This document shows positions 1 through 64,000 of a stretch of DNA of 64,000 nucleotides, piece by piece. The DNA is from a virus. Taxonomy: Duplodnaviria > Caudoviricetes. The notes under the pieces are model-generated. The model had not been told where the DNA came from, did no database searches, and saw nothing but the letters and a program-made list of their open reading frames with translations. The stretch's first letter is position 1, and each line of letters begins with the position of its first letter. The position numbers and the translations under genes are program-made. The stretch lies in IMG/VR virus record IMGVR_UViG_3300021387_000147. The stretch is one strand, 5' to 3'.

Positions 1-385
1 ATGCCATTCCACAAAGACGTTTACGTGCCATAAACATCAATTCTTGTGCATTGACCCACATTATATGGGAAACTGGATGACCTTGTGGTTCTTCATAACG
101 GTCATATTTGTCTTGTCTATCATTTCGCTGAGACTGAACGAAATGTTCTGCACCCATCTTGTGACGGACAAAACAAACTGAATCACAATAAGGAATATCC
201 ATCTTAATAATAAACTGCAAATAACGAATTGGAGAATGCTCTGATTTTAGATATTTCTTCTTTAAGTCAAGAGACATTTCCTTATCCATAAGATAATCTT
301 TACCAACTGTATTCAATGCCAAACGTTTTACCCATTGCCAATCTTCATCAGTTGGATGCTTCAATACTTCAATTTTAAAATCCAT
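1..385 (-). CDS. thyX: FAD-dependent thymidylate synthase ThyX-like (3' end runs off window)
   Basis: Manual translation from ATG at 385: MDFKIEVLKHPTDEDWQWVK...KSEHSPIRYLQF...CFVRHKMGAEHFVQSQRNDR...VNAQELMFMARKRLC; H-S-P, RH-x7-QS-x-R and N-x-x-EL-x5-KRLC motifs typical of ThyX. Confidence 0.75.
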   Translation of the reverse strand, partial: MDFKIEVLKHPTDEDWQWVKRLALNTVGKDYLMDKEMSLDLKKKYLKSEHSPIRYLQFIIKMDIPYCDSVCFVRHKMGAEHFVQSQRNDRQDKYDRYEEPQGHPVSHIMWVNAQELMFMARKRLCGMA

Positions 386-955
386 TTATACTCCTTCACG
401 ATATACGATTACTTCTTTGTTAAAATCAATAGTTTTTAAAAGGTATTTCATATTAGAGATGAATTGTTTTGTTGTTGCAAAATAAAAACCATCATAAGTT
501 ATTTCATCATCTCGTATAAATCTCCACCAATCATAACGTTGCCAATTAAGTTCAACATCTTCATAAGTCACACCATTATAAGCTTTTTCTGCAGCGGCGA
601 CTAACTTTTCTATATCTTTCTTTTTGATTCTTACATAACTATTCTTTAAATCTTCTTGACTAAAGATAGTTCTCATTTTCATTTGAATAGGAGAATAATC
701 TTTAAATCTTAATGCTACTGAATATGAATTCAAGTATTCAAAGATTTTTGTTATTATGATATATTTCTTTCTATCTAATGCTCTATATTCTAATTCTTTT
801 TCTCTATCTTTAAAAGATACTTCACCACCTACATCAGATTTATCTGGATCTTTCATCAATGCTTCTATTTGATTGTCAACCAGTTTTAATCTTCTTTGTA
901 GTGCAGCAACATCATGCCATCTTTCTTTTGATACAGTGTAGAATACAGTTTCCAA
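386..955 (-). CDS. hypothetical protein
   Basis: 189-aa ORF tightly packed in a minus-strand operon; start codon uncertain. Confidence 0.6.
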   Translation of the reverse strand: METVFYTVSKERWHDVAALQRRLKLVDNQIEALMKDPDKSDVGGEVSFKDREKELEYRALDRKKYIIITKIFEYLNSYSVALRFKDYSPIQMKMRTIFSQEDLKNSYVRIKKKDIEKLVAAAEKAYNGVTYEDVELNWQRYDWWRFIRDDEITYDGFYFATTKQFISNMKYLLKTIDFNKEVIVYREGV

Positions 956-956
956 A

Positions 957-1286
957 TCAGTCGTCCTTGTTTATTATATTTTCATTTATATATATTTGAT
1001 TTAATCTTTCTACACCTTCGGCATACGAATATATCTGACCATCAATATTCCAATTAGAATCTACAAAATTTAACGTATGTATATCATTATCTTTTGTATA
1101 GAATGTTATAGATTTAATCTTATCTATTGAGTAATCAGTACCACCAACACATACATAAGCGGTTGATAATGTTGCCTCATAGTTTATCATATTGTCTTTT
1201 AATTTAAATGCATTTACCTTACCACAAACATGTTCGATAATTTCATGACCATTGTCTGTATAAGAATAATTAAATTTTGCTATCAT
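957..1286 (-). CDS. hypothetical protein
   Basis: 109-aa ORF, GAGG SD upstream, overlaps neighbour. Confidence 0.6.
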   Translation of the reverse strand: MIAKFNYSYTDNGHEIIEHVCGKVNAFKLKDNMINYEATLSTAYVCVGGTDYSIDKIKSITFYTKDNDIHTLNFVDSNWNIDGQIYSYAEGVERLNQIYINENIINKDD

Positions 1287-2172
1287 GTTTTATTACCTCG
1301 TCCCAAGCATGTTCTATAAGTGTATCGACTAAATAATTATTATCAGCACAATACGACATTGTAAAATCAGGAACAGAATATCCTCCATAATAAGGGTCTT
1401 TTCTAACATCTTTGTCATACCATTGATGATCAACTGCAGCAGAACCTCTTTCGATTTTCCAATTCCAATCAGCTTGAGATTTTAAATGATAATGATAAAG
1501 TCTTACAGGTCCAGTATAATCAGTAATACCATAAGTTGTTTTTGATACACCAGAACCTACAACTTCTGATACACGTATTCCATTCATCCATGGAACATGA
1601 CCATTTTCTTTATCATTCTTTTTATAGAATTTATATTTTACACCACTATGATAACGGAAAAATGCTTTTCCTTGTGTGGTATAATCATTACGTCTATAGT
1701 AATTATCTTTTATTAAACTTCCATTTCTTGATGATGGAAGATTTTTTGAACTCATCAATATCTGTGGTACCAATACACAATCCAAGTGTCTAAACTGACT
1801 ATCTAACGCAGCTTCCAAATTTGGATAACTAATTACATCCATTGCTGAATGCTTATACCACAAATACTCGTCATCATCCAAGAAATAAATTATATCATTT
1901 TCTTGGAAACCATATCTGTTATCTTTCAATATTTCTTCATATAACTTGTATTGATTTGGCCAACCTTCAATCTTATCATAAGTGACATTTAAATTTACAT
2001 CTTTATTATAAGGCATGCCTAATTTCAAATAATTACTTACAAAGTCAAATATAGGTATTGATGAATCATTATCGATAATATGAATGAAACATCCTAATTT
2101 TAAATACCATTTGAACCAATCTTTAAAGTCTAAATAATTATACGATTTTGTTAAACAAATTACATGAACCAT
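1270..2172 (-). CDS. GT-A fold glycosyltransferase (GT2/GT92-like)
   Basis: DW..WY.KLG..IHIIDNDS, FLDDDEYL DxD motif, C-terminal LYHYHLKS. Confidence 0.7.
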   Translation of the reverse strand: MVHVICLTKSYNYLDFKDWFKWYLKLGCFIHIIDNDSSIPIFDFVSNYLKLGMPYNKDVNLNVTYDKIEGWPNQYKLYEEILKDNRYGFQENDIIYFLDDDEYLWYKHSAMDVISYPNLEAALDSQFRHLDCVLVPQILMSSKNLPSSRNGSLIKDNYYRRNDYTTQGKAFFRYHSGVKYKFYKKNDKENGHVPWMNGIRVSEVVGSGVSKTTYGITDYTGPVRLYHYHLKSQADWNWKIERGSAAVDHQWYDKDVRKDPYYGGYSVPDFTMSYCADNNYLVDTLIEHAWDEVIKHDSKI

Positions 2173-2881
2173 TTATACGCTCTTTAGCTATTTCAAAATA
2201 AGTTAATTCTTTTTCTATTCCAATAAAGTTTCTATTTAAGTTTTTGCATGCAACTCCAGTTGAACCGCTCCCCATACAATTATCTAATACAGTATCACCT
2301 TCATTTGTAAAGGACTTGATAAGATATTCTAATAGTTCAACCGGTTTTTGAGTTGGATGAACTATGTGATGCTTATCTACTCTATTAAATCTTAATACTT
2401 GTTTTGGATAACGGGTACCATCATCTATATATTCTGTAGGTTTGATTTGATTATCTGAAGATAACTTACCAAACTTACCTTTTACAGTATTCTTAACAAG
2501 CTTTCCTTCATGTTTATATTTCTGAGGATTGTAAGTGCATTGTTTCTTATAGAATACTGATATAGTTTCAATGTTCTTTCCAAAACGTTTTTTTAATTGT
2601 AATACGTTTGTTGGAGCTTCTTTTTCCCAATATAAATCGTATTTGTAATCTTTTAAATTACTCATCCTAAGCATAGATGAGAAAGGTTCTTGTCCAAACA
2701 AAACAATTGCCGCGTTTGACTTGCAAACACGATTGTATTCTTTCCAAAGATCTTCAAATGGAATTACTACATCCCATGGACATTTCGTTGTTCCATAGGG
2801 TAAATCGCATAAAACCATATCTACTGAATTATCAGCGATAGATTTCATTGCGTTTAAACAATCATCATTAAATAGATTCAT
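2138..2881 (-). CDS. DNA N6-adenine/N4-cytosine methyltransferase (beta class)
   Basis: Catalytic DLPY motif IV N-terminal, HPTQKP, then SAM-binding VLDNCMGSGSTG. Confidence 0.92.
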   Translation of the reverse strand: MNLFNDDCLNAMKSIADNSVDMVLCDLPYGTTKCPWDVVIPFEDLWKEYNRVCKSNAAIVLFGQEPFSSMLRMSNLKDYKYDLYWEKEAPTNVLQLKKRFGKNIETISVFYKKQCTYNPQKYKHEGKLVKNTVKGKFGKLSSDNQIKPTEYIDDGTRYPKQVLRFNRVDKHHIVHPTQKPVELLEYLIKSFTNEGDTVLDNCMGSGSTGVACKNLNRNFIGIEKELTYFEIAKERINGSCNLFNKIV

Positions 2882-3158
2882 CTAATTTTGATAATACACT
2901 TGAATGAACTTCAGTTCTTGCTTTCCAAAGTCCTAGTTTTACTAATTCTTCTCTTAGTTTAGAAAATGAAACTGTTACAGGTAAAAATAAATCATCTACC
3001 TTTTCAATTGTTGCTTCTTCTTTTTTTAAATCATATTTAATAAAATATGTTTCTAAACCTTTCTTAATTTTAGTTGTTTGGAAATCATAACCGTTGCATT
3101 CAATTAAACCTTCAATATTCTTGAATTTCCAAATTGCGAATGCATCAACTGTCATCAT
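2868..3158 (-). CDS. hypothetical protein
   Basis: 96-aa ORF with AGGAAG SD. Confidence 0.6.
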   Translation of the reverse strand: MMTVDAFAIWKFKNIEGLIECNGYDFQTTKIKKGLETYFIKYDLKKEEATIEKVDDLFLPVTVSFSKLREELVKLGLWKARTEVHSSVLSKLDESI

Positions 3159-3163
3159 ACTTC

Positions 3164-3514
3164 CTATACTTCCTCGTTTAATACTTGGCAGAAGTCTATA
3201 AAATCATTATAGAAGTCTTCTATATTTTTCTTATACGCTTCTGTCTTACTATACCATTTTGAATTTTTCTTTAATTTAGAATAATCAAATATCTTAATGA
3301 CATTACTTTTATCTTCTTTAACTTCATTAAAGTGTTTACGTGCACATGGAATAAACCTTTCCAAATTTGTGACATTCAGAAATTTCACAAAAATTTCTCG
3401 ATTTTTTACGTTATCTCCTTCTACAAAACATGTAATAGGCAGATTATAATCATGTGCTACTGTGTTTAATTTAGACGTTAATTGTAATAATACATTATCC
3501 CAAGAATTAGACAT
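3164..3514 (-). CDS. hypothetical protein (start re-called to ATG 3514)
   Basis: AGGAG SD precedes ATG at 3514; the longer ORF start lies inside the promoter. Confidence 0.6.
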   Translation of the reverse strand: MSNSWDNVLLQLTSKLNTVAHDYNLPITCFVEGDNVKNREIFVKFLNVTNLERFIPCARKHFNEVKEDKSNVIKIFDYSKLKKNSKWYSKTEAYKKNIEDFYNDFIDFCQVLNEEV

Positions 3515-3533
3515 TTTTTTACTCCTGTTTGAA

Positions 3534-3562
3534 AATATAATAAAAACACTGGACTTTGTCAA
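3534..3562 (-). promoter_or_regulatory. sigma70-type early/middle promoter
   Basis: TTGACA-N17-TATATT on the minus strand, upstream of the operon containing the methylase, GT and thyX. Confidence 0.75.
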
Positions 3563-3592
3563 CCAGTGTTTTTAAAATATGATTCTAGTTTT

Positions 3593-4360
3593 TTACTTTT
3601 CAGAAACGTCGATAGTGTCCAATTTAATTACTGCATCACGAGATGTATTCAAATCATTCTTTTGGTCAGCTATATCCTGCTTGATTTCATCACGCTTTAG
3701 AATTAATGGCTCTTTCAACTTTCTAATTAAGTATGCACTTGTTTTAATATCCAACTTTTTACAGATATTTTCTACCAAGAAAATTGCATTCTGCACATTC
3801 TTAAATTCCAAATCTTCAGGTTTCAAGATTTTTCCATTAAAAATAAGTTCCACACATTTCTTAACTTGTTTATATTCAACTAATTGGTCTTCAGATAAAG
3901 TAGATACTAATGAAGCTGTTGCTTGCATTACTTCATCTAAATCAAACATTGTTCCTGCTGCAGGTTCATCAGGCAAAGTCACATCATCTTTGTTCTTCTT
4001 TCCAAATGTGAAGTCTGGGTCGTCTTCATGACCGTCTAAATCCAATTCTTCTTTTTTCTTATCATCTTCGGATTTACCGTCATCTTCCTCTTCACCACTT
4101 TCTCCATCTGATCCGCCATCACCGCCGGCTCCACTGCCGCCTCCTCCAGCATCATCACCAAATGGATCTCCTCCACCTGCATCATCTCCGAATGGGTCAT
4201 CACCTCCACCCATATCATCTCCACCGCCCATGTCGTCTCCGCCACCGGCGTCATCTCCTCCAAAGTCATCTTCTTCAAATAAGAACTGTTTATCAAGTTT
4301 GTCTGATAAAGTAATAGTCTTACTTGTTATTTCACCTAAAATATCGGTTAAGTTTTTCAT
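3593..4360 (-). CDS. acidic Gly/Asp-rich protein, possible prohead core/internal protein
   Basis: LFEE followed by GGDD(A/M)G and GGDPFGDD repeats; strong GAGGAG SD. Confidence 0.55.
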   Translation of the reverse strand: MKNLTDILGEITSKTITLSDKLDKQFLFEEDDFGGDDAGGGDDMGGGDDMGGGDDPFGDDAGGGDPFGDDAGGGGSGAGGDGGSDGESGEEEDDGKSEDDKKKEELDLDGHEDDPDFTFGKKNKDDVTLPDEPAAGTMFDLDEVMQATASLVSTLSEDQLVEYKQVKKCVELIFNGKILKPEDLEFKNVQNAIFLVENICKKLDIKTSAYLIRKLKEPLILKRDEIKQDIADQKNDLNTSRDAVIKLDTIDVSEK

Positions 4361-4371
4361 ATTACTCCTCT

Positions 4372-4671
4372 TTAATCTAAAACCTCGTCTAATCTAGAAA
4401 GTATAACGTCCTTATTTGAATTTCTAATATTGGAACAAGTAAGATAATTAAAAAATGTTCTTGCTGTTTTTGTATTAGAACGAGTCAACATAATTAGTAA
4501 ACCCTCTTTATCTTTATTTATGATCATTTGGACGAGAGTTTCCATTAAATCTTCCATCTTTTCACGAGTAATTTCGATATATGAGACAGAAAGCTGTTTC
4601 TTGTACTTTTCAAAGAAACGTTCAAAATACTCATCTCTATTTTCGATTTTATAAAAAACTGAATACAACAA
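4372..4671 (-). CDS. hypothetical protein
   Basis: 99-aa ORF filling the operon gap. Confidence 0.55.
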   Translation of the reverse strand: MLYSVFYKIENRDEYFERFFEKYKKQLSVSYIEITREKMEDLMETLVQMIINKDKEGLLIMLTRSNTKTARTFFNYLTCSNIRNSNKDVILSRLDEVLD

Positions 4672-4683
4672 CTTATATACCTA

Positions 4684-5229
4684 TTAACTTAAATCAAATT
4701 CTGGCTGTTCATCCTTTAATTGAAGAGAATTTTCCTTTGCCTTATTTATCATGTTCTGAATTAGATCTAATGTTTGGCTAGAATCCATTGTATATGCATT
4801 TATTTGAGTATTCATTGTTCCTGGCTTAGACTGACGCATCTGTGCAATACGTTCTCTCTGTTCTAATGCCTCTTTACGTAAGTTTTCATTAGTTTCAACA
4901 ACTTGATAATCAGTCATTTGTTTATGAAGCTGGAACAACTTCATAATCTGATTACTTATTGTTTCTGTTAAATTTCTAAATACATCATACATGTGTGGAG
5001 GACAACCTATCTTCAATTGATCTGCCAAGCCTGCTAATACAGTCTGATTTGTAGCAATCAAAGACATTAGCTCTGTCTTCATGTATTCTATATCATCAAT
5101 ATTATACTTCTGATTTTTTAATTTTTCTTCTACTTTTTGAATATACTTAGGAGATTCAGAAACGGCTTCTGCCTTTTCTTCTTCTATATTAAACTCATTT
5201 TTCAATGTATCAAATATATCACCTTCCAT
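4684..5229 (-). CDS. probable terminase small subunit (gp16-like)
   Basis: Helical protein with P(H)MYDVFRNL motif resembling the gp16 PRAYEV motif, coiled coil and TQINAY tail; late promoter upstream. Confidence 0.5.
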   Translation of the reverse strand: MEGDIFDTLKNEFNIEEEKAEAVSESPKYIQKVEEKLKNQKYNIDDIEYMKTELMSLIATNQTVLAGLADQLKIGCPPHMYDVFRNLTETISNQIMKLFQLHKQMTDYQVVETNENLRKEALEQRERIAQMRQSKPGTMNTQINAYTMDSSQTLDLIQNMINKAKENSLQLKDEQPEFDLS

Positions 5230-5255
5230 AAATTAACCTCACTAAGTATTTATAA

Positions 5256-5774
5256 TCACCTATATTTCAATCCAAACTGTTCTTCTGTCAATACCTTAAA
5301 AAGATAACCATGTTGTCGACACCAACGTTTAGCGGCTTCCCACTTCTCATAGTTTCTTCTCAATGTATTACATCTCTCCTGCCAATTTTCTATTGCCTTC
5401 TTTGATTTCTTTTGAGGTGGATCTGGATATTTAATCTGACCCGCCTCATTCAATATAGGTGTCTGACTTTCTGGCTTTACTTCCAAAATATACTTCTTTA
5501 CTTGTCCATCTTTATCTTTACAAACAAATAAAAAATCAGTCACATATACATGATTCTTTCCATCAATCTGTGAATAATATGGAACTTCCAATACTTCAGA
5601 ACCCCATTCAATTACCGAATTTGTTCTATCACAGAAGTTGCAAAAAATCTTTTCCCAAGAACTTCTAAATGTAATAGGTTTTGCTCTAGGCATTCTCCCA
5701 TTATAATTTAGACATTTTTCAGGATGATCTGGCTTAAAACAGCCTTGTAAATAATTACCACTAAATATACTCAT
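5256..5774 (-). CDS. head completion nuclease (T4 gp4-like, TnsA-type fold)
   Basis: G.FKP.HPEK, FRSSWE, WGSE, Y.TDF, EVKP, KWEAAKRWC...F.VLTE. Confidence 0.88.
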   Translation of the reverse strand: MSIFSGNYLQGCFKPDHPEKCLNYNGRMPRAKPITFRSSWEKIFCNFCDRTNSVIEWGSEVLEVPYYSQIDGKNHVYVTDFLFVCKDKDGQVKKYILEVKPESQTPILNEAGQIKYPDPPQKKSKKAIENWQERCNTLRRNYEKWEAAKRWCRQHGYLFKVLTEEQFGLKYR

Positions 5775-5777
5775 TTT

Positions 5778-6542
5778 TTACCATCCTGTAAAAGGGTCTA
5801 TAGTTGTTTTTTCCTCGATTTTCTCCTTAGGTTTATATTCAACGTCATATACATTTGCATTTGGATGTTCTTCAACAATATCATTCAATTTCAAAATATC
5901 ATTGTATTGATATTGTGCTGGCGCTGCACTTGGTGCAATATCCCAAATTGGATCATCCTTAGGAATTGTAGGATTGTCTGCAATAGTATATTTATCATCC
6001 TTATAAACCTTAAGAGTCAATGTATAAGTATGTGACTTTAAACCAAAAGCTTCATCCCAATATTTTACATCTCTAATTTGGTAGAAAATTCCATTATAAG
6101 GTAAGTAGATAATATCATCAATTTTAGGTTCCCATGTATCATAAACATCTGGTGTATTTTTATCAGGGCCACCATATCTTGAATAATACTTAAAACTTCC
6201 TTTACCTACATATAAGGTCATCATATCTTCACCCCAAATACCTTGTAATTGATATGATCTTACATTAGGAGGAATTGAATTTGTATATCCTATGAAATAC
6301 CAACTTCTTAAAATCCATCTTAGTTGGTCTTCAGCAAATAATTGGTCTCTTTCTAAATCTTTAGAAACTGCGTAGTAAACAAGTTTTAAACCATATTTAC
6401 CATACGCATCTTCTGTAGCAATATCTTGTTCAGCGGCATCTTGGTCAGATACTAAACCTTGCGCATCAGAATAACAATCGTCATGATAACCTGACAATGT
6501 TGAACATAACCAAGGATATGATGATATTTTTGTATCTGCCAT
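5778..6542 (-). CDS. neck protein (T4 gp14-like)
   Basis: YG..L.YY, D.LFAED, PKIDDIIYLP...FYQI..V, C-terminal DPF. Confidence 0.75.
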   Translation of the reverse strand: MADTKISSYPWLCSTLSGYHDDCYSDAQGLVSDQDAAEQDIATEDAYGKYGLKLVYYAVSKDLERDQLFAEDQLRWILRSWYFIGYTNSIPPNVRSYQLQGIWGEDMMTLYVGKGSFKYYSRYGGPDKNTPDVYDTWEPKIDDIIYLPYNGIFYQIRDVKYWDEAFGLKSHTYTLTLKVYKDDKYTIADNPTIPKDDPIWDIAPSAAPAQYQYNDILKLNDIVEEHPNANVYDVEYKPKEKIEEKTTIDPFTGW

Positions 6543-7300
6543 TATTCTAACCTCAAAAATCCATTGTTATTCCATAGAATATTCATTGTTCCATTCTTTG
6601 CATCATGGAATCTATCAAATTCTATATAAGCTACTGGAATTTCTTGTTCAGGTTTCCAGTTTTTTGCTGGTGCATCTTTATGAACAGTAGTTATCATAAT
6701 ACCATATCCACACATGTGATGCTTAGTAGTTTTATCATTTACTGTGCTTGATGCTGAAATAGCGTTATCACCACCTAAAACTTTAATTACATCTTCTGTT
6801 AATGGAGTTGTCTTTAAATTATAACTATCATATTCTTCTTGCACAAATTCTGGTGCAAAACCATAATTCAAATTCCAATATTCAGAATTAAAGTATTCTG
6901 TATTTGTACCAGCTTTGATTGTATCTTTTACTACATTTGGAGTTATACCATATTGAGAATATTCATAATCTCTTTTTACCCAACATGTAGCTGGACATTC
7001 TTTAGAAAAGATTACAGCTGAAGCTGGCATATATTCCATTTCTTCATAACAAGAATCAGACTCCATACCAGTTCTACTGTTTATACTTTCAAATGATGGA
7101 TTTAACATTTCACCAATCTTGAATAAGTTGTATTTATTTATCCAATTTTCTTTATTATTAAAATTATCAATATTATTTCTATCAGTTTCAGATAATAATG
7201 GAGAAAGATAGACTGTGAATGGTCTATTCCAATCTATCGCTCTAGCGCCAAGCATAAACTTGAATTTTTTAAAAACATATTTCACTTGTTTATCTGACAT
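6542..7300 (-). CDS. putative virion structural protein
   Basis: N-terminal VFKKFK..L...IDW and C-terminal VAYIEF...NGTMNILWNNNGFLRL, a pattern common in phage structural proteins. Confidence 0.5.
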   Translation of the reverse strand: MSDKQVKYVFKKFKFMLGARAIDWNRPFTVYLSPLLSETDRNNIDNFNNKENWINKYNLFKIGEMLNPSFESINSRTGMESDSCYEEMEYMPASAVIFSKECPATCWVKRDYEYSQYGITPNVVKDTIKAGTNTEYFNSEYWNLNYGFAPEFVQEEYDSYNLKTTPLTEDVIKVLGGDNAISASSTVNDKTTKHHMCGYGIMITTVHKDAPAKNWKPEQEIPVAYIEFDRFHDAKNGTMNILWNNNGFLRLE

Positions 7301-10300
7301 TACTTAATCTCCAAGACACAACCCATTTGTTTATTGTCTACTTTACCTGAATCTAATTGCATAGACCAAGTAGATAGACCATCACAATCACCTACACTTG
7401 TATCTATATACATTACGTTATTACCATCTTTATCATATACATAAAGACCAGCAAAATCTTCACCAGAAATAGCAGATGTATAACATATACCCTTTTCCAT
7501 AATTTCTTTTCTTATTTGTTCAGGGGACTTAGTCAAACCTAAGTGCATAATGTTATGATTATAAACAAAGTTATCACCTGAAATTCCTGCAATTGGATCT
7601 TCCAACCAATAACCAATTTTACCATTATCAGCCATTGCAAATTTTACATTATATGAATATTCACCTAATTTAGCTGGTTCACCATTATCATTTATATCAG
7701 ATATTGCTGAATATGTATATGTAAAATATTGATCAACTTCATTATTTCTCTTAAATAATGTTAATGGATAATTTGGTAATTTTGCATTAGTCAAATCTGG
7801 TCCATTTGTTGAACATACAGACCAATCATCCTGATATGATATATACAAATCATTATCTACTTTTTTACCTGATTCATCAGTATAAATCTTTAAATCAGAA
7901 CCAAAATATGAATATGTTGATTCATGCTTTGATGTTTGATATTGATCTGAATAATAATCATAATTATTTTTTCCTGTACCTCTATGCACATGAATATGAG
8001 ACATATTCAAACTTAAATCTCTACATATAGCAGCAGGATAATGTACAGTTGATAATGCATTTGCAAATCTTCTATAACCTGGACCTTGTACAAATTGATT
8101 ATTTTGGAAATATCCATAATAATTTTGTTTAATGTTTATACCTCTAAATAATGATTGAGCTAAGAATGGTAAACCACCTAAATCATCACCATTTGGTTTT
8201 CTCATTCCAGGTAACCAACCATACTTATATCCAGTAGAATCAGCATTACCTTCATTATTATCAATATTCATATTTTTAATTGGTGTATCAACATTCAAAT
8301 CTAATGTATTGATACCCAAATTAAAATCATTATACATTAAACCTAAATCATTTGAGAAATTACCATAATAACAATATCCCCAAGCTTCTGATGCATTATC
8401 ACTTTTATTATTAGTACCAGACCATGTATTAATATATGAATTAATACCAGGGAACATATTATATGTTGGCTTAATTTCTGCAACAATTGGAGAACCAACA
8501 CCAAATGGACATTCTGATGCACCTCCATTTAACTGTATTGGACCATAGAAATCTCTCTTAGCATAATATGCAGAATTTTCTGAAGTATCAACTTTATCCC
8601 ATGGTTTTTGAACACCACTATCTTCTTCATAATGCAAATTAACATTATTACATACTAATGGACGAGGTGCATCATCACCAATATTAGAAGTATTAAATTC
8701 ACAAATTGCTGCAAGTCCACCAAATCTATTCATAAATGAATAATTCTTTGATTTTGCATTATTGAAAATATATTGTGTTGCAGTCTTATCTGGATTAGCA
8801 CTTACAATTACACCTTCTGAAATATGATTATCCAAGAATGCAGAAGTATTATAAATTTCTGTAACTTGTGGAGCAAATGCCATAGAACCAATCAAACCAC
8901 CTACGTTATAGATTGATTGTAATTCTGTTCTAAATGATTCACCTATAGCACCAACTCTTACATTCAATAAGTACTGAGGTTTCTTTACTGATGAAAATGG
9001 ATCTATATAAGTATCATCATTTAAATCAAATATATCATTATAAGGCAATGCACAGTTTCCAATAAATACAGGTTCACGACCTTGTCTTTGATAATTATAA
9101 GCCCAATCATAGAATATAATATCACGACTTATTTTACTTTGTGATATAGATGGAAATTGTGTATTTAAATTAACACGACTATATACAGTACCATATACAC
9201 CAAAATCTTTAATATACAATTCATAATCTGTAATAGTAATTACAGTCTTTGTATCATTTGAAGTCTTTGGTGTAATGTGACTATATCTATTTTTAATGTG
9301 TACACCTTTTATTTTTGTAATTGCTAATGGGAAACCTTCAATATATTCAGTTTCATTGTTAATGAATTTCTTTATATTTTCATTCTTAGCATCATTTGTA
9401 AATGGTGTTAAATAAATTTCATCAATTGTTATTGTTGGTTTTACTATTGTACCAGCTGATACAAAATCTACTGAGTTATCATAGAATGTATCTGAAAATG
9501 TTGCGTTTTGATCGAATTCAATTCCGCAAGTAAAATTACCTTTAGATGCATTTAATCTATCAATCTTTACATTATAATTTTCATTATAAGTAGCACTCCA
9601 TGTATTATTAAGATAACTTTTTCCAGTAGTCTGGATTGGATGGTTATACTTAGAATCCTTTTGAGTTCTAACTAAATAATTGTTAGATGCATCATAGAAA
9701 TCTGGATATACTTGGTCAACAATAAAATTATCAAACTTTTTACTATCATTATTACCACTTGTCAAATAATAATTATTTGGCAATATAGTATAACCACAAC
9801 CTAAATCAAATTGTGCATTTTTAATTACATAACAATTTGTATCTGGATCATATTTAAAATCAGTCCATACAGATGCATCTTGTTCTGATTTTTTAACTAA
9901 TGGGAACCAACATGATTTTGCACTTGGTACATTATCATCATATACTTTTTTAGTATTATTATCATAAGTAAATTGATCATAATAATCTTTATGTATACGT
10001 GAACGTGTATGTATTTTTGATACACCACCAATTATTGCATTTCCTTCAACTAAAGTATAACCTGCACCTGATGTATAGTTACCAGTTTTCATTGCGGCAT
10101 TATAAATGTTTAATGCTGAATTACCTCCTGGTGAAGTTTCAGATGTATTACTATTATAGACAGAACTATCAAATGTATAAGTAACAGTTTTTGAATATGA
10201 ACTTGTTGCTGATAGTCCATCAAACTGCAACATTATACCTTGTGTTGATTTATGCCATGGACATTGTGAAATACCAGCATTATCATGATAATGATTTACT

Positions 10301-12078
10301 CTACTTACATCTTCATCCCATCTTAAAACGTCTGCTGCAGATGCAATACTATTACCAGATAAAACTGCTGCAGAAGATGATACTTGATCTTCTGAAAATT
10401 GTCTATGAACTATATCATCTATATCTTGATGATATATGTTTTGCCAATTCCATAAATCAGTTCTTAAATCAATTAAAGGTGAATTTTCTGCTATATTTGA
10501 AGTTGCAGAAGACATAAAAATTGTACGAGAACATTTATCATCATCGTTTGGTGAAATATAAGAATTACATCCTACAATTTTACCACCTGCTGATTTACCT
10601 ACTAAACCACCACAGAAACCTACGAAAGTTCCTTCAAATACTGCTTTAGCTTTTGATTCACAATTTTGAATTGTACCTTTATTCCATCCACAGAATGGTG
10701 AAATATAATATGCAGAACGAGCAAATTGATGTAATTTAACAGGTTGATTTACCCAATTACATGTTCTTGTATGACATATTTGATGTGTATTTCTTAAACT
10801 TGTATTATCTTTATCTAAACAGTTATATCCAAAATGATCATCAAATACACTTGCATAACCTAATGATTTTGCTGTTTCTAATGTATTATTGTAATCCATT
10901 ATGAATTCATTACCATAACCATAAGCACTTGCAGGAATACCAGCAACAGGTGGTTTATCACCTCTATCACCAACTAATATAGTTCCATTCCAATCAGTAT
11001 TTTTATCATTTACTTCATCTAACCAAAAGTTTTTTGTTGTTTCACTACCAGATGTGACTGCTATAACACCTTCATTGAAATAACCAACATAAGGAATTAT
11101 ATTACCTGGTGAGTTAATACAGAAATAGTTAGGATAAAATTCATTATCTTTAGAACTTACAACTGGTTCATTTTGATTTTCAGTTTTATTTTGTACCATA
11201 TAAACTTGTGGTACAAATCCTTTAAATAATACTTTAGGTATATAATTTTGTGTTTTTTTAGATGTTGAAGAATAACGACATTCTTCAATTAAACCTTTAT
11301 TACATGCACAAATAGCACCAAAATATACATCGGTACCTTGATTCTTAATATGTGTTAAATTAATCTTCTTTGTACATTCTACTTCCATATCGCCAAAGAT
11401 ATTAACACCATATATTCTTCCAAAATGGCCTAAATAACCAACTATACCACCTACATCTTGTGATACATTGAAAATTAAATTTTGAAATACATAACCATTA
11501 CCAAATAATAAACCTTCAAATGGTCTATCTGGATAACGACCAATTACAAAATCAATTTTTGTTTTTGCATTTTCTTCGCCAATATCATCACCTAATACAA
11601 TGGCAATATGATTATTAAAATTGTCACCTCTTTCACCATCATCATTATCACCATTTACTCTATTAGCGCACCATTTTAATTCTTCTTTTGTTTTAATATA
11701 ATAGAAACCACCATAATTTGAAAAGATACCATTATTAAAAAAGATACCAGCTAAATCACGTTCGTTTGAATTATTTTTTATAAAATCAGAAAAATTATCT
11801 TGAGTAATATATGCAGGTTTATTTGAATACTTTACTTCTACTAACTTTGAATATGCATATTCAATTTTATAAAGTTCAGCAATATTTTTACTATAATCAC
11901 CATTTAAATATGTTTCAATAGATTGTTTAGTCTTAAACTGTTCAGGCTTGATATTCTCTCCAGATAGATTTTCAATAAAATCTTTCTTAACTGGCTGGAA
12001 GAACCACTTCGTGCCATTGTTTTCTACTTCACCGTTTAAGAATCTCTTTTTAAATTCGTTAAAAATAAATGAACTCAT
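7300..12078 (-). CDS. large putative virion appendage/fibre protein (1592 aa) with GLUG-like motifs
   Basis: Asn/Ser/Tyr-rich; VGGIVG, CGGLVG, VGGLIG, FGGLAA motifs; located in the neck-gene operon. Confidence 0.55.
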   Translation of the reverse strand: MSSFIFNEFKKRFLNGEVENNGTKWFFQPVKKDFIENLSGENIKPEQFKTKQSIETYLNGDYSKNIAELYKIEYAYSKLVEVKYSNKPAYITQDNFSDFIKNNSNERDLAGIFFNNGIFSNYGGFYYIKTKEELKWCANRVNGDNDDGERGDNFNNHIAIVLGDDIGEENAKTKIDFVIGRYPDRPFEGLLFGNGYVFQNLIFNVSQDVGGIVGYLGHFGRIYGVNIFGDMEVECTKKINLTHIKNQGTDVYFGAICACNKGLIEECRYSSTSKKTQNYIPKVLFKGFVPQVYMVQNKTENQNEPVVSSKDNEFYPNYFCINSPGNIIPYVGYFNEGVIAVTSGSETTKNFWLDEVNDKNTDWNGTILVGDRGDKPPVAGIPASAYGYGNEFIMDYNNTLETAKSLGYASVFDDHFGYNCLDKDNTSLRNTHQICHTRTCNWVNQPVKLHQFARSAYYISPFCGWNKGTIQNCESKAKAVFEGTFVGFCGGLVGKSAGGKIVGCNSYISPNDDDKCSRTIFMSSATSNIAENSPLIDLRTDLWNWQNIYHQDIDDIVHRQFSEDQVSSSAAVLSGNSIASAADVLRWDEDVSRVNHYHDNAGISQCPWHKSTQGIMLQFDGLSATSSYSKTVTYTFDSSVYNSNTSETSPGGNSALNIYNAAMKTGNYTSGAGYTLVEGNAIIGGVSKIHTRSRIHKDYYDQFTYDNNTKKVYDDNVPSAKSCWFPLVKKSEQDASVWTDFKYDPDTNCYVIKNAQFDLGCGYTILPNNYYLTSGNNDSKKFDNFIVDQVYPDFYDASNNYLVRTQKDSKYNHPIQTTGKSYLNNTWSATYNENYNVKIDRLNASKGNFTCGIEFDQNATFSDTFYDNSVDFVSAGTIVKPTITIDEIYLTPFTNDAKNENIKKFINNETEYIEGFPLAITKIKGVHIKNRYSHITPKTSNDTKTVITITDYELYIKDFGVYGTVYSRVNLNTQFPSISQSKISRDIIFYDWAYNYQRQGREPVFIGNCALPYNDIFDLNDDTYIDPFSSVKKPQYLLNVRVGAIGESFRTELQSIYNVGGLIGSMAFAPQVTEIYNTSAFLDNHISEGVIVSANPDKTATQYIFNNAKSKNYSFMNRFGGLAAICEFNTSNIGDDAPRPLVCNNVNLHYEEDSGVQKPWDKVDTSENSAYYAKRDFYGPIQLNGGASECPFGVGSPIVAEIKPTYNMFPGINSYINTWSGTNNKSDNASEAWGYCYYGNFSNDLGLMYNDFNLGINTLDLNVDTPIKNMNIDNNEGNADSTGYKYGWLPGMRKPNGDDLGGLPFLAQSLFRGINIKQNYYGYFQNNQFVQGPGYRRFANALSTVHYPAAICRDLSLNMSHIHVHRGTGKNNYDYYSDQYQTSKHESTYSYFGSDLKIYTDESGKKVDNDLYISYQDDWSVCSTNGPDLTNAKLPNYPLTLFKRNNEVDQYFTYTYSAISDINDNGEPAKLGEYSYNVKFAMADNGKIGYWLEDPIAGISGDNFVYNHNIMHLGLTKSPEQIRKEIMEKGICYTSAISGEDFAGLYVYDKDGNNVMYIDTSVGDCDGLSTWSMQLDSGKVDNKQMGCVLEIK

Positions 12079-12079
12079 A

Positions 12080-13699
12080 TTACCACTTTACTGCATAATC
12101 AGGTTTCTTTTCTTCTGTAATTTCTACAGCCACATCTTCTGTAGATAATGTCATACTTAGTTTATCTGATGTTGATTTATTTATCTGAGGATTTAATGTT
12201 TTATCTAATGATGTTTCATATAATGTTTGAATATCACCAGATGGTAATTCATCATTTGTATTTATATTATCACCGAACTTCAACCAATGTTGTGCACATG
12301 TTTTATTCAATCCATCGCCAAAGAATTCCTTACATATATCATTTAAGAAATTTACAGGTGCTGTATCAAAACCATTACCATGATCACCAAATAATTGCAT
12401 TACTCCACCATAAACTAACATAGTTGCTAATGCTAATTCACCTGTTGCTGTTCTAAATATACCAGGATTTCCAGTAGACATACCTTGTCTAACTGCTGCT
12501 CTATCTTTTGCAACTTCAAAAGATGATCGATCTAAATCTTCCCAATTTGCTGGATAATATGCATACAAAGGTTTACCAAGTCTTCTACATTGAAAACTTG
12601 TTTTATCATAGATAGAATAATTTTTATTTGATTCTAATATAATAGCATGTAAAATTGAAACTGGTGATTGATACCAAGATTCTCCTTTTAATGTTGCTTT
12701 TTGTGCTTTTGAATATACTGTCACATTTGGATCATAAGAAAAATACCATTGTGGATTTCCATATCCTGTTAAATCTTGTGCAGAATTATAATTATAAACA
12801 CCTCTATGTTTTGTTATATTACCATTAATACTCATTACTGTAGCAGTAATATAATTTTGCATAATAGCAACTTCTTTATATGCTCCATCCATTTGATATG
12901 AATTTAATGGTACAAATGCATCAACACCATTCCATACACATAATTGTAATGCAGTTTCACCTATATCTTTAAGATATGATAATTCATTATGTGGAACGAA
13001 ATGATTATTTTCCCAAACAACAGATGATCTATAACCAGGAGCAGACGTTGTTTCTTCAACACTATATAAACATGCAGATGATGAAAAATTTTTCATAGCT
13101 GTTGCTGCTATAAAATTTCCACTTGTCCATTTAGATGTATTAGATGTAATATAATCATAAACTGATTGTTTATAATCATTAATAAATTTCTTTTCATCAT
13201 TATATTCATGATATTCTGCTATATCACCAAATTTACCATCATTTGCAGTAAATGTATACTTAAAAGTATAATTATAATAACTTCCTGGACCAGAAGCAGC
13301 TCCACCAGAACCAGTTAATCTTACAGTCCATTGAATACCATCTATAGTTAATGGACATCCTGCCCATACTCTATATGTACACCAATTTTTTAATTCTTCA
13401 ACCCAAAAATATTTACTTTGTGTTGGATCTGATTTTTCTGTACTACCAATTTTTAAATAACCATTATCATTTGGACTACTACAATATTCTGTTTTATTTT
13501 GCCAATTATAAGGTTCTACATATTCACCATTAGCAATCTTTTCTGCTAATGTTTCTTTTACATCTTCTATTGTTTCACTATTATAAGAAACTTTATCTAA
13601 ACCAAAATCAATTACTTTACTACTATTATGAATACTATTCTGTGTAGTTATTGTTTGATTTCGTTTAGTAGCTTCAACTGTTTTAAAATATCCTATCAT
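12080..13699 (-). CDS. putative virion structural protein
   Basis: 539-aa ORF directly behind the late promoter TATAAATA. Confidence 0.5.
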   Translation of the reverse strand: MIGYFKTVEATKRNQTITTQNSIHNSSKVIDFGLDKVSYNSETIEDVKETLAEKIANGEYVEPYNWQNKTEYCSSPNDNGYLKIGSTEKSDPTQSKYFWVEELKNWCTYRVWAGCPLTIDGIQWTVRLTGSGGAASGPGSYYNYTFKYTFTANDGKFGDIAEYHEYNDEKKFINDYKQSVYDYITSNTSKWTSGNFIAATAMKNFSSSACLYSVEETTSAPGYRSSVVWENNHFVPHNELSYLKDIGETALQLCVWNGVDAFVPLNSYQMDGAYKEVAIMQNYITATVMSINGNITKHRGVYNYNSAQDLTGYGNPQWYFSYDPNVTVYSKAQKATLKGESWYQSPVSILHAIILESNKNYSIYDKTSFQCRRLGKPLYAYYPANWEDLDRSSFEVAKDRAAVRQGMSTGNPGIFRTATGELALATMLVYGGVMQLFGDHGNGFDTAPVNFLNDICKEFFGDGLNKTCAQHWLKFGDNINTNDELPSGDIQTLYETSLDKTLNPQINKSTSDKLSMTLSTEDVAVEITEEKKPDYAVKW

Positions 13700-13703
13700 A
13701 CTT

Positions 13704-13711
13704 TATTTATA
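13704..13711 (-). promoter_or_regulatory. T4-type late promoter
   Basis: TATAAATA, 4 nt upstream of ATG 13699. Confidence 0.75.
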
Positions 13712-13715
13712 AACA

Positions 13716-13738
13716 AAAAGTGGCCTTATCGGCCACTT
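13716..13738 (-). terminator. rho-independent terminator after neck protein gene
   Basis: AAGTGGCC/GGCCACTT stem followed by a T-run on the minus strand. Confidence 0.7.
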
Positions 13739-13761
13739 CATAAATTCATCTCTTACCAAAA

Positions 13762-14763
13762 TTATGCTATTTCAAAGAATCCTAATGGAGATTCCAATCT
13801 TATCTGTTCTCTACAATCATCCCATTCTTCTTTATAAGATGAATACAAAGAATCAGCATTCAAAGAACCACCGCCTGCAATTGATAAAGTATACTTACGC
13901 AATGCATTAGTCCATATCATACCTGCTCTTGCAACTACCATACGTCTAAAGATTACATCATTAAATAACTTACTTGACTTCTGTCTCTTGTATACTTCCA
14001 TCAATCCTCTTACAGGATGGTCAGGTTGAGGCCATACAGATAATTCCTTTTCTTTCTCATTATATCTTACGGTATATGATTCACCGAAATCCATCTTAGC
14101 CTGTTCCAACCATACAAGTGCAGCATTCCAATGACCTAGAACATCACCAAATCCACCAGCATTACTATAACAAGAACCTGTAAAGGAACTACCCATACTC
14201 ATTACTGTGTTATACAAAGCATTGTGTGGTAGAGTAAACAAATCATTGATTGTTCCCATCCAATCTGAAACTTGGAAATCTACAATAGACTCTAATTCAT
14301 CACAGATTTTATAGTGTGATTTTCCTGGTACTAAGTCCATAACAAGATAATCTCTATAATTACCTTCTCTGAAATAATACTTCCACATGTATTTAACTGT
14401 ATCAGCAATAATGAAATTCAATTGCTGATCTGAAATTTCAATACAAATTACTGGAGCACCTAACATCATCTTAATGTAGTTTCTCATTTGAGCTACATTC
14501 TGAATGTTCATCGCATCCATAAACTCATCCCTAACAGGAGGTTTAAATGGAGGATGTGGAGGTGCAGGTGGATGAGGTGGAATTATATCAGGTTTTGGTC
14601 CTGTTCCTGGCCATGGTCCATCTGCTGGAGGGAATGGTCCTCTTATTTCATTTCCTGGAAGCATACCATCCATTGGAGGATGCATTGGAAACATTCCACC
14701 TGGAGGTGGAGGAGGTTTTGGAAATGGTCCTTTCTTAGTAATTTCTTGTGTTATATTAGCCAT
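13762..14763 (-). CDS. neck protein (T4 gp13-like) with Pro-rich N-terminal extension
   Basis: YIKMMLGAPVICIEISDQQL, W...L.KY....AGG.SLN...LY. Confidence 0.85.
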   Translation of the reverse strand: MANITQEITKKGPFPKPPPPPGGMFPMHPPMDGMLPGNEIRGPFPPADGPWPGTGPKPDIIPPHPPAPPHPPFKPPVRDEFMDAMNIQNVAQMRNYIKMMLGAPVICIEISDQQLNFIIADTVKYMWKYYFREGNYRDYLVMDLVPGKSHYKICDELESIVDFQVSDWMGTINDLFTLPHNALYNTVMSMGSSFTGSCYSNAGGFGDVLGHWNAALVWLEQAKMDFGESYTVRYNEKEKELSVWPQPDHPVRGLMEVYKRQKSSKLFNDVIFRRMVVARAGMIWTNALRKYTLSIAGGGSLNADSLYSSYKEEWDDCREQIRLESPLGFFEIA

Positions 14764-14767
14764 ATAC

Positions 14768-14775
14768 TATTTATA
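14768..14775 (-). promoter_or_regulatory. T4-type late promoter
   Basis: TATAAATA, 4 nt upstream of ATG 14763. Confidence 0.75.
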
Positions 14776-14784
14776 ACACAAAAT

Positions 14785-14809
14785 AAAAAAGATGGTATTA
14801 ACCATCTTT
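14785..14809 (-). terminator. rho-independent terminator ending the early small-gene array
   Basis: AAAGATGGT/ACCATCTTT stem with T-run. Confidence 0.65.
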
Positions 14810-15164
14810 ATTTCTTTTTCTTAGGAGCTCTCTTCCTTTCTGTTGTAATTTTCTTTTGCAACTTCTCATTAGCCTCTTCCATACTCATTGTTTCTAAGGC
14901 TGATTTCTGTATAATTGCTTTAGGCTTATTCTTCTCAATATATTCTTTATCCTCATCATATTCTTGTGGAGTTTCAAATTTTCTCCAATAAGATACTCTG
15001 TAGATATTACCAATCTGTTGAGACATTGCTAAGAAATTCTTTTTACATTTCTCCTTAAATGCTTGTGCTTCCTTTTCTGTAGCAAACTCTCTATAAGTCG
15101 TATCCTCACGAGGGAATGCTAACCACTTTGGAGCATATTTGCTCACATATTCTTTATTTGCCAT
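14808..15164 (-). CDS. basic hypothetical protein
   Basis: 118-aa Lys-rich ORF, translationally coupled (TAATG). Confidence 0.65.
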   Translation of the reverse strand: MANKEYVSKYAPKWLAFPREDTTYREFATEKEAQAFKEKCKKNFLAMSQQIGNIYRVSYWRKFETPQEYDEDKEYIEKNKPKAIIQKSALETMSMEEANEKLQKKITTERKRAPKKKK

Positions 15165-15538
15165 TAGAACTTCTCCTTACAAATGTTTTGAATTTGTCTT
15201 CTTTTAATTTCAGCTTTCAATTTACGAATATAATCAACTATTGATTGTAAACGATTTACAAGCTTCTTAGGTTTTTTGTAATAATTATATCTATCGTCCA
15301 TCAAAATAAAATACTTCATAACTCCTTCAGCATTTCTTTTTTGAGCCATTTTAGGATGATATACCTTACATTCACCATTCGTTTGACATGAAGCAATTAA
15401 CTTATGACGTGCATTATCATTGTCAACATAAATTCCAATAGTCTCATCCCATGGAGCTATAGAAAAAGTAGTAAAACCAAACTTTTCTGCTATTTGTTTA
15501 AATTCCACTTGAGTCATGTATATGCTCCTGTAAAGCAA
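15164..15538 (-). CDS. array protein with shared C-terminal tag (soluble type)
   Basis: N-term FKQIAEKFGF; C-term KRRQIQNICKEKF; real start probably the second Met. Confidence 0.7.
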   Translation of the reverse strand: MLYRSIYMTQVEFKQIAEKFGFTTFSIAPWDETIGIYVDNDNARHKLIASCQTNGECKVYHPKMAQKRNAEGVMKYFILMDDRYNYYKKPKKLVNRLQSIVDYIRKLKAEIKRRQIQNICKEKF

Positions 15539-15986
15539 TATTCTTTATTTGTGCTTTCTTATAATATCTTGTTCTCTTCTTATATAAATCTTCCAAATGG
15601 TCGACCATACTTTTAAAGTTATGATATTGTCTTAATTTCAAATTCTTATAGAAAACATCATATCTCCACAGTTTATGTTTCTTATACCAATGATAAAATT
15701 CTTTATATGTTTTACAATATTTTTTATAAATAAGTATTTTAAAATCATCATCCTCTCTTATGTAGATATATGGAACACTATCAAAAGTTAGAGCAGTCTC
15801 AAAAAAATTAGAACTGATCATATCATCAACATGTGCTAAAGGACATAATTCTTCTAGCTTTAATTTAATTAGATATAAATCATGTTCATTAAAACTTGTT
15901 TCTTCTTTAATTCTATAATCACATTCAAGTCTTATAGCCCAAATAAAAACAAATACAGCAATAGGTAAAACAGCTATTATAAACAT
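15498..15986 (-). CDS. array protein with N-terminal TM helix and shared C-terminal tag
   Basis: Hydrophobic N-terminus; C-term KKAQIKNIALQE. Confidence 0.7.
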   Translation of the reverse strand: MFIIAVLPIAVFVFIWAIRLECDYRIKEETSFNEHDLYLIKLKLEELCPLAHVDDMISSNFFETALTFDSVPYIYIREDDDFKILIYKKYCKTYKEFYHWYKKHKLWRYDVFYKNLKLRQYHNFKSMVDHLEDLYKKRTRYYKKAQIKNIALQEHIHDSSGI

Positions 15987-16327
15987 TATTCATCTTGTCC
16001 TATTGATTTAATTAATCTTAATTTATATTGTTTCTTCCAAAATAATGTGTCTTTTTCAACTCTTTTCAAATGATTTTTAAGTGCTTCTTTTGAAGCCAAT
16101 GTTCTTCCATTACCTCTTGTACAAATGGCGCCCATACAATCTAAACGAATATCATAGCATCCACCTCTTTTAGTTTCAGCATCAAGCCATGCAATCAAAT
16201 TATCTGCAGCTCTTTCATTATTCAAATAGATAGCTACATAATTTGAATATTCACCATCTGTATCATAACCAAATTCTTTAGCTACTTCTATGAATTCTTC
16301 TTTAGTCAATTGTTTCGCCATCTGCAA
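15986..16327 (-). CDS. array protein with shared C-terminal tag (soluble type)
   Basis: FIEVAKEFGY; KLRLIKSIGQDE. Confidence 0.7.
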   Translation of the reverse strand: MQMAKQLTKEEFIEVAKEFGYDTDGEYSNYVAIYLNNERAADNLIAWLDAETKRGGCYDIRLDCMGAICTRGNGRTLASKEALKNHLKRVEKDTLFWKKQYKLRLIKSIGQDE

Positions 16328-16637
16328 TACTCTTAATTTGATTTAATTTTATAATACGTTTATAAATGTGTATTCTTTCTGTGACTTCATCAAGCCAATC
16401 AATAAATTCTTTTTGTGTCTTAACTACTTTTGAATTTTGTTCTGTCTCTATAAGATTGATAGCTCTATAAAATATTGGGTTATGTAATTCTACACCATAA
16501 GAACAACATATCGCTAAACACATTTCATTTGTATAAATGTTATCAATGTGTATACGATAATCTCCCATTGATTCTAATAAAGGATTTAATTCAAATCCAT
16601 ATTGTTTAGCTATATTTTTAAAATCTGAGGCTTTCAT
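16302..16637 (-). CDS. array protein with shared C-terminal tag (soluble type)
   Basis: FKNIAKQYGF; KLNQIKSIADGE. Confidence 0.7.
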   Translation of the reverse strand: MKASDFKNIAKQYGFELNPLLESMGDYRIHIDNIYTNEMCLAICCSYGVELHNPIFYRAINLIETEQNSKVVKTQKEFIDWLDEVTERIHIYKRIIKLNQIKSIADGETID

Positions 16638-17110
16638 ACATCTTCCTTACATATATTCTTAATAGCTTCAAGTTTCTTTAACTTATTAAGTTTAGTTTCA
16701 AATGTAGGAACTTGTTTAATAAATTCTTCTAATGTTCGAATACGTGCAAATTCTTTTTGCTTCCATAGTGGATATTCATCAACCTTAACAATAAAGAAAT
16801 ACTTATCTTTAGATTTATGATATTTTAACCATTCTTTATATGTTTTAAAATTGTTCTTGTATAACATACAAAAGAAACGAGTATCATTTAGTCCATAACC
16901 ATGATTTAATCTAGAAATTGTAAAATAATCTTTGCCTTTACAACTTACTTCTAAACCACATCTACGAATAGACCTATCAATCATTGCAACAATCTTTGTA
17001 CCTTCTTCATCACTAACAGTAATTGGCATTGACATTAAACGTAAGCGTCCTAAAAGATAACTTACATAAAAAATTGCCATAATACCAAATATAATTGCTA
17101 AAGGTTCCAT
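16634..17110 (-). CDS. array protein with N-terminal TM helix and shared C-terminal tag
   Basis: Hydrophobic N-terminus; KLEAIKNICKEDV. Confidence 0.7.
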   Translation of the reverse strand: MEPLAIIFGIMAIFYVSYLLGRLRLMSMPITVSDEEGTKIVAMIDRSIRRCGLEVSCKGKDYFTISRLNHGYGLNDTRFFCMLYKNNFKTYKEWLKYHKSKDKYFFIVKVDEYPLWKQKEFARIRTLEEFIKQVPTFETKLNKLKKLEAIKNICKEDV

Positions 17111-17595
17111 TAGTCTTCCTCTTTACAAATACTTTGAATTTTCATTAATTTTTCTTTTCTAACTGCAAGCTTCATTTGATTTGGTATATCATTAAACATT
17201 TGATAAAAATCATCATACTTAGCAACAGGATTCAAATATTGAAATGCTCTTGCTTCAAATACATACGATAAACTAAATCTCAAATCTGGCATTTTTCTTT
17301 TCTTTAAGAAATCAAAAAAACTTGTATAAGTCAATCTATCAAAAGTATAATATAATTTATCTTCAATATAAAACGCATCTTTATATATTGCAAAGTTCAT
17401 TTCATATCCATATTTAGTTTCTACTTTCTTTTTAATTGTATCAAAAAGAAATTTCCTTGTTTGTTGGTCAAAATATGGTAGCTCATCCTTAATAAGATTA
17501 TAATGAATTACTTGGTATATCATCCAAAGAACGCATAACGTTAATGCGGTCATCAAAATAAAAGCTACACCTATACCAATAATCGGAACTAACAT
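17110..17595 (-). CDS. array protein with N-terminal TM helix and shared C-terminal tag
   Basis: Hydrophobic N-terminus; KLMKIQSICKEED. Confidence 0.7.
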   Translation of the reverse strand: MLVPIIGIGVAFILMTALTLCVLWMIYQVIHYNLIKDELPYFDQQTRKFLFDTIKKKVETKYGYEMNFAIYKDAFYIEDKLYYTFDRLTYTSFFDFLKKRKMPDLRFSLSYVFEARAFQYLNPVAKYDDFYQMFNDIPNQMKLAVRKEKLMKIQSICKEED

Positions 17596-18062
17596 ATATC
17601 CTTTTCTTTACAAATACTTTCAATCAATAATTTCTTATAAATTTTCTTTCTATCTCTAATAAGTCTTGGAAATTCTTTTTCAAGCTTAAGAATATCAGTG
17701 TACACTTCAAATAATGTTTCATCAGGATATGGACCAGATATGTATTCATTATACGGCATATAAAAAACTGAATAGTAAATATTGGATTTATGCTTAAGAA
17801 AATGATCTTTAAAAGAGTAAGGGTTTTTCTTAAGATAAATAGCCATCTCACCAATTTCTACTTCCTTATAAGACCATCTACTATAGAATGGACCATATTT
17901 AACCATATTATACTTTTGATACAGTCCATGCATGTGCAAATAAAACCAATGCCATTCCTTTTCTGTAATATGATTTTTATCATCTTTATAATACTTCCAA
18001 ACCATACACAGTACACCGCATATAGCAAGAAAATATAATGGTGCAAGCATAACATTAATCAT
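17589..18062 (-). CDS. array protein with N-terminal TM helix and shared C-terminal tag
   Basis: Hydrophobic N-terminus; KKLLIESICKEKD. Confidence 0.7.
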   Translation of the reverse strand: MINVMLAPLYFLAICGVLCMVWKYYKDDKNHITEKEWHWFYLHMHGLYQKYNMVKYGPFYSRWSYKEVEIGEMAIYLKKNPYSFKDHFLKHKSNIYYSVFYMPYNEYISGPYPDETLFEVYTDILKLEKEFPRLIRDRKKIYKKLLIESICKEKDIC

Positions 18063-18408
18063 CTTTACAAATACTCTCTATTTGAAATTTCTTAATATCT
18101 TTCTTAATAAATTTTACCAATCTTAAATACAATTCTAAATTCTTTTCAAATTCAGATTCATCTTCAGAATCAAAATACGTTGAAGAGCAACCAGTATCAA
18201 TTGCTCCATTTGTATAAATTTCAATAGCATTCTTTAATTTAATCTGATTACAATTAGTGTTTAATTGCGTAATAACTCTATGATGATCTTCAGGTAAAGA
18301 AAAACAAATAAAATGTTTTCCACCAATAATCTGTTTACCAACTTCCTCTTCAGTCAGTTGTTCCAAACCATGTTTCTTACAGATCTCAATAAATTTTTCT
18401 TCACTCAT
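18055..18408 (-). CDS. array protein with shared C-terminal tag (soluble type)
   Basis: FIEICKKHGL; KKFQIESICKDD. Confidence 0.7.
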   Translation of the reverse strand: MSEEKFIEICKKHGLEQLTEEEVGKQIIGGKHFICFSLPEDHHRVITQLNTNCNQIKLKNAIEIYTNGAIDTGCSSTYFDSEDESEFEKNLELYLRLVKFIKKDIKKFQIESICKDD

Positions 18409-18833
18409 ACTGGATCCTTACAAATGTTTCTAATACGACGGAGCTTTTCAGTTATATTAAAAAGCTTAACTTCCTTTGTAATGCTTAACAATTCATCTTT
18501 CAAAATTGCAGGGTCAGTAACAGTAATTCCATTTATTGCAGTTGACAAATAACATTGACCATCGTAATTAACAATTTTTATTTTGTTATAGAGAACACAT
18601 TCGAATAAAGCATTTCTTAAATGCTTTTTATTATAATCAATAGTGAAGACAATTACAATATTTGCTTCAGATGCAGTAGTATATGTCGGTGTATTTAAAG
18701 AAACTACATACTTTTTGCTTAAACTTTTAGTAGTGTCACATTTATCAAAAAGATCTGGCTCATAACCACATTCATGACAAATGTTCAAAAACTTTTCTTC
18801 ATTTAATGTATCTTCTTTAACGTGAGAAAACAT
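18405..18833 (-). CDS. array protein with shared C-terminal tag (soluble type)
   Basis: FLNICHECGY; KLRRIRNICKDPV. Confidence 0.7.
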   Translation of the reverse strand: MFSHVKEDTLNEEKFLNICHECGYEPDLFDKCDTTKSLSKKYVVSLNTPTYTTASEANIVIVFTIDYNKKHLRNALFECVLYNKIKIVNYDGQCYLSTAINGITVTDPAILKDELLSITKEVKLFNITEKLRRIRNICKDPV

Positions 18834-18834
18834 A

Positions 18835-19554
18835 TTATTCCTTACAAATGTGTTTAATTTCGTAGAGCTTTCTTAAGCGAGCAAACTTCTGTTGTAATTC
18901 ATTATTCTTTTGAATTTGCTTTTCAATTTCTTCGTATGCCTTCTTAAATCCATCTACATTCAAACAGTTATCAGTAAACTTAACTGGATATTCTGCGATA
19001 TATTCCTTTGTTGTAGGAAATGCTATTTGATATGCATATTTTTCATTACCTTCATAGAAATAAAGAATACGCAATTTCTGCAAAGTCAGTGTCAATGTAT
19101 GCACAACTTTGTTTGTATACTTTCTTGTCACTGCATCTTTAACAGTTTCAATCGCAGACGTATACTTGATAAATGGATGCTGTGCTTGATGAGCCCAAGG
19201 TTCATTACAATAATGATAAATGAAAGATGTGCCATCACAATTATGATTGAAAAAACTATTGCGCCATAAATCTTCAAGCGTATACTTTTCAAGATAATCA
19301 TCATCTTTAAGTGCATCCATCATGTTAATAGTATATTTCTTTTGAATACCCATAAATGCACCATTTGACCAATTAGCACAGATCTTATTTTCACTTGGAT
19401 GTGCAGTAGAACGTGCCAACTCAGTTCGCACATAAATCTTCAAACATTCAATCATCGCTTGTTTCAATGCATCAGTCATATTCTTTCTATCCTCAATATC
19501 TTGCACAACCTTATTAAACTGTTCAGATACTGACTTCATAAGCAATTCTGTCAT
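18835..19554 (-). CDS. array protein with shared C-terminal tag
   Basis: 239 aa; KLYEIKHICKE. Confidence 0.7.
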   Translation of the reverse strand: MTELLMKSVSEQFNKVVQDIEDRKNMTDALKQAMIECLKIYVRTELARSTAHPSENKICANWSNGAFMGIQKKYTINMMDALKDDDYLEKYTLEDLWRNSFFNHNCDGTSFIYHYCNEPWAHQAQHPFIKYTSAIETVKDAVTRKYTNKVVHTLTLTLQKLRILYFYEGNEKYAYQIAFPTTKEYIAEYPVKFTDNCLNVDGFKKAYEEIEKQIQKNNELQQKFARLRKLYEIKHICKE

Positions 19555-20108
19555 TAATCTTCATCCTTTCCAATAGAATGGATGGCGGCATATTTTGCAT
19601 TTCGAACAGAAGCCTTAATCATTGCTTCATTCTTTTCCTGCGTATCTCGAATTAAATCAACTGCCAACTTCCAATCTTCAAAATCTACTTTCTTAGAAAA
19701 ATCAAAATCATATCTTTCACGATAACCACCACATGCAAGCTGAACAGGAAGTTTCTTTTCATCTACATACTGATAAATGAAATTGGGAACCATCATTGTC
19801 AAAGAAATTTGCCATGGATGCCAATTCTGTCCACTTGCTCTCCAAACACTGCAAGTAATATCCTTATAAGTATACAAATTCCAATAAGTATTATCAGCAA
19901 TTTCTAAATAATAGGCTTTGCGGATTTTTTCGAACTTTTTAATAGGGTCGAAAATCACGTGATAGTCATGATGAAAATCACCATTCAAAATCAGCTTTTC
20001 TTCAGACGCTTCATAACGGTCGATAATATACAACTGTTTGGAATGCTCCTTAGACAAATACTGGAGCATATCCACGATTTTCATTTGAGCATCCCATTCG
20101 TTATACAT
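19554..20108 (-). CDS. array protein with shared C-terminal tag
   Basis: 184 aa; KYAAIHSIGKDED. Confidence 0.7.
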   Translation of the reverse strand: MYNEWDAQMKIVDMLQYLSKEHSKQLYIIDRYEASEEKLILNGDFHHDYHVIFDPIKKFEKIRKAYYLEIADNTYWNLYTYKDITCSVWRASGQNWHPWQISLTMMVPNFIYQYVDEKKLPVQLACGGYRERYDFDFSKKVDFEDWKLAVDLIRDTQEKNEAMIKASVRNAKYAAIHSIGKDED

Positions 20109-20278
20109 TATTCAACTTCTCTTCCGTCAATTTCAGTGTCAGCCAAGAAAGAACCAAACTTCTTGATAATCTTCTGACGATTTTCCTCGGCCTTAGCCTT
20201 GTCATGATACACGCCCCAAATCATACGGCGTTCGGGCTTGTCCATAGTGTTATAAGTCAAAACATATACCTTTTCCAT
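20108..20278 (-). CDS. small hypothetical protein (56 aa, below ORF-track cutoff)
   Basis: GAGGT SD; MEKVYVLTY...IWGVYHDKAKAEE, a common small phage-protein pattern; coupled to next gene by TAATG. Confidence 0.65.
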   Translation of the reverse strand: MEKVYVLTYNTMDKPERRMIWGVYHDKAKAEENRQKIIKKFGSFLADTEIDGREVE

Positions 20279-20292
20279 AATTTACCTCTTAA

Positions 20293-20478
20293 TTATTCAG
20301 CAGGCCAAATTGCTTCAATGTGATTAATTCCTACGACAATGGTCGTTCCACTAATTCGCAAATCTTTACAATTAACGAATTTTACGAAATGTTCATCCAT
20401 GGCTTCAATAGTACCGGTAAAACGAGCACCCATGTTAAACTTGCCATGCAACCAGTATCTTTTTCCAATTTCAAGCAT
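20293..20478 (-). CDS. small beta-barrel-like hypothetical protein
   Basis: 61 aa, first gene after an early promoter, GAGGT SD. Confidence 0.65.
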   Translation of the reverse strand: MLEIGKRYWLHGKFNMGARFTGTIEAMDEHFVKFVNCKDLRISGTTIVVGINHIEAIWPAE

Positions 20479-20480
20479 CT

Positions 20481-20593
20481 TAACCTCTTTTATTTTAACA
20501 AGTAAAATATACTAAAAAAGAGGTTTCTTGGAAACCCCTTTTAATGTAAAATAAAGTTTACAGAACTATAAAATATGTAAATTATAGTTTACT
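20481..20593 (-). promoter_or_regulatory. early promoter cassette copy 1 with palindromic boxes
   Basis: GGGTTTCCA-N17-TATATT; boxes TGTAAA-N6-TTTAC at 20545-20562 and 20576-20593. Confidence 0.75.
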
Positions 20594-21017
20594 TAAGCAA
20601 CGTTTTTCCTTCCTTCATGCGCTGTTCATACAACTTTCCAAATTCCTCAGCGCTATCCGGAATGTCTTCGTCTTCCATATTCATATTAAACAATTCCCAT
20701 TGATCACGCGGGAAAGACTCCTTATCGGCTTCAATCTTCGCAAGCGTCATAGAATTTACTTCATCAAGCTGATTATATTCATCATTTGGATTAATATCAT
20801 CATAGCTGATTTCAAATGGAACATTAGTTTCCGTATAGAATGAGGCCTTAATAAGCGGCGTATTCTTATCCTTCAGTTCCTCAATAATTTCTTTCTTGAT
20901 TTGCTGGAACGTTGCTTCATCAGGAACGTCCTTATATTCATATCGAGTTTCGTCACCACCTACACAAGCAGAGCGACCCTTTCCATTGACAGCGAGAGTA
21001 TAAATTACCTTAACCAT
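20589..21017 (-). CDS. hypothetical protein
   Basis: 142-aa acidic ORF with AAGGA SD. Confidence 0.65.
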   Translation of the reverse strand: MVKVIYTLAVNGKGRSACVGGDETRYEYKDVPDEATFQQIKKEIIEELKDKNTPLIKASFYTETNVPFEISYDDINPNDEYNQLDEVNSMTLAKIEADKESFPRDQWELFNMNMEDEDIPDSAEEFGKLYEQRMKEGKTLLK

Positions 21018-21228
21018 GTCTTATTCCTTTTTTGTATTGTTTCCAAGTTGGATGTTTATCTTGATGTGTTAAATGAAAATTCTGACAGAGCTGACAAAAA
21101 TAAACATTCTTCTCATGTCGATTATTATTTCCATTTAACTGATTAATTCTTTGACAGCGATATAATGCAAACTCTGCATCTATCTTTGTCTTATAACAAA
21201 TTTTTCCAGAAGGGCATTCAGTCATCAA
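21010..21228 (-). CDS. small Zn-binding phage protein
   Basis: CPSGKICY...A...YFCQLCQNFHLT motif. Confidence 0.65.
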   Translation of the reverse strand: MMTECPSGKICYKTKIDAEFALYRCQRINQLNGNNNRHEKNVYFCQLCQNFHLTHQDKHPTWKQYKKGIRHG

Positions 21229-21674
21229 TCCCCCTTTACAGCCAAAGTTAAAAGTTCAAATTTCTTTTTGTATTTCTTGTTTGTTTCTTCTTCCTCATGA
21301 ATTCGTTGAGCCATCTTACGGAACTTTTCCTTAGTACTTTCCCATGCAGCGACAGAATATGTACCATCTTCCGTAATTGTTTCCACATTATCTAACTTGA
21401 AACAAAGGTATTTCTTTTTGTCCTCTTCCTCAAGCGCAAAATGGCCAGACGTTCCAAACTTGATGCAATACGGATAAGTTAATTCACCATGCTTATAGGC
21501 GAAATACATACGTATCTGCCAATATTTGTCTTCCTTACTGAAAGAATAATCTCTCTTTAATTTGTCTTTACTAATGGATTCATCCATGCTGAATTCCTTA
21601 ATCATATCGATAAAGTCATCAACAATGGTAAGCCAACTTACGCGTTGAAAACGCTTCTTAAAATTTTCAAACAT
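21225..21674 (-). CDS. hypothetical protein
   Basis: 149-aa ORF in a coupled operon. Confidence 0.65.
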   Translation of the reverse strand: MFENFKKRFQRVSWLTIVDDFIDMIKEFSMDESISKDKLKRDYSFSKEDKYWQIRMYFAYKHGELTYPYCIKFGTSGHFALEEEDKKKYLCFKLDNVETITEDGTYSVAAWESTKEKFRKMAQRIHEEEETNKKYKKKFELLTLAVKGD

Positions 21675-21949
21675 TACTCGTCACCTCTTAGACGAAGCTG
21701 GATGCAGTGACAAGTTAACCAATCAAAATCACCAACACCAATCTTCTGCACAAAACCATCAACAATCTTCTGAGTACGGACTTCATCATCGTCATTTTCA
21801 AGAATAGTCACAAATGGATATTTCGTAGTGGAAAGAATTTCAGTCACTTCCTTCTCAACCTTTTCATCATTTGCACAGACAATAATGCCAGGAACCTGAG
21901 GTTCAGTGGGATAATACTTGAGCATTTCTTTGAACTGATACATTTGCAT
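21674..21949 (-). CDS. hypothetical protein
   Basis: 91-aa ORF, AGGAG SD. Confidence 0.65.
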   Translation of the reverse strand: MQMYQFKEMLKYYPTEPQVPGIIVCANDEKVEKEVTEILSTTKYPFVTILENDDDEVRTQKIVDGFVQKIGVGDFDWLTCHCIQLRLRGDE

Positions 21950-21963
21950 AATAAAGTCTCCTA

Positions 21964-22200
21964 TTAAAGATGGAAGTTAAACCAAGCCTTAAGCTGATCA
22001 AAATCTTTGTATTCGAGAGTGCAGTCATTCAAGTTAGTCTTAAACTTGAGTGCAAACATTGCACCATTCTTCTGAGTTTCCGGATATTCAACAAATTCCT
22101 CAATCTTGCAGAAAGTACGGTGACCCTTGCGAGGATGGCCATAAGCCTTGTTATAAGCAGCGATGCAGTTAGAAATATGAAGTGCTTTATCACCAGTCAT
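21964..22200 (-). CDS. hypothetical protein
   Basis: 78-aa ORF, AAGGAG SD. Confidence 0.65.
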   Translation of the reverse strand: MTGDKALHISNCIAAYNKAYGHPRKGHRTFCKIEEFVEYPETQKNGAMFALKFKTNLNDCTLEYKDFDQLKAWFNFHL

Positions 22201-22210
22201 TGTAAACTCC

Positions 22211-22369
22211 TTAGAACATTAAAGATGTGATGCTATCAGCAGCGATTACGCCGAGGATAAGAACTACGCCAAGGAAGTATTCGCCAAACTGCTTAATTTT
22301 AGCAACCTTAGCCTTATGCTGATAATAAGCAGTCCAGTTTTCAAATCCTTTAGGCATTATTTCGTTCAT
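22211..22369 (-). CDS. small membrane protein (52 aa, below ORF-track cutoff)
   Basis: MNEIMPKGFENW...YFLGVVLILGVIAADSITSLMF; first gene after early promoter, GAGGT SD. Confidence 0.65.
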   Translation of the reverse strand: MNEIMPKGFENWTAYYQHKAKVAKIKQFGEYFLGVVLILGVIAADSITSLMF

Positions 22370-22371
22370 CT

Positions 22372-22502
22372 TTAACCTCTTTTATTTTAACAAGTAAAAT
22401 ATAAGTATATTTGGATTCTTTGGAAACCCTGTTTTTCGTAAAATAATGTTTACAAAAGGCCTTGGAATGTAAACATTTTGTTTACGTAAACTAAAATTTA
22501 CA
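22372..22502 (-). promoter_or_regulatory. early promoter cassette copy 2 with palindromic boxes
   Basis: GGGTTTCCA-N17-TATATT; leader identical to copy 1; boxes at 22437-22454, 22468-22486 and 22485-22502. Confidence 0.75.
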
Positions 22503-22567
22503 TAAAATGATGCCATGGAGCGCATCCAGGGCATTCTTTTCCAGGGCTATTTAGTTGTTCGGCTAAT

Positions 22568-22593
22568 AAAAAAGAGCGCTTCTGGAGCGCTCT
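22568..22593 (-). terminator. rho-independent terminator
   Basis: AGAGCGCT/AGCGCTCT stem plus T-run on the minus strand, separating late genes from the early cassette. Confidence 0.7.
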
Positions 22594-22616
22594 AAAATAG
22601 CTTATTTTATGACTTT

Positions 22617-23042
22617 TTAGTCTTCATTACATATTTTATAAATCTTATTGGCAAGAGCTACATTTGTCATATCTACTGGGCCTCTAAAACTTTCACCATT
22701 TATTTCCAACCATTGAATATATGGAGCTCCTGATAGTTTTTCATATAGATTACTTGTACTAAAAGTAATTTCAATTTTATTTTTATCAATATTACCTTTA
22801 ACTATAACACGCCAATCTACTGTTGCTTTTCCAGTAGCTTTTATATTAGTCATATTTAAAGTTTCAGCACAGAAATTCTTAATGTATTCTTTAATCTTTT
22901 TATCTGTTGAATTTGCTGGTCTATCGTAATCTATATCTGGTGCACCACACATACTTGATGAAGAACCATAACAACCTTCATTCAATTGGTGAATTACATA
23001 ACCATGTTCAATTAATTCTTTTTTAGCTTCTAGTAAATTCAT
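22617..23042 (-). CDS. putative internal head protein
   Basis: N-term MNLLEAKKELIEHGY...LNE, shared with 25649-26728 and 47533-47796. Confidence 0.5.
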   Translation of the reverse strand: MNLLEAKKELIEHGYVIHQLNEGCYGSSSSMCGAPDIDYDRPANSTDKKIKEYIKNFCAETLNMTNIKATGKATVDWRVIVKGNIDKNKIEITFSTSNLYEKLSGAPYIQWLEINGESFRGPVDMTNVALANKIYKICNED

Positions 23043-23392
23043 GCTTCTGTCTCCTTGAGATATTTATACGAATTAGCATATTCTTCTTCAAATATCCATT
23101 CCTTTTCTTTCTTCTTAAAGGCATTTCTTATTTTATGTTTTTCAGTCTCCTTAATTTCAATATACTCTCTCAAAGATAGGTGTCTATAGCAATACTTTAG
23201 ACACATTCTCATTTTAATTAAAAGAAGATGACACAAATGGTGTTCTTTAGGAGTTAATTCTACTTTGTTTGTTTTCTTATTACTTCCACCTTCTGAACGT
23301 GGTATAATATGATGATTTTCTATATAAGTTCCGTATAATACTCTTGTTTGTCCTCTTCTAATCAGTTTATCATAGATTGCCTGATAATTCAA
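23039..23392 (-). CDS. HNH endonuclease-like protein
   Basis: MNY..IY..LI, ENHHIIPRSEGGSN...N.VELTPKEHHLCH. Confidence 0.8.
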   Translation of the reverse strand: MNYQAIYDKLIRRGQTRVLYGTYIENHHIIPRSEGGSNKKTNKVELTPKEHHLCHLLLIKMRMCLKYCYRHLSLREYIEIKETEKHKIRNAFKKKEKEWIFEEEYANSYKYLKETEA

Positions 23393-23404
23393 AAAGACTC
23401 CTTT

Positions 23405-23866
23405 TTATTTAAGTGATTTACGAGAATGCAAAGCATATTCGATTGCTTTTTGTGAAGGATTTGACATATATAATTGTCCATCTTCAAAAAGATATTTGGC
23501 AACAGCCTCATTTTTTACTCGATATATTTGTCTTGCGTTTCTTCTATCATAAACTCTAATGCCTGCAATTTTTGGATCTTGTTCATGCAGATATGCCATT
23601 AAAGTTTCTTTATTATAAAAATACCTTTTTTCGTCTCGTATAAACTGCTGATCAGATAACATTTTTTCAAATAATCTAATTCTATTGGATAATGTTAAAT
23701 GGTGTAAATTTAAACCAATAAAGCAATTGATATTCTTTTCAAAAGGACCGATACAATAGATGAAACAATCTCTATCGTATCCTTCCTTTTCATGTTTTGA
23801 ATTATAATGAAAAGTATACCAATATCCATTTACTACATAATTAGTTAATTCGAAATCTTCTTCCAT
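23405..23866 (-). CDS. DNA end protector protein (T4 gp2-like)
   Basis: G..YTF.Y.SKH...YDR, FIGLNLHHL...R. Confidence 0.7.
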   Translation of the reverse strand: MEEDFELTNYVVNGYWYTFHYNSKHEKEGYDRDCFIYCIGPFEKNINCFIGLNLHHLTLSNRIRLFEKMLSDQQFIRDEKRYFYNKETLMAYLHEQDPKIAGIRVYDRRNARQIYRVKNEAVAKYLFEDGQLYMSNPSQKAIEYALHSRKSLK

Positions 23867-23869
23867 ATA

Positions 23870-24943
23870 TTATCTATCATAGTCTGTATGTATCTTTAAA
23901 CCACCTTTTCCTATAGAAATTGTAGTTGTCTTTCCATGATTATGATGATGGTGATGACGTGGAGGTGGAGCAATACGTCTATCATGTGGTGGACGATAAT
24001 CTCTTGGATCCACATAATCATTTGTTGGATCATCATCTTGGAAACGAACATCTCTTCTATCTGGTCCATCATGATATACTGTTCTTGAAGGTATAACTTC
24101 TTGAGAAGTATATGTATGATTTAATCTATGCATGTATCTATCTGCTTGATGGAAATCACCAGCAACAGCCATATTTGATGCCATCAATAAAATAGCAATT
24201 GCACCTAAGATTGTAGTTTTACTTGTTGTAAACTTATCAGAATTCTTTACTTCTTTCTTAAATTGTTCAATATCACCTTGGGTAGCTTCTGCTTCTGTAG
24301 AGTCTTGTCTACGAATAGCAGTAGTAATACTGTCTTTAAATCTTGTCAATACTTCCTTTGCTCTTGATAGAATATCAGCTTCATTTAGACTTTCATCCAA
24401 GAACTGATTTTCTTCAGTCAAATAATCATAACAAGATTCTTTGAAAACTTTTTTCTTTTTCTTCTTCTTTTTCTTCTTTGGTAATTGATTTAACCAATAC
24501 TGTGGATAATGTGCTGCTTTAACACCTGTTGGAGCAGATTGACCCCACTTTACCATAGCAACACCTTTACAATCTCCACTATGAGGAATTCCTTGATCTA
24601 AACCACATGGAGCTCCTACTCCCATAGAGAAATCTTCATTGACTTCATCGTCTTGAATTGCTTTAACTTTCTTCATGTAAGATTTTAGCATTGGTATGCT
24701 AAATGCTATCTGAGTAAATCCACCTTTATTGTTCTGAATAATACGCCATGGATAAACGTTTCCTCTCCACCAGAATCCTTGGCCTCTGCGGAATTCAACT
24801 TCCCAAACAGTATCATCTTGCATGACAATTTCAAACTGTACTTTGACGTAATCTCCATCAGGATCTACTTCATAATAGTTCTTAACATGCTTGACTTTTT
24901 CAATTTCATCGACGATTTGGTCAACTATTTCTTCATAATTCAT
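23870..24943 (-). CDS. mosaic protein carrying a capsid N-arm-like segment
   Basis: Contains EDFSMGVGAPCGLDQGIPHSGDCKGV, a poly-Lys tract, a hydrophobic helix and a Pro/His-rich tail. Confidence 0.65.
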   Translation of the reverse strand: MNYEEIVDQIVDEIEKVKHVKNYYEVDPDGDYVKVQFEIVMQDDTVWEVEFRRGQGFWWRGNVYPWRIIQNNKGGFTQIAFSIPMLKSYMKKVKAIQDDEVNEDFSMGVGAPCGLDQGIPHSGDCKGVAMVKWGQSAPTGVKAAHYPQYWLNQLPKKKKKKKKKKVFKESCYDYLTEENQFLDESLNEADILSRAKEVLTRFKDSITTAIRRQDSTEAEATQGDIEQFKKEVKNSDKFTTSKTTILGAIAILLMASNMAVAGDFHQADRYMHRLNHTYTSQEVIPSRTVYHDGPDRRDVRFQDDDPTNDYVDPRDYRPPHDRRIAPPPRHHHHHNHGKTTTISIGKGGLKIHTDYDR

Positions 24944-24946
24944 TTG

Positions 24947-25423
24947 CTACCTCAAATGTATATTTAAATCATATATTTTATTTATTAAAGAAGCAATGTT
25001 TTTAAATTTATCAGAATGGACATATTCACCTTGAAACATTAATTTATTATAGGTTTCCATATCACCATCATCTTTATACCATAATGCTTGTTTAATATCT
25101 GATTGAGGTATCTCAGACATAATTTTATAATGTATCATTTCATGAACTAAAGTAGATACATATTCTTTTTTAGTTCTTTCATGATTATCAGCAATCTTTA
25201 TATGACAATTATCAATTCCTTTTGGAGTTATATCATAATAGAATTCACCATAATTTACATCATTATGTTCAAATTCAATAGGAATTTCTTTTAATTCATC
25301 ATTAAAATACAGATGATTGCATTCTGCGAACATCATCTGTAAATTTAAATCTTTAGGCTGAACTATTTGTGCAGCTCTTCTTTTATCATTTGCAAATTTC
25401 ATATTAATAAGAATCAAAATCAC
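24947..25423 (-). CDS. SprT-like zinc metalloprotease
   Basis: CN.LYF..EL, TLVHEMIH (HExxH), downstream H...FK. Confidence 0.75.
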   Translation of the reverse strand: MILILINMKFANDKRRAAQIVQPKDLNLQMMFAECNHLYFNDELKEIPIEFEHNDVNYGEFYYDITPKGIDNCHIKIADNHERTKKEYVSTLVHEMIHYKIMSEIPQSDIKQALWYKDDGDMETYNKLMFQGEYVHSDKFKNIASLINKIYDLNIHLR

Positions 25424-25637
25424 GCCAGGAACTTGTCATAAAATCTTTATATGATTTGGTATAAGTAGTTCCATTATAATCAACTTGGATTTGTCCTGAA
25501 TTATGTGATATAAGTTTTACTTTTATAGGACAACATTTTCTAACTTCTTCTATCTTTGTATAATAATACTCTCCATCAATTAAAGTAAAACCATATCTTG
25601 CATAATCTCTTGCGTCACATTCAGGACATCTAACCAT
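25404..25637 (-). CDS. small Cys-containing hypothetical protein
   Basis: 77 aa, CPEC motif, GAGG SD. Confidence 0.55.
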   Translation of the reverse strand: MVRCPECDARDYARYGFTLIDGEYYYTKIEEVRKCCPIKVKLISHNSGQIQVDYNGTTYTKSYKDFMTSSWRDFDSY

Positions 25638-25648
25638 ATTAAACCTCT

Positions 25649-26728
25649 TTATTCATGAATGTATTGTTCAATAAATGCATACACATACTTTGTAGGAATA
25701 TCTGTAATTGGTCCATCACTTGTTTGAATACGCACTGCTTCTGGATGTAACTTAGCAGTCTTAACTAATTCTGCTTTTCCAAAAGGTGTTAACCAAGTAA
25801 TATATTCCCAAGGAGTTTCTTCTTTACGAGCATCTACACGAACATGATTTGTAAATTTATCTTTCTTTACAGCTTGATGCAATGCATCTCTTGCATTTTC
25901 ATCTGAGCCTTTATAAATGTTCGATACCTTAGAATTCTTTACTCCAGATTTATTTATAATTACGAAATCTGTAGGTTCACCATGGACGAATTTCTGTGCA
26001 TAACACTGTAGGCCTAAAATCTTAAATTGGACAGAACGGTTTTTATATTTTTCAAACCATATTTCTGCAGGCTTCTTAGGCTTTTCAGCTTTATGTTCTG
26101 CATCCTTTGCACCAAGTACTTTTACTTCTGCATATTCATCAGCACGAGTCCAAGCATGCTTCAATTCATCTACCTTATAATCAGGAATAGTTGCAGTTAT
26201 CTCATAAAAACCTTCTTCACCATCATGGTCATCACGCAATTTAAAACTAATTTCATTTCTTATAGATGAACCATTATAATCAGCTTTTAATTTATCAACC
26301 ATTGCTTGTGCTGCGTCATAAGAAGCAGATCTTAAATTATCAAACCAATCTGTTTCATACTTATAACCAGTAAAGTGATATGTTTGAATGGTAACTAACT
26401 TAACTGTCTTTGGAGCTTTCTTAGCTGGCTTAGGAGTTTGAGCTGGAGTAGAGGTTCCATCTGAAGGTCCCATCTTACCAACCATCTTCTGAATTTTCTT
26501 AATTGCAGAAGCGTTTTTCATTTTACTTGCTATATCATTTAAAATAGCAGAATACTTTGCCAAATTCTTTGCATTACCAGATTTACGTGCTGTATATGCA
26601 CCATTCATTGCTTTAGTCAAAGTGACTTTATCTTCTGGTGATAATTCATCAAAATCTGGAGTTGCCTTCCATTCATTAAGAAGATAACCATGTTCTTCTA
26701 ATTCGGTAATAGCTTCATTCAATTCCAT
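25649..26728 (-). CDS. putative internal head protein
   Basis: N-term MELNEAITELEEHGYLLNE; basic Ala/Lys/Pro linker. Confidence 0.55.
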   Translation of the reverse strand: MELNEAITELEEHGYLLNEWKATPDFDELSPEDKVTLTKAMNGAYTARKSGNAKNLAKYSAILNDIASKMKNASAIKKIQKMVGKMGPSDGTSTPAQTPKPAKKAPKTVKLVTIQTYHFTGYKYETDWFDNLRSASYDAAQAMVDKLKADYNGSSIRNEISFKLRDDHDGEEGFYEITATIPDYKVDELKHAWTRADEYAEVKVLGAKDAEHKAEKPKKPAEIWFEKYKNRSVQFKILGLQCYAQKFVHGEPTDFVIINKSGVKNSKVSNIYKGSDENARDALHQAVKKDKFTNHVRVDARKEETPWEYITWLTPFGKAELVKTAKLHPEAVRIQTSDGPITDIPTKYVYAFIEQYIHE

Positions 26729-26729
26729 A

Positions 26730-27269
26730 TTAACCCTTCTTTAATAACTTATTTAATTCATCATTAAGTTTACGAATAATATAATGCTTAGCTACCATAT
26801 CTGTATTAGAAAAATAATTTTGGTATCTTACATTATTTGCAACATTCTTTACCCAGGAAACTGTAGAAAGATAACCCATTTTAGGCTTTAACCAATCTCT
26901 TAATTTAAACATCAATAAATCAAGATTTGATATACATTCATTTTCTTCTTTTGTTTTTGGCTGTCTTATAAGTTTACCATTTATATCAATTAAACCAAGA
27001 CGATATGCCTTAGTCTTTGATGGTAAAGTCTGTAAACCTTTTAAGAAAATATAAACCAAAACATTATCAACATCTCTATAGTGTGTTGATAAATCAATCT
27101 TCTTATTTCTTTGTTGTAGAGAAAACAAAGTATTCTGTGCTTCAGTTATCATTCCATTTGCTTCAAACATTGCAGAAATAGTAGTTGCATTATTCACCAA
27201 ACGGCGAATTCCATGCAATCCACTATCATCATCCAATGATTGATCAAATCTTTTCCATAGTCTATTCAT
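26730..27269 (-). CDS. conserved T4-like phage protein
   Basis: KAYRLGLIDINGKLIR motif seen in T4-like hypothetical proteins; AATAAATA-N4-ATG start. Confidence 0.55.
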   Translation of the reverse strand: MNRLWKRFDQSLDDDSGLHGIRRLVNNATTISAMFEANGMITEAQNTLFSLQQRNKKIDLSTHYRDVDNVLVYIFLKGLQTLPSKTKAYRLGLIDINGKLIRQPKTKEENECISNLDLLMFKLRDWLKPKMGYLSTVSWVKNVANNVRYQNYFSNTDMVAKHYIIRKLNDELNKLLKKG

Positions 27270-27283
27270 ATTCTATTTATTGT

Positions 27284-27988
27284 TTACTTAATTGTTTCAA
27301 CAAATCCGTGTCCTGTATATACAGTTCCATTACCTTTAATACCAATTGCAACTATTGGGTAGTCAGTTGTCCAAGCAAATGGAATGAATGTATATGAATT
27401 TGATGGTAAATTATAATTGTTAATGTTATCTGATACTTTATCCCAACTACCATTATATGTGGATATATCAGTCTGACCAGCACTCAATGGCATAATACTT
27501 GCACCACCATTTTCTGGCATAACTGAAACAAAGCCTCTTACATTATATGCAGATTCTGACAAGAAAAGTACTTTTTGTTTAGATGCATTCGAACCAATAT
27601 TAACTGCATAACTCTTATACAAATTATAATGAACATCTTCATGTTGTGTTTCTTGTTCTTTCCATTCATAATAAGGTGCGATTTGGCCGCCTGGTTCTAC
27701 CACTGTCAATACTTTGCCGCCATCTCCTTCTGCAGGCTCTTTGACCATGCTTACTTTACTATTCTCATTATTGAATGTAACACCAGCCATAGCACCAGTT
27801 GTACTATCTTCGTAAATAGTCATCAAGTTCTTGTGAACAGTTTTTGAACCTTCAAATACTTTAATTTCTGACTTATTAGTAGGAATGTCTGTTGCAGCGG
27901 CTGCACCAATATTCTGACGAGCTTGTGCTTTTGCATCTTCACCTAAACCTTGATCTGTTGTCCATAATACACTTGTTGTTTGTGCCAT
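27284..27988 (-). CDS. putative fibre/structural protein
   Basis: QGL....KAQARQNIGA and DGGKVLTV motifs typical of phage fibre proteins. Confidence 0.55.
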   Translation of the reverse strand: MAQTTSVLWTTDQGLGEDAKAQARQNIGAAAATDIPTNKSEIKVFEGSKTVHKNLMTIYEDSTTGAMAGVTFNNENSKVSMVKEPAEGDGGKVLTVVEPGGQIAPYYEWKEQETQHEDVHYNLYKSYAVNIGSNASKQKVLFLSESAYNVRGFVSVMPENGGASIMPLSAGQTDISTYNGSWDKVSDNINNYNLPSNSYTFIPFAWTTDYPIVAIGIKGNGTVYTGHGFVETIK

Positions 27989-27999
27989 ATTAATACCTC

Positions 28000-28644
28000 T
28001 TATTCTTCAGATGATGCAGTATAAAAATATTCTTCCTTAGTAGCATAAGTTATTGCATCTGCTGAATCTAACATATCTTCATATTTTTTTAATCTTTCAG
28101 CTGTTAAAAATGCATCTGGTTCAATTTGTTTAAGAACAATTTTTGCTTCTCTAAATGAACCTGTTTGAACTAATGAAATTACTGTCAATAACTTCTGTGC
28201 AATTTCTAATGGAGTCACTGTTTCAAAATCTGTAAAGATACATTCTTCACGGAATAATGAAATGAATTCATTTCCAATTGTTATATTATAATCTACTTCT
28301 CCAGCTACACCATCAATAGCAGATATTCTTGATACATTAGAATTATATTCAGTCTTAAAACGATATGAATCTATAGATTTTCCCATAAAATCCAACACTT
28401 CATGCTTATCATATTCTTCTAAAATTTTTTGTGCGTTTTTAGACCAAAAATCTTTATTATTATAAACACATTCACCATCTACATAAACAATTCTTGAAAT
28501 GTATTTCATATCGGCATCCTGTAAAATATAAAAATCTTCTAGTATTTTTCCATCATCTTTTATTCTTTCTTTTAATGTAAAAAGATTATCAGAAATGTAT
28601 AGAAGTTTTTCTGTTGATTTTTCAACTGCGTAAATTTTTGTCAT
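28000..28644 (-). CDS. hypothetical protein (possible fibre assembly factor)
   Basis: 214-aa ORF between fibre-like genes. Confidence 0.5.
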   Translation of the reverse strand: MTKIYAVEKSTEKLLYISDNLFTLKERIKDDGKILEDFYILQDADMKYISRIVYVDGECVYNNKDFWSKNAQKILEEYDKHEVLDFMGKSIDSYRFKTEYNSNVSRISAIDGVAGEVDYNITIGNEFISLFREECIFTDFETVTPLEIAQKLLTVISLVQTGSFREAKIVLKQIEPDAFLTAERLKKYEDMLDSADAITYATKEEYFYTASSEE

Positions 28645-28645
28645 T

Positions 28646-29986
28646 TTAAACCTCTATATTATTTAATTTTAAATAGAAATGCTTACCTGGAGTTTCTACT
28701 GATTTATTTGCAAAGTTAGAATCTACTGTATAATTTACATTCAAATCTTCAAAATCTTTATTCCACCAATCAGGATAATTTATATAATCGTTAATCTGTG
28801 CTTGTGACATATACCATTGTCCTACTCTATCCCAGTTATTATTATGATATACAACAAATTCATAATCATACTGGCCACGACCGTTGGGCAACACAGATCC
28901 ATCTATGTAATATAAGCCTTTATCTTGTGGATTTGATGGTAAAGTAGTTAATGCTATTGGTTCATTATTTGTATCAACATCTATATACGATGTATAATCT
29001 TTTGCCATTTCAGCGATATTTCCGTCATAGTCACCTCCATTTGTTAACTGACCATTTTGTAAGATAGTAGTATATTTTTTAATGTTTCCAAATAGTTTTG
29101 CTGCTTTATAATGGTCATTGCCTGAAGTTATACTTACAGTAGTTACATTATTATATGTTTTACTTTTTCTTTTATAAAAATGATTTTGAACTAATCTAGG
29201 ATCCCAACCAGGAGCATCATTATATCCAAGATACATAAAGCTATCATTTATATTTAATGATAAAAGATAAACTTTATCATCTTTTGTAGGATGTCTGTTC
29301 TGAAATAACCCGCCTAAGAAATTTCCTAATACACTTAAATCACCTACATTAATTTGTGTAGCTGCAGTTGTATTAGAATATAATTTATAATTTCCATCAG
29401 TATCTCCTTGGAAATATGCTGGATAAAAGGCTTCATTTGTATCACCTTGATATACAAAATAATACTTATGACCTTTATAAAGTGTTATATTTAAACCATT
29501 TACTGAGCGTGTTCTACCTGTCATTTCATATTTTTCTGTCTCACTTCCTCTATTATCACCATCAATAGCAGCAATAAATACACCACTTTCATGTAGTATT
29601 TTTATTTTAGCGCTAGATGTAGATGAACTATCTGTAAAAATCTCAATAGAGTTTATGACCAAATCTTCAGTAGCATCAGTCATATCATACTCAATAGCAA
29701 CATTCTGAGTACCAGCAACCAATTTTTTCTGAGATGGAGGTTCTTCCCAATATCTTTCCCAAACATCATATTTACCAGAAGTAAGTTCTGCTAACTGTGC
29801 TTCTGTTGTAGATAATGAACTTATATAAGATGCATCAGCTGGTGTTAAGAAATATACCTTCTTTATTTCTTGTAAATTACTTTGAACACCATCTGATGAA
29901 TATACTATTCTATAAGTATCTTGATTAGGATTTCCACCTGCATTTGGGAAATGTAAACCTATTTTGCCTTTTATTTTCCAAGTCAT
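28646..29986 (-). CDS. putative fibre/receptor-binding structural protein
   Basis: 446 aa, beta-rich composition, follows the collagen-repeat gene. Confidence 0.45.
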   Translation of the reverse strand: MTWKIKGKIGLHFPNAGGNPNQDTYRIVYSSDGVQSNLQEIKKVYFLTPADASYISSLSTTEAQLAELTSGKYDVWERYWEEPPSQKKLVAGTQNVAIEYDMTDATEDLVINSIEIFTDSSSTSSAKIKILHESGVFIAAIDGDNRGSETEKYEMTGRTRSVNGLNITLYKGHKYYFVYQGDTNEAFYPAYFQGDTDGNYKLYSNTTAATQINVGDLSVLGNFLGGLFQNRHPTKDDKVYLLSLNINDSFMYLGYNDAPGWDPRLVQNHFYKRKSKTYNNVTTVSITSGNDHYKAAKLFGNIKKYTTILQNGQLTNGGDYDGNIAEMAKDYTSYIDVDTNNEPIALTTLPSNPQDKGLYYIDGSVLPNGRGQYDYEFVVYHNNNWDRVGQWYMSQAQINDYINYPDWWNKDFEDLNVNYTVDSNFANKSVETPGKHFYLKLNNIEV

Positions 29987-29987
29987 A

Positions 29988-31916
29988 TTATTGATGTCCG
30001 CTAACTACAAAAAATAATGAACCTTTACCATCACATGCACCGCCATTAACTAAGTTAGTTATTTCAGTATCACCATTAACTACAAATAATTGTTGTGCAT
30101 TCCAACCAGTATGACCTTCTTTATAATTTACAGCTGATATTGCAGAACTATTATTACCATCTGTATACTTTATCAAATTTGTATTTGCATTTATTTCTAA
30201 TTGTGATTTATTTACAAAATTCTGTTGATTAACCCAAGATTCTGCTTGATTCAAAGCATTAGCACTAGCATCATTAGCGTAGGTCTTAGTAGCATATTCA
30301 GCAGGAACAGCAGTTAGGTAATGTTTGTTTTCAACCCATGTCTCAGCTTCACTTAAAGCATTAGCACTTGCTGCTTCAACATCAGTTTTTAAAGCATAAG
30401 TATTAGGAATAGAAGTTAAATAACCTTGTTGTCCTACCCATGTCTGAGCTTGACTTAATGCAGCCGCACTAGCTTCATTTGCATATGTTTTTGTTGCATA
30501 GTCAGTTAAATCTGTATTCTTTAAAAATCCTTGTTCTCCAACCCAATCATGTGTAGCAATTACTTCAGTATTAACACCATAAGGTGAATTTTGAGTACCT
30601 TCACCACTAATTGTATTTGGTGTATCAAAAACATAACTTGCACCAGTTCCATCAATACCATTTCTTACATCAAATGTTAATGGATGTTCTGCATCATGTG
30701 TAGCATCAGTAATTATTACTGTTGTTCCACCTGGAGTTCCAGGAATTGCTGAATATGAAATAGATGGAGAAACACCATTTGAACCAGGTTCACCTGATAC
30801 ACCACTCATAACATCAATTGATTCTGTAGAAGGAGTTCCACCATCATCATAAGTAAATGTGACTCTATTACCGCCAGGAATTGCAGATGTTGAAACAGTT
30901 GGTGAAATACCATCTTTACCATTATCACCATCTAATACAGTAAATGAATCTGTATGTGTTGCATCTGTAATTGATACTGTATGTTGACCTGTGACTGTGT
31001 CATCAATTGTTATAATTGGTGAGAAACCACTTGCACCAGTATCACCTTTAGTGCCGGCATCACCCTTATCACCTTTATCACCTTTTTCACCAGATACACC
31101 TTGAGGACCTATTGGGCCTTGTGGACCAGTTGGACCTTGTGGACCAGTTGGACCTTGTGGACCTCTAGGACCTTCAGGACCTACAGAACCTGCAATACTA
31201 CTAATATAGATATTATTTAATTTATATCTACCTTGTGCTGATTCACCCTTAACTAAGAATTTTAAAGTAGTAGGTACTTCTTTTAAATTAATAATACCAG
31301 TTATCCATTCTGACTGCACATCTATTTTCTGTGGATTACTTGTAGTATCTTTAATTAAACTATCATCAAATAAAATAAATGTTTGATATAAAGCATCATC
31401 AATACTTGTGCTTTTTGAAATAGCAATATCTAATTTGTTATTGATACTACTCTGTGTAGGTTCATATAATACTTCAATTTTAACATCATAGATACCAGCT
31501 GGAATAGTAAGACTCTCAGATAATGCGCCAGCTTCATGATTAAAATCAGCTGCAGTTTCTGTATATGTAGCTAATACAGAATCATACTCATTCTGTTTAA
31601 ATAATGACCATAAAGAATCATCACTTGTACTAGATGATTCTATTGGCTGATATGTAACATTAAGACTACCATCAGCATTTTGTTCAATAGTTTGAATAGT
31701 CTGGTTTGGTTCACATGACCATGCAGATGGAGTAATTTCTGGAGTAAAATGTTCCATTGCGGCAGAAACACTTTCAATTGCTTCTGCCAATGTTTTATCA
31801 TTTTCATTAAATTTCTGTACTGTATTTGAATTTAGCCAATTACCATCAGCTACAGTATTTCTACTCCATTGTTTACCAGCATTACTTACAATTTTTCCTA
31901 CTAAACTTTCAGCCAT
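29988..31916 (-). CDS. collagen-repeat fibre protein
   Basis: Gly-X-Y run [15 protein letters not shown]...[14 protein letters not shown] repeats, three YATK-type ~35-aa repeats. Confidence 0.75.
31030..31190 (-). repeat. collagen-like Gly-X-Y coding repeat
   Basis: Tandem 18-nt unit ggaccttgtggaccagtt and 9-nt unit atcaccttt. Confidence 0.85.
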
Positions 31917-31963
31917 TATATTACCTCTTATTCTTATTTATAATAAGAAAATGGACAGAAGAT

Positions 31964-32560
31964 TTACTTCTGCCCATAGATTTTACTTAATGGAAATTCA
32001 TAATTCATCAAAGTTAAATGATATTTTATGTCTTCACATTTTACTTTGTCTTGTTTAAGTATATCATTTAAATATCGGTCATCTTCAACTAAATCAATCA
32101 TCTCTTTCGGTGTCAATTCAAAGATATTAGTTTCTTTAAAGTATGTAGGATGATATATTGCTGCAAATCCATGAATCCAATTACCACAAATTCCAGGATT
32201 TATTATTTTACCAAAGTTATTTTCTGCATCATTTACGATTGTTTCTATATAGGTATTATCGTAAACAACGTCATCATCTATTGTTAATATCCAACAATCT
32301 TCATCTTTATGTCTTGATAAAACAGGTATAAGTTTTTTAAAGGCTTTTGTATTTTCTTTTACCCATATTATCTCAAAGTTTAAAATAGTTTCTAATTCCT
32401 TAAGAGATTCTGGTATTTCCTTATTTGGAAATTCATCAGTTGATAAAGTTAAATAAATTTTATCTGGTTGTAAAGTTTGTTCTGTTAGATAAAATAAAGT
32501 ATCACAAACGTGGTGTATTCTTTTACTCCATGATGTAAAACTTACATATATCTTTCTCAT
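31964..32560 (-). CDS. GT-A glycosyltransferase-like protein
   Basis: VSFTSW..RI, KKLIP, ILTIDDDVVY. Confidence 0.72.
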   Translation of the reverse strand: MRKIYVSFTSWSKRIHHVCDTLFYLTEQTLQPDKIYLTLSTDEFPNKEIPESLKELETILNFEIIWVKENTKAFKKLIPVLSRHKDEDCWILTIDDDVVYDNTYIETIVNDAENNFGKIINPGICGNWIHGFAAIYHPTYFKETNIFELTPKEMIDLVEDDRYLNDILKQDKVKCEDIKYHLTLMNYEFPLSKIYGQK

Positions 32561-33300
32561 AGTTTCTTTGTATACTTTAAATTATGTTCAGGTTTTACTT
32601 GCTCATAAGTTGTTGGTGTTATATGGTCAGGTGTTAACATTCCCATCTTTCTTTCCATTTCTTTTTTAGATTTTCTCCAATAATGAACGAGTTTAATATC
32701 ATCATTAGATGGATCTCTTACCTTAAATGGTTCTTCTGGATTTACCATCAAACCATCTACTGTATTTACCGCACAACTCCAAGTCATAAACGTATGAGGA
32801 TTCCATTTAAATCCACCTACTTGTCCTTTTCTTACAAAAGACTTATAGTGAGTTAAGTATTCTCCTTCTGGAGTATATCTAAATGATTGTGACATTGATT
32901 GAGTTCTATCTTCTATTTCACAACCATCTTTATATGAAGCAAATTGCCAATATACACCAAATACTTTCACATCATTATCTAAAGATGATAAGAATTCATT
33001 TATATTCTTCCATTTAGATTTGTTGATGCGTAAGTATTCGTCATCATCACAAAAGAATATCCAATCATATTCTGTATTTCTTGAATAATGATTGTCATAT
33101 ATCTGTAATTGATTTGGAAATCCTTTTACTAGATACATAGATACATTCTTATAATTCTCATCTGTCATTTCATATACAGGTTCATAATCATTTAAATACA
33201 AAGTAATATGATCGAAACCTAATTTTTGATAATGATGAATTAAATCAAGAGTATCTTCTTGACGATATGCTTTTGTTAAAATGACGACTTCACTTTTCAT
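32557..33300 (-). CDS. GT-A glycosyltransferase (GT2/GT92-like)
   Basis: Y.KLGFDHI.LY.ND, WIFFCDDDEYL, LVHYWRKS; paralog of 1270-2172. Confidence 0.75.
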   Translation of the reverse strand: MKSEVVILTKAYRQEDTLDLIHHYQKLGFDHITLYLNDYEPVYEMTDENYKNVSMYLVKGFPNQLQIYDNHYSRNTEYDWIFFCDDDEYLRINKSKWKNINEFLSSLDNDVKVFGVYWQFASYKDGCEIEDRTQSMSQSFRYTPEGEYLTHYKSFVRKGQVGGFKWNPHTFMTWSCAVNTVDGLMVNPEEPFKVRDPSNDDIKLVHYWRKSKKEMERKMGMLTPDHITPTTYEQVKPEHNLKYTKKL

Positions 33301-34046
33301 TAGGCCAATTTCTTCAATACTTCTTCACTCGTAAATAGTTGTTGCTTAACGTTCTCAAATTCTGCATCTTTCTGAAGACCTAATCTAATAAATCCTTGAT
33401 GACCATGTTCCATGTACCAAGAACTACCTTCCTTATGCCAATATGGGAAACGTTCACCTATATCTCCTACAGAACCACGATAACCAATTACATCTTCATA
33501 CATTGTAGAACCTACATCGTAATAAATGAATCGAGGATCGCGAACACTTGCTAACTGCTTAAAGTCATAGAATGACATTGAGTTAGTCATTTGGACACGT
33601 TTAAAATCTGTAAATGGGATATTATGCTTCTTCAAAAATTCTACATTCATGAAACAATACCAAGGATGAACTCTCTTATGAAGACGATAACCACCACGGT
33701 CACCACAAATATCTCCAAATAAATCATATCCCTTATTCTTTACATGTTGCAAAATTTCATGTGGATCTGCCAAACAAATACAGTCACTATCCAATAATAA
33801 AGCATACTTTGTCTTTACTTCTTGTAGTGCCTTATTTACTGTATCTGCATGACCACCACCTGGATTGTCAATAAACTTAATTCCATACTTATTCAATAAG
33901 TTTCTATTTTCTGAATAATAAGCTGGAGAATTTTCATAAATCAACAATTCATCTTTAGTAACTCCAAACTGTGCAAGTTGATGCAAGCATAGAGTCAATT
34001 CTTTTGTTGCTTTATAAGCACAAATTATAATTGTTAAATCTGACAT
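33300..34046 (-). CDS. GT2-family glycosyltransferase
   Basis: LTIIICAY, IYENS, KTKYALLLDSD, YYDVGS. Confidence 0.78.
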   Translation of the reverse strand: MSDLTIIICAYKATKELTLCLHQLAQFGVTKDELLIYENSPAYYSENRNLLNKYGIKFIDNPGGGHADTVNKALQEVKTKYALLLDSDCICLADPHEILQHVKNKGYDLFGDICGDRGGYRLHKRVHPWYCFMNVEFLKKHNIPFTDFKRVQMTNSMSFYDFKQLASVRDPRFIYYDVGSTMYEDVIGYRGSVGDIGERFPYWHKEGSSWYMEHGHQGFIRLGLQKDAEFENVKQQLFTSEEVLKKLA

Positions 34047-34053
34047 TTATACC

Positions 34054-34596
34054 TTACTTCAATTCAACTTCGTAATCGCCAATCTTAAAATCAACAACTA
34101 CATTCAACTTTTGTGTATCTGTCATACTCAAACACAAATCATTCAATTTATCAATTGTGCAATTCTTGAAATGATAAATCATTGTTGACTTCTTACCACC
34201 AGTTAGAGTAACATCAAAATCAAAAGAAATTTTATAATCTTCCTTATTCTGTTTCCATAGAGTCTTATGGAAGAAGTAATACAAATCATATTCTTCACAC
34301 TTAAAAATCATCTCAAGTGTCTTTGTATTAAGATCCTTAAAGATTAAATCTTCTTTTTCATTAGCTTCTTCTGTTTTCCATGCTGTTTCTGTTAGAAGAC
34401 GTTTACTTAGAGGTTTCTTTGCAACCTGGAATTTATCGACAAAAATTGTAGAAATATGCTTCTCCATATTTTCTTCAACATTTCCAGGAACAACATTAGA
34501 AACCTTAACGTTTAACTTAAACTGATTTACTGTTGGATATACTGGCTGTTCTTTCTTACCAGTTTCAAATACACTATTATCTACTTCTTGTATCAT
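34054..34596 (-). CDS. tail-tube-fold protein (gp19/gp54-like, divergent)
   Basis: NQF.L.V, Y.F.NC.I..L..L.LS...V.V.F pattern. Confidence 0.4.
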   Translation of the reverse strand: MIQEVDNSVFETGKKEQPVYPTVNQFKLNVKVSNVVPGNVEENMEKHISTIFVDKFQVAKKPLSKRLLTETAWKTEEANEKEDLIFKDLNTKTLEMIFKCEEYDLYYFFHKTLWKQNKEDYKISFDFDVTLTGGKKSTMIYHFKNCTIDKLNDLCLSMTDTQKLNVVVDFKIGDYEVELK

Positions 34597-34666
34597 ATTT
34601 CACCTCACTAATCTTAAATATAAAAAATATTGCAATTTTGTTATTGCAATATTATATATTTTCATT

Positions 34667-34795
34667 CTAATTTTTCTTTTCTTTTTTGTCAGGCTTTTTG
34701 TCGAGCTTTTCTATAATCTCCATAAGAATCTCCTGTGTCTTAGCGAGATTAACTTCATCTGACTTCTTTTTCTTTTTATTTTCATTCTTATCCAT
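34667..34795 (-). CDS. small Lys-rich peptide (42 aa)
   Basis: GGAGG SD; MDKNENKKKKKSDEVNLAKTQEILMEIIEKLDKKP... Confidence 0.45.
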   Translation of the reverse strand: MDKNENKKKKKSDEVNLAKTQEILMEIIEKLDKKPDKKEKKN

Positions 34796-34824
34796 AAACA
34801 CCCTCCAAAAAAACCTATACAAAA

Positions 34825-35385
34825 TTATTCTACTGTTTCAGTTGCTTCAACCACCTTTTTCTTCTTTGACTTTTTCTTTGGTTTAGTTTCAACAATCTGG
34901 ATTTCTTCACTGTTTTCACTTGTGGTGTCTGCTTCACTAATAACTTCATCCTTTACCTCTTCAACTGGTTCAGTTTCACCTTCAGTCTCCCATCCTACAA
35001 ATACTGGTTCATCGACATCAACTTCAGACGCTGTTGTTTCTGTCTGTTCAGCTGCAGCCTTCATTGCTGCTTCCTTAGCTTCACGTTCAGCTTTTAAACG
35101 TCTCTGTTCAGCTATAAATGCTTCATATTCTTTTTCAAATTCATCTAACTTTGGTTGTGGTGCAATAGCAGGTGCTGATGCTTTATGATTATGAATTGCT
35201 TGCAACATTCTTTCTCTTTCATTTGAACGTTGTGCCTGCTGGTTTCTTAGTGCCTCTCTACGTCTAATTATATCGGCAAGTATTTTATTTGACATTTGAT
35301 CTCCTTGTTTTAAATTCTCTATTTCTTTTTCTGCAATTTCTTTAAAGATAATCTTTGATTTTGTTTTTGAAATGTATTTTGACAT
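34825..35385 (-). CDS. hypothetical coiled-coil/low-complexity protein
   Basis: 186 aa, Glu/Ala-rich with Lys tail; start may be the internal Met after an AAGGAG SD. Confidence 0.6.
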   Translation of the reverse strand: MSKYISKTKSKIIFKEIAEKEIENLKQGDQMSNKILADIIRRREALRNQQAQRSNERERMLQAIHNHKASAPAIAPQPKLDEFEKEYEAFIAEQRRLKAEREAKEAAMKAAAEQTETTASEVDVDEPVFVGWETEGETEPVEEVKDEVISEADTTSENSEEIQIVETKPKKKSKKKKVVEATETVE

Positions 35386-35751
35386 TTATACCTCACAATG
35401 ATCGATCATCGTTTCAGGAACATTCAATATTGTATATCCAACTGGATCTTTTGCTCGTGTAGATATAATTCGTAAATTAAATAATCTTACACCTTGAATT
35501 GGATCTGCTTCTGAAACTACTTCGTAAACACATGTATCTCCTGGTGTTGTTGAATGAACATGCATACCAGGATATAGTTCACAATATTTCTTTTCTACAG
35601 CTCCTACTTCATTACCGGTTGGCTTATATTCCTTTGCTTCTTTTACGGCCGCATTCAACTTATAGGCTACCCAATCTGGGCAACCTTTTGTTTGAACTAC
35701 AGCTTTCATAGCATGTAATAAAATATTGAGTTGTTCTCTATACACTTCCAT
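35386..35751 (-). CDS. hypothetical protein
   Basis: 121-aa ORF in operon. Confidence 0.6.
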   Translation of the reverse strand: MEVYREQLNILLHAMKAVVQTKGCPDWVAYKLNAAVKEAKEYKPTGNEVGAVEKKYCELYPGMHVHSTTPGDTCVYEVVSEADPIQGVRLFNLRIISTRAKDPVGYTILNVPETMIDHCEV

Positions 35752-35911
35752 TTGCTTTTTCCTTAGCCTTCTTCATTAGCTTTTTTATTGCTTCTTCCGA
35801 TGGCTTTTCCTCTTTATTTATATTTTCTTGAGGCTTTTCTTCAACTTTTGGAAGCTGAACTTTTTTAATGACTCTTTTGTAAGCCTTATTATTTCCAATC
35901 CACTTTGCCAT
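35738..35911 (-). CDS. small basic protein (57 aa, below cutoff)
   Basis: MAKWIGNNKAYKRVIKK...; fills the operon gap. Confidence 0.5.
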   Translation of the reverse strand: MAKWIGNNKAYKRVIKKVQLPKVEEKPQENINKEEKPSEEAIKKLMKKAKEKANGSV

Positions 35912-35914
35912 AAA

Positions 35915-36733
35915 CTATCCATTTAAAAAGTTATATAATTCTCTAGGTACTGCTTGTCTAATTCTTTCTTTATCATAATCAGATAACTGCTTAAAGTCTT
36001 GCTTTGCAAAACCTTTAAAAGCCATATCATCCATTAAACACTTACATATATATGACTTAGGCATAGCATGTAAATTCAATAGCAAACCTTCATTTCTATC
36101 TGGTCTTAATGAATGAACATCCTTTCCTGTAAATAAAGGAATTAACTGCAATAACCAACGACCATCTTCCCATCCAGCTTCAGAACAGAAATCCCACCAA
36201 ATTTCATCAGAGAATTCTACGTGAGGACTTTCAACTAAATAAGATTCTTTTACAACTGGATGAATTAATCTTGGACCTGAATTTTTCTTTGCATTCTTTT
36301 CATATTCTTTTGGATCATATTCTTGACCCTTAGAATCTCCTCTATCACGAGATGCGTTTTGAATTACATACTTTTCTTTATCTCTATCTTTATAATGTAA
36401 ATCACGAACTTCAGCTCCACGCTTCTTAATAAGATTTAATTTAGACTTCCATTTAATTAAACCACCCATTTTTCTAGCTAAACTTCTTCTACGACGTTCA
36501 CCAGCAGTAATCTTCTTTAATTCCTTAACATTACCTGTTTTAGGGTCAATTACTACTCGATAATTTGGGTCTGATGAAATCCATTTAGCTTTCTTCACAG
36601 ATGGACCATAAGGGTGACCATTCTTGTCACGCTTTCTTTGATAGACCCAACGTTTATGCACAGTAGCTTCATCTACTTCATCTGTGCACAAATCTGCAAT
36701 ATCTTCTAAATAGTCATCTAAATAATTATCCAT
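35915..36733 (-). CDS. basic protein, possible prohead core (gp68-like N-half)
   Basis: Arg/Lys-rich ITAGERRRRSLARKMG segment after VDE; late promoter. Confidence 0.4.
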   Translation of the reverse strand: MDNYLDDYLEDIADLCTDEVDEATVHKRWVYQRKRDKNGHPYGPSVKKAKWISSDPNYRVVIDPKTGNVKELKKITAGERRRRSLARKMGGLIKWKSKLNLIKKRGAEVRDLHYKDRDKEKYVIQNASRDRGDSKGQEYDPKEYEKNAKKNSGPRLIHPVVKESYLVESPHVEFSDEIWWDFCSEAGWEDGRWLLQLIPLFTGKDVHSLRPDRNEGLLLNLHAMPKSYICKCLMDDMAFKGFAKQDFKQLSDYDKERIRQAVPRELYNFLNG

Positions 36734-36737
36734 ATAT

Positions 36738-36752
36738 TATTTATTATAAATA
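36738..36752. promoter_or_regulatory. back-to-back late promoters
   Basis: AATAAATA on minus (36738-36745) and TATAAATA on plus (36745-36752). Confidence 0.65.
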
Positions 36753-36772
36753 TAATATAAAGGAGTAAATTC

Positions 36773-37294
36773 ATGAAATCATTAGTTATTAAATATAAAT
36801 CAAAAAAGAAAGGTAAAGTTGTCACAAAATGGGGAGTTTTGGATCCTCAGAATCCTGGCAAAATTTTACGTTCTTATGATAAGAAGGAAGATGCTGATAA
36901 ATCAGCTAAGGTCACTAATGTAGGTAAAGCAACCGATACTCGTTCAATGCATGCAGGTTCCTATAATAACATTATGAAGAAACCTCTAAATGAAGAAATG
37001 GGTGAAGGTAAAACTACATGGAATGCAAATGAATGGAAACCTAATTTTGAATACTTAGCAGGCAGAGCATCTGAAGCCGCTTCTGAATGGCTAGATGATA
37101 ATGATGATGCAAATGCTGAAGAATTAGGTCATTACATTGCAGATTTTGTTGTTGAACATCAAGACACTGTCTTAAAAGAATTTGGTAAAGCAGTCATATT
37201 TGAAATTCTAAATAACTGGTATACCGGAGACGATGATGACGTCCATGAATTAGCTGACAGTGTAGATGCTTATGTTGATGATAATTTAGCTTAA
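36773..37294 (+). CDS. putative internal head protein
   Basis: Basic N-half, PLNEE junction, acidic C-half. Confidence 0.55.
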   Translation: MKSLVIKYKSKKKGKVVTKWGVLDPQNPGKILRSYDKKEDADKSAKVTNVGKATDTRSMHAGSYNNIMKKPLNEEMGEGKTTWNANEWKPNFEYLAGRASEAASEWLDDNDDANAEELGHYIADFVVEHQDTVLKEFGKAVIFEILNNWYTGDDDDVHELADSVDAYVDDNLA

Positions 37295-37343
37295 ACAAAT
37301 AACTAGAGTTTTCATGTTATAAATAATTATAGAGGTAATTAAT

Positions 37344-37745
37344 ATGGCAGAAAAAGTACCAGGATTTGAAGAATTTATTAAAGGACTAAAGAAGTCTCTA
37401 AACGAAGAAGAAGAAACTACTGAAACAACTGATAACAAGGAAGATATGTCTGAACTTGACGCTGAAAAAGCTAAGACTTCCGTTCAGTCTATTGTTGATG
37501 CTTACATGAACAAGGACCCAAAGGATGGTCTTAAAGAACTAGGTGAAGATATTGGTAAAGCAATTGTCTACTTCGCTTGTAAAGAATATGTAACTTTCGA
37601 TATGTTCAACTCTGATGTTGAACAAAAGGCATACGAAAAAATCGTTAGAGACAAAATTGAAGAAGCATATAATAAGACTTTAGTGGAATTACTACGTAAT
37701 ATTGGTATTACACTAAAGAACGCTAAAAATACTTCTACAAACTAA
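37344..37745 (+). CDS. putative internal head/prohead core protein
   Basis: FEEF...SLNEE leader resembling a T4 capsid-targeting sequence; TATAAATA at 37318-37325. Confidence 0.55.
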   Translation: MAEKVPGFEEFIKGLKKSLNEEEETTETTDNKEDMSELDAEKAKTSVQSIVDAYMNKDPKDGLKELGEDIGKAIVYFACKEYVTFDMFNSDVEQKAYEKIVRDKIEEAYNKTLVELLRNIGITLKNAKNTSTN

Positions 37746-37822
37746 TTACAACCGGGGCAAAGGATTCGTGCAAGGTTGGGAATATGGAGGAACACTCCAT
37801 ATTCTTTTTTTATAAATATAGT

Positions 37823-38230
37823 ATGCTAACATTAGATAAAAACTCAGATTTTAAACGAATTGAAACTTCCAAGGTCCAATCCAATTATTATGATTTGGAT
37901 GTTAATATAGTAGATACAGAAGTATGGTCTTTTGATGCATTAGACCAAGCTATCGAAAATGTTCTATTAACAAATAAAGGCGAACGCATTTTCAATTATT
38001 CTTTTGGAACTCCTTTAATAGAACTCTTATTTGAAAATGATGTAAATACAGATTATATCGTTGATAAAGCCTTGGATGTTATAGAAACATGGGTTCCAAT
38101 AAAAATCATTAGAAGTAAAACACAATTACAAAGAGATAAAGAAAACCATGCAATTTCATTCTTTATCTACTATAATTCTAATGACGGAATGATTAGAGAC
38201 CACTGTTTTGCTAGACGCCTAAGAAAATAA
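37823..38230 (+). CDS. baseplate wedge subunit (T4 gp25-like); start re-called to 37823
   Basis: Y.DL, AL.QAIENVLLT.KGER.F...FG, I.TW.P; TATAAATA at 37811-37818. Confidence 0.85.
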   Translation: MLTLDKNSDFKRIETSKVQSNYYDLDVNIVDTEVWSFDALDQAIENVLLTNKGERIFNYSFGTPLIELLFENDVNTDYIVDKALDVIETWVPIKIIRSKTQLQRDKENHAISFFIYYNSNDGMIRDHCFARRLRK

Positions 38231-38243
38231 GAATCTTTTTACT

Positions 38244-38276
38244 AAGGTCCATTTTACAACTAAATGGATCTTTTTT
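38244..38276 (+). terminator. rho-independent terminator after gp25-like gene
   Basis: AAGGTCCATTT/AAATGGATCTT stem plus T-run. Confidence 0.65.
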
Positions 38277-38319
38277 ATATTAACTGCAAAAATCGAGAGA
38301 TTTATTTTATAAATAATAA

Positions 38320-38920
38320 TAAAATGGTAAAAGAGAATAGCATATAAATAGCAAATTTTTAGCAACTTTTCTTTTTTCGCAGATTTTTAAGCACATACAT
38401 AAGCAAATTATCTCTTTTACCTTAGGTTGATGACTATACCATCTGTTATGTTATTTCAGAAAAATAGTTACCATAGAAGAGGTTTTTTGTAATACGAATC
38501 CTTACAAACTATTTTATAAAGTTTATTTTTATAAAGAGAAAAGGATCCTCGGCTCAACCCAATGAGTTTTAGGTGAAGTGGACCCCAGAAGAAATTCTGA
38601 ATATAATAACACAAAAGAACAGCAAGTGTTCAGTGATAAAAGTTTAACGAGCTTTTTATACGCCGTCTTGAGTATTTTTGAATAGTTAAGTCCTTGTACA
38701 GGAAGACCACCAGGGTAAAGTCAAAATGTAAATCTCCTTATACGTGAGAGTCCGATATACTGAAAAGTATTATCCCCATGTTCTATAAGTCTAAAATAGG
38801 CTTATAGTTTCAAGGTCCTCTACCTGAAAAAATAGTTATCCTATAACATTTAATTCTATAATAATTAAATACATTGGATAACAGAGTTATCCAATGTGTC
38901 AATTCCTTAGGAATTGACAA
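38320..38920 (+). ncRNA. candidate large structured non-coding RNA (class unknown)
   Basis: ORF-free, preceded by TATAAATA (38308-38315 and 38343-38350); about ten hairpins, two GAAA tetraloops, G-U wobbles that work on the plus strand. Confidence 0.5.
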
Positions 38921-38966
38921 TTTTACTATAATAAATATTCTATAAGAATTATTATATAGGGTTTAT

Positions 38967-40505
38967 ATGTTTAGTGATTATTTGAATAAACAATTTTATT
39001 CTTTTATGGATTCTTTAAAGATAAATTCTTTAAAGAAGAAAAAACATAAACCAATTAATGAAAAGTTTAATTTAATTGGATCAATTGAAATAAGTAAAGA
39101 TAATCCATATAAAGAAATAGTTTTATTTAATTTATTAGTTAATCAAACAAAACCTTTAAATGGTTTATATATTCATTTGAATCTAATAGATTATCCTAAT
39201 AAAGAAAAAGATTTAGAATTATCATTACAGTCATTATTACTTGAATTTAGTGATATTATAATAGTCAAATGGCATGATTATCCATCTGAATTTAATGTAT
39301 TATCAGTCTATCCTTTTCATAGTGTAGACCATGTTTATCTATTTGACCAATATACAGAATATGATAATGATACAGTCAATTATTTCTTTGAAAATAGAAA
39401 AGATAGAGTAATACAGAATTTAAGTAGTGATAACTTCCATAAAAAAAGAATTTATAAAAATAGTATCTTTCTTTATAATTTAAATGATGATACTTATGAA
39501 TGTAAAGAAAGAGAAAATGTAAAAATACCATGTATTGAAAACATGGTCAAAAAAGATGTATTCATTCCAGCATTTACAATAGATGAAAAATTTGATATAG
39601 ATGCTTTACATAGATTCTATAATAATCATATAGAATTGTTTAATATAGTTAATTCATTTAAGAATGAATACAGTATTGCAATTACAGATAAGAATTATAA
39701 TAACTATAAAGAAAAAGGTCTTGAAATGGACCTTTATAGAATATTGCATGATAGCGATATAAAAGAAGCTTGGCAAAAAGTATTTCCAGGTTATGATTTT
39801 TCTTTATATGGAAATATAAACATTCAAGGTATTTTGAATAGTACCATTGAAGTTGCTTCTATTGGATATAATTTCCCAGAATTTTTAATTGAGAATTTAA
39901 ATACAATTAGACATAAGATAATTGGTAAGATTGATAAGATAACATTATTGGAAAATAGTCATCATTATCAATTGAGTATGAATAGTAATGTTAGAGATGT
40001 ATTAGCTCTACGTATGCAAAATATCAATTATCTTAATAATATGACTAACCAATATTTTGATAGAACTTGGCCTAATAGAGATGAGAAACCATATTATGGT
40101 TTCCACATGTATGAAGATAGTGTCAAGTATCTTTATGATAACTGTGAACAAGATTATTTGATTATCTTTAATACTAAGGTTATATTAAAGAGTGAATTAT
40201 TATATGATGAAAATGATGTATATTGTGAATATGGCGATTACATCAAAATCTTTAATATGAAAAAGTTGAAAGAATTAAATATAAAATTTGATTCATTTGA
40301 TCAGTTTTTGAAAGAACTTGAACAAAAAGATATAAAGATAACTAAATTGGAAATGGATGCAAAGACAATTACATTGCCAATAGATTTTGATAAATACAAT
40401 GGTGTAATGTTTATCTTTGCAAGATTGAGATATAGAGTAATACAGAAATACTTGCGTGATCATGGAGTGAGCTTAGTTTATGATAAATTTTGGAATAGTC
40501 GATAA
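38967..40505 (+). CDS. hypothetical protein with degenerate GT-A-like segments
   Basis: LVNQTKP...I.L.L segment and ITLLENS...DYLIIF segment resemble the neighbouring GTs but lack an intact DxD. Confidence 0.5.
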   Translation: MFSDYLNKQFYSFMDSLKINSLKKKKHKPINEKFNLIGSIEISKDNPYKEIVLFNLLVNQTKPLNGLYIHLNLIDYPNKEKDLELSLQSLLLEFSDIIIVKWHDYPSEFNVLSVYPFHSVDHVYLFDQYTEYDNDTVNYFFENRKDRVIQNLSSDNFHKKRIYKNSIFLYNLNDDTYECKERENVKIPCIENMVKKDVFIPAFTIDEKFDIDALHRFYNNHIELFNIVNSFKNEYSIAITDKNYNNYKEKGLEMDLYRILHDSDIKEAWQKVFPGYDFSLYGNINIQGILNSTIEVASIGYNFPEFLIENLNTIRHKIIGKIDKITLLENSHHYQLSMNSNVRDVLALRMQNINYLNNMTNQYFDRTWPNRDEKPYYGFHMYEDSVKYLYDNCEQDYLIIFNTKVILKSELLYDENDVYCEYGDYIKIFNMKKLKELNIKFDSFDQFLKELEQKDIKITKLEMDAKTITLPIDFDKYNGVMFIFARLRYRVIQKYLRDHGVSLVYDKFWNSR

Positions 40506-41613
40506 TGAGAATGCTCAGCAAGTATATTACTTGTTGAAGAGTATTAAAAAGAATTGTAAGTTTGATTATACGATAACATTAATAGAATGTAGTAAAAACA
40601 ATCCTATCAAGAATGTAATTGATGGTGTTACAAAATATGTAACTGATTTTGACAAAGCACATTCTACATTAAAATACTATATCAAAGAAAATCTTTGTAT
40701 TTTAAATCCTAACATCCTAATAAAGAAAGATTTTAGAATAGAAGACGTGTCAGAGCCATTCATTTTTGGAGAAAATTGTTATTTTTTACCTAGAACAGAT
40801 GAGCTAGAAGAATATAAAAAGACAGTAGATTTACCTGTAGAAATATGGGATAAAGAGTCTAATTATATAGATTGGCTTTATAAACATGAACATGATTGGA
40901 AATTCTATTATGAAGATTTTATTGTGTCTATGACAACATGGCATAAGAGAATTCATGATAATGCAACCTATGAAGCATTAGAGAGTTTTGTAAATCAGAA
41001 ATGTGATTATACTTATAAAGTTATAATTGTTCTTGCTGAAGAAGAATTTGGAAAAGAAGTTCCAGCTAGAATGAAAGAATTTGTAGATAATCATAGTGAT
41101 AAGGTTGAAATTTTATGGACTTATAAAGATACACGTCCATTAAAGAAATTAGACCCTACAATGGAAAAATATCCTGAATGTCCTATTGTTACATTAGACG
41201 ATGATGATATTCTAGATGAGAATGATTTACAAAAGTTATACATACAACACATGGAAGATCCATGGTCTGTATATGGTTCTTTAATTGAGAATGGATATGG
41301 AATAGAAAATTTCGATTATGTCTGTAAATGGGTAGCAAATTGTAGAATATGGCCACCACATTGTTTATATAATTTTCCATTAAATGATTTTTATGAATAC
41401 TTTGGTGGAATACTTGATGATAACTTCAATGCGGTAAGATGTTTATATAAGATGACACCTGTAAAAGAAATAAAGAATATTCTAAGTCATAAGAAGAATG
41501 ACAGTGAAATTAAGTTGACTTATGAATATGCAGATACAGACTGGCCTAATTTGTATTCTAACTTTATTATGCAACATTTAGAAGAGTTGCCACCGGATTT
41601 ATTGTATGAGTGA
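40480..41613 (+). CDS. GT-A glycosyltransferase-like protein
   Basis: IVSMTTWHKRI, KKLDP, IVTLDDD; C-half paralogous to 31964-32560. Confidence 0.72.
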   Translation: MINFGIVDNENAQQVYYLLKSIKKNCKFDYTITLIECSKNNPIKNVIDGVTKYVTDFDKAHSTLKYYIKENLCILNPNILIKKDFRIEDVSEPFIFGENCYFLPRTDELEEYKKTVDLPVEIWDKESNYIDWLYKHEHDWKFYYEDFIVSMTTWHKRIHDNATYEALESFVNQKCDYTYKVIIVLAEEEFGKEVPARMKEFVDNHSDKVEILWTYKDTRPLKKLDPTMEKYPECPIVTLDDDDILDENDLQKLYIQHMEDPWSVYGSLIENGYGIENFDYVCKWVANCRIWPPHCLYNFPLNDFYEYFGGILDDNFNAVRCLYKMTPVKEIKNILSHKKNDSEIKLTYEYADTDWPNLYSNFIMQHLEELPPDLLYE

Positions 41614-43126
41614 TATAGTTTATTTAGAAAAAGTAAATGAAACAGTAGTTAAAGTAGATTGTAATGACGAAGTAGCACATAATTTATATTGTCGTTATTC
41701 TGCTTATTCTCCTGGTTATATTTTCAATCCTAGATATAAGATGCACGTCTGGGATGGTATGATACACATGTATACTCCAAGAAGTAGTACCATTCCTATG
41801 GGTCTTTTACCTGACGTTATTCGTTATTTTGATAAAGAAGGTATTGAATATAAATTATCTAATTTCACCAATATGATTGATGAAAATATAGATGATTGGT
41901 TTGAACAACAAATGAAAGCAAATATGGTTAATGCACCATATCCTTTACGTGATTATCAGAAAGAAGCTATTTACGCAGCATTAAAGAATAAGAAAGGTAT
42001 TCTACTTTCTTGTACTTCTTCTGGTAAATCCTTAATGATTTTCAATATCATTGTGACTTTATTGACACAAAAGAAATTAAAGAAGACTATGATTGTTGTT
42101 CCTAACAAAACCCTAGTTGAACAGTTGTATAAAGATTTTATTGACTATGGATGGAAGAACATTGATATTTGTGTCACAAAATTATATGATGAAGAAAAGA
42201 AGAATGTAGATTTTAGAAAGCCAGTATTGATTACAACTTGGCAATCAATCTATAAGAAAGAAAAATCTTTCTTTGAAGATTATCAAGCAGTAATATGTGA
42301 TGAAGCTCACCAGAGTAAAGCACAAGCATTATCTACAATCTTAAAATCATGTACAAATGCAAGTTATAAGATTGGTACTACTGGTACTTTATCTACAGAA
42401 GCATCAGATAATTTGACTATTCAGAGTATTTTAGGAGATATTCTATTTGAACTTAGAAGTAAGGATTTGATTGAAAAAGGTTATTTAACAAAGATTACTA
42501 TTGCAAATATCTTAGTCAAATATCCTATGGAGTTTATTAAGACTCATAAGAATTTGCAATATCCTGAAGAAGTTAGATATGTAGAAGAATATCCTGAACG
42601 TAATAAAGCGCTAGATTTAATCCTGGACCATACTCCAGAGACTCATAATATCTTATTGCTAGTAAACCATCGTGATCATGAAAAAAGCCTCCAGGAATAC
42701 CTGAAAGCGAAATATCCTAATAAGAAAGTAAGTATTATTGATGGCTCTGTAAAAGCAAAAGAAAGAGAAAGTATTAGAACTGGAATTGAAAATGAAGATG
42801 GAACTATTTTGTTAGCAACTTTTGGAACTATGTCTACTGGTGTTAACATTCCTAAACTTCATGCAGTTGTATTATATTCTAATTCTAAGAGTAAGATTAA
42901 GGTTTTACAGAGTATTGGACGTGGATTGAGAAAGCATAATACAAAGTCTCATGTTATCTTATATGATATTATTGATGATTTGTCTTATTTTACACCAAGA
43001 GGTAAACATAAGAAGAATTACTTATATCAGCATTGGGAAGAAAGAACAAAGTATTATGTTGAACAAGAATTCCCACAAATTACAACTAATTTAAAGTTGG
43101 AGTATCATCCTGAGGATCAGGAATAA
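41606..43126 (+). CDS. uvsW: UvsW-like SF2 DNA helicase
   Basis: WDG.I, LRDYQ, TSSGKS (Walker A), DEAH, GTTGT, STGVNI, LQSIGRGLR. Confidence 0.93.
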   Translation: MSDIVYLEKVNETVVKVDCNDEVAHNLYCRYSAYSPGYIFNPRYKMHVWDGMIHMYTPRSSTIPMGLLPDVIRYFDKEGIEYKLSNFTNMIDENIDDWFEQQMKANMVNAPYPLRDYQKEAIYAALKNKKGILLSCTSSGKSLMIFNIIVTLLTQKKLKKTMIVVPNKTLVEQLYKDFIDYGWKNIDICVTKLYDEEKKNVDFRKPVLITTWQSIYKKEKSFFEDYQAVICDEAHQSKAQALSTILKSCTNASYKIGTTGTLSTEASDNLTIQSILGDILFELRSKDLIEKGYLTKITIANILVKYPMEFIKTHKNLQYPEEVRYVEEYPERNKALDLILDHTPETHNILLLVNHRDHEKSLQEYLKAKYPNKKVSIIDGSVKAKERESIRTGIENEDGTILLATFGTMSTGVNIPKLHAVVLYSNSKSKIKVLQSIGRGLRKHNTKSHVILYDIIDDLSYFTPRGKHKKNYLYQHWEERTKYYVEQEFPQITTNLKLEYHPEDQE

Positions 43127-43448
43127 ACTCTTGATCTGCTATATGTTTGATAGCTTCTAATTTGTGATATTTTTTATTTCTATGATATATTTTAGTTATA
43201 TCATAGATTTTTTTTGTAAATTTTTCTTTGTCCCAATTGAATGTATCAATATTGGGTTTATTTGATAATAAATCTACGTAGATAAAGCGGACTACTATAT
43301 TATCTTTATTTTCACAGATGAAACCAAATGTATCATCTTTTTCATATCCAAAATAAAAATAATTGTCACCAAATGGATATACATTTATACCCAATGTTTT
43401 TATATAATCAATTACTTCTTGACTTGCATTAGAGAAAAAGACGTCCAT
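43086..43448 (-). CDS. isolated member of the C-terminal-tag family
   Basis: KYHKLEAIKHIADQE near the C-terminus; TATAAATA-N4-ATG start. Confidence 0.65.
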   Translation of the reverse strand: MDVFFSNASQEVIDYIKTLGINVYPFGDNYFYFGYEKDDTFGFICENKDNIVVRFIYVDLLSNKPNIDTFNWDKEKFTKKIYDITKIYHRNKKYHKLEAIKHIADQEFIPDPQDDTPTLN

Positions 43449-43460
43449 AAAGTATTTATA

Positions 43461-43492
43461 AAAAAAGAACCACTCTTGCGAGTGGTCTTTTT
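43461..43492 (-). terminator. terminator of the capsid operon
   Basis: ACCACTC/GAGTGGT stem flanked by A- and T-runs. Confidence 0.75.
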
Positions 43493-43511
43493 AATTTTGT
43501 TTAATCAAAGA

Positions 43512-43961
43512 TTAGACAGTCTTGTCAACATCTTCCTTAGATGCTACTGGACGGAAAGAAGCTACGTCAATTCCCTGAGGAACTTTTTCAATATCTTCAA
43601 CCTTGTAGTATGCATCTGTTGGAGCTTCGAATACCTTTTCTGAAACTGCGGAAGTTGCAGAGAATGGCTGTCCGAAAGATACTGCTGTTGCGTAATCTGG
43701 TGAGAACAATGCAGAACCGTCAGTATCACCTGATAGAGTTTCTACACCCTTGAAATCACCTGGATTCCAACCTGACTGTGGTGTGTTAACAGTACGCTTA
43801 TTATAACCTTCTGGGTCCTTAATATCGTATGCTAACTTTGTGTAAATACCATCACGCCATGTTGTCTTACCATCTTTTTCTGTAACTACGTACTTCAAAT
43901 CTTGTTCGTAGTCATTTCCCATTCCGTATAGACCTGGATTCTGTAATGTTTTGTAAGCCAT
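43512..43961 (-). CDS. putative capsid accessory/decoration protein
   Basis: Immediately downstream of MCP, strong AGGAGG SD, codon usage like the MCP. Confidence 0.5.
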   Translation of the reverse strand: MAYKTLQNPGLYGMGNDYEQDLKYVVTEKDGKTTWRDGIYTKLAYDIKDPEGYNKRTVNTPQSGWNPGDFKGVETLSGDTDGSALFSPDYATAVSFGQPFSATSAVSEKVFEAPTDAYYKVEDIEKVPQGIDVASFRPVASKEDVDKTV

Positions 43962-43985
43962 TATATATTTCCTCCTACTAAAAAA

Positions 43986-45290
43986 TTACCATACTAGATC
44001 TGTAGACATGCCGTCTGAGAATAGACCATTGAACTTCAATAGACGATAGTAGTTTTCAGCTCCCAACATATTTGTTGCGAATCCATAACGAGACATAATA
44101 CCAACACGTGGTGAGAAGTCGTTTGGATCAACTGCCTGGTTGATAACACCAGTTACGTATGGGCAGAATACTACACCAGCATCAGACAATGAAGAACCCT
44201 TATATGCTAATAGAACTTCACCGTTATCAGTTGTACCATCTTCAGATACAGCGTACTGATCACAGTATACCTTGATTGAATTGTTTAGAGTACCGATTTC
44301 TGGAGTGACTAGAGAACCGTTAACGTCGTGCTGAATCTTGTTGAAGAATGGAGCAGCTGACTGTAGAACTGTAGCCATATCTGGAGAAACTACTGCGATG
44401 TTTGCAGCGCCTCTACGAGTAGCGGTACGAATATCGTTTGCAGCCTTTTGGATCTGTGTAACGATGTTTGAATATCTTTCCTGAGACCAACGTCCGATGA
44501 TACCATCGTAATTAGACTTATAATCTTCACCAGAAGCCTTATTGTAAATCTTTGGTGTACATAGAGACTTACAACGACCGATTGTTTCACGGTCCATTTC
44601 TGCGGTCATTTCTGCCTGAAGAACGTTAATCATTTCAGACATCATTTCAATACCCTGCATTGCCTTAATATCAGCTGCAGATTCTAGAGAGAATGATGCT
44701 GCTAGTTTACGTGTCTTAGCAACGATAGACTGTCTTGACAACATTAGGCCTAGTTCTGGCATCTTACGATCACCAGTCTTTGTGATTCCCCAACCTTCAC
44801 CGGTCTGAGTATCAACACCAGTACCTGCATCGTATGCTCCATCAGTGTTCTGTGTAGAACCTGTGAAACCAGAGAAACGAGGAACTGCCTTCCATGCTGC
44901 TTCAACTAATTCTGTTGGATCGTTTGTCTTATAAATGTAACGTAGTGCGAATGCCAAACCAACTGGACCATTCAATGGCTGAACACCAACCAATACGTTA
45001 GCGAATAATTGTGGGAATACTCTACGTACTAGTGCCATAGAAATAGGTGCAAAAACACCCTTTGCGTCACCACCGTGTGGAATACCCTGGTCTAGACCAA
45101 GAGGTGCACCAACACCCTGTGTGAAATCTTCTGTTAGAAGATTTTCAGAAAGGTTGCCCTTATTCTGGTTTTCTAGTAGACGAGCAGTGTTCATACGAAC
45201 ATTATAATCTTTAATTGAAGAAACAGACAAAGAACCTGGTGCCTTTGACCATTTATCCAATAATGATGCTTGTGCTTGACTAATTTTCAT
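43986..45290 (-). CDS. major capsid protein (T4 gp23-like); start re-called to 45290
   Basis: ARLLENQ, LVRRVFP.L.A...VGVQP..GP.GL.FALRY, AKTRKL, CPYV, DP..F.P.VG.MSRY; AGGAG SD before MKISQ. Confidence 0.95.
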   Translation of the reverse strand: MKISQAQASLLDKWSKAPGSLSVSSIKDYNVRMNTARLLENQNKGNLSENLLTEDFTQGVGAPLGLDQGIPHGGDAKGVFAPISMALVRRVFPQLFANVLVGVQPLNGPVGLAFALRYIYKTNDPTELVEAAWKAVPRFSGFTGSTQNTDGAYDAGTGVDTQTGEGWGITKTGDRKMPELGLMLSRQSIVAKTRKLAASFSLESAADIKAMQGIEMMSEMINVLQAEMTAEMDRETIGRCKSLCTPKIYNKASGEDYKSNYDGIIGRWSQERYSNIVTQIQKAANDIRTATRRGAANIAVVSPDMATVLQSAAPFFNKIQHDVNGSLVTPEIGTLNNSIKVYCDQYAVSEDGTTDNGEVLLAYKGSSLSDAGVVFCPYVTGVINQAVDPNDFSPRVGIMSRYGFATNMLGAENYYRLLKFNGLFSDGMSTDLVW

Positions 45291-45334
45291 TTGTTTATCT
45301 CCTATAAATAAATTATTTTTTAATTTACTTATTA

Positions 45335-45342
45335 TATTTATA
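45335..45342 (-). promoter_or_regulatory. T4-type late promoter for MCP
   Basis: TATAAATA about 45 nt upstream of the MCP start. Confidence 0.7.
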
Positions 45343-45368
45343 TAATTAACCAATTATTTTTTGCAAAA

Positions 45369-46343
45369 CTACTCATCGTCGCAATAACGAGCGCTTCTTA
45401 GCAAGTCTTCTTCGTTTCTTGATAATGGGCGTGGACGTTTGTAGCCTTCGTTAATGTTTTCTGTTTTGTCTTCGACGAATGCTGACTGACGTTTTGCGCG
45501 TTGAGCACGTTCAAACAAGCGTTGACGGTCTTCACGTAGTGCACGGATTTGGTCTGCTTCTTCATCTAGCATTTCAATACAATTGTCGATGTCTTTCTTT
45601 GTTTCAGAAAAAGTTTTGTTTTCAAATAGACGATTGACTTTTGCTTTCTGACGTGGAGTCATTCCTTCAGTCTTTTCAGCAATCAATGCTTTCTTTGAAT
45701 TAACTTCAGCAACTTCGGCTAAACGAAGATTTTCAGACAATTGCTTCTTCAATGACTTTTGAAGTTCTGCATTTTCTGCCTTCATTTCACGAATCTTCTT
45801 AGCACCGGTTAAGTCAAGTGGAATATACTGTTCTTCAAACAATGACTTAACGCCATCGATGATAGGTGCATACATTTCACTCATAGCTGTCTTCTGAATC
45901 AATTTTGGACCAATCTTTTCCTTGATATTAAATTCTAGATACTTGTCGATACCAGTAATAACTTTGTTTTCGATAGCCTTTAGTTCTTCACCGTATTTTT
46001 CTCTGAACTTTTCTTCTAGTTGGTTGAATACGAATGCTTCTGAAGCTTCATCAAGAGATTTTGCGTATGCCTGAACCTTTTCGTTTGCTTCTTTTTCATA
46101 CTGGTCTTTGATCTTCTGACAGTATAATTTAGCCATTTCTTCAGTTTCAGCGGTAATCTTTTGTTTAGCTTCTGCGATCTGTTTCTTACACCAATCTGCA
46201 GATTTTTCGGCTAGAACTCTTGCTTCTTTATCTGAGTTAATCTTTACTTTAGCTTCAACTGCTTCATCGAATGACTTCTTAATATCATTCAAGTCTTCAG
46301 CTTGAACTCCTAAAGTAGCTAGTTTTTCAAGAATTTTATCCAT
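45369..46343 (-). CDS. prohead core scaffold protein (T4 gp22-like)
   Basis: Coiled coil with F.EAVEAK, ID.YL, G.KSLF.E.YI, GMT..QK.K...L; directly upstream of MCP; GGAGG SD before ATG 46343. Confidence 0.85.
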   Translation of the reverse strand: MDKILEKLATLGVQAEDLNDIKKSFDEAVEAKVKINSDKEARVLAEKSADWCKKQIAEAKQKITAETEEMAKLYCQKIKDQYEKEANEKVQAYAKSLDEASEAFVFNQLEEKFREKYGEELKAIENKVITGIDKYLEFNIKEKIGPKLIQKTAMSEMYAPIIDGVKSLFEEQYIPLDLTGAKKIREMKAENAELQKSLKKQLSENLRLAEVAEVNSKKALIAEKTEGMTPRQKAKVNRLFENKTFSETKKDIDNCIEMLDEEADQIRALREDRQRLFERAQRAKRQSAFVEDKTENINEGYKRPRPLSRNEEDLLRSARYCDDE

Positions 46344-46426
46344 TTTTGATTCCTCCAAATTTAGAAAATAATTTTATTTTTATTTTCATATCTTATTTAT
46401 GACTATTATAGAGCCGAATTTTGCAT

Positions 46427-46460
46427 AAAAAAAGCTCATTGGTTTTCGCGTCCAATGAGC
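46427..46460 (-). terminator. rho-independent terminator
   Basis: Perfect 9-bp stem followed by T7 on the minus strand. Confidence 0.8.
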
Positions 46461-46500
46461 CCGAGAATAGCATTTTCTCTATAGCAATTTAGCAATTTAG
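46427..46500 (-). ncRNA. candidate ~75-nt late small RNA with UGCUA repeats
   Basis: TATAAATA at 46506-46513, then (TTGCTAAA)n, a GAGAA/TTCTC hairpin and a GCTCATTGG/CCAATGAGC-T7 terminator. Confidence 0.5.
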
Positions 46501-46538
46501 CAATATATTTATAACTTTCGTTTTGTCACTTTTTGCAA

Positions 46539-47132
46539 TTAGTTTTCAGTTGGGACTACTTCGAATGATGAATAAGAGAATGTAACTGAACGTTGAATCT
46601 TACCATCATCTTCCATACCCAAGTCTACTGAAGATACAGTCTTTGGCCATACTCTATATAGACGCCATTCAACTGGTAGTTTTCTCTTTAAAGTAGAATC
46701 GAACAAAACAATCTTCATAGTACCACAGTAATCTTTAGCATAATTACTCATAGCACCACCAGTCAAGTTTCCGTTTGCTACGTCAATATCATCACGGAAG
46801 CCATGGTTAAAGATTAAGTTCTGCCAATGGTGGAAAGCTGTAGATACCCATAGGTCTTGGAATTCATCGAAGTTGACAGTTACGTCACCTGCAACGTTTG
46901 CCTTACCTGGATAAATTAGCTTTGAACCCATATATTCAGTAGTCATATCAGTAAATTCCTTCTGAGGAATTGTGACAGTCTTTGCTCTGAACATAAATGG
47001 CTGTTGACCAACCATATCTTGTAATTGCTGTGATTCGAATTCGATTACAACCTGGAATAGATACTTCTTTGCTAAGTCAGGAAGGTTAGCAATTTCGGTT
47101 GTAAATACGCTCATATTATTTTCTACTGGCAT
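46539..47132 (-). CDS. tail tube protein (T4 gp19-like)
   Basis: LAK.YLF.V, F..K.V.IP, Y.G.....PG, WP..VS..DL, VTF.Y. Confidence 0.85.
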   Translation of the reverse strand: MPVENNMSVFTTEIANLPDLAKKYLFQVVIEFESQQLQDMVGQQPFMFRAKTVTIPQKEFTDMTTEYMGSKLIYPGKANVAGDVTVNFDEFQDLWVSTAFHHWQNLIFNHGFRDDIDVANGNLTGGAMSNYAKDYCGTMKIVLFDSTLKRKLPVEWRLYRVWPKTVSSVDLGMEDDGKIQRSVTFSYSSFEVVPTEN

Positions 47133-47144
47133 TTATAACTCTCC

Positions 47145-47522
47145 TTATTGATGTAGAACAATAGTTGGTGCAACCTGTGGCTGACCTGTTGGATCTTCCA
47201 ATTTAGCGTCACCGATATGTGTATCTGTTGCAACTTGTAATGGTGCGTTTAATGTGTGAGTGTGACCATCACCTGCTGGCCATACTTTACCGTCTACAAT
47301 TTGGTGAACGTGACCACCGACACTTGCTTGACCTTGACAATCTGGTGCGGCGATAGCATCACTAGTATAACCATAGCCAAATTCATTCCAGATAATATAA
47401 TCGTGTCTATGAGGTCCCATCCAATTAGAACCTGAGAATACGTCAGTATATCCTAACTGAGATGTATTCTCATTTAGGGTAGCCTTTTCGCATTCATTTT
47501 TCATGTATTCTGCTAAATTCAT
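47145..47522 (-). CDS. His-motif protein (HxH repeats), possibly metal-binding head protein
   Basis: PHRHDY, GHVHQI, GHTHTL; N-terminal MNLAEY...LNE. Confidence 0.6.
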   Translation of the reverse strand: MNLAEYMKNECEKATLNENTSQLGYTDVFSGSNWMGPHRHDYIIWNEFGYGYTSDAIAAPDCQGQASVGGHVHQIVDGKVWPAGDGHTHTLNAPLQVATDTHIGDAKLEDPTGQPQVAPTIVLHQ

Positions 47523-47532
47523 TCATTACCTC

Positions 47533-47796
47533 TTAGTCAAGAAAAGAATGAGATTCCAAGAAATTATTTAGCAATTCTTCATTTGTTTCTGATAAGTATG
47601 CAATAATTTCCTTAGCAAAATCATCACCGTTAATTTCTCCAGCATCGATAGCGTTAATGACAGTTGTTGCCATGTCTAAAGATTCTGCATCGTCATCGAA
47701 ATCATCGATGCCTTCTAGAATAACATCGTAGCCAGCGTCATTTAAAACTTTCTTTGCTTCATCAATTTCTTGCATTGTTTCGCTGAAATTCTTCAT
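47533..47796 (-). CDS. small acidic putative prohead core/internal protein
   Basis: MKNFSE...IDEAKKVLNDAGY..ILE; located downstream of the portal, where T4 has gp67. Confidence 0.5.
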   Translation of the reverse strand: MKNFSETMQEIDEAKKVLNDAGYDVILEGIDDFDDDAESLDMATTVINAIDAGEINGDDFAKEIIAYLSETNEELLNNFLESHSFLD

Positions 47797-47830
47797 AATT
47801 TTATACTCCTATATTCTATTTATATAGTTA

Positions 47831-49444
47831 TTAGAAACCTAAATCGTCTCCACCTTCATTTTCTTGGTCACCACCTTCTTCCTTAGCGGCATCTGCTTTC
47901 TTCTTCATTTCTTCAATTTCTCTATCAAGCATTGCCTTATTTAATAGCATTTCTTCAGTAGATAGACCTAACATCTTTTCCATAAAGAACTGTCTTGAGA
48001 ATAGTGGGCCTAATTCTTCTGCATCTGGCTTGATATTAGTTGGAGTTGGTAGGAACTGAGATAGAGTACCAATTGTAGCACCTCTCTTTTCAGCCAAAGC
48101 CAAATCTCTCATTCTGTCAAAGTCAGTTGCTGGACACAAGTCAATATCATAAATTGCTTTATCCAAGAATTTTTCAGGATAATTTCTAACCTTTAGATGG
48201 ACTAAGAATACTTGTAGAATAATATCAGCAAATCTCTTTCTTAATCTTCTATTCAATTTTTGGAATGCAGCTTCTTCAGAAGGTAAACCATCTACACCTT
48301 GAACGTATTGTTTACCAGAAATTTCATCAGCTTTCCATCTGTCTTGTGGAATTTGTAGAGCATCCATAACCATCTTCTGGAACATATAAAGGTCTTCAAT
48401 CTGACCATTAAATGTTGCACCACCGGTATAAGTATCAATAGTAGTACCATTTCCAGAGTCATCCTTAGGGAAGAAGAAATCTTCTGTCATTGCGGCTACA
48501 TTCTTATTTGAAATAATCATACCAGTATTTGGGTCGATGTTCAAATTCTTTCTATATTTGTTTGTAACTTCTTGAACGAATGCTGCAGCTTTTTCAGGTG
48601 GCATACGTCCACAATAAATGTTGAACAATCTCTTTTCAGTTGCACGAGTAATACGGTAAACTGTCAAAGCATCTTCAATATTTCTTAATTGGTTCAATGG
48701 ACGAATAGCTGACTCTAAGTGTCCTCTAACGTCATTTCTGTTTGCCCAAGTTCTACCATAGTTTACGTATGCAATCTGTTCAGGTAAGAAACGTTGAACT
48801 TCTGGATTTGAATCTCCAGCTTGTTTTAGATAGTTAATATCTTCAATATAACCTCTAATTAAATCAGAGTCTTTATCATAGATGTTAATCATACAATAAG
48901 GTGGAAGAGTATTGATACCTACTACCTTATCTCCTTTATCAGAAAGACAAATTTCCCAATAAAGCTCTGCATCTGTCAACCATTTCTTATAGTAGTCCCA
49001 TAATTGTTCTTTACCAATTACACAGTCTACAATATAATTAAATTCTGTCTTTAATGAATTGAATTCATAATCAGTGAAGTTTGCCTTATGATTTTCATTC
49101 AATTCGAATTTAGCAACTTTACCATCAGCATTAAAACAAACTGCTTCATCTGTCATAACAGTTAGTGCTTTTTGAACAAGTGGATATAGAGCCATATTTC
49201 TATACCACATAATTTTTTGATACTTATTAGTGAATACAGTATCGAAAATTACATTACTTTGTTCATAAGGTTCACCTGGGTCTACATAACCATCGGTATA
49301 ACCATTAACTAAAGCACCCCAGTCGATTTGGTCTTCACCATAACCTACTGAGTTTCTAGCAGTTTCTGTTTTTCTAACAATAGAATGTTCAGGTCCTCTT
49401 TGAAGGAACTTGTCTGAGAATGGGTTTAAGAAATTTAAATTCAT
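47831..49444 (-). CDS. portal protein (T4 gp20-like)
   Basis: YRNMA.YP.V..A, LE.AI.P.NQLR..EDAL..YRI.RA.E.R.F, M.EDFF.P, F.K...RL..RF. Confidence 0.95.
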   Translation of the reverse strand: MNLNFLNPFSDKFLQRGPEHSIVRKTETARNSVGYGEDQIDWGALVNGYTDGYVDPGEPYEQSNVIFDTVFTNKYQKIMWYRNMALYPLVQKALTVMTDEAVCFNADGKVAKFELNENHKANFTDYEFNSLKTEFNYIVDCVIGKEQLWDYYKKWLTDAELYWEICLSDKGDKVVGINTLPPYCMINIYDKDSDLIRGYIEDINYLKQAGDSNPEVQRFLPEQIAYVNYGRTWANRNDVRGHLESAIRPLNQLRNIEDALTVYRITRATEKRLFNIYCGRMPPEKAAAFVQEVTNKYRKNLNIDPNTGMIISNKNVAAMTEDFFFPKDDSGNGTTIDTYTGGATFNGQIEDLYMFQKMVMDALQIPQDRWKADEISGKQYVQGVDGLPSEEAAFQKLNRRLRKRFADIILQVFLVHLKVRNYPEKFLDKAIYDIDLCPATDFDRMRDLALAEKRGATIGTLSQFLPTPTNIKPDAEELGPLFSRQFFMEKMLGLSTEEMLLNKAMLDREIEEMKKKADAAKEEGGDQENEGGDDLGF

Positions 49445-49488
49445 ATTAGTTGCCTCTTATTTTGTTAAGTTTTTATTATCCATATAGA

Positions 49489-49506
49489 TATTTATACGCA
49501 TAAATA
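49489..49506. promoter_or_regulatory. back-to-back late promoters (portal / gp6)
   Basis: TATTTATA-cg-CATAAATA. Confidence 0.7.
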
Positions 49507-49526
49507 AGATAGAGTAGGTATACAAC

Positions 49527-52271
49527 ATGAACTATACAAATATAACATTTGAATCATTATTAGAAGATTTTAAAAATAGATTAGCATCTGATCCAAGATT
49601 TGCTAATATCAGTTCTGCATCTATCTATCAGATGTTTATGGAAATGATATGTGCATGTATGGATATGACTAACTATTATATGCAGAGAACTGCAGAAGAG
49701 TCTTATATTGACACTGCACGTCTAGATAGTTCTTTAATCAAGTTAGGAAAGAATTTGGGATATAACCCAAGAAGAAGAGTACCAGCTAAGTGTAATCTTC
49801 AAATTCAGCTTAAAGGACCTCTTCCACAGGCAACACAGCCTGGTGATACAGTAGTCTTTAATCAAGATGTTGTCGATTTAGTATTCCAAGGACGTCACTT
49901 TATATTAGACTCTTCATATTCATATACTTTCAGTTCTGAAGATATGGAAGGTAAAAACAGTACATCTTGGAAGAAGACACTAGAATTAGCTTGTCCTTCT
50001 CAGTATGTACATTATATGCCTCTACAGGGTAAGAGTTTATATAACGCTGCAAACCTAGTTCCTATATCATGTTTCCAAGGCGTAAAAGTTGTTAAGGAAA
50101 TTTTGGGTAATGCAAACCTTGGAAAGCTAGGTAAGATTGCACAGTATTATGATATTGATGATATTACATTCTCTAACTGGTATGGTAAGAGAGATCCTTA
50201 TGCATTCTATAAAGGCAATTATGCACCACGTCTAAGTTGGACTAAGGTTGGTATCGGTGAAAACCAAGATGAAGCTTTAGATGATAAGCATGTATTCGAT
50301 ATTGAAGATACATCAATCTATCTAAATGAACATCTACAACAGTTAGAAAATATACCTGCATCTCCATTAAAAATTTGTCAGATTGAAACTAACTATGATA
50401 AGACTGTAAGAGTTAGATTTGGTAATGACAACTATATGGTATGTCCAGGTTTGACAAAGAAGAATCAGAATTTGTATGTACAGTATTTGCAGACTGATGG
50501 TAAGGAAGCTAATCAGACTGGTACAGCTGGTGCACAAATGACAAATAATAATTCATTCTATCTACAACATAAGGGTGAAATTATTGATATTACAAATAAC
50601 ATTACTTTTATTATTGCAACAGATATTTATCAGGGTGAAGAGTTCGAATCTCAAGATAGTATTAGAATTAATGCTCCAGCATATTTCTCATCTAGAAATA
50701 AGTTAGTTACAAAGGGAGACTTCATTTCTTACTTCCGTGGTTTATCTACTCCTATCAATGTTCAAACAGCATTGGTATTTGGTCAGCAAGAAATTGAAGA
50801 TTTTGATAACAAGCTTTATAAGTATGTTCAGAATTATGTATTCTACTCTTTAATCGGTCACATGTATGCAAAACAAGGTGGTAATTATTATCCACGAAAT
50901 GTATTGACTGATAAGGATGATGTTGATGATCCATTCTCATTATATTCTGATGAGTATTTGGATCATATTGCAGATTACGTCAAAATGATTAAATCATTTG
51001 ATGGATATTATAATCAGCAATATAATGATACTCCACAAGAACAGTGGTTGAAGAACATTAAGATTATTAGAGATAATTGTCAGGATAGAATGGAAATCAA
51101 TAGTAGAATTCTATCAATTCCTCCTATGGTTCAGTATTTCGATTTAGTTGGTAGAGCTAAGGTTAAATCAAATACAAAACTTCAGGAATATAAGACAAAT
51201 ATCGAAAACAAGATTTATGAATATCTTGATAATAGAAATGGAACTACTCAGAAGATTTATAAGTCTGATTTGATTAAGTTCTATACAGATGCAGAAGATA
51301 CAATTTCAGTCGATTTGGATTTGAAGGTATCAAGTATTATTCGTGCTGATGCAATTCAGTATCACTGGGAAAATCCAACTATCACAGGTCAGACAACTGC
51401 TTATGGTGCTGGATATTTAACTCAAGATACTTCATTAGATTCATTAGCTCAATTTAATCACTCTCCTCAATTAGCTCAACAAGAATGGGGTCAAAACTGG
51501 AGAAACGTAATTAGAGTTACACAAAAAGATTTATATAATGCATTCCTTGATCCTAAAATGTTGGAAGGTTGTAGAGTATTGATTAAGTTAACAAACGTAT
51601 ATAAAAATAATCAGAAAAAGGATGAAGAATACATTATTAAGGTTGACAAAGTAATTGAAAAGAATACTGGAGAAGATGAAGCATATTTTGAAATATGTCC
51701 TCAGAATGCATTAGTCTTTAATGCAAATTATGAAGATACTGCAGTAATTACAATCAATGTTCCTAAGGAAACTGACTTCTTTAGTAAATCTTCTTTCTCA
51801 ACATATAAGACAGATGAATATAAGTTGAGTCATGCACAAATTACTGGTATTGAAAGAATGTTGAACAATTGGTTAAATCATGGTTTAACAATTGATGAAG
51901 CTGACAGAGCAATTCCTCTTCCATATAAGGTATATGCAAATGAAACAGTCACTCATGAAGAAACTTATATGAGAAAAGGTTATGAATTGACCAACTATGA
52001 AAACACAATTTCAGAAAAGGCATTCTGGATGTATTTCGTTCCTAAGATTATTAGAACATATTATTACAAACATATTCAAGAAGATACTGCTATGGATTCT
52101 CCTTGGTGGAAAGCAATTACAATTCTAATTCAGGATTTGTATTGCTTATGTAAACCAGCATTCTGTGATAATATCTTGGATGAAGGAAATAATATTGTAA
52201 ACTTCTCAATGTCAAATGAAGTTGCAGTTGTTAGAATTAATGTTGAATACGGATATGATACAACAGGTTAA
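49527..52271 (+). CDS. baseplate wedge subunit (T4 gp6-like)
   Basis: ESYIDTA.L.SS...LGKNLGY.P, V.FG, G...ES.DSIR.NAP......N.LVT..D. Confidence 0.85.
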   Translation: MNYTNITFESLLEDFKNRLASDPRFANISSASIYQMFMEMICACMDMTNYYMQRTAEESYIDTARLDSSLIKLGKNLGYNPRRRVPAKCNLQIQLKGPLPQATQPGDTVVFNQDVVDLVFQGRHFILDSSYSYTFSSEDMEGKNSTSWKKTLELACPSQYVHYMPLQGKSLYNAANLVPISCFQGVKVVKEILGNANLGKLGKIAQYYDIDDITFSNWYGKRDPYAFYKGNYAPRLSWTKVGIGENQDEALDDKHVFDIEDTSIYLNEHLQQLENIPASPLKICQIETNYDKTVRVRFGNDNYMVCPGLTKKNQNLYVQYLQTDGKEANQTGTAGAQMTNNNSFYLQHKGEIIDITNNITFIIATDIYQGEEFESQDSIRINAPAYFSSRNKLVTKGDFISYFRGLSTPINVQTALVFGQQEIEDFDNKLYKYVQNYVFYSLIGHMYAKQGGNYYPRNVLTDKDDVDDPFSLYSDEYLDHIADYVKMIKSFDGYYNQQYNDTPQEQWLKNIKIIRDNCQDRMEINSRILSIPPMVQYFDLVGRAKVKSNTKLQEYKTNIENKIYEYLDNRNGTTQKIYKSDLIKFYTDAEDTISVDLDLKVSSIIRADAIQYHWENPTITGQTTAYGAGYLTQDTSLDSLAQFNHSPQLAQQEWGQNWRNVIRVTQKDLYNAFLDPKMLEGCRVLIKLTNVYKNNQKKDEEYIIKVDKVIEKNTGEDEAYFEICPQNALVFNANYEDTAVITINVPKETDFFSKSSFSTYKTDEYKLSHAQITGIERMLNNWLNHGLTIDEADRAIPLPYKVYANETVTHEETYMRKGYELTNYENTISEKAFWMYFVPKIIRTYYYKHIQEDTAMDSPWWKAITILIQDLYCLCKPAFCDNILDEGNNIVNFSMSNEVAVVRINVEYGYDTTG

Positions 52272-52274
52272 TAG

Positions 52275-55200
52275 ATGAATTACACAATCAATGAAACATT
52301 TGAAATGAGTGGATATACAGCAGTAATTGAAGCGGACCAGAATTTGGCTTCGCTTATTACTGATAATTTCCGTATGGAAGTTAGAGATATTCTTACTAAC
52401 CAAGTTGAAGAAATTACAAAAGAAGACCTTATGAAATGGGGTACTTCTGTTGATACTAGCTTAGACCCAAGTTTGTGGGAAACTCAATCATGTATCAATA
52501 ATGGTGGAATGTATATTAACTTCAATGGAAATACTCTTACATTTAAACAAATTATTCCTTGTTTAAGTGGTGATATTCCAATGGGATATAATTCATCACA
52601 AGTAAGTGTTGTTTTTAATGATAATGACAGTATAAATTTCTATAGTAAAACTCTTCCTTTCTTTAAAAGAGATTTACCAAAATCAGATAATTATGATGTA
52701 GAACCTATTTTACCAGAAGGTTCTGCTCGTCCTGATTATGACTTCGATAACTTTAGAAATAATATATTGATGAGTGGATGTAAATCCAATTTTGAATATA
52801 ATACTGTTGGTGACTTATATGTTAATAATGAACAAGGTCATATTAAGAAATATAACAATAAGAGTTTAACTGAATATACAAGAATTTACGATAATAAACA
52901 AACACCTAAATTCTATTCAGATATTTCTGCATTCTATATTACAACCAATCAGCTTGGTGGTATTACTCCTTATGAATTTAAGGATGAATATAAAGGCAAA
53001 CATTGGAAATCAACAATATGGAATGAAACTACAGATGAAGAAAGTGATATTCCTGTATCTCAAATAAATTCAGATCCATTATCAGCAACAGTTGAATTTA
53101 ATGGTTTAACATCTGATGTTGTCTATAATGTATATAGACAATTTATCAATGATAGATATTTCCCATTAGATTATAGAAAGAATGTTTTAAAATTCTATAT
53201 TGATTTTGAAAATCATGGTATTCATGTAGCTAATGAACCACAACCACTTGATATTAAGATTTTTAGACAAGGTAATGATAAAGTAATTCATGTTAGAATT
53301 ACAAATCCTAATCAATATGATGGTGATGAACCACATCCATTGAAGGATGCTAAAATACATTTTGAAGAAATTCAAAAAACTGGTATTAGCGATCCTTATG
53401 AAGTTCATCGCGATGGTAATATATTAACATTCAAATTAAATGGTGATATTGAATGTGGTTATTCTTTTATTGAAACAGCATGGCTTGAATTAGCATATCC
53501 AGGTTATAGCTCAGATTATGTAAAATTAAGAACTTATGCAGCAGTTGGTGCTGATGATCAACCATCATCTTCAAAACCAGGTTATGAAAAGAATAGTGTA
53601 TTTGCTACTGTAGTTGGATATAAAAAATATAATAAAGATACAACTCCTCCTACAAACATAGATGATTTTAATGCTGCTACTAATGCAGAAGACCCAGATT
53701 CTCATAATTTGTTATTAGAAGAAGATGAACGTGGTATTATTTGTTTTGAAATAACAAATAAAAATTATGATAAAGAATGGATAAATACAAATTTAATTCA
53801 AGTTATTTTAAATGATGAAAATTTGCAAGTATCACCATCTGTTCCATTTGATATTTCAAATGAAAAAACATATTTCTTTGTTTATGGTATTACTTGTTCA
53901 GAATTAATTGAAACAATAACAAATGTCGAAATAACATTTGAAATTACTGGAACAGCAGCATGTTCAGGTGATTGGATTGACCAAGATAAATCTAAATTTT
54001 CATCTAAATGGTATTTCTTTAAACCAGATGAACCATTACAACAAATTAGATGTTTAACCTGTGAAGATACAGCAGATACAAATCCATGCTATGAATATCT
54101 TGGTGCTTCTAGAAATCCAACTATTGAAACATCAACACATACATACGACCATATATTAGATGTTTATAGTAGACAAGATGGTACTATCATAATTGAAAAA
54201 ACTCAATATGGTATTCAGAGATTTAAGATTGTAAATCCAAACAAAAGAGATTATTCTGATAAAATTAAAATAACAATTTATAAAGATACTTTATCAGAAA
54301 GTTTCGAATTTACACTTAATAATATACCAGTTATAGGATATACATTAGAAACATTAGGTTTATTAGTTAAAGATTTTAATGTTATTTATTCAGATCCAAA
54401 TAATTATGGAACAGTAAAATTTAATGTATATGGTATTACTCCATCTAAAATTAAAGCTCATGTAGAAGTTACAACAAATGAGATGCCTATTGCAAGTGAT
54501 TTCTTTAAAGCAGATTCTTCAACAGTGACATGGACAGAAAAATCTTTTATTCCTAAAGAATGGGAAGAATTTAATAACTATGTAATTTTCACAAAATCTA
54601 AATTACATTTAGATGGTGCAAAAATTGGTGTTCGTTCAATTTATTGTACAGCTATCAATATTGATAACGCATCTACTGTTAATACAAGTTATTCTGATAA
54701 TCCAGATTTCCCAGCTGGTATATATGTAGATTGTCGTGAACAATGGTCTGATGGTTCTTGTATCATTCTAAATAATGCTAATGTTACCGACCAAGGTTTG
54801 CAAGGTAGTGTTAAATATGCAAATTTAAATCCACCTATTGATTTGAAAGATAATGGTGAAAATCAAGTTTGGTATAACGCTGCAAGTAAGAATATAATTT
54901 ATTTAACAAAAAATATTGATAAGACACAATACGTCACTGCAGTCAACAATAACTATGTTGGTTCTAAGATGGAAGTTAAATCTATGACAGTTCCTGATTT
55001 ACCAAGATTTAATATAAATTATGATGGAACAGAAAATGTTAATATGAATGACCGTCAATCTATTACATTAAATGCAGGTGGAAATATCCAATCATATAAT
55101 CAGTTTAGTGCAGGTAATGATTGTGTATTGACATTAGGTGCAGGTGAATATTACTTCAAATCATTTACTGCAGGTACAAATTTACAGATTGTTATTCCAC

Positions 55201-55505
55201 AATTGCAATCAGGTGAATACGTAAGAATTTGTGTTCAAGGTAAAGTTGAAGTAAGTAATGGTGTTAACTTACAAAATAATAATGGTGACTACACAACATT
55301 CATGCTTTATTCTGATTATCAAAGTAATGATGATACTGACTATGCAATTAAATTTGCATCTTATCATGGACAACAACAGAACTATGGTGTTATTGTTGCT
55401 CCAGATGGTGGTGTCCGTTTTGAAAATGGTATTATATGGACAGGCGCAATTTGGTCTAAAGGCTTATCAATGGCAAATGGATGTTCATTACAATCAGTAG
55501 TTTAA
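52275..55505 (+). CDS. large baseplate-associated structural protein with C-terminal beta-helix-like domain
   Basis: Follows gp6; C-terminal TLGAGEYYF...GVIVAP...WTGAIW pattern of adhesin-type beta-solenoids. Confidence 0.55.
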   Translation: MNYTINETFEMSGYTAVIEADQNLASLITDNFRMEVRDILTNQVEEITKEDLMKWGTSVDTSLDPSLWETQSCINNGGMYINFNGNTLTFKQIIPCLSGDIPMGYNSSQVSVVFNDNDSINFYSKTLPFFKRDLPKSDNYDVEPILPEGSARPDYDFDNFRNNILMSGCKSNFEYNTVGDLYVNNEQGHIKKYNNKSLTEYTRIYDNKQTPKFYSDISAFYITTNQLGGITPYEFKDEYKGKHWKSTIWNETTDEESDIPVSQINSDPLSATVEFNGLTSDVVYNVYRQFINDRYFPLDYRKNVLKFYIDFENHGIHVANEPQPLDIKIFRQGNDKVIHVRITNPNQYDGDEPHPLKDAKIHFEEIQKTGISDPYEVHRDGNILTFKLNGDIECGYSFIETAWLELAYPGYSSDYVKLRTYAAVGADDQPSSSKPGYEKNSVFATVVGYKKYNKDTTPPTNIDDFNAATNAEDPDSHNLLLEEDERGIICFEITNKNYDKEWINTNLIQVILNDENLQVSPSVPFDISNEKTYFFVYGITCSELIETITNVEITFEITGTAACSGDWIDQDKSKFSSKWYFFKPDEPLQQIRCLTCEDTADTNPCYEYLGASRNPTIETSTHTYDHILDVYSRQDGTIIIEKTQYGIQRFKIVNPNKRDYSDKIKITIYKDTLSESFEFTLNNIPVIGYTLETLGLLVKDFNVIYSDPNNYGTVKFNVYGITPSKIKAHVEVTTNEMPIASDFFKADSSTVTWTEKSFIPKEWEEFNNYVIFTKSKLHLDGAKIGVRSIYCTAINIDNASTVNTSYSDNPDFPAGIYVDCREQWSDGSCIILNNANVTDQGLQGSVKYANLNPPIDLKDNGENQVWYNAASKNIIYLTKNIDKTQYVTAVNNNYVGSKMEVKSMTVPDLPRFNINYDGTENVNMNDRQSITLNAGGNIQSYNQFSAGNDCVLTLGAGEYYFKSFTAGTNLQIVIPQLQSGEYVRICVQGKVEVSNGVNLQNNNGDYTTFMLYSDYQSNDDTDYAIKFASYHGQQQNYGVIVAPDGGVRFENGIIWTGAIWSKGLSMANGCSLQSVV

Positions 55506-55517
55506 TAGAGGTTTATT

Positions 55518-56066
55518 ATGGCAGGTGTGACAACTGAGATTAACAATTATAATAAGAACAAATGGATATGTAGATTTTCCAACATGGTAGACTTTACTGA
55601 CCTTGAATTAGATACTACTGTCCTTGATAACTATATTCGAACAGTCAATATTCCTGATTTGTCAGTAAATATGTTGACTTCAGAATTCCAACATGAAAGA
55701 CAATTGCATCCAGATCCACGTGGTGCTCGTGATTTACAGACCATCAATATGGAATTTAAGATGGATGAAGAAGGTAAAAACTTCTATTATTTCTGGTGTT
55801 GGCTAATGAGCATGAGAGCAGGTAAACCAATTGGAAAAAAGACAGCTCTTGGTGAAAAGCTGTTGAGAATGGACTGTATCGATGCTATAGAAGTTTGTCT
55901 ATTAAATAACGACAAAGTAATGGTTTCAAAGATGAAATTCTGGCACTGTATACCTACTAACTTGTCAGCATTGAGTCTAGAAACTGGTCAGGCACAAGAA
56001 GCTACATTCATAGTCACATTCGATTATGAAAACATGACGCTTCAACCTGTCACTTCTGAAGAATAA
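55518..56066 (+). CDS. tail tube terminator/completion protein (T4 gp3-like)
   Basis: VNIPDLS, F.MDE...N.Y...CWL, F..C.PT.LS.L, VTF.Y. Confidence 0.7.
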   Translation: MAGVTTEINNYNKNKWICRFSNMVDFTDLELDTTVLDNYIRTVNIPDLSVNMLTSEFQHERQLHPDPRGARDLQTINMEFKMDEEGKNFYYFWCWLMSMRAGKPIGKKTALGEKLLRMDCIDAIEVCLLNNDKVMVSKMKFWHCIPTNLSALSLETGQAQEATFIVTFDYENMTLQPVTSEE

Positions 56067-56094
56067 AAAAAGAGAGACTTTCGTCTCTCTTTTT
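56065..56094. terminator. bidirectional terminator
   Basis: A7-GAGAGAC-TTTC-GTCTCTC-T5 between convergent genes. Confidence 0.8.
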
Positions 56095-56132
56095 CTTTAA
56101 CATATATTGAATTATCTATGATGACATTTTAT

Positions 56133-56777
56133 TTATAATGCGAAGATTTGCGCAGCCTTCTGGATTTTCGCTTCCTTAACAGCAAGCGTATCATTAGTTC
56201 CATAAATCTTCAAGCAGAATGCAAGCCACTTTTCAAAAGCAGTAGAATTCATTGCATCGAACTGAGTGTCCTTCACATCATGCACCTGGATGCCATGACG
56301 GAGGAATGCTTTAAGGCGGCGATAGAATTTGTCAGTATCACAAATAGCCTTCAACTGATTCTTAGCAGCGCGAACAGGGTCCTTCTTTGTGACGCATGTG
56401 TCAGCTCTGAGTTCATCTTTAGAGTCAGGCGTATGATTGTCGTATCGCTTAGCAAAATCGACCAGGAAGCGCTTCTGTGCTTCATCCATGACGTCTTCAT
56501 CATTAATATCAAGGCGTTCATTACGACCATCAGCACCCTGCACCCAAGCAAACTTCTTACCAATTCCAGAAATTTCAAAGGCCTTCAAATAAGCAGGGAA
56601 CTTTTCCCACTTAGTACCGAAAATATCATCATTACCGGCTTGATACCATATCTGGCGAATTAGATCTGCAGCGCAAACTACGCCTTTTTCCTTCAAGAAT
56701 TTTGCAAAGTCTTCCTCTGTAAAGCGTTCGCCATCGAACAGAGTTTCCATTTTTCGATTAAGTTCATTAAAAGTCAT
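56133..56777 (-). CDS. hypothetical early protein
   Basis: 214 aa, AGGAG SD, higher GC. Confidence 0.65.
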   Translation of the reverse strand: MTFNELNRKMETLFDGERFTEEDFAKFLKEKGVVCAADLIRQIWYQAGNDDIFGTKWEKFPAYLKAFEISGIGKKFAWVQGADGRNERLDINDEDVMDEAQKRFLVDFAKRYDNHTPDSKDELRADTCVTKKDPVRAAKNQLKAICDTDKFYRRLKAFLRHGIQVHDVKDTQFDAMNSTAFEKWLAFCLKIYGTNDTLAVKEAKIQKAAQIFAL

Positions 56778-56779
56778 TT

Positions 56780-56959
56780 TTATTCTCCTAAGGCTTCATC
56801 AATAGCCATTGAAAGTTTAAGTCTAATTGGAAGCACATATTTTAAATTACAAGCATTGCAACATTGTCCATTATCAATTACAGGCGCTGCATTATGTGCT
56901 TCCTTTTCTGGATATTTATTTCCGCAGAAACAACAAGTAAAGAGTAAAACATTTTTCAT
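56780..56959 (-). CDS. small Zn-ribbon protein (59 aa, below cutoff)
   Basis: CCFCG...HNAAPV...CCNACN. Confidence 0.65.
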   Translation of the reverse strand: MKNVLLFTCCFCGNKYPEKEAHNAAPVIDNGQCCNACNLKYVLPIRLKLSMAIDEALGE

Positions 56960-56961
56960 AA

Positions 56962-57270
56962 TTATTTCCTATTTTTAGCCCATGGCTTCCAATATCTCAT
57001 AAATTCTTCTGTAGTCCAATATGAATATCCATCCATAGGTGAATTCCATATATTTCCAATATAAGTTAATTCTGGTTTTTCAGGGAATTCGAAATTTTCA
57101 TCACATTCTTCATCAGCAAAATCAAGACACTTAATTAAATTTCTAGTCCTACGTCTGATATATCGATTGTAATCACGTTTCCATTCATGAATACTATCAT
57201 GCTTAGTGCAACACATAGGCAGTCGCACCCAATCAGTTCCTGGAATGTTTTTACGATATGAACGAGACAT
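56962..57270 (-). CDS. MSRSYRK-type small basic protein
   Basis: MSRSYRK...K...NR..RR...W....DG. Confidence 0.65.
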   Translation of the reverse strand: MSRSYRKNIPGTDWVRLPMCCTKHDSIHEWKRDYNRYIRRRTRNLIKCLDFADEECDENFEFPEKPELTYIGNIWNSPMDGYSYWTTEEFMRYWKPWAKNRK

Positions 57271-57280
57271 AAATCCTCAA

Positions 57281-57958
57281 TTAAAATTTATATGTAGGCA
57301 TATTAGGCATTTCTGCATACCACTTACAAAGGTCATATACTTCGTCGAGCGTTTTGCACCTAAAGTAAGAATAATTTAAAGACGGAATTCGAACTCTCCA
57401 ACAATTTTTAGTCAAATCCTTAGTAGGTTCAAAATACCAGTTAATATCAACTCCACTAAATTCCCAAGTTAACAGCTTATGTTCATCTTCTTTAAAACTG
57501 CCATTGTGTTCAATAGCGAGTTTATTCATCTTTTCATAAAAGTCAAAGTACTCTGCTCGCTGACTAACAAAGTTAAGATCTTTCTTCTTAGCATCCTTAT
57601 TTACTTTAGTCGATTTCTTAGCGAAATAGTCAACAATCATATTGACGTAATCTTGAGCCTTTGAAATATCACTAAAATCACATGCTTTCGGAACTTTCCA
57701 CTGAGGGCATTTTCCACTAATATGATAACTAGCACTAATTCTGTCGAGCGGTTTTTCTGAAAAATCAAATTCGAATGTTTCATCACCACCATACCAATGA
57801 CGAAATTCGATATAAACATAAGCAGGATGATCTTCATCATGGCGAGGTGCTTCAATATCAGTCAAAAGATAAAAGCCATCATTGCTATACTTCTGAAATT
57901 TCCAACCCTTAAGTTCGCAAATTTTCTTGAAGACTTTTTCTTGTTTTCTGATACCCAT
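57281..57958 (-). CDS. hypothetical early protein
   Basis: First gene after early cassette copy 3; FKKICELKGW resembles the array N-terminal motif. Confidence 0.65.
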   Translation of the reverse strand: MGIRKQEKVFKKICELKGWKFQKYSNDGFYLLTDIEAPRHDEDHPAYVYIEFRHWYGGDETFEFDFSEKPLDRISASYHISGKCPQWKVPKACDFSDISKAQDYVNMIVDYFAKKSTKVNKDAKKKDLNFVSQRAEYFDFYEKMNKLAIEHNGSFKEDEHKLLTWEFSGVDINWYFEPTKDLTKNCWRVRIPSLNYSYFRCKTLDEVYDLCKWYAEMPNMPTYKF

Positions 57959-57963
57959 TTGAA

Positions 57964-58076
57964 TAACCTCTTTAATTTTTACATGTATAATATAAGTATT
58001 TTGGAATGATTTGTAAACCCTGGTTATGTAAAAAGAAGTTTACAAAGCGCTCCTGGAATGTAAAATATAGTTTACA
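57964..58076 (-). promoter_or_regulatory. early promoter cassette copy 3 with palindromic boxes
   Basis: GGGTTTACA-N17-TATATT; boxes TGTAAA-N6-TTTACA at 58027-58044 and 58059-58076. Confidence 0.75.
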
Positions 58077-58099
58077 ATAAATAGAAATAGAGGTAAACT

Positions 58100-58936
58100 A
58101 TGATAGTTTGTAAACTTTGTGGCAAGGAATTTTCGACTTGGTTTCGTTTTGGTCTTCATTTAAGATTGGACCATGATATGACAACACATGCATATTATGA
58201 TAAATTCTTTAAAAAAGAAGATGAAGGAAAATGCGCAATTTGTGGAAAACCTACTAATTTCGTCGATGCAGTAAAAGGATATAGAGAAACATGCTCACCT
58301 GCATGTCGTAATACTTTACGTGCTCAACAAATGATGGGACAAACATTTAAATGTGAATGTGCAGAATGTGGAAAAGAATTTATATCAAATCAGGATGCAG
58401 GTTTAATTAAAAAGTTAGGTCACCATTTAAATGAAATTCATAATATGTCTTTGAAAGAGTATTATGACAAATACAAAAAGAAAGAAGGTGAAGGTATATG
58501 TCCAATTTGTGGAAAAGAAACTCAATTCTTAGGTTATACTGCAGGATATAATCCTACATGTAGTTTTGAATGTGCAAATAAATTACAGAAACAAAATGGA
58601 ACTGACCAAGGTTCTAGAGATGCTGAGATAATAAAACAAGAAGCAATCAATAAACAAATACGAAATGAAGAAGCTAAACGAATTCAAGATTATTATAAGT
58701 CAATGGTAGATGATGACGAATGTAATAATTTTCCTGAAAAAGAGAAAGTTATTTCAGAAGCATGGGGAGCATTGAGTAAAAATCCACGAAGAAAATTACA
58801 AGATAGAATTTATACCGAAGTAGATACATGTAATTATGATATGCCTGTAGAACATGAATCAACTTCAATGAATCAACGTAGAAGATACTCCTATTTAGAT
58901 GAAGAATCAACTCCAGCATCCGTGGAATGGTTATAA
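58100..58936 (+). CDS. duplicated zinc-finger protein
   Basis: Two copies of CxxCGKEF...H....H.M....YYDK..KK..EG.C.ICGK.T.F.....GY..TCS..C. Confidence 0.75.
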   Translation: MIVCKLCGKEFSTWFRFGLHLRLDHDMTTHAYYDKFFKKEDEGKCAICGKPTNFVDAVKGYRETCSPACRNTLRAQQMMGQTFKCECAECGKEFISNQDAGLIKKLGHHLNEIHNMSLKEYYDKYKKKEGEGICPICGKETQFLGYTAGYNPTCSFECANKLQKQNGTDQGSRDAEIIKQEAINKQIRNEEAKRIQDYYKSMVDDDECNNFPEKEKVISEAWGALSKNPRRKLQDRIYTEVDTCNYDMPVEHESTSMNQRRRYSYLDEESTPASVEWL

Positions 58937-58954
58937 ATAATTTAGAGGTAGTAG

Positions 58955-60796
58955 ATGGCCGCAAATGCAATCACACAATGGATAAATTCTAAGTCTGACC
59001 AAAGTAATGTGTCAACTAATGCTGAACTATTAAAGAACAGCAAAATGATGGAAAAAGATCTAACACAGATCTTGTATGCTATTGTGCCTATGGTTGAGGC
59101 TTTAAATGAAGCTGAATATGAATCTACTACTAAAATTAATGAAACACTAAATAAGATTGGTTATTTAGTTGAATTTGTTGCATCAAGTACTGCTGATGCT
59201 CTTGATGAATTAAAACAAGAAGAAAAAGAACAAAATGAAAAGATTGTTGGTCTATTGAGTTATGAAGATCAAGGTGCTAAAGCATTAGTCACATCAGAAC
59301 CTACAACAGAAACAAAACCTTTAATGATTTCTCATGAATCAATTAATGCTTTAGCTGAAGTAATAACTCCTGAACAAGAAAAGATGACAGAAGCTATTAC
59401 TAATATGGGTAATAATGTTCAGCAAATTACAAATCAGACTACTGAAATTATTAAGAATGAAAGAGAAGCAAAGATTGATAGTCTTGTAAAAGCAACTGAA
59501 AAACCTAAAGAAATAGTAAAACCAGAAAAAGAAAAGAAAGGTGGACCAGACTTCTCAGGTTTCTTTAATGGTGTTAAAGCAATGTTAAAGAAGTTCTTAT
59601 CACCTGTTGCATGGATTGCTGCATTTATTCAAGAAATTCTTCCTTGGGTATTAATCTTTGGTGCATTGTTTATTGGTTTCTGGGAAACTGCTTCAGCAAA
59701 AGTTAAAGCGTATGCTATAGGTATATTCGCTGCTATATTATTATCTTGGCGAGTGTTGACTGGTAAAATCTTTAATGATGTAAAATTACTTATTACATTT
59801 GGTAAAAAACTTTGGGCTGGTGCTATCTGGTTAGTTAATAGTTTACATCTAAAAGAACATGCTTTAAAGTTAGGTAATATAGTAAAAGACTTTGCCATGG
59901 CTGTTATTCGTCATACTGCTGATATGGCAAGAATTGCTTATGCTTTAGCTTGTGAACTTGCTAAATTCATTAAAGATATGTTTGTGACTGGATTTAAACT
60001 TGTCAAAGCTATCGCTTTGTTCATTGCTGATATGGCACGTATTGTATTCCAGATTGCAATGGCTGCAGCTCAGTATCTATTAATCGCTGCTGCAGTTATA
60101 GCTATTGTAGCATTAGTTGGTTTAATCATCTATGGACTTATTAAAGTTATATCAATGATTGTTCCTATGATTGTTAATGCAATTACAACATTCTTATCTG
60201 CTGCATGGAATATTATAAAAGATATTGCTGGAACACTTGTTGAATTCTTAGCACCTGTTGGTAAAGCTGTTATCGATTTCTTAATGGCTTTAAATCCAGT
60301 TTATTTAGTTGTCAAATTAATTACAGGTATTGCAGGAGCAATTAAAGATTTCTTTAGTTCTAATGAAAAAGAAGCTGAAGCTCAAGAAGAACCTGTATCT
60401 GAAGAAGCAGCAACTGCATTAGGTGTTACTGCAGATACGTATAATAATGTTGAACAACAAAAGATGAATTTGTTTGAGTCTAAGATGAATGCTGTATTAA
60501 AACAGATTAAAGACTTGAGTGAAGTAATTTTGTTAAGTGCTACAGCAACTATGGTCACTGCTAAATTCTTTGGTGTAAATCCACAAAATGGTCAAGCTGC
60601 ACCACAAGGAACTTCTATGTTTGCACAAACAGTTGCAACAGATGGTTCTACTGCAAGTAAATCAATAGAAAAAGAAAATGAACCTATTGATTATAATAAA
60701 GTCTTTGAAAAGATGGTTCAATTACTTACCGATATTAAGGATAAGAAGATTGAAATCAAAGATGAAAAGAAGAGTGGATTGTTCAATTTATTCTAA
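58955..60796 (+). CDS. tape measure/baseplate hub-like protein (gp29-like) with hydrophobic helices
   Basis: Coiled-coil N-terminus, long amphipathic/TM Ala-Ile-rich middle; TATAAATA upstream. Confidence 0.6.
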   Translation: MAANAITQWINSKSDQSNVSTNAELLKNSKMMEKDLTQILYAIVPMVEALNEAEYESTTKINETLNKIGYLVEFVASSTADALDELKQEEKEQNEKIVGLLSYEDQGAKALVTSEPTTETKPLMISHESINALAEVITPEQEKMTEAITNMGNNVQQITNQTTEIIKNEREAKIDSLVKATEKPKEIVKPEKEKKGGPDFSGFFNGVKAMLKKFLSPVAWIAAFIQEILPWVLIFGALFIGFWETASAKVKAYAIGIFAAILLSWRVLTGKIFNDVKLLITFGKKLWAGAIWLVNSLHLKEHALKLGNIVKDFAMAVIRHTADMARIAYALACELAKFIKDMFVTGFKLVKAIALFIADMARIVFQIAMAAAQYLLIAAAVIAIVALVGLIIYGLIKVISMIVPMIVNAITTFLSAAWNIIKDIAGTLVEFLAPVGKAVIDFLMALNPVYLVVKLITGIAGAIKDFFSSNEKEAEAQEEPVSEEAATALGVTADTYNNVEQQKMNLFESKMNAVLKQIKDLSEVILLSATATMVTAKFFGVNPQNGQAAPQGTSMFAQTVATDGSTASKSIEKENEPIDYNKVFEKMVQLLTDIKDKKIEIKDEKKSGLFNLF

Positions 60797-60804
60797 GGTA
60801 AAAA

Positions 60805-61656
60805 ATGTCTTTAAGCATTTATACACATGATGAAGATACAACTAATATGAAAAATACACACAAATATCATTCGTGTGCATTTGAAATTGGTTTATCAACA
60901 AAATCATTTAATGGTGCGGTAAAACAATTACCAGAAATTCAAGGCCGTAGAATTATGGAAATTCACGGTATTGCAGATGATGCAATAGAATTAGGTTATT
61001 CAACAGGATGGGGAGAATCTCCAGGTGCAAAAGCAGTTGCTACTATTAAAGAATTTACACGTTCAGATGCATTTAAAATGTTCTCTGGTGGTGTATTCAA
61101 TTCTAATGCGGCTACTGATAAATGGACACAAATCCTTCCTAAAGATGGTGCTAACATTTCTGTAGGAATAAAATTTAGAGCTTATTTTAAAGCAAATTAT
61201 ACGAATACAAATTCATATATGACTATTATTCCATGGCTTACTTTTTTAACATCACCAATGTCAGAATTTTCTCTACAAACAGAAGTAAATAATATTGTAA
61301 ATGCATTAAGTAATGCTAAAGAACAAGGTAATCAATTAGGAAAAGAATTAAATGAAGTAGCAAATAGTAATGGAACAATGACAGAAAAAGCTATAACCGC
61401 TCTTCATAAAATTTATGAAAACATAGAAGCTTTAACAACATATTCCAGAGGAACTGCTGTTTTTACTTTAAAATTTGGTGATTTAATTAAAAAGGCTGAT
61501 GCTGTTGACTGGATAATTAAAGATTGGAGTTTTACTCCTTCAACACAATGTGGTCCAGATAATAACCCACTATGGGTAGATTTTCAAATCAATATGGAAA
61601 CTAATGAAAAATTATCATATAATAATTTATCATTGATTTTTAATTTTATTGAATAG
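60805..61656 (+). CDS. baseplate tube cap-like protein (gp48/gp54-like)
   Basis: Tube-fold pattern; shares ST.W.E.P and DW..TPS with the convergent neighbour. Confidence 0.45.
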   Translation: MSLSIYTHDEDTTNMKNTHKYHSCAFEIGLSTKSFNGAVKQLPEIQGRRIMEIHGIADDAIELGYSTGWGESPGAKAVATIKEFTRSDAFKMFSGGVFNSNAATDKWTQILPKDGANISVGIKFRAYFKANYTNTNSYMTIIPWLTFLTSPMSEFSLQTEVNNIVNALSNAKEQGNQLGKELNEVANSNGTMTEKAITALHKIYENIEALTTYSRGTAVFTLKFGDLIKKADAVDWIIKDWSFTPSTQCGPDNNPLWVDFQINMETNEKLSYNNLSLIFNFIE

Positions 61657-63028
61657 TAGGTTGTTGAGCTTCATATTTAATTACTTGTTTCCAACGTTGC
61701 AATGATTTTACTTGGTCAGGTCTACAAGTAATACTAAAATCATAATAAGCATGAAAACCATCCATCATTTCAAGAGATGGTGTCACTTTCCAGTCAGTTA
61801 TCGCAACGATAATTGGCTTTTTAAATATGAAACGGAAAATATCTAATTGCCACAAATTAGATGATAAGAATTTTACTTTCCATCTTTCTTCAGTTGCAAA
61901 TTGTGATGCAAGAGAATTTTCAATTTTCTTAAGTGTATCAGAATCTGCATCCATCAATGTTTGATAATTAGCATTAAAATCTAATTTTGCAGATTTAATT
62001 TGTTCATTAACATTTTCTAATACACTTCTAAAATAATTTTCTACTTGATCTTTTCCCCAAACATTATTATCCCAATCACCATCACTTGATAGTGCTCCCA
62101 TAATTGATTCTACATCCAATGTGCATGTAGTTGTATCTAATGTTTTATCAGTGACATGTTCAGTAGATGTTGATTTAAATGTATAATCTTGGTCTTTCCA
62201 TTTAAACTTATATGTAAATGGAGTTTCATCAGTTAAATCTACTTTTGATTCATAAGTACCTTTTTCACCAGATTCAATCCATAAATCACATGTATTTAAA
62301 ATATCAGCAATATAAACATTTTCAGATTTTCTGTCATCATCAGAACCTGACCAAACTTTTATTGGTATACCAGCTTGTGTTGTTAACAATTTATCTTTAA
62401 CTGTTGCTTTTGCATTATTTGTAAATTCTACAATTTTAAAAGTAATCTGTGAAATTTTTGTTTTACGTATTTTCTTCATTTCATCAGTTTCAGCATTACC
62501 ATCAGTACCTGCTGCTAAACTTGAAAAAGCTTCACCAATTTCAGCACCTTCTCCTTTCATTGCAATTAGAGAATCTTTTATGTTCTGCTCTAAAGTACCA
62601 ACATTTAAAACACCTGCAGCTGATACAGTTGCAAATTTAGAAAGATATTTCATCCATGTTTTAGGGTCATCTTGACCTAATAAATTCTGTGGATAAATTC
62701 TGAAGTTCAATGTAATATCTTTATTTGTACTACCATTATACATTCTAGATGACCAATGGTCCATTAATAATTGTGTAGTATTAACACCACCAGCTAAGAA
62801 TGTAGCAGTATTAACTAAATCACTCATAAAGAATTCTTGAACCTTCTTACCGAATGTTGCTCTTGGAGCTTCAATCCATTCAGTAGACAATCCGAAACTT
62901 GGCATTTCTTTTACAATGCCAGTTAAAGTAATAGGATTTCCATCCGTATCAATAGTTGTTAAATGGAAACAGTTATTACCAGCAAATTCATTTGGATTGC
63001 CATTTGTTTCAAATCGTTTCATTGCCAT
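61646..63028 (-). CDS. baseplate tube cap-like protein, paralog of 60805-61656; start re-called to 63028
   Basis: LSTEWIEAP, ITLNFRIY, ITDWKVTPS; CATAAATA-N4-ATG. Confidence 0.5.
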   Translation of the reverse strand: MAMKRFETNGNPNEFAGNNCFHLTTIDTDGNPITLTGIVKEMPSFGLSTEWIEAPRATFGKKVQEFFMSDLVNTATFLAGGVNTTQLLMDHWSSRMYNGSTNKDITLNFRIYPQNLLGQDDPKTWMKYLSKFATVSAAGVLNVGTLEQNIKDSLIAMKGEGAEIGEAFSSLAAGTDGNAETDEMKKIRKTKISQITFKIVEFTNNAKATVKDKLLTTQAGIPIKVWSGSDDDRKSENVYIADILNTCDLWIESGEKGTYESKVDLTDETPFTYKFKWKDQDYTFKSTSTEHVTDKTLDTTTCTLDVESIMGALSSDGDWDNNVWGKDQVENYFRSVLENVNEQIKSAKLDFNANYQTLMDADSDTLKKIENSLASQFATEERWKVKFLSSNLWQLDIFRFIFKKPIIVAITDWKVTPSLEMMDGFHAYYDFSITCRPDQVKSLQRWKQVIKYEAQQPTIQ

Positions 63029-63032
63029 ACTA

Positions 63033-63050
63033 TATTTATGTTCATAAATA
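63033..63050. promoter_or_regulatory. palindromic back-to-back late promoters
   Basis: TATTTATG-TT-CATAAATA, each element 4 nt from an ATG. Confidence 0.75.
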
Positions 63051-63054
63051 GAAT

Positions 63055-63366
63055 ATGGAAAGTATAACTTCAAGAACTAGATATTTAGATAAATATACAA
63101 CTAATGGAGTAAATGAATATGATTTAGGTTCATTTACACAAACTGATTTTGATTTCGGAGATCCAATCTATGTTCAAGTAGAACACGAAGAAGTTGGACG
63201 TCCAGATTTGATTTCTCAGAAATGTTATGGAACTACTAACTATTGGTGGTTCATTATGTGGTATAATGGAATAAGTGATGTTTGGAATGACTTATGTGAT
63301 GGAATTATTTTGGAAATTCCACAAATAGATAAAGTCAGAGAATATTTGAAAACGGTAGGAAAATAA
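63055..63366 (+). CDS. baseplate wedge subunit (T4 gp53-like, LysM-like)
   Basis: GRPDLIS...YG...YWW.I...NGI.D...L..G..L.IP. Confidence 0.85.
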   Translation: MESITSRTRYLDKYTTNGVNEYDLGSFTQTDFDFGDPIYVQVEHEEVGRPDLISQKCYGTTNYWWFIMWYNGISDVWNDLCDGIILEIPQIDKVREYLKTVGK

Positions 63367-64000
63367 TGGTAAATTTTAGTGAATTATTTAATGTTAATGC
63401 TACAACTCTTCCTATGGATAAAAAGAGTCTATCCTCTATGATGAATAGAGCTACTCTGGTAGGTTATTATCAGTGTGCTTATAGTTCTTTGATTAGCACA
63501 TTAAAAATGATCCAGAGCGCTTCTGAGCTATCCGTTTCATTAAATCCACAATGGCTATGGAATAATGCAAACAATCCTACAAATAAATTGGAATGTATTA
63601 TTCAAATTGAAGGTATACAGACTTATTCTGAATTCGTAGATAAAGTTGTTAAAAATGATGATGCAAAAGAATGGACAGATTTCTTAACCTATTCTCCTGA
63701 ATTCAGAGATGAAATTAAAGATTTGAAAACAAGAGCTTTTAAGAAGTTCCTTTGGAATTATGATAACATAAACAATTGGATAAATGATAATAACGTAGGA
63801 GTTATTAAATCCGGTAAAAATCAATTAGCTCTAGATTTCGATTATTTCAAACAACAGATTCTTGATACATCTGACTATGAGTCATTTATCAAATCTGCAA
63901 ATAAAGAACAAATTCAGAGAGCAATCGAATATATGACTAGAGAAGGATGTGCTAAATTAAAGAAGTATCAGAATGAATTAAATTTACACATCAAGAATAA
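63366..64000 (+). CDS. hypothetical protein, runs off the right edge
   Basis: ATG overlaps the gp53 stop (TAATG); frame stays open to the window end (MVNFSELFNVNATT...). Confidence 0.6.
   Translation, partial: MVNFSELFNVNATTLPMDKKSLSSMMNRATLVGYYQCAYSSLISTLKMIQSASELSVSLNPQWLWNNANNPTNKLECIIQIEGIQTYSEFVDKVVKNDDAKEWTDFLTYSPEFRDEIKDLKTRAFKKFLWNYDNINNWINDNNVGVIKSGKNQLALDFDYFKQQILDTSDYESFIKSANKEQIQRAIEYMTREGCAKLKKYQNELNLHIKN

Follow-up and report, generated by a model that had tools for sequence, protein, structure and literature searches.

The region discussed here belongs to a 64,000-nt stretch of viral DNA, referred to below as the window, and lies next to genes for baseplate components. The gap between open reading frames of at least 90 aa that extends from 38231 to 38966 (736 nt) is the longest within the 64-kb window. 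No reading frame crosses it under table 11, table 4, or codes in which TAG or TAA is read as Q, and hidden coding under table 4, TAG=Q or TAA=Q was rejected for want of a frame; the preliminary description of this place as the longest intergenic stretch, free of ORFs, is therefore borne out under four genetic codes. The upstream neighbour (37784–38230) is a 148-aa gp25-like baseplate wedge gene, recognized by a PHROG baseplate wedge profile (E 1e-7) and by Pfam GPW_gp25 just below its cut-off, and the downstream neighbour is a gene of 512 aa, the first of three large baseplate genes on the plus strand. On the same strand, the gp25-like gene is ended by a terminator-like hairpin with a T run at 38244–38276 (hairpin 38244–38272, an 11-pair stem with a T-rich tail), which confirms the terminator proposed there earlier. 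It is followed by two exact copies of the T4-type late-promoter motif TATAAATA, at 38308–38315 and 38343–38350, with no ORF behind either; both had been named as late promoters heading the locus, the second with its position given a few nucleotides off. Many further copies of TATAAATA are present in the window directly upstream of genes and on the matching strand, and the pair at 38308 and 38343 probably drives late transcription of the RNA region described below.

The first part of the gap is occupied by a lineage-specific 5′ extension on the plus strand (38326–38421), in which an 11-bp stem, GGUAAAAGAGA/UCUCUUUUACC, formed by a perfect inverted repeat (38326–38336/38411–38421), encloses TAGCA/AAGCA repeats. 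It lies outside the conserved family RNA. Among the bins of the intergenic region within the RNA region, that of 38350–38400 is the most variable in close relatives, in which one A>G change within the extension keeps a G-U pair on the plus strand only. A candidate sigma-70-type promoter read from the sequence, TTGTAA-N17-TATTTT (38487–38515, plus strand), sits where the promoter of the relatives lies and is overlapped by the palindrome TTTGTAA-N9-TTACAAA. At the other end of the gap there are twin adjacent hairpins on the plus strand (38871–38925), built on the perfect inverted repeats 38871–38882/38886–38897 and 38897–38907/38909–38919; the second is followed by AUUUUAC, likely the 3′ end of the transcript. 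The segment 38900–38950 is replaced in some of the close relatives. ARAGORN found no tRNA or tmRNA in the window, nor at the RNA site in 28 related loci, and a blastn search of the intergenic region against 50,697 phage records gave no match.

Positions 38632–38740 of the plus strand match the covariance model of the cow-rumen-2 motif, RF02947, from model position 1 to 106. In a sensitive scan of 38100–39100 the match reaches 52.1 bits (E 1.5e-8) and is found on the plus strand only; all 106 positions are aligned, four pairs are non-standard, and the consensus structure is kept on one strand. The Rfam gathering score for this family is 66 bits, so that the window copy falls below it, and a search of the whole window at gathering thresholds returned no Rfam match, whereas canonical relatives score 90–108 bits against the same model (105 for a typical one). 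The invariant nucleotides of cow-rumen-2 are present in the window: GCCGYC at 38662–38667, ACAGGAWGACC at 38688–38698, UAAG at 38707–38710 (UAAAG), and GUAA at 38720–38723. The comparison with Rfam models that had been proposed as a check has thus assigned an RNA earlier regarded as unassignable to any class: it is a divergent member of the family centred on cow-rumen-2. The likeness to ROOL and GOLLD then brought up did not hold, as neither matches the window at gathering threshold nor 38100–39100 even at E ≤ 10. No ribozyme, riboswitch, tRNA, or tmRNA model of Rfam matches 38100–39100. Resemblances to RNase P, tmRNA, a group I intron, SRP, 5S loop E, and the GTPase centre, seen by eye, were dropped, as no Rfam model responds.

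Relatives were gathered from IMG/VR with a pattern taken from the motif, which yielded about 40 distinct true members, and in all of them the motif is found within a non-coding gap of about 450 nt. Their alignments indicate that conservation reaches far past the Rfam model: the RNA is 280–345 nt long, and the 106-nt Rfam motif is its centre, about one third of its length. A 5′ domain with the consensus AAGUC..UUCCUCGGAGCGAAG..CAAYYCAAUG..UGUCGGUAGAGGG..AGCC is followed by two hairpins, the Rfam core, and a 3′ domain, UUCCU..AUAGGCUUAU..UCUC. The corresponding fold comprises a 5′ hairpin that is long and irregular and has CAAYYCAAUG as an invariant loop, a hairpin with a pseudoknotting loop, two further hairpins, the three-stem cow-rumen-2 core, and the 3′ domain with its AUAGGCUUAU hairpin. 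The structure drawn on 28 sequences has 67 pairs in 13 helices and one pseudoknot; 86% of its pairing cells are paired, compared with 68% in shuffles, and 47 pairs are changed on both sides. The covariation score is 0.484 against 0.168 in shuffled alignments, none of 500 shuffles scored as high, and controls with slid partners reached at most 0.12, so that covariation among homologues, one of the checks suggested for this locus, turned out to be strong. The 5′ domain scored alone gives the same picture. In the pseudoknot, the loop of helix H2 pairs with the strand just 5′ of the Rfam motif, and all four of its pairs covary. Loop and junction nucleotides are invariant across very different phages. 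A helix between GUAGAGG of the 5′ domain and UCUCUAC of the 3′ tail was no better than shuffles and was rejected. In individual sequences the partner of UCUC is instead GAGA, AGAC, or AGAU just past the core, with which it closes a local helix; the alignment is poor there. RNAalifold gave no consensus for the 3′ hairpin because the registers differ.

Judged by the covariance model and the alignments together, the conserved part of the locus, approximately 38540–38815, is a divergent member of this family of 280–345-nt phage RNAs, and the branch of which the window copy is part has diverged, with a simpler 5′ domain and with late promoters upstream. In the alignment its reduced 5′ domain (38540–38585, plus strand) contains UCCUCGG, an apical hairpin GGCUC/GAGUU (38551–38568) with the family loop CAAYYCAAUG, and AGGUGAAGUGGACC in place of the family GUCGGUAGAGGGU. 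The full family arrangement of this domain (Pa, CGA/UCG, Pb with the CAAYYCAAUG loop, then H2) is not found in the window, and in the alignment the window branch lacks helix H3 and the CGA/UCG helix. A model of the family 5′ domain with 25 pairs detected nothing in the window with default filters; with the filters off it recognized only the apical hairpin at 38552–38567, with its CAACCCAAUG loop (7.8 bits, E 0.13 in 736 nt), and the homology of this domain is therefore weak. Further along the plus strand, the hairpin CAGAA-GAAA-UUCUG (38586–38599) is the positional equivalent of family helix H2, and GAACA-GCAAG-UGUUC (38617–38631) corresponds to the family pseudoknot helix, made here as a plain hairpin.

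The 3′ domain of the window copy begins with a variable hairpin, GAUAUACU-GAAA-AGUAUUAUC (38754–38774, plus strand), which aligns with the CUUUAUGCCAAAAG hairpin region of one subgroup. It is followed by the conserved 3′ hairpin CUAUAAGUCUA-AAA-UAGGCUUAUAG and UUUC (38780–38813, plus strand; inverted repeat 38783–38793/38797–38807 with one G-U), which matches the family AUAGGCUUAU...UCUC. In the family this hairpin and its UCUC lie 45–100 nt past the core, and such an arrangement is also found in the window. A profile of the 3′ domain built from 27 relatives, with window-type sequences left out, has a single match on both strands of the 64 kb, namely 38780–38813 (14 bits, E 0.0037).

A more distant orthologous locus, L127, is flanked by the same neighbours, gp25-like and 511-aa genes. 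Its core scores 37.9 bits against RF02947, and the 3′-domain profile matches its positions 1931–1970 with E 0.0026. Four helices are kept in L127 through compensatory changes: from the window to L127, AAAAGUU/GCUUUU becomes AAAGAC/AUCUUU, UUUUUGA/UCAAAAU becomes UUAUUGA/UCAAUAA, GAACA/UGUUC becomes CUUA/UAAG, again as a plain hairpin, and CAGAA/UUCUG becomes CAGG/CCUG (CAGG-CUAA-CCUG). By these comparisons, compensatory substitutions set stems H4 and H5 of the window apart from those of L127. L127 has one TATAAATA upstream of the RNA at the matching place, a hairpin of different sequence at the equivalent of 38244–38272, and two hairpins of unrelated sequence at the place of the twin hairpins 38871–38925. 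The segment 38320–38440 of the window, including the 11-bp inverted repeat, is absent from L127. The conserved RNA is consequently delimited to approximately 38540–38815, and of the structured non-coding RNA of about 600 nt proposed in the preliminary description the structured RNA stands, while its length does not, the conserved part being approximately 275–310 nt. A flanking direct repeat seen by eye in L127 was not confirmed by a repeat finder.

Most of the individual hairpins earlier read by eye from the sequence exist; GGCUC/GAGUU, CAGAA/UUCUG, GAACA/UGUUC, AAAAGUU/GCUUUU, and GAUAUACU/AGUAUUAUC are all present by reading of the sequence and the fold. Two pairings fell away: TCCT/AGGA is at odds with the CCUU/AGGG pairing of the family structure, and the long-range closure 38444–38459/38824–38848 is without comparative support, its segments being largely a 16/19 direct repeat (38460–38478 and 38828–38846). 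The folding energy of 38308–38960 is better than that of shuffled controls, with a z-score of −4.8 on the plus strand, and nearly equal, −4.7, on the minus strand, so that the comparison with shuffles favoured structure and not the choice of strand; for 38510–38845 the z-score is −3.8. The core region of L127 folds no better than shuffles (z −0.07). Since the z-score is the same on both strands of the window and the L127 RNA folds no better than shuffles, energy was not used as evidence. The equal z-scores, together with the perfect palindromes and the flanking direct repeat, agree with a reading in which there is no RNA gene at all and the locus is DNA-level punctuation, that is, terminators, promoters, and recombination cassettes, with a fold signal coming from the palindromes. 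We consider this extremely improbable, as the covariance-model match is strand-specific, helices dependent on G-U pairs and compensatory changes recur across about 40 relatives, the core is invariant where palindromes are absent, and discrete RNA contigs cover the region; as read from the alignments, the strand-specific covariation contradicts it.

Selection on the core is also visible among the closest sequences. Nine close relatives have no variable site in 38640–38775, and the adjacent gp25-like gene has 8–16 variable sites per 50 nt among the same nine. In one genome (G001) the intergenic region is 99% identical to that of the window, and the next protein is 88% identical.

RNA from the region was found in metatranscriptomes of sheep gut, bovine gut, and a gut sample from 2013. 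Stand-alone Logan contigs of 316–362 nt from these three studies together cover 38349–38798, at 38349–38710 (X6), 38351–38707 (X7), and 38483–38798 (X8); none of them reaches a flanking gene, and a fourth run contains one contig crossing the whole region. Such contigs attest to presence only, as strand, ends, and level are not given by them, and neither their ends at 38707–38710 and 38798 nor the uncovered parts were taken as transcript ends; within that scope, transcripts, whose absence had been named as a refutation of the earlier proposal, are present. Because the RNA contigs start at 38349–38351, the two late promoters upstream may plausibly be the source of the transcription, and the candidate promoter at 38487–38515 is unneeded to explain the transcripts because X8 starts upstream of it, at 38483. 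With the covariance-model match, the compensatory changes in relatives, the RNA-seq contigs, and the extreme conservation, the earlier proposal of a structured plus-strand non-coding RNA is upheld: encoded in the stretch is a folded non-coding RNA, conserved and transcribed, of a giant T4-like phage of the gut or rumen.

Two of these contigs, from different studies, end inside the core, at 38707 and 38710, which would suit a new large ribozyme with the invariant junction nucleotides as its active site, engaged in self-cleavage, in the processing of phage transcripts or tRNA precursors, or in another reaction. In its size, pseudoknot, and density of invariant unpaired nucleotides the RNA is nearer to catalytic RNAs than to typical sRNAs, and one family copy (L108) directly adjoins an array of 18 tRNA genes. 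We nevertheless give this possibility little credence: even at E ≤ 10 the ribozyme models of Rfam give no match, the contig of the third study runs through 38707–38710, and contig ends are poor evidence of cleavage. The likeness of AAGUC/GGCUU to P4 of RNase P was dropped because two local covarying hairpins explain the complementarity.

The surroundings of the RNA in the relatives have several recurrent features. A −10-like box (TAnnTTTG or TATAAT) is located at a fixed distance upstream of the RNA, with a TTTACA box 17 nt further upstream in about half of the loci, which together constitute a host-type promoter, and several of the family copies are followed by terminators. The next gene is often that of the baseplate hub protein (PF12322, phrog_150). 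With the RF02947 model above its cut-off, four, four, and three copies were found in phage genomes of 416, 424, and 411 kb, respectively, and none in 14 control genomes; the 416- and 424-kb genomes have terminal repeats and are rated complete, and the 411-kb genome is linear and rated 98% complete. These megaphage copies are diverged, and the gene block that follows is another one for each copy. In 23 of 30 loci, and for 10 of 12 megaphage copies, the RNA and the gene downstream of it run in the same direction, whereas the upstream gene is co-directional for only about half of the megaphage copies; about half of these megaphage copies lie at divergent strand switches.

Such a layout, with a promoter at a fixed short distance upstream and three or four diverged copies per 411–424-kb genome, each at the head of a block of genes mostly in the same direction, points to an operon leader acting in cis, in which the RNA at the head of a transcription unit would act co-transcriptionally on its own polymerase or message. 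It could do so in the manner of HK022 put, by read-through of terminators (the twin hairpins at 38871–38925 precede the baseplate genes), or as a large ligand-sensing leader. The order on one strand of the window, in which the promoters are followed by the RNA, a pair of terminator-like hairpins, and then the three large baseplate genes, agrees with it as well. Put RNA is about 70 nt long and has two stem-loops. Compared by layout, the leaders of HK022 put and of processive antitermination likewise lie just past a promoter, head gene blocks, and occur once per transcription unit, and in the window terminators stand downstream of the RNA as in a put-like arrangement; the RNA described here, however, with about 300 nt and a pseudoknot, far exceeds put or EAR elements and often has a separate late promoter before the genes. 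In 22 of 37 distinct loci an exact TATAAATA is located 40–63 nt past the 3′ hairpin, between the RNA and the next gene, from which a late message without the RNA would be made. Some copies (L305, L308) face a convergent gene and have nothing downstream to regulate, and the RNA contigs stop short of the downstream gene. For these reasons we hold the leader to be unlikely. Nevertheless, with three to four diverged copies in a genome, most of them in front of co-directional genes, action in cis is at least as good a fit as action in trans.

The identity of the neighbouring genes brings to mind replication origins of phage T4. A UvsY-like gene adjoins the RNA divergently in two lineages, with E 2.8e-12 in the L060 type and E 4e-5 in the L049 type, and baseplate hub or wedge genes flank it in other relatives and in the window; in T4, oriF is located at uvsY/25/26 and oriE inside the baseplate cluster. 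An RNA driven by its own promoter might accordingly form an R-loop from which the leading strand is started, as happens at ori(uvsY) and ori(34) of T4, with the fold helping hybrid formation as in ColE1 RNA II. Several dispersed copies per genome, half of them at divergent strand switches, and the iteron-like TAGCA repeats at 38339–38407 speak in the same direction, and the T4 transcripts of ori(uvsY)/oriF and oriE are likewise promoter-driven, adjoin uvsY and baseplate genes, and occur several per genome. The T4 origin transcripts, however, are not known to be conserved folded RNAs and depend on MotA-dependent middle promoters and an AT-rich unwinding element, neither of which was found here: no MotA-type middle promoter was seen, and a higher G+C content and tight folding set the conserved part in direct contrast to an unwinding element. 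The segment that bears the repeats is conserved least of all and does not occur in L127, and GC skew, which had been put forward as a check on an origin, simply follows gene direction in the window. The invariant loop nucleotides across distant phages are unexpected of a primer, and a conserved core of tertiary type speaks for a folded RNA rather than for a plain primer, which makes an origin-associated primer, in our opinion, quite improbable.

The explanation of the whole that we find, on balance, probable, if not strongly so, is a plus-strand gene for a folded non-coding RNA, a stable molecule acting through its invariant core on a putative conserved partner. Synthesis would take place late, from the promoters at 38308 and 38343 and perhaps also from the weak promoter at 38487–38515, and the transcript would end at the twin hairpins 38871–38925, which gives a predicted length of about 550–600 nt with the first 200 nt lineage-specific. 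The RNA may then accumulate and work by means of its invariant, largely unpaired core nucleotides, which would bind a small ligand or a protein of phage or host; its action would be neither by base-pairing to targets nor as a mere spacer. The invariant loops and junctions, the RNA's own promoter at a fixed distance, and the terminators after several copies argue for this mode. Against it stand the score of the window copy under the Rfam gathering score, the failure of the family 5′ model to recognize its 5′ domain, the z-score of the L127 core, the silence of the contigs on strand, ends, and level, and the single contig of one run that crosses the entire region.

A wider proposal can be made only tentatively, as a possibility that we would not yet call probable: the cow-rumen-2 motif would be the core of an unrecognized class of pseudoknotted RNAs of about 300 nt from T4-like rumen and gut phages, present in large phages in three to four diverged copies, each between a host-type and a late promoter beside uvsY or baseplate genes. 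Such RNAs would have an activity of their own, as a new ribozyme, a ribonucleoprotein, or a link of early transcription to the start of replication or to late-promoter activation, and the window would represent a second, late-transcribed branch.

Large, intricately folded RNAs of bacteria and phages are rare and have repeatedly proved to have unusual biochemistry, as in RNase P, group I and II introns, and the ROOL and GOLLD cages. ROOL and GOLLD are often found in phages and prophages, sometimes near tRNA genes. ROOL (RF03087) and GOLLD (RF01998) are, like the RNA described here, large, multi-helix, pseudoknotted, and non-coding (PMC5737381; cryo-EM preprint 10.1101/2024.12.08.627333); it differs from them in having no sequence or structure match, another fold, several diverged copies per genome, and about half the size of ROOL.

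With cow-rumen-2 itself the window copy shares the strand-specific architecture over 106 positions, i.e., a hairpin, the GCCGYC linker, and a long stem with a three-stem ACAGGAWGACC tip, as well as an intergenic setting in DNA of rumen or gut phages; it differs in the score, 52 bits, or 38 bits for L127, versus the 66-bit cut-off. Within the family the window branch is set apart by the loss of H3 and the CGA/UCG helix and by the formation of the pseudoknot helix as a hairpin. The central motif is already known as Rfam RF02947, which presumably originates from the supplement of Weinberg et al. of 2017. In the main text of that paper cow-rumen-2 is unmentioned (PMC5737381), in the Rfam 15 paper it is among the families improved by R-scape (PMC11701678), and Fremin et al. 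(2023) excluded Rfam overlaps and listed RNAs only up to 151 nt. The Rfam entry apparently lacks the 5′ domain, the pseudoknot, and the 3′ domain, as well as any mention of promoters, phage context, or several copies per genome; in the papers searched, no description was found of the RNA at full length, of its pseudoknot, promoters, phage and gene context, and copy number, or of the divergent late-transcribed branch.

A small orphan motif from the catalogue is thereby placed at the centre of a much larger phage RNA that is transcribed in animal-gut samples. For RNA biologists it becomes a defined, alignable target with about 40 diverse sequences in two structural branches, and phage biologists gain a testable link between the RNA and T4-type replication or late-gene control; its placement beside late promoters, uvsY, and baseplate genes is striking, as are the up to four paralogues in 415-kb phages. 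Even if it were only a stable RNA without an assigned role, the Rfam family would be corrected and extended.

A scan of metagenomes for window-type copies returned only near-identical sequences and an unrelated protein gene. A scan of genome contigs gave chance matches in high-GC genomes with one exception, L216, where an 11.8-kb contig placed in the bin of a Succinivibrionaceae MAG carries a copy that is nearly identical; this binning is a weak hint at Succinivibrionaceae as the host.

Of 37 distinct loci with the family RNA, among them L009, L018, L044, L057 and L301, 22 carry the T4-type late promoter sequence TATAAATA without mismatch, 40–63 nt 3' of the TAGGC of the RNA. The genes downstream of the RNA and this late promoter differ widely between the loci. 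Together with its own promoter and the late promoter, the family RNA appears to make up a single cassette. More than one RNA of the cow-rumen-2 type can be present in a single phage: four were detected in each of two near-complete rumen megaphage genomes, IMGVR_UViG_3300028832_000001 (416 kb) and 3300037455_000543 (424 kb), and three in another such genome, 3300023371_000061 (411 kb), all scoring above the Rfam cut-off. Within each of these genomes the copies are scattered and have diverged from one another. A 248-kb phage carries a single RNA of this type.

The surroundings of the RNA in the window contain several repeated sequences. Three TAGCA motifs spaced by about 11 nt, followed by two AAGCA motifs, are located at 38339–38407 and enclosed by an 11-bp inverted repeat (38326/38421); this arrangement looks iteron-like. 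The segment with these motifs shows the highest variability among close relatives and is missing from L127, a more distant orthologue of the window locus. A 19-nt direct repeat, identical at 16 of 19 positions, occurs at 38460–38478 and 38828–38846, its copies 368 nt apart flanking the conserved RNA together with its candidate promoter; it could mark a cassette boundary or could be a chance occurrence in AT-rich DNA, and a comparable repeat in L127 was not confirmed. The candidate promoter is overlapped by a palindrome, TTTGTAA-N9-TTACAAA (38486–38508), and the equivalent position in L127 is occupied by CATGCA-N9-TGCATG. Elsewhere in the window, gaps with no ORF of at least 90 aa are present at 21949–22617 (668 nt) and 20108–20589 (481 nt). 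A near-identical copy of the window RNA locus resides in an 11.8-kb contig, L216 (JBJFGR010000080.1), binned in a Succinivibrionaceae MAG, which gives at most a possible hint as to the host of the window's phage.

The motif takes a strongly diverged form, GCCCGCCGUC...GUACAGGAUGACCGCCUAAGC, in L014 and L097, where the adjoining gene matches phrog_447 and homing-endonuclease families; this variant was excluded from the structure counts. L017, L027 and L032, contigs of much higher GC content, harbor a core-related sequence rich in G+C (AACAGGAAGACC, GCCGUCUUGCC), which may extend the range of the family beyond AT-rich phages. In two related contigs, L048 and L088, four consecutive short GC-rich hairpins with loops of the GCAA, UUCG and UUGC types lie approximately 60–200 nt 3' of the RNA, and a tail-tube-like gene comes next. 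It is also worth mentioning that the family RNA is accompanied within a few kb by a phage-encoded tmRNA with the tag ANTYAMAA in L073 (4369–4722), and by an array of 18 tRNAs in L108 (1820–4041).

Follow-up and report, generated by a model that had tools for sequence, protein, structure and literature searches.

The junction between the tail-tube and scaffold genes of a T4-like phage carries an insertion that may be a self-contained, dispensable non-coding late transcription unit yielding a short terminated RNA, a reading that we regard as quite possible, if short of probable. The window (the whole stretch of DNA that was analyzed, 64,000 nucleotides) comes from an uncultured phage, and near-identical contigs occur in sheep and cattle rumen metagenomes and metatranscriptomes. 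A blastn search with 45300-47200 against 50,697 phage records returned zero matches. Four genes around the junction match T4-type families:

47831-49444, minus strand, portal gene
46539-47132, minus strand, tail-tube gene, with its stop codon TAA at 46541-46539
45369-46343, minus strand, scaffold gene
43986-45353, minus strand, major capsid gene

Two small minus-strand genes, listed between the portal and tail-tube genes, match such families too. The tail-tube/scaffold gap measures 195 nt, and the insertion within it is ~110 bp long, lies on the minus strand, and holds no protein gene. The first-pass annotation had described a perfect late-promoter box, repeats, a hairpin with a fourth TGCTA, and a strong terminator here, and every one of these features is present where it had been placed:

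46530-46537, minus strand, upstream promoter element TGCAAAAA, 24 nt before the TATAAATA box, at a -35-like position
46513-46506, minus strand, late-promoter box TATAAATA, recognized by sequence and conserved over haplotypes
46503-46496, 46495-46488, and 46487-46480, minus strand, 8-nt tandem repeat reading TTGCTAAA, TTGCTAAA, and TTGCTATA
46463-46479, minus strand, small hairpin (GAGAA 46479-46475, loop AATGCTA 46474-46468, TTCTC 46467-46463)
46472-46463, minus strand, the 10-mer TGCTATTCTC, which is the 3' part of the small hairpin
46427-46462, minus strand, intrinsic terminator (GGGCTCATTGG 46462-46452, 9-nt loop, CCAATGAGC 46442-46434, T7 46433-46427)
46394-46425, minus strand, scaffold gene promoter (TGCAAAA then CATAAATA), directly after the terminator, part of the flanking gene and outside the unit

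Tandem Repeats Finder reported the repeat at 46482-46504 with a period of 8, 2.9 copies, and 100% matches. The stem of the small hairpin is 5 bp, and its loop holds another TGCTA. The terminator stem is GC-rich and 9-11 bp long, and the terminator is predicted to serve both the small transcript and the tail-tube transcripts. Four copies of TAGCA fall within 45 nt, an arrangement that 0 of 300 Markov simulations produced, and TAGCA alone among 157 similarly frequent 5-mers forms three clusters in the window. Both the tandem repeat and the TAGCA clustering exceed chance. The third TAGCA cluster (30260-30290, plus strand, three copies within 45 nt) sits inside a 642-aa gene of the opposite strand and probably reflects a repeat in the coding sequence. 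With >119 unrelated matches in viral contigs, a 14-mer of the tandem repeat was uninformative. AAAUUGCUAU resembles the SELEX consensus of T4 RegA; the window contains no regA gene.

In the predicted RNA fold, the repeats stay single-stranded ahead of the hairpin and the terminator (-19.3 kcal/mol, z = -2.9). The unit had been called free of ORFs, and this holds: there is only one 26-aa frame without a Shine-Dalgarno (SD) sequence, running through the terminator, plus two plus-strand scraps, and the frames are not conserved. A small peptide was rejected as a candidate product, since the 26-aa frame crosses the terminator, lacks an SD, and shifts by indels and T-run variation between lineages. 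An attenuator with an alternative antiterminator fold was likewise rejected, as the fold contains no competing structure and the genes downstream are served by promoters of their own. Rfam returned no family for the whole window at the gathering threshold, and no family for 46300-46600 at E values up to 10, with nothing better than E = 6. A tRNA/tmRNA scan found none.

We aligned the 27 [TC]ATAAATA boxes of the window and found TGCAAA(A) 23-24 nt upstream at 4 of them (binomial P = 7.5e-6 for TGCAAA), namely, the boxes at 38308 (plus), 45342 (minus), 46401 (minus), and 46513 (minus). The promoters of this class, each with a TATAAATA or CATAAATA box, span the following positions:

38285-38315, plus strand, promoter of the 38.3-kb non-coding RNA locus
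45342-45366, minus strand, promoter of the capsid gene
46394-46425, minus strand, promoter of the scaffold gene
46506-46537, minus strand, promoter of the small unit

Among phage regions, those driven by the three members other than that of the unit, i.e., capsid, scaffold, and non-coding RNA, have the best coverage in four rumen RNA libraries and yield the most abundant phage RNAs of sheep rumen libraries. The TGCAAAA element is retained at the matching promoters (capsid, scaffold, and non-coding RNA) of relatives down to ~60% tail-tube identity, and the scaffold promoter is kept in all relatives, whether the unit is present or absent. Judging from these sequence patterns, the 46513 box is probably a member of a conserved class of promoters that have a -35-like element, and the promoter is probably real. 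In T4, the late promoter TATAAATA is recognized by gp55 and gp33 together with the sliding clamp. The T4 box is identical to the box of this phage; however, T4 late promoters have no -35 element, whereas four promoters here carry a conserved TGCAAAA at that place. A late-promoter class with a -35-like TGCAAAA in a T4-like lineage is testable and bears on the grading of late transcription.

Across the window, late boxes sit 4-30 nt ahead of structural gene starts. At four places, TATAAATA stands exactly 4 nt ahead of an ATG without an SD (37811-37826, plus; 13699-13711, 14763-14775, and 43448-43460, minus). The box at 37811 implies a gp25-like protein of 135 aa, not 148 aa, and gene callers chose likewise in several relatives. 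From boxes 4 nt before SD-less start codons, it follows that transcription should begin ~5-6 nt past the box. With such a start, the RNA of the unit would have its 5' end within the first repeat copy and a length of ~70 nt.

The unit comes and goes among close relatives. It is absent from L191 and L192, whose neighboring genes are ~98% identical to those of the window and which have a different terminator at this place. In relatives with tail-tube proteins 89, 79, 76, and 70% identical, the junction has just one or two terminator hairpins and then the scaffold promoter, and more distant relatives have extra genes at the tail-tube/scaffold junction. No outside source of the insert was found; unit-specific patterns in viral contigs match the same clade only. 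The unit is restricted to one narrow, species-level clade of rumen T4-like phages, so its conservation has limited weight. Among species genomes, the unit-specific pattern led to two phage contigs binned in unrelated MAGs, one as Candidatus Coprovivens (L159, G005) and one as a Succinivibrionaceae bacterium (L160/L162, G006). These unrelated bins conflict; at least one of them is contaminated, and neither indicates the host. A scan of 98 Succinivibrionaceae genomes yielded nothing further. One sister lineage has its UvsW-type helicase gene split by an intein/Hint-domain insertion that brings extra small ORFs (L176 14607-17505 and L177 14581-17476, counterparts of window 41606-43126); the window copy is uninterrupted.

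The unit occurs in 15 distinct versions among about 40 contigs, and diversity was computed over 26 haplotypes. The box has a diversity of 0.018, TGCTATTCTC 0.043 (identical in 15/15 distinct variants), and the terminator 0.061, with an invariant stem. The repeat region or 5' body reaches 0.25, which is 3-7x the value at synonymous sites of the flanking genes (0.03-0.08), and is hypervariable between close lineages. Thus, the signals and the 10-mer have been preserved, in contrast to the repeat region, which outpaces neutral sites. Little or no variation is found in the upstream element, the box (changed to TATTAATA in L186 and L188 only), the TGCTA core of the second repeat, TGCTATTCTC, or the terminator stem. 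Conservation is entirely lacking in the first repeat copy, and single motif copies mutate freely (TGTTA, TGCTG, AGCTT). By its sequence pattern, the fast repeat turnover could reflect slippage, relaxed constraint, or diversifying selection. In lineage G, the 5' arm and loop of the hairpin are deleted between two GCTA copies, and the motif survives. In lineage H (L190), the terminator loop is replaced by GTTGCTA and the hairpin loop has TTGCTA instead of ATGCTA, so that both loop changes create additional motif copies. The new TTGCTA in the terminator loop fits selection for the motif and does not discriminate between the readings considered below. RNAalifold found the terminator as the sole shared structure, with no covariation.

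The earlier proposal of a small independent late RNA gains from the promoter class, from the conservation of box and terminator over 26 haplotypes, from the lack of a conserved ORF, and from the add-on anatomy; the size is a prediction. In the model that we prefer, the late promoter (TGCAAAAA, 16 nt, TATAAATA) would fire with a start ~5-6 nt after the box, and the strong intrinsic terminator would halt most transcripts at about 60-75 nt. The resulting RNA would comprise an unstructured 5' region with UUGCU(A) motifs, the invariant UGCUAUUCUC, and a terminator hairpin with a U-tail, a predicted layout that is the usual one for base-pairing sRNAs. It may then accumulate and act in trans, and its putative contact surface would consist of UGCUAUUCUC and the UUGCU motifs. 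As for the hallmarks of an sRNA gene, the unit has its own promoter in silico and is non-coding with a stem-loop and U-tail. The RNA evidence consists of assembled contigs, which cannot reveal ends, strand, or level and which come from libraries that lose RNAs under ~100 nt. Libraries X2 and X10 have no contig over 46386-46650 and a run search with a 74-nt stretch turned up no RNA run, neither of which is informative on expression. To our knowledge, sRNAs of virulent T4-like phages are barely described, and we know of none linked to a late promoter.

The small RNA had also been proposed to be antisense to the 5' end of a locus at 38.3 kb, which has the following features:

38326-38336 and 38411-38421, plus strand, 11-bp leader stem (GGTAAAAGAGA with TCTCTTTTACC) enclosing a ~75-nt AGCAA-rich loop
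38333-38365, plus strand, proposed pairing site, at the start of the AGCAA-rich loop in the leader hairpin
38632-38740, plus strand, core of the locus, a sub-threshold, full-length match to Rfam RF02947 (cow-rumen-2 RNA)

The core scored 52.1 bits (gathering threshold, 66) with E = 1.2e-8 over model positions 1-106 of 106, and it sits within a 740-nt non-coding gap behind a late promoter. Discrete contigs of ~290 nt at ~38462-38798 were present in three RNA libraries from three studies, much deeper than their flanks, and one of these libraries (X2) carries a strain identical to the window. A relative of the orphan cow-rumen-2 RNA is thereby located in a T4-like phage and is abundant in rumen RNA libraries. 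The leader loop has 4-6 AGCAA motifs and is hypervariable, shortened, or absent among close lineages (the leader is shortened in L176 and absent in L177-L179 and G002), while the leader does not vary over its first 35 nt and the stem is preserved in relatives, with a single C-to-T change that yields a G-U pair. The leader matches the small unit in its plasticity. Assemblies often break at the leader stem-loop. A second TATAAATA at 38343-38350 (plus) was considered as a late promoter and rejected; it reads TATAAACA, AATAATAC, TCTAAATA, or AATAACAC/AATAACAT in close relatives and, not being conserved, is probably no promoter.

The proposed similarity between the two loci was only partly borne out. 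The three collinear blocks shared with 38333-38365 exist (11 + 7 + 8 nt), but the similarity does not stand above background, with a local alignment score of 28 versus 29 at an unrelated locus; with looser scoring, 72/2945 random windows equaled it. A duplex search of the 64-kb window did rank the leader first among non-self partners, at -27.6 kcal/mol, yet this energy is within the range of -23.9 to -31.3 kcal/mol at which shuffled sRNAs find partners across the window. In all six lineages with both loci on one contig, the duplex is predicted to persist, with energies of -26 to -31.5 kcal/mol, and against the leader alone 0/300 shuffles reached the observed energy in each of the six. However, cognate sRNA-leader pairs are no better than non-cognate ones. 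The search for compensatory changes in relatives gave one possible case, a leader CAGCAA that accompanies an sRNA UUGCUG in lineages E and H, against an uncompensated A-C mismatch in lineages C and D and an uncompensated change in lineage B. The sRNA of lineage F (contigs L166-L175) likewise has UUGCUG. Strict co-occurrence of the unit and the AGCAA leader was rejected, as L191/L192 have the leader without the unit and L186/L177 have the unit without the leader. What stands of the suggested pair of a small and a large RNA is the top rank in the window and the complementarity in six lineages; window-wide significance, cognate preference, and strict joint occurrence are not found. Within the window, the best target candidate is the AGCAA-repeat loop of the leader, albeit a rather unlikely one.

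We weighed three other explanations against the preferred one of a short terminated late RNA. A trans-antisense pair, in which the UUGCU motifs and UGCUAUUCUC would contact the AGCAA loop and GAGAAUAGCA at the base of the leader hairpin, seems unlikely to us, and equally so the proposed effect, in which the hairpin would be opened or cleavage directed to control the maturation of the larger RNA. Besides the duplex rank, the leader-only shuffles, and the lineage E and H pair, this explanation can point to a 10-nt complementary seed that is invariant on both sides and to lineage G, which shows joint reduction or loss of the two elements and, in one sub-lineage, a mutation in the sRNA box. In library X2, with its window-identical strain, the leader is far scarcer than the RNA core, as expected if the leader is removed. 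Against these points stand the shuffled sRNAs that do equally well window-wide, the DNA similarity within background, the lack of a cognate advantage, the uncompensated changes, and the separate occurrence of the two elements. Moreover, the target GAGA is buried in the 11-bp stem of the leader itself, and that stem together with nearness to the promoter explains the invariant leader segment. The abundant ~290-nt RNA begins ~100 nt downstream of 38333-38365 and does not contain the proposed target. A multivalent repeat-to-repeat version (UUGCU against AGCAA, with a 10-bp seed) that would control leader removal and maturation is a long shot in our estimation; if true, pairing would offer the first clue to what the orphan cow-rumen-2 RNA class does.

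That there is no functional sRNA at all is doubtful but credible. The terminator would then be that of the tail-tube gene, the box a duplicated or extra promoter whose read-through feeds scaffold and capsid, and the repeats an unconstrained spacer. All relatives have a terminator at this position with the scaffold promoter right after it, and its role in ending tail-tube transcripts would keep the terminator conserved regardless of an sRNA. Read-through into the scaffold gene could be the reason for retaining the promoter, and one RNA-library contig spans the terminator and bridges the tail-tube gene, the unit, and the scaffold gene. Close relatives do without the unit, its hairpin is deletable, and the 5' body, which outpaces synonymous sites, fits slippage-prone, little-constrained sequence as well as an adaptive one. 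However, a 9-11-bp GC-rich stem with T6-7 should stop most transcripts and so give a short RNA whenever the promoter fires, and an extra promoter behind a terminator adds little where scaffold and capsid have same-class promoters downstream. This explanation is also at odds with TGCTATTCTC, invariant in the 15 variants even where the hairpin is lost, and with the new TTGCTA copies in loops. A protein could instead read the motif, either as a double-stranded DNA factor at TTGCT/AGCAA near both promoters, which might also read the related upstream element TTGCAAAA, or as an RNA-binding protein titrated by the UGCUA RNA; we consider this improbable. The TAGCA clusters at both loci have the same orientation and are rarer than chance, TTGCTAAA is one base off TTGCAAAA, motif copies lie in the single-stranded stretch, the hairpin loop, and the L190 terminator loop, and the leader retains its 4-6 AGCAA copies even without the sRNA. 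On the other hand, no candidate protein was identified, each RNA has only 2-4 copies versus 8-22 in known sponges, and the copies mutate freely. An 8-bp spacing would put successive DNA sites on different helix faces, and the motifs of the two RNAs are complementary, not identical, so that one single-strand RNA-binding protein cannot read both.

The short late RNA that we favor can be compared with several known systems. CsrB/RsmZ sponges repeat a GGA motif in single strands and hairpin loops. The unit shares with them a repeated short motif in single-stranded stretches and loops of a small terminated RNA; unlike them, it has 2-4 poorly conserved copies of UGCUA in place of GGA. The lambda RNAs 6S (PR'-tR'), LPR1/PreS, and LPR2 are 63-194 nt long, are made during lytic growth, and end at intrinsic terminators in which a GC-rich stem is followed by a U-tail, LPR1 having its 3' end in common with an operon terminator (bioRxiv 10.1101/2024.10.31.621285). 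Like the predicted unit RNA, lambda 6S starts at a late promoter and stops at a terminator just before late genes. Lambda RNAs have been seen on Northern blots and on Hfq, whereas the unit RNA is a prediction from sequence. Read-through of lambda 6S requires Q antitermination for late genes that lack their own promoters. In contrast, scaffold and capsid here have their own promoters, which relatives without the unit keep, so that the late genes do not depend on terminator read-through. Neither sequence similarity between lambda small RNAs and the unit nor an Rfam match was found.

Morons are extra DNA between genes that are adjacent in relatives, with their own promoter and terminator (PMC3594210). 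The unit shares with those of tailed phages, e.g., HK97 gene 15, the insertion between neighbors and the promoter and terminator of its own, in our case as sequence signals. It lies between genes that are adjacent in close relatives and, moron-like, comes and goes at the junction among near-identical phages; it has no conserved ORF and thus does not carry a protein-coding gene. Classical morons encode proteins and are expressed from the prophage, whereas the unit is non-coding, has a late promoter, and resides in a T4-like, presumably virulent phage. We therefore describe the unit as moron-like in its anatomy and predicted working but not as a classical moron. If confirmed, such a non-coding add-on, gained or lost among near-identical rumen phages, would show that RNA genes change hands in the same way as protein morons.
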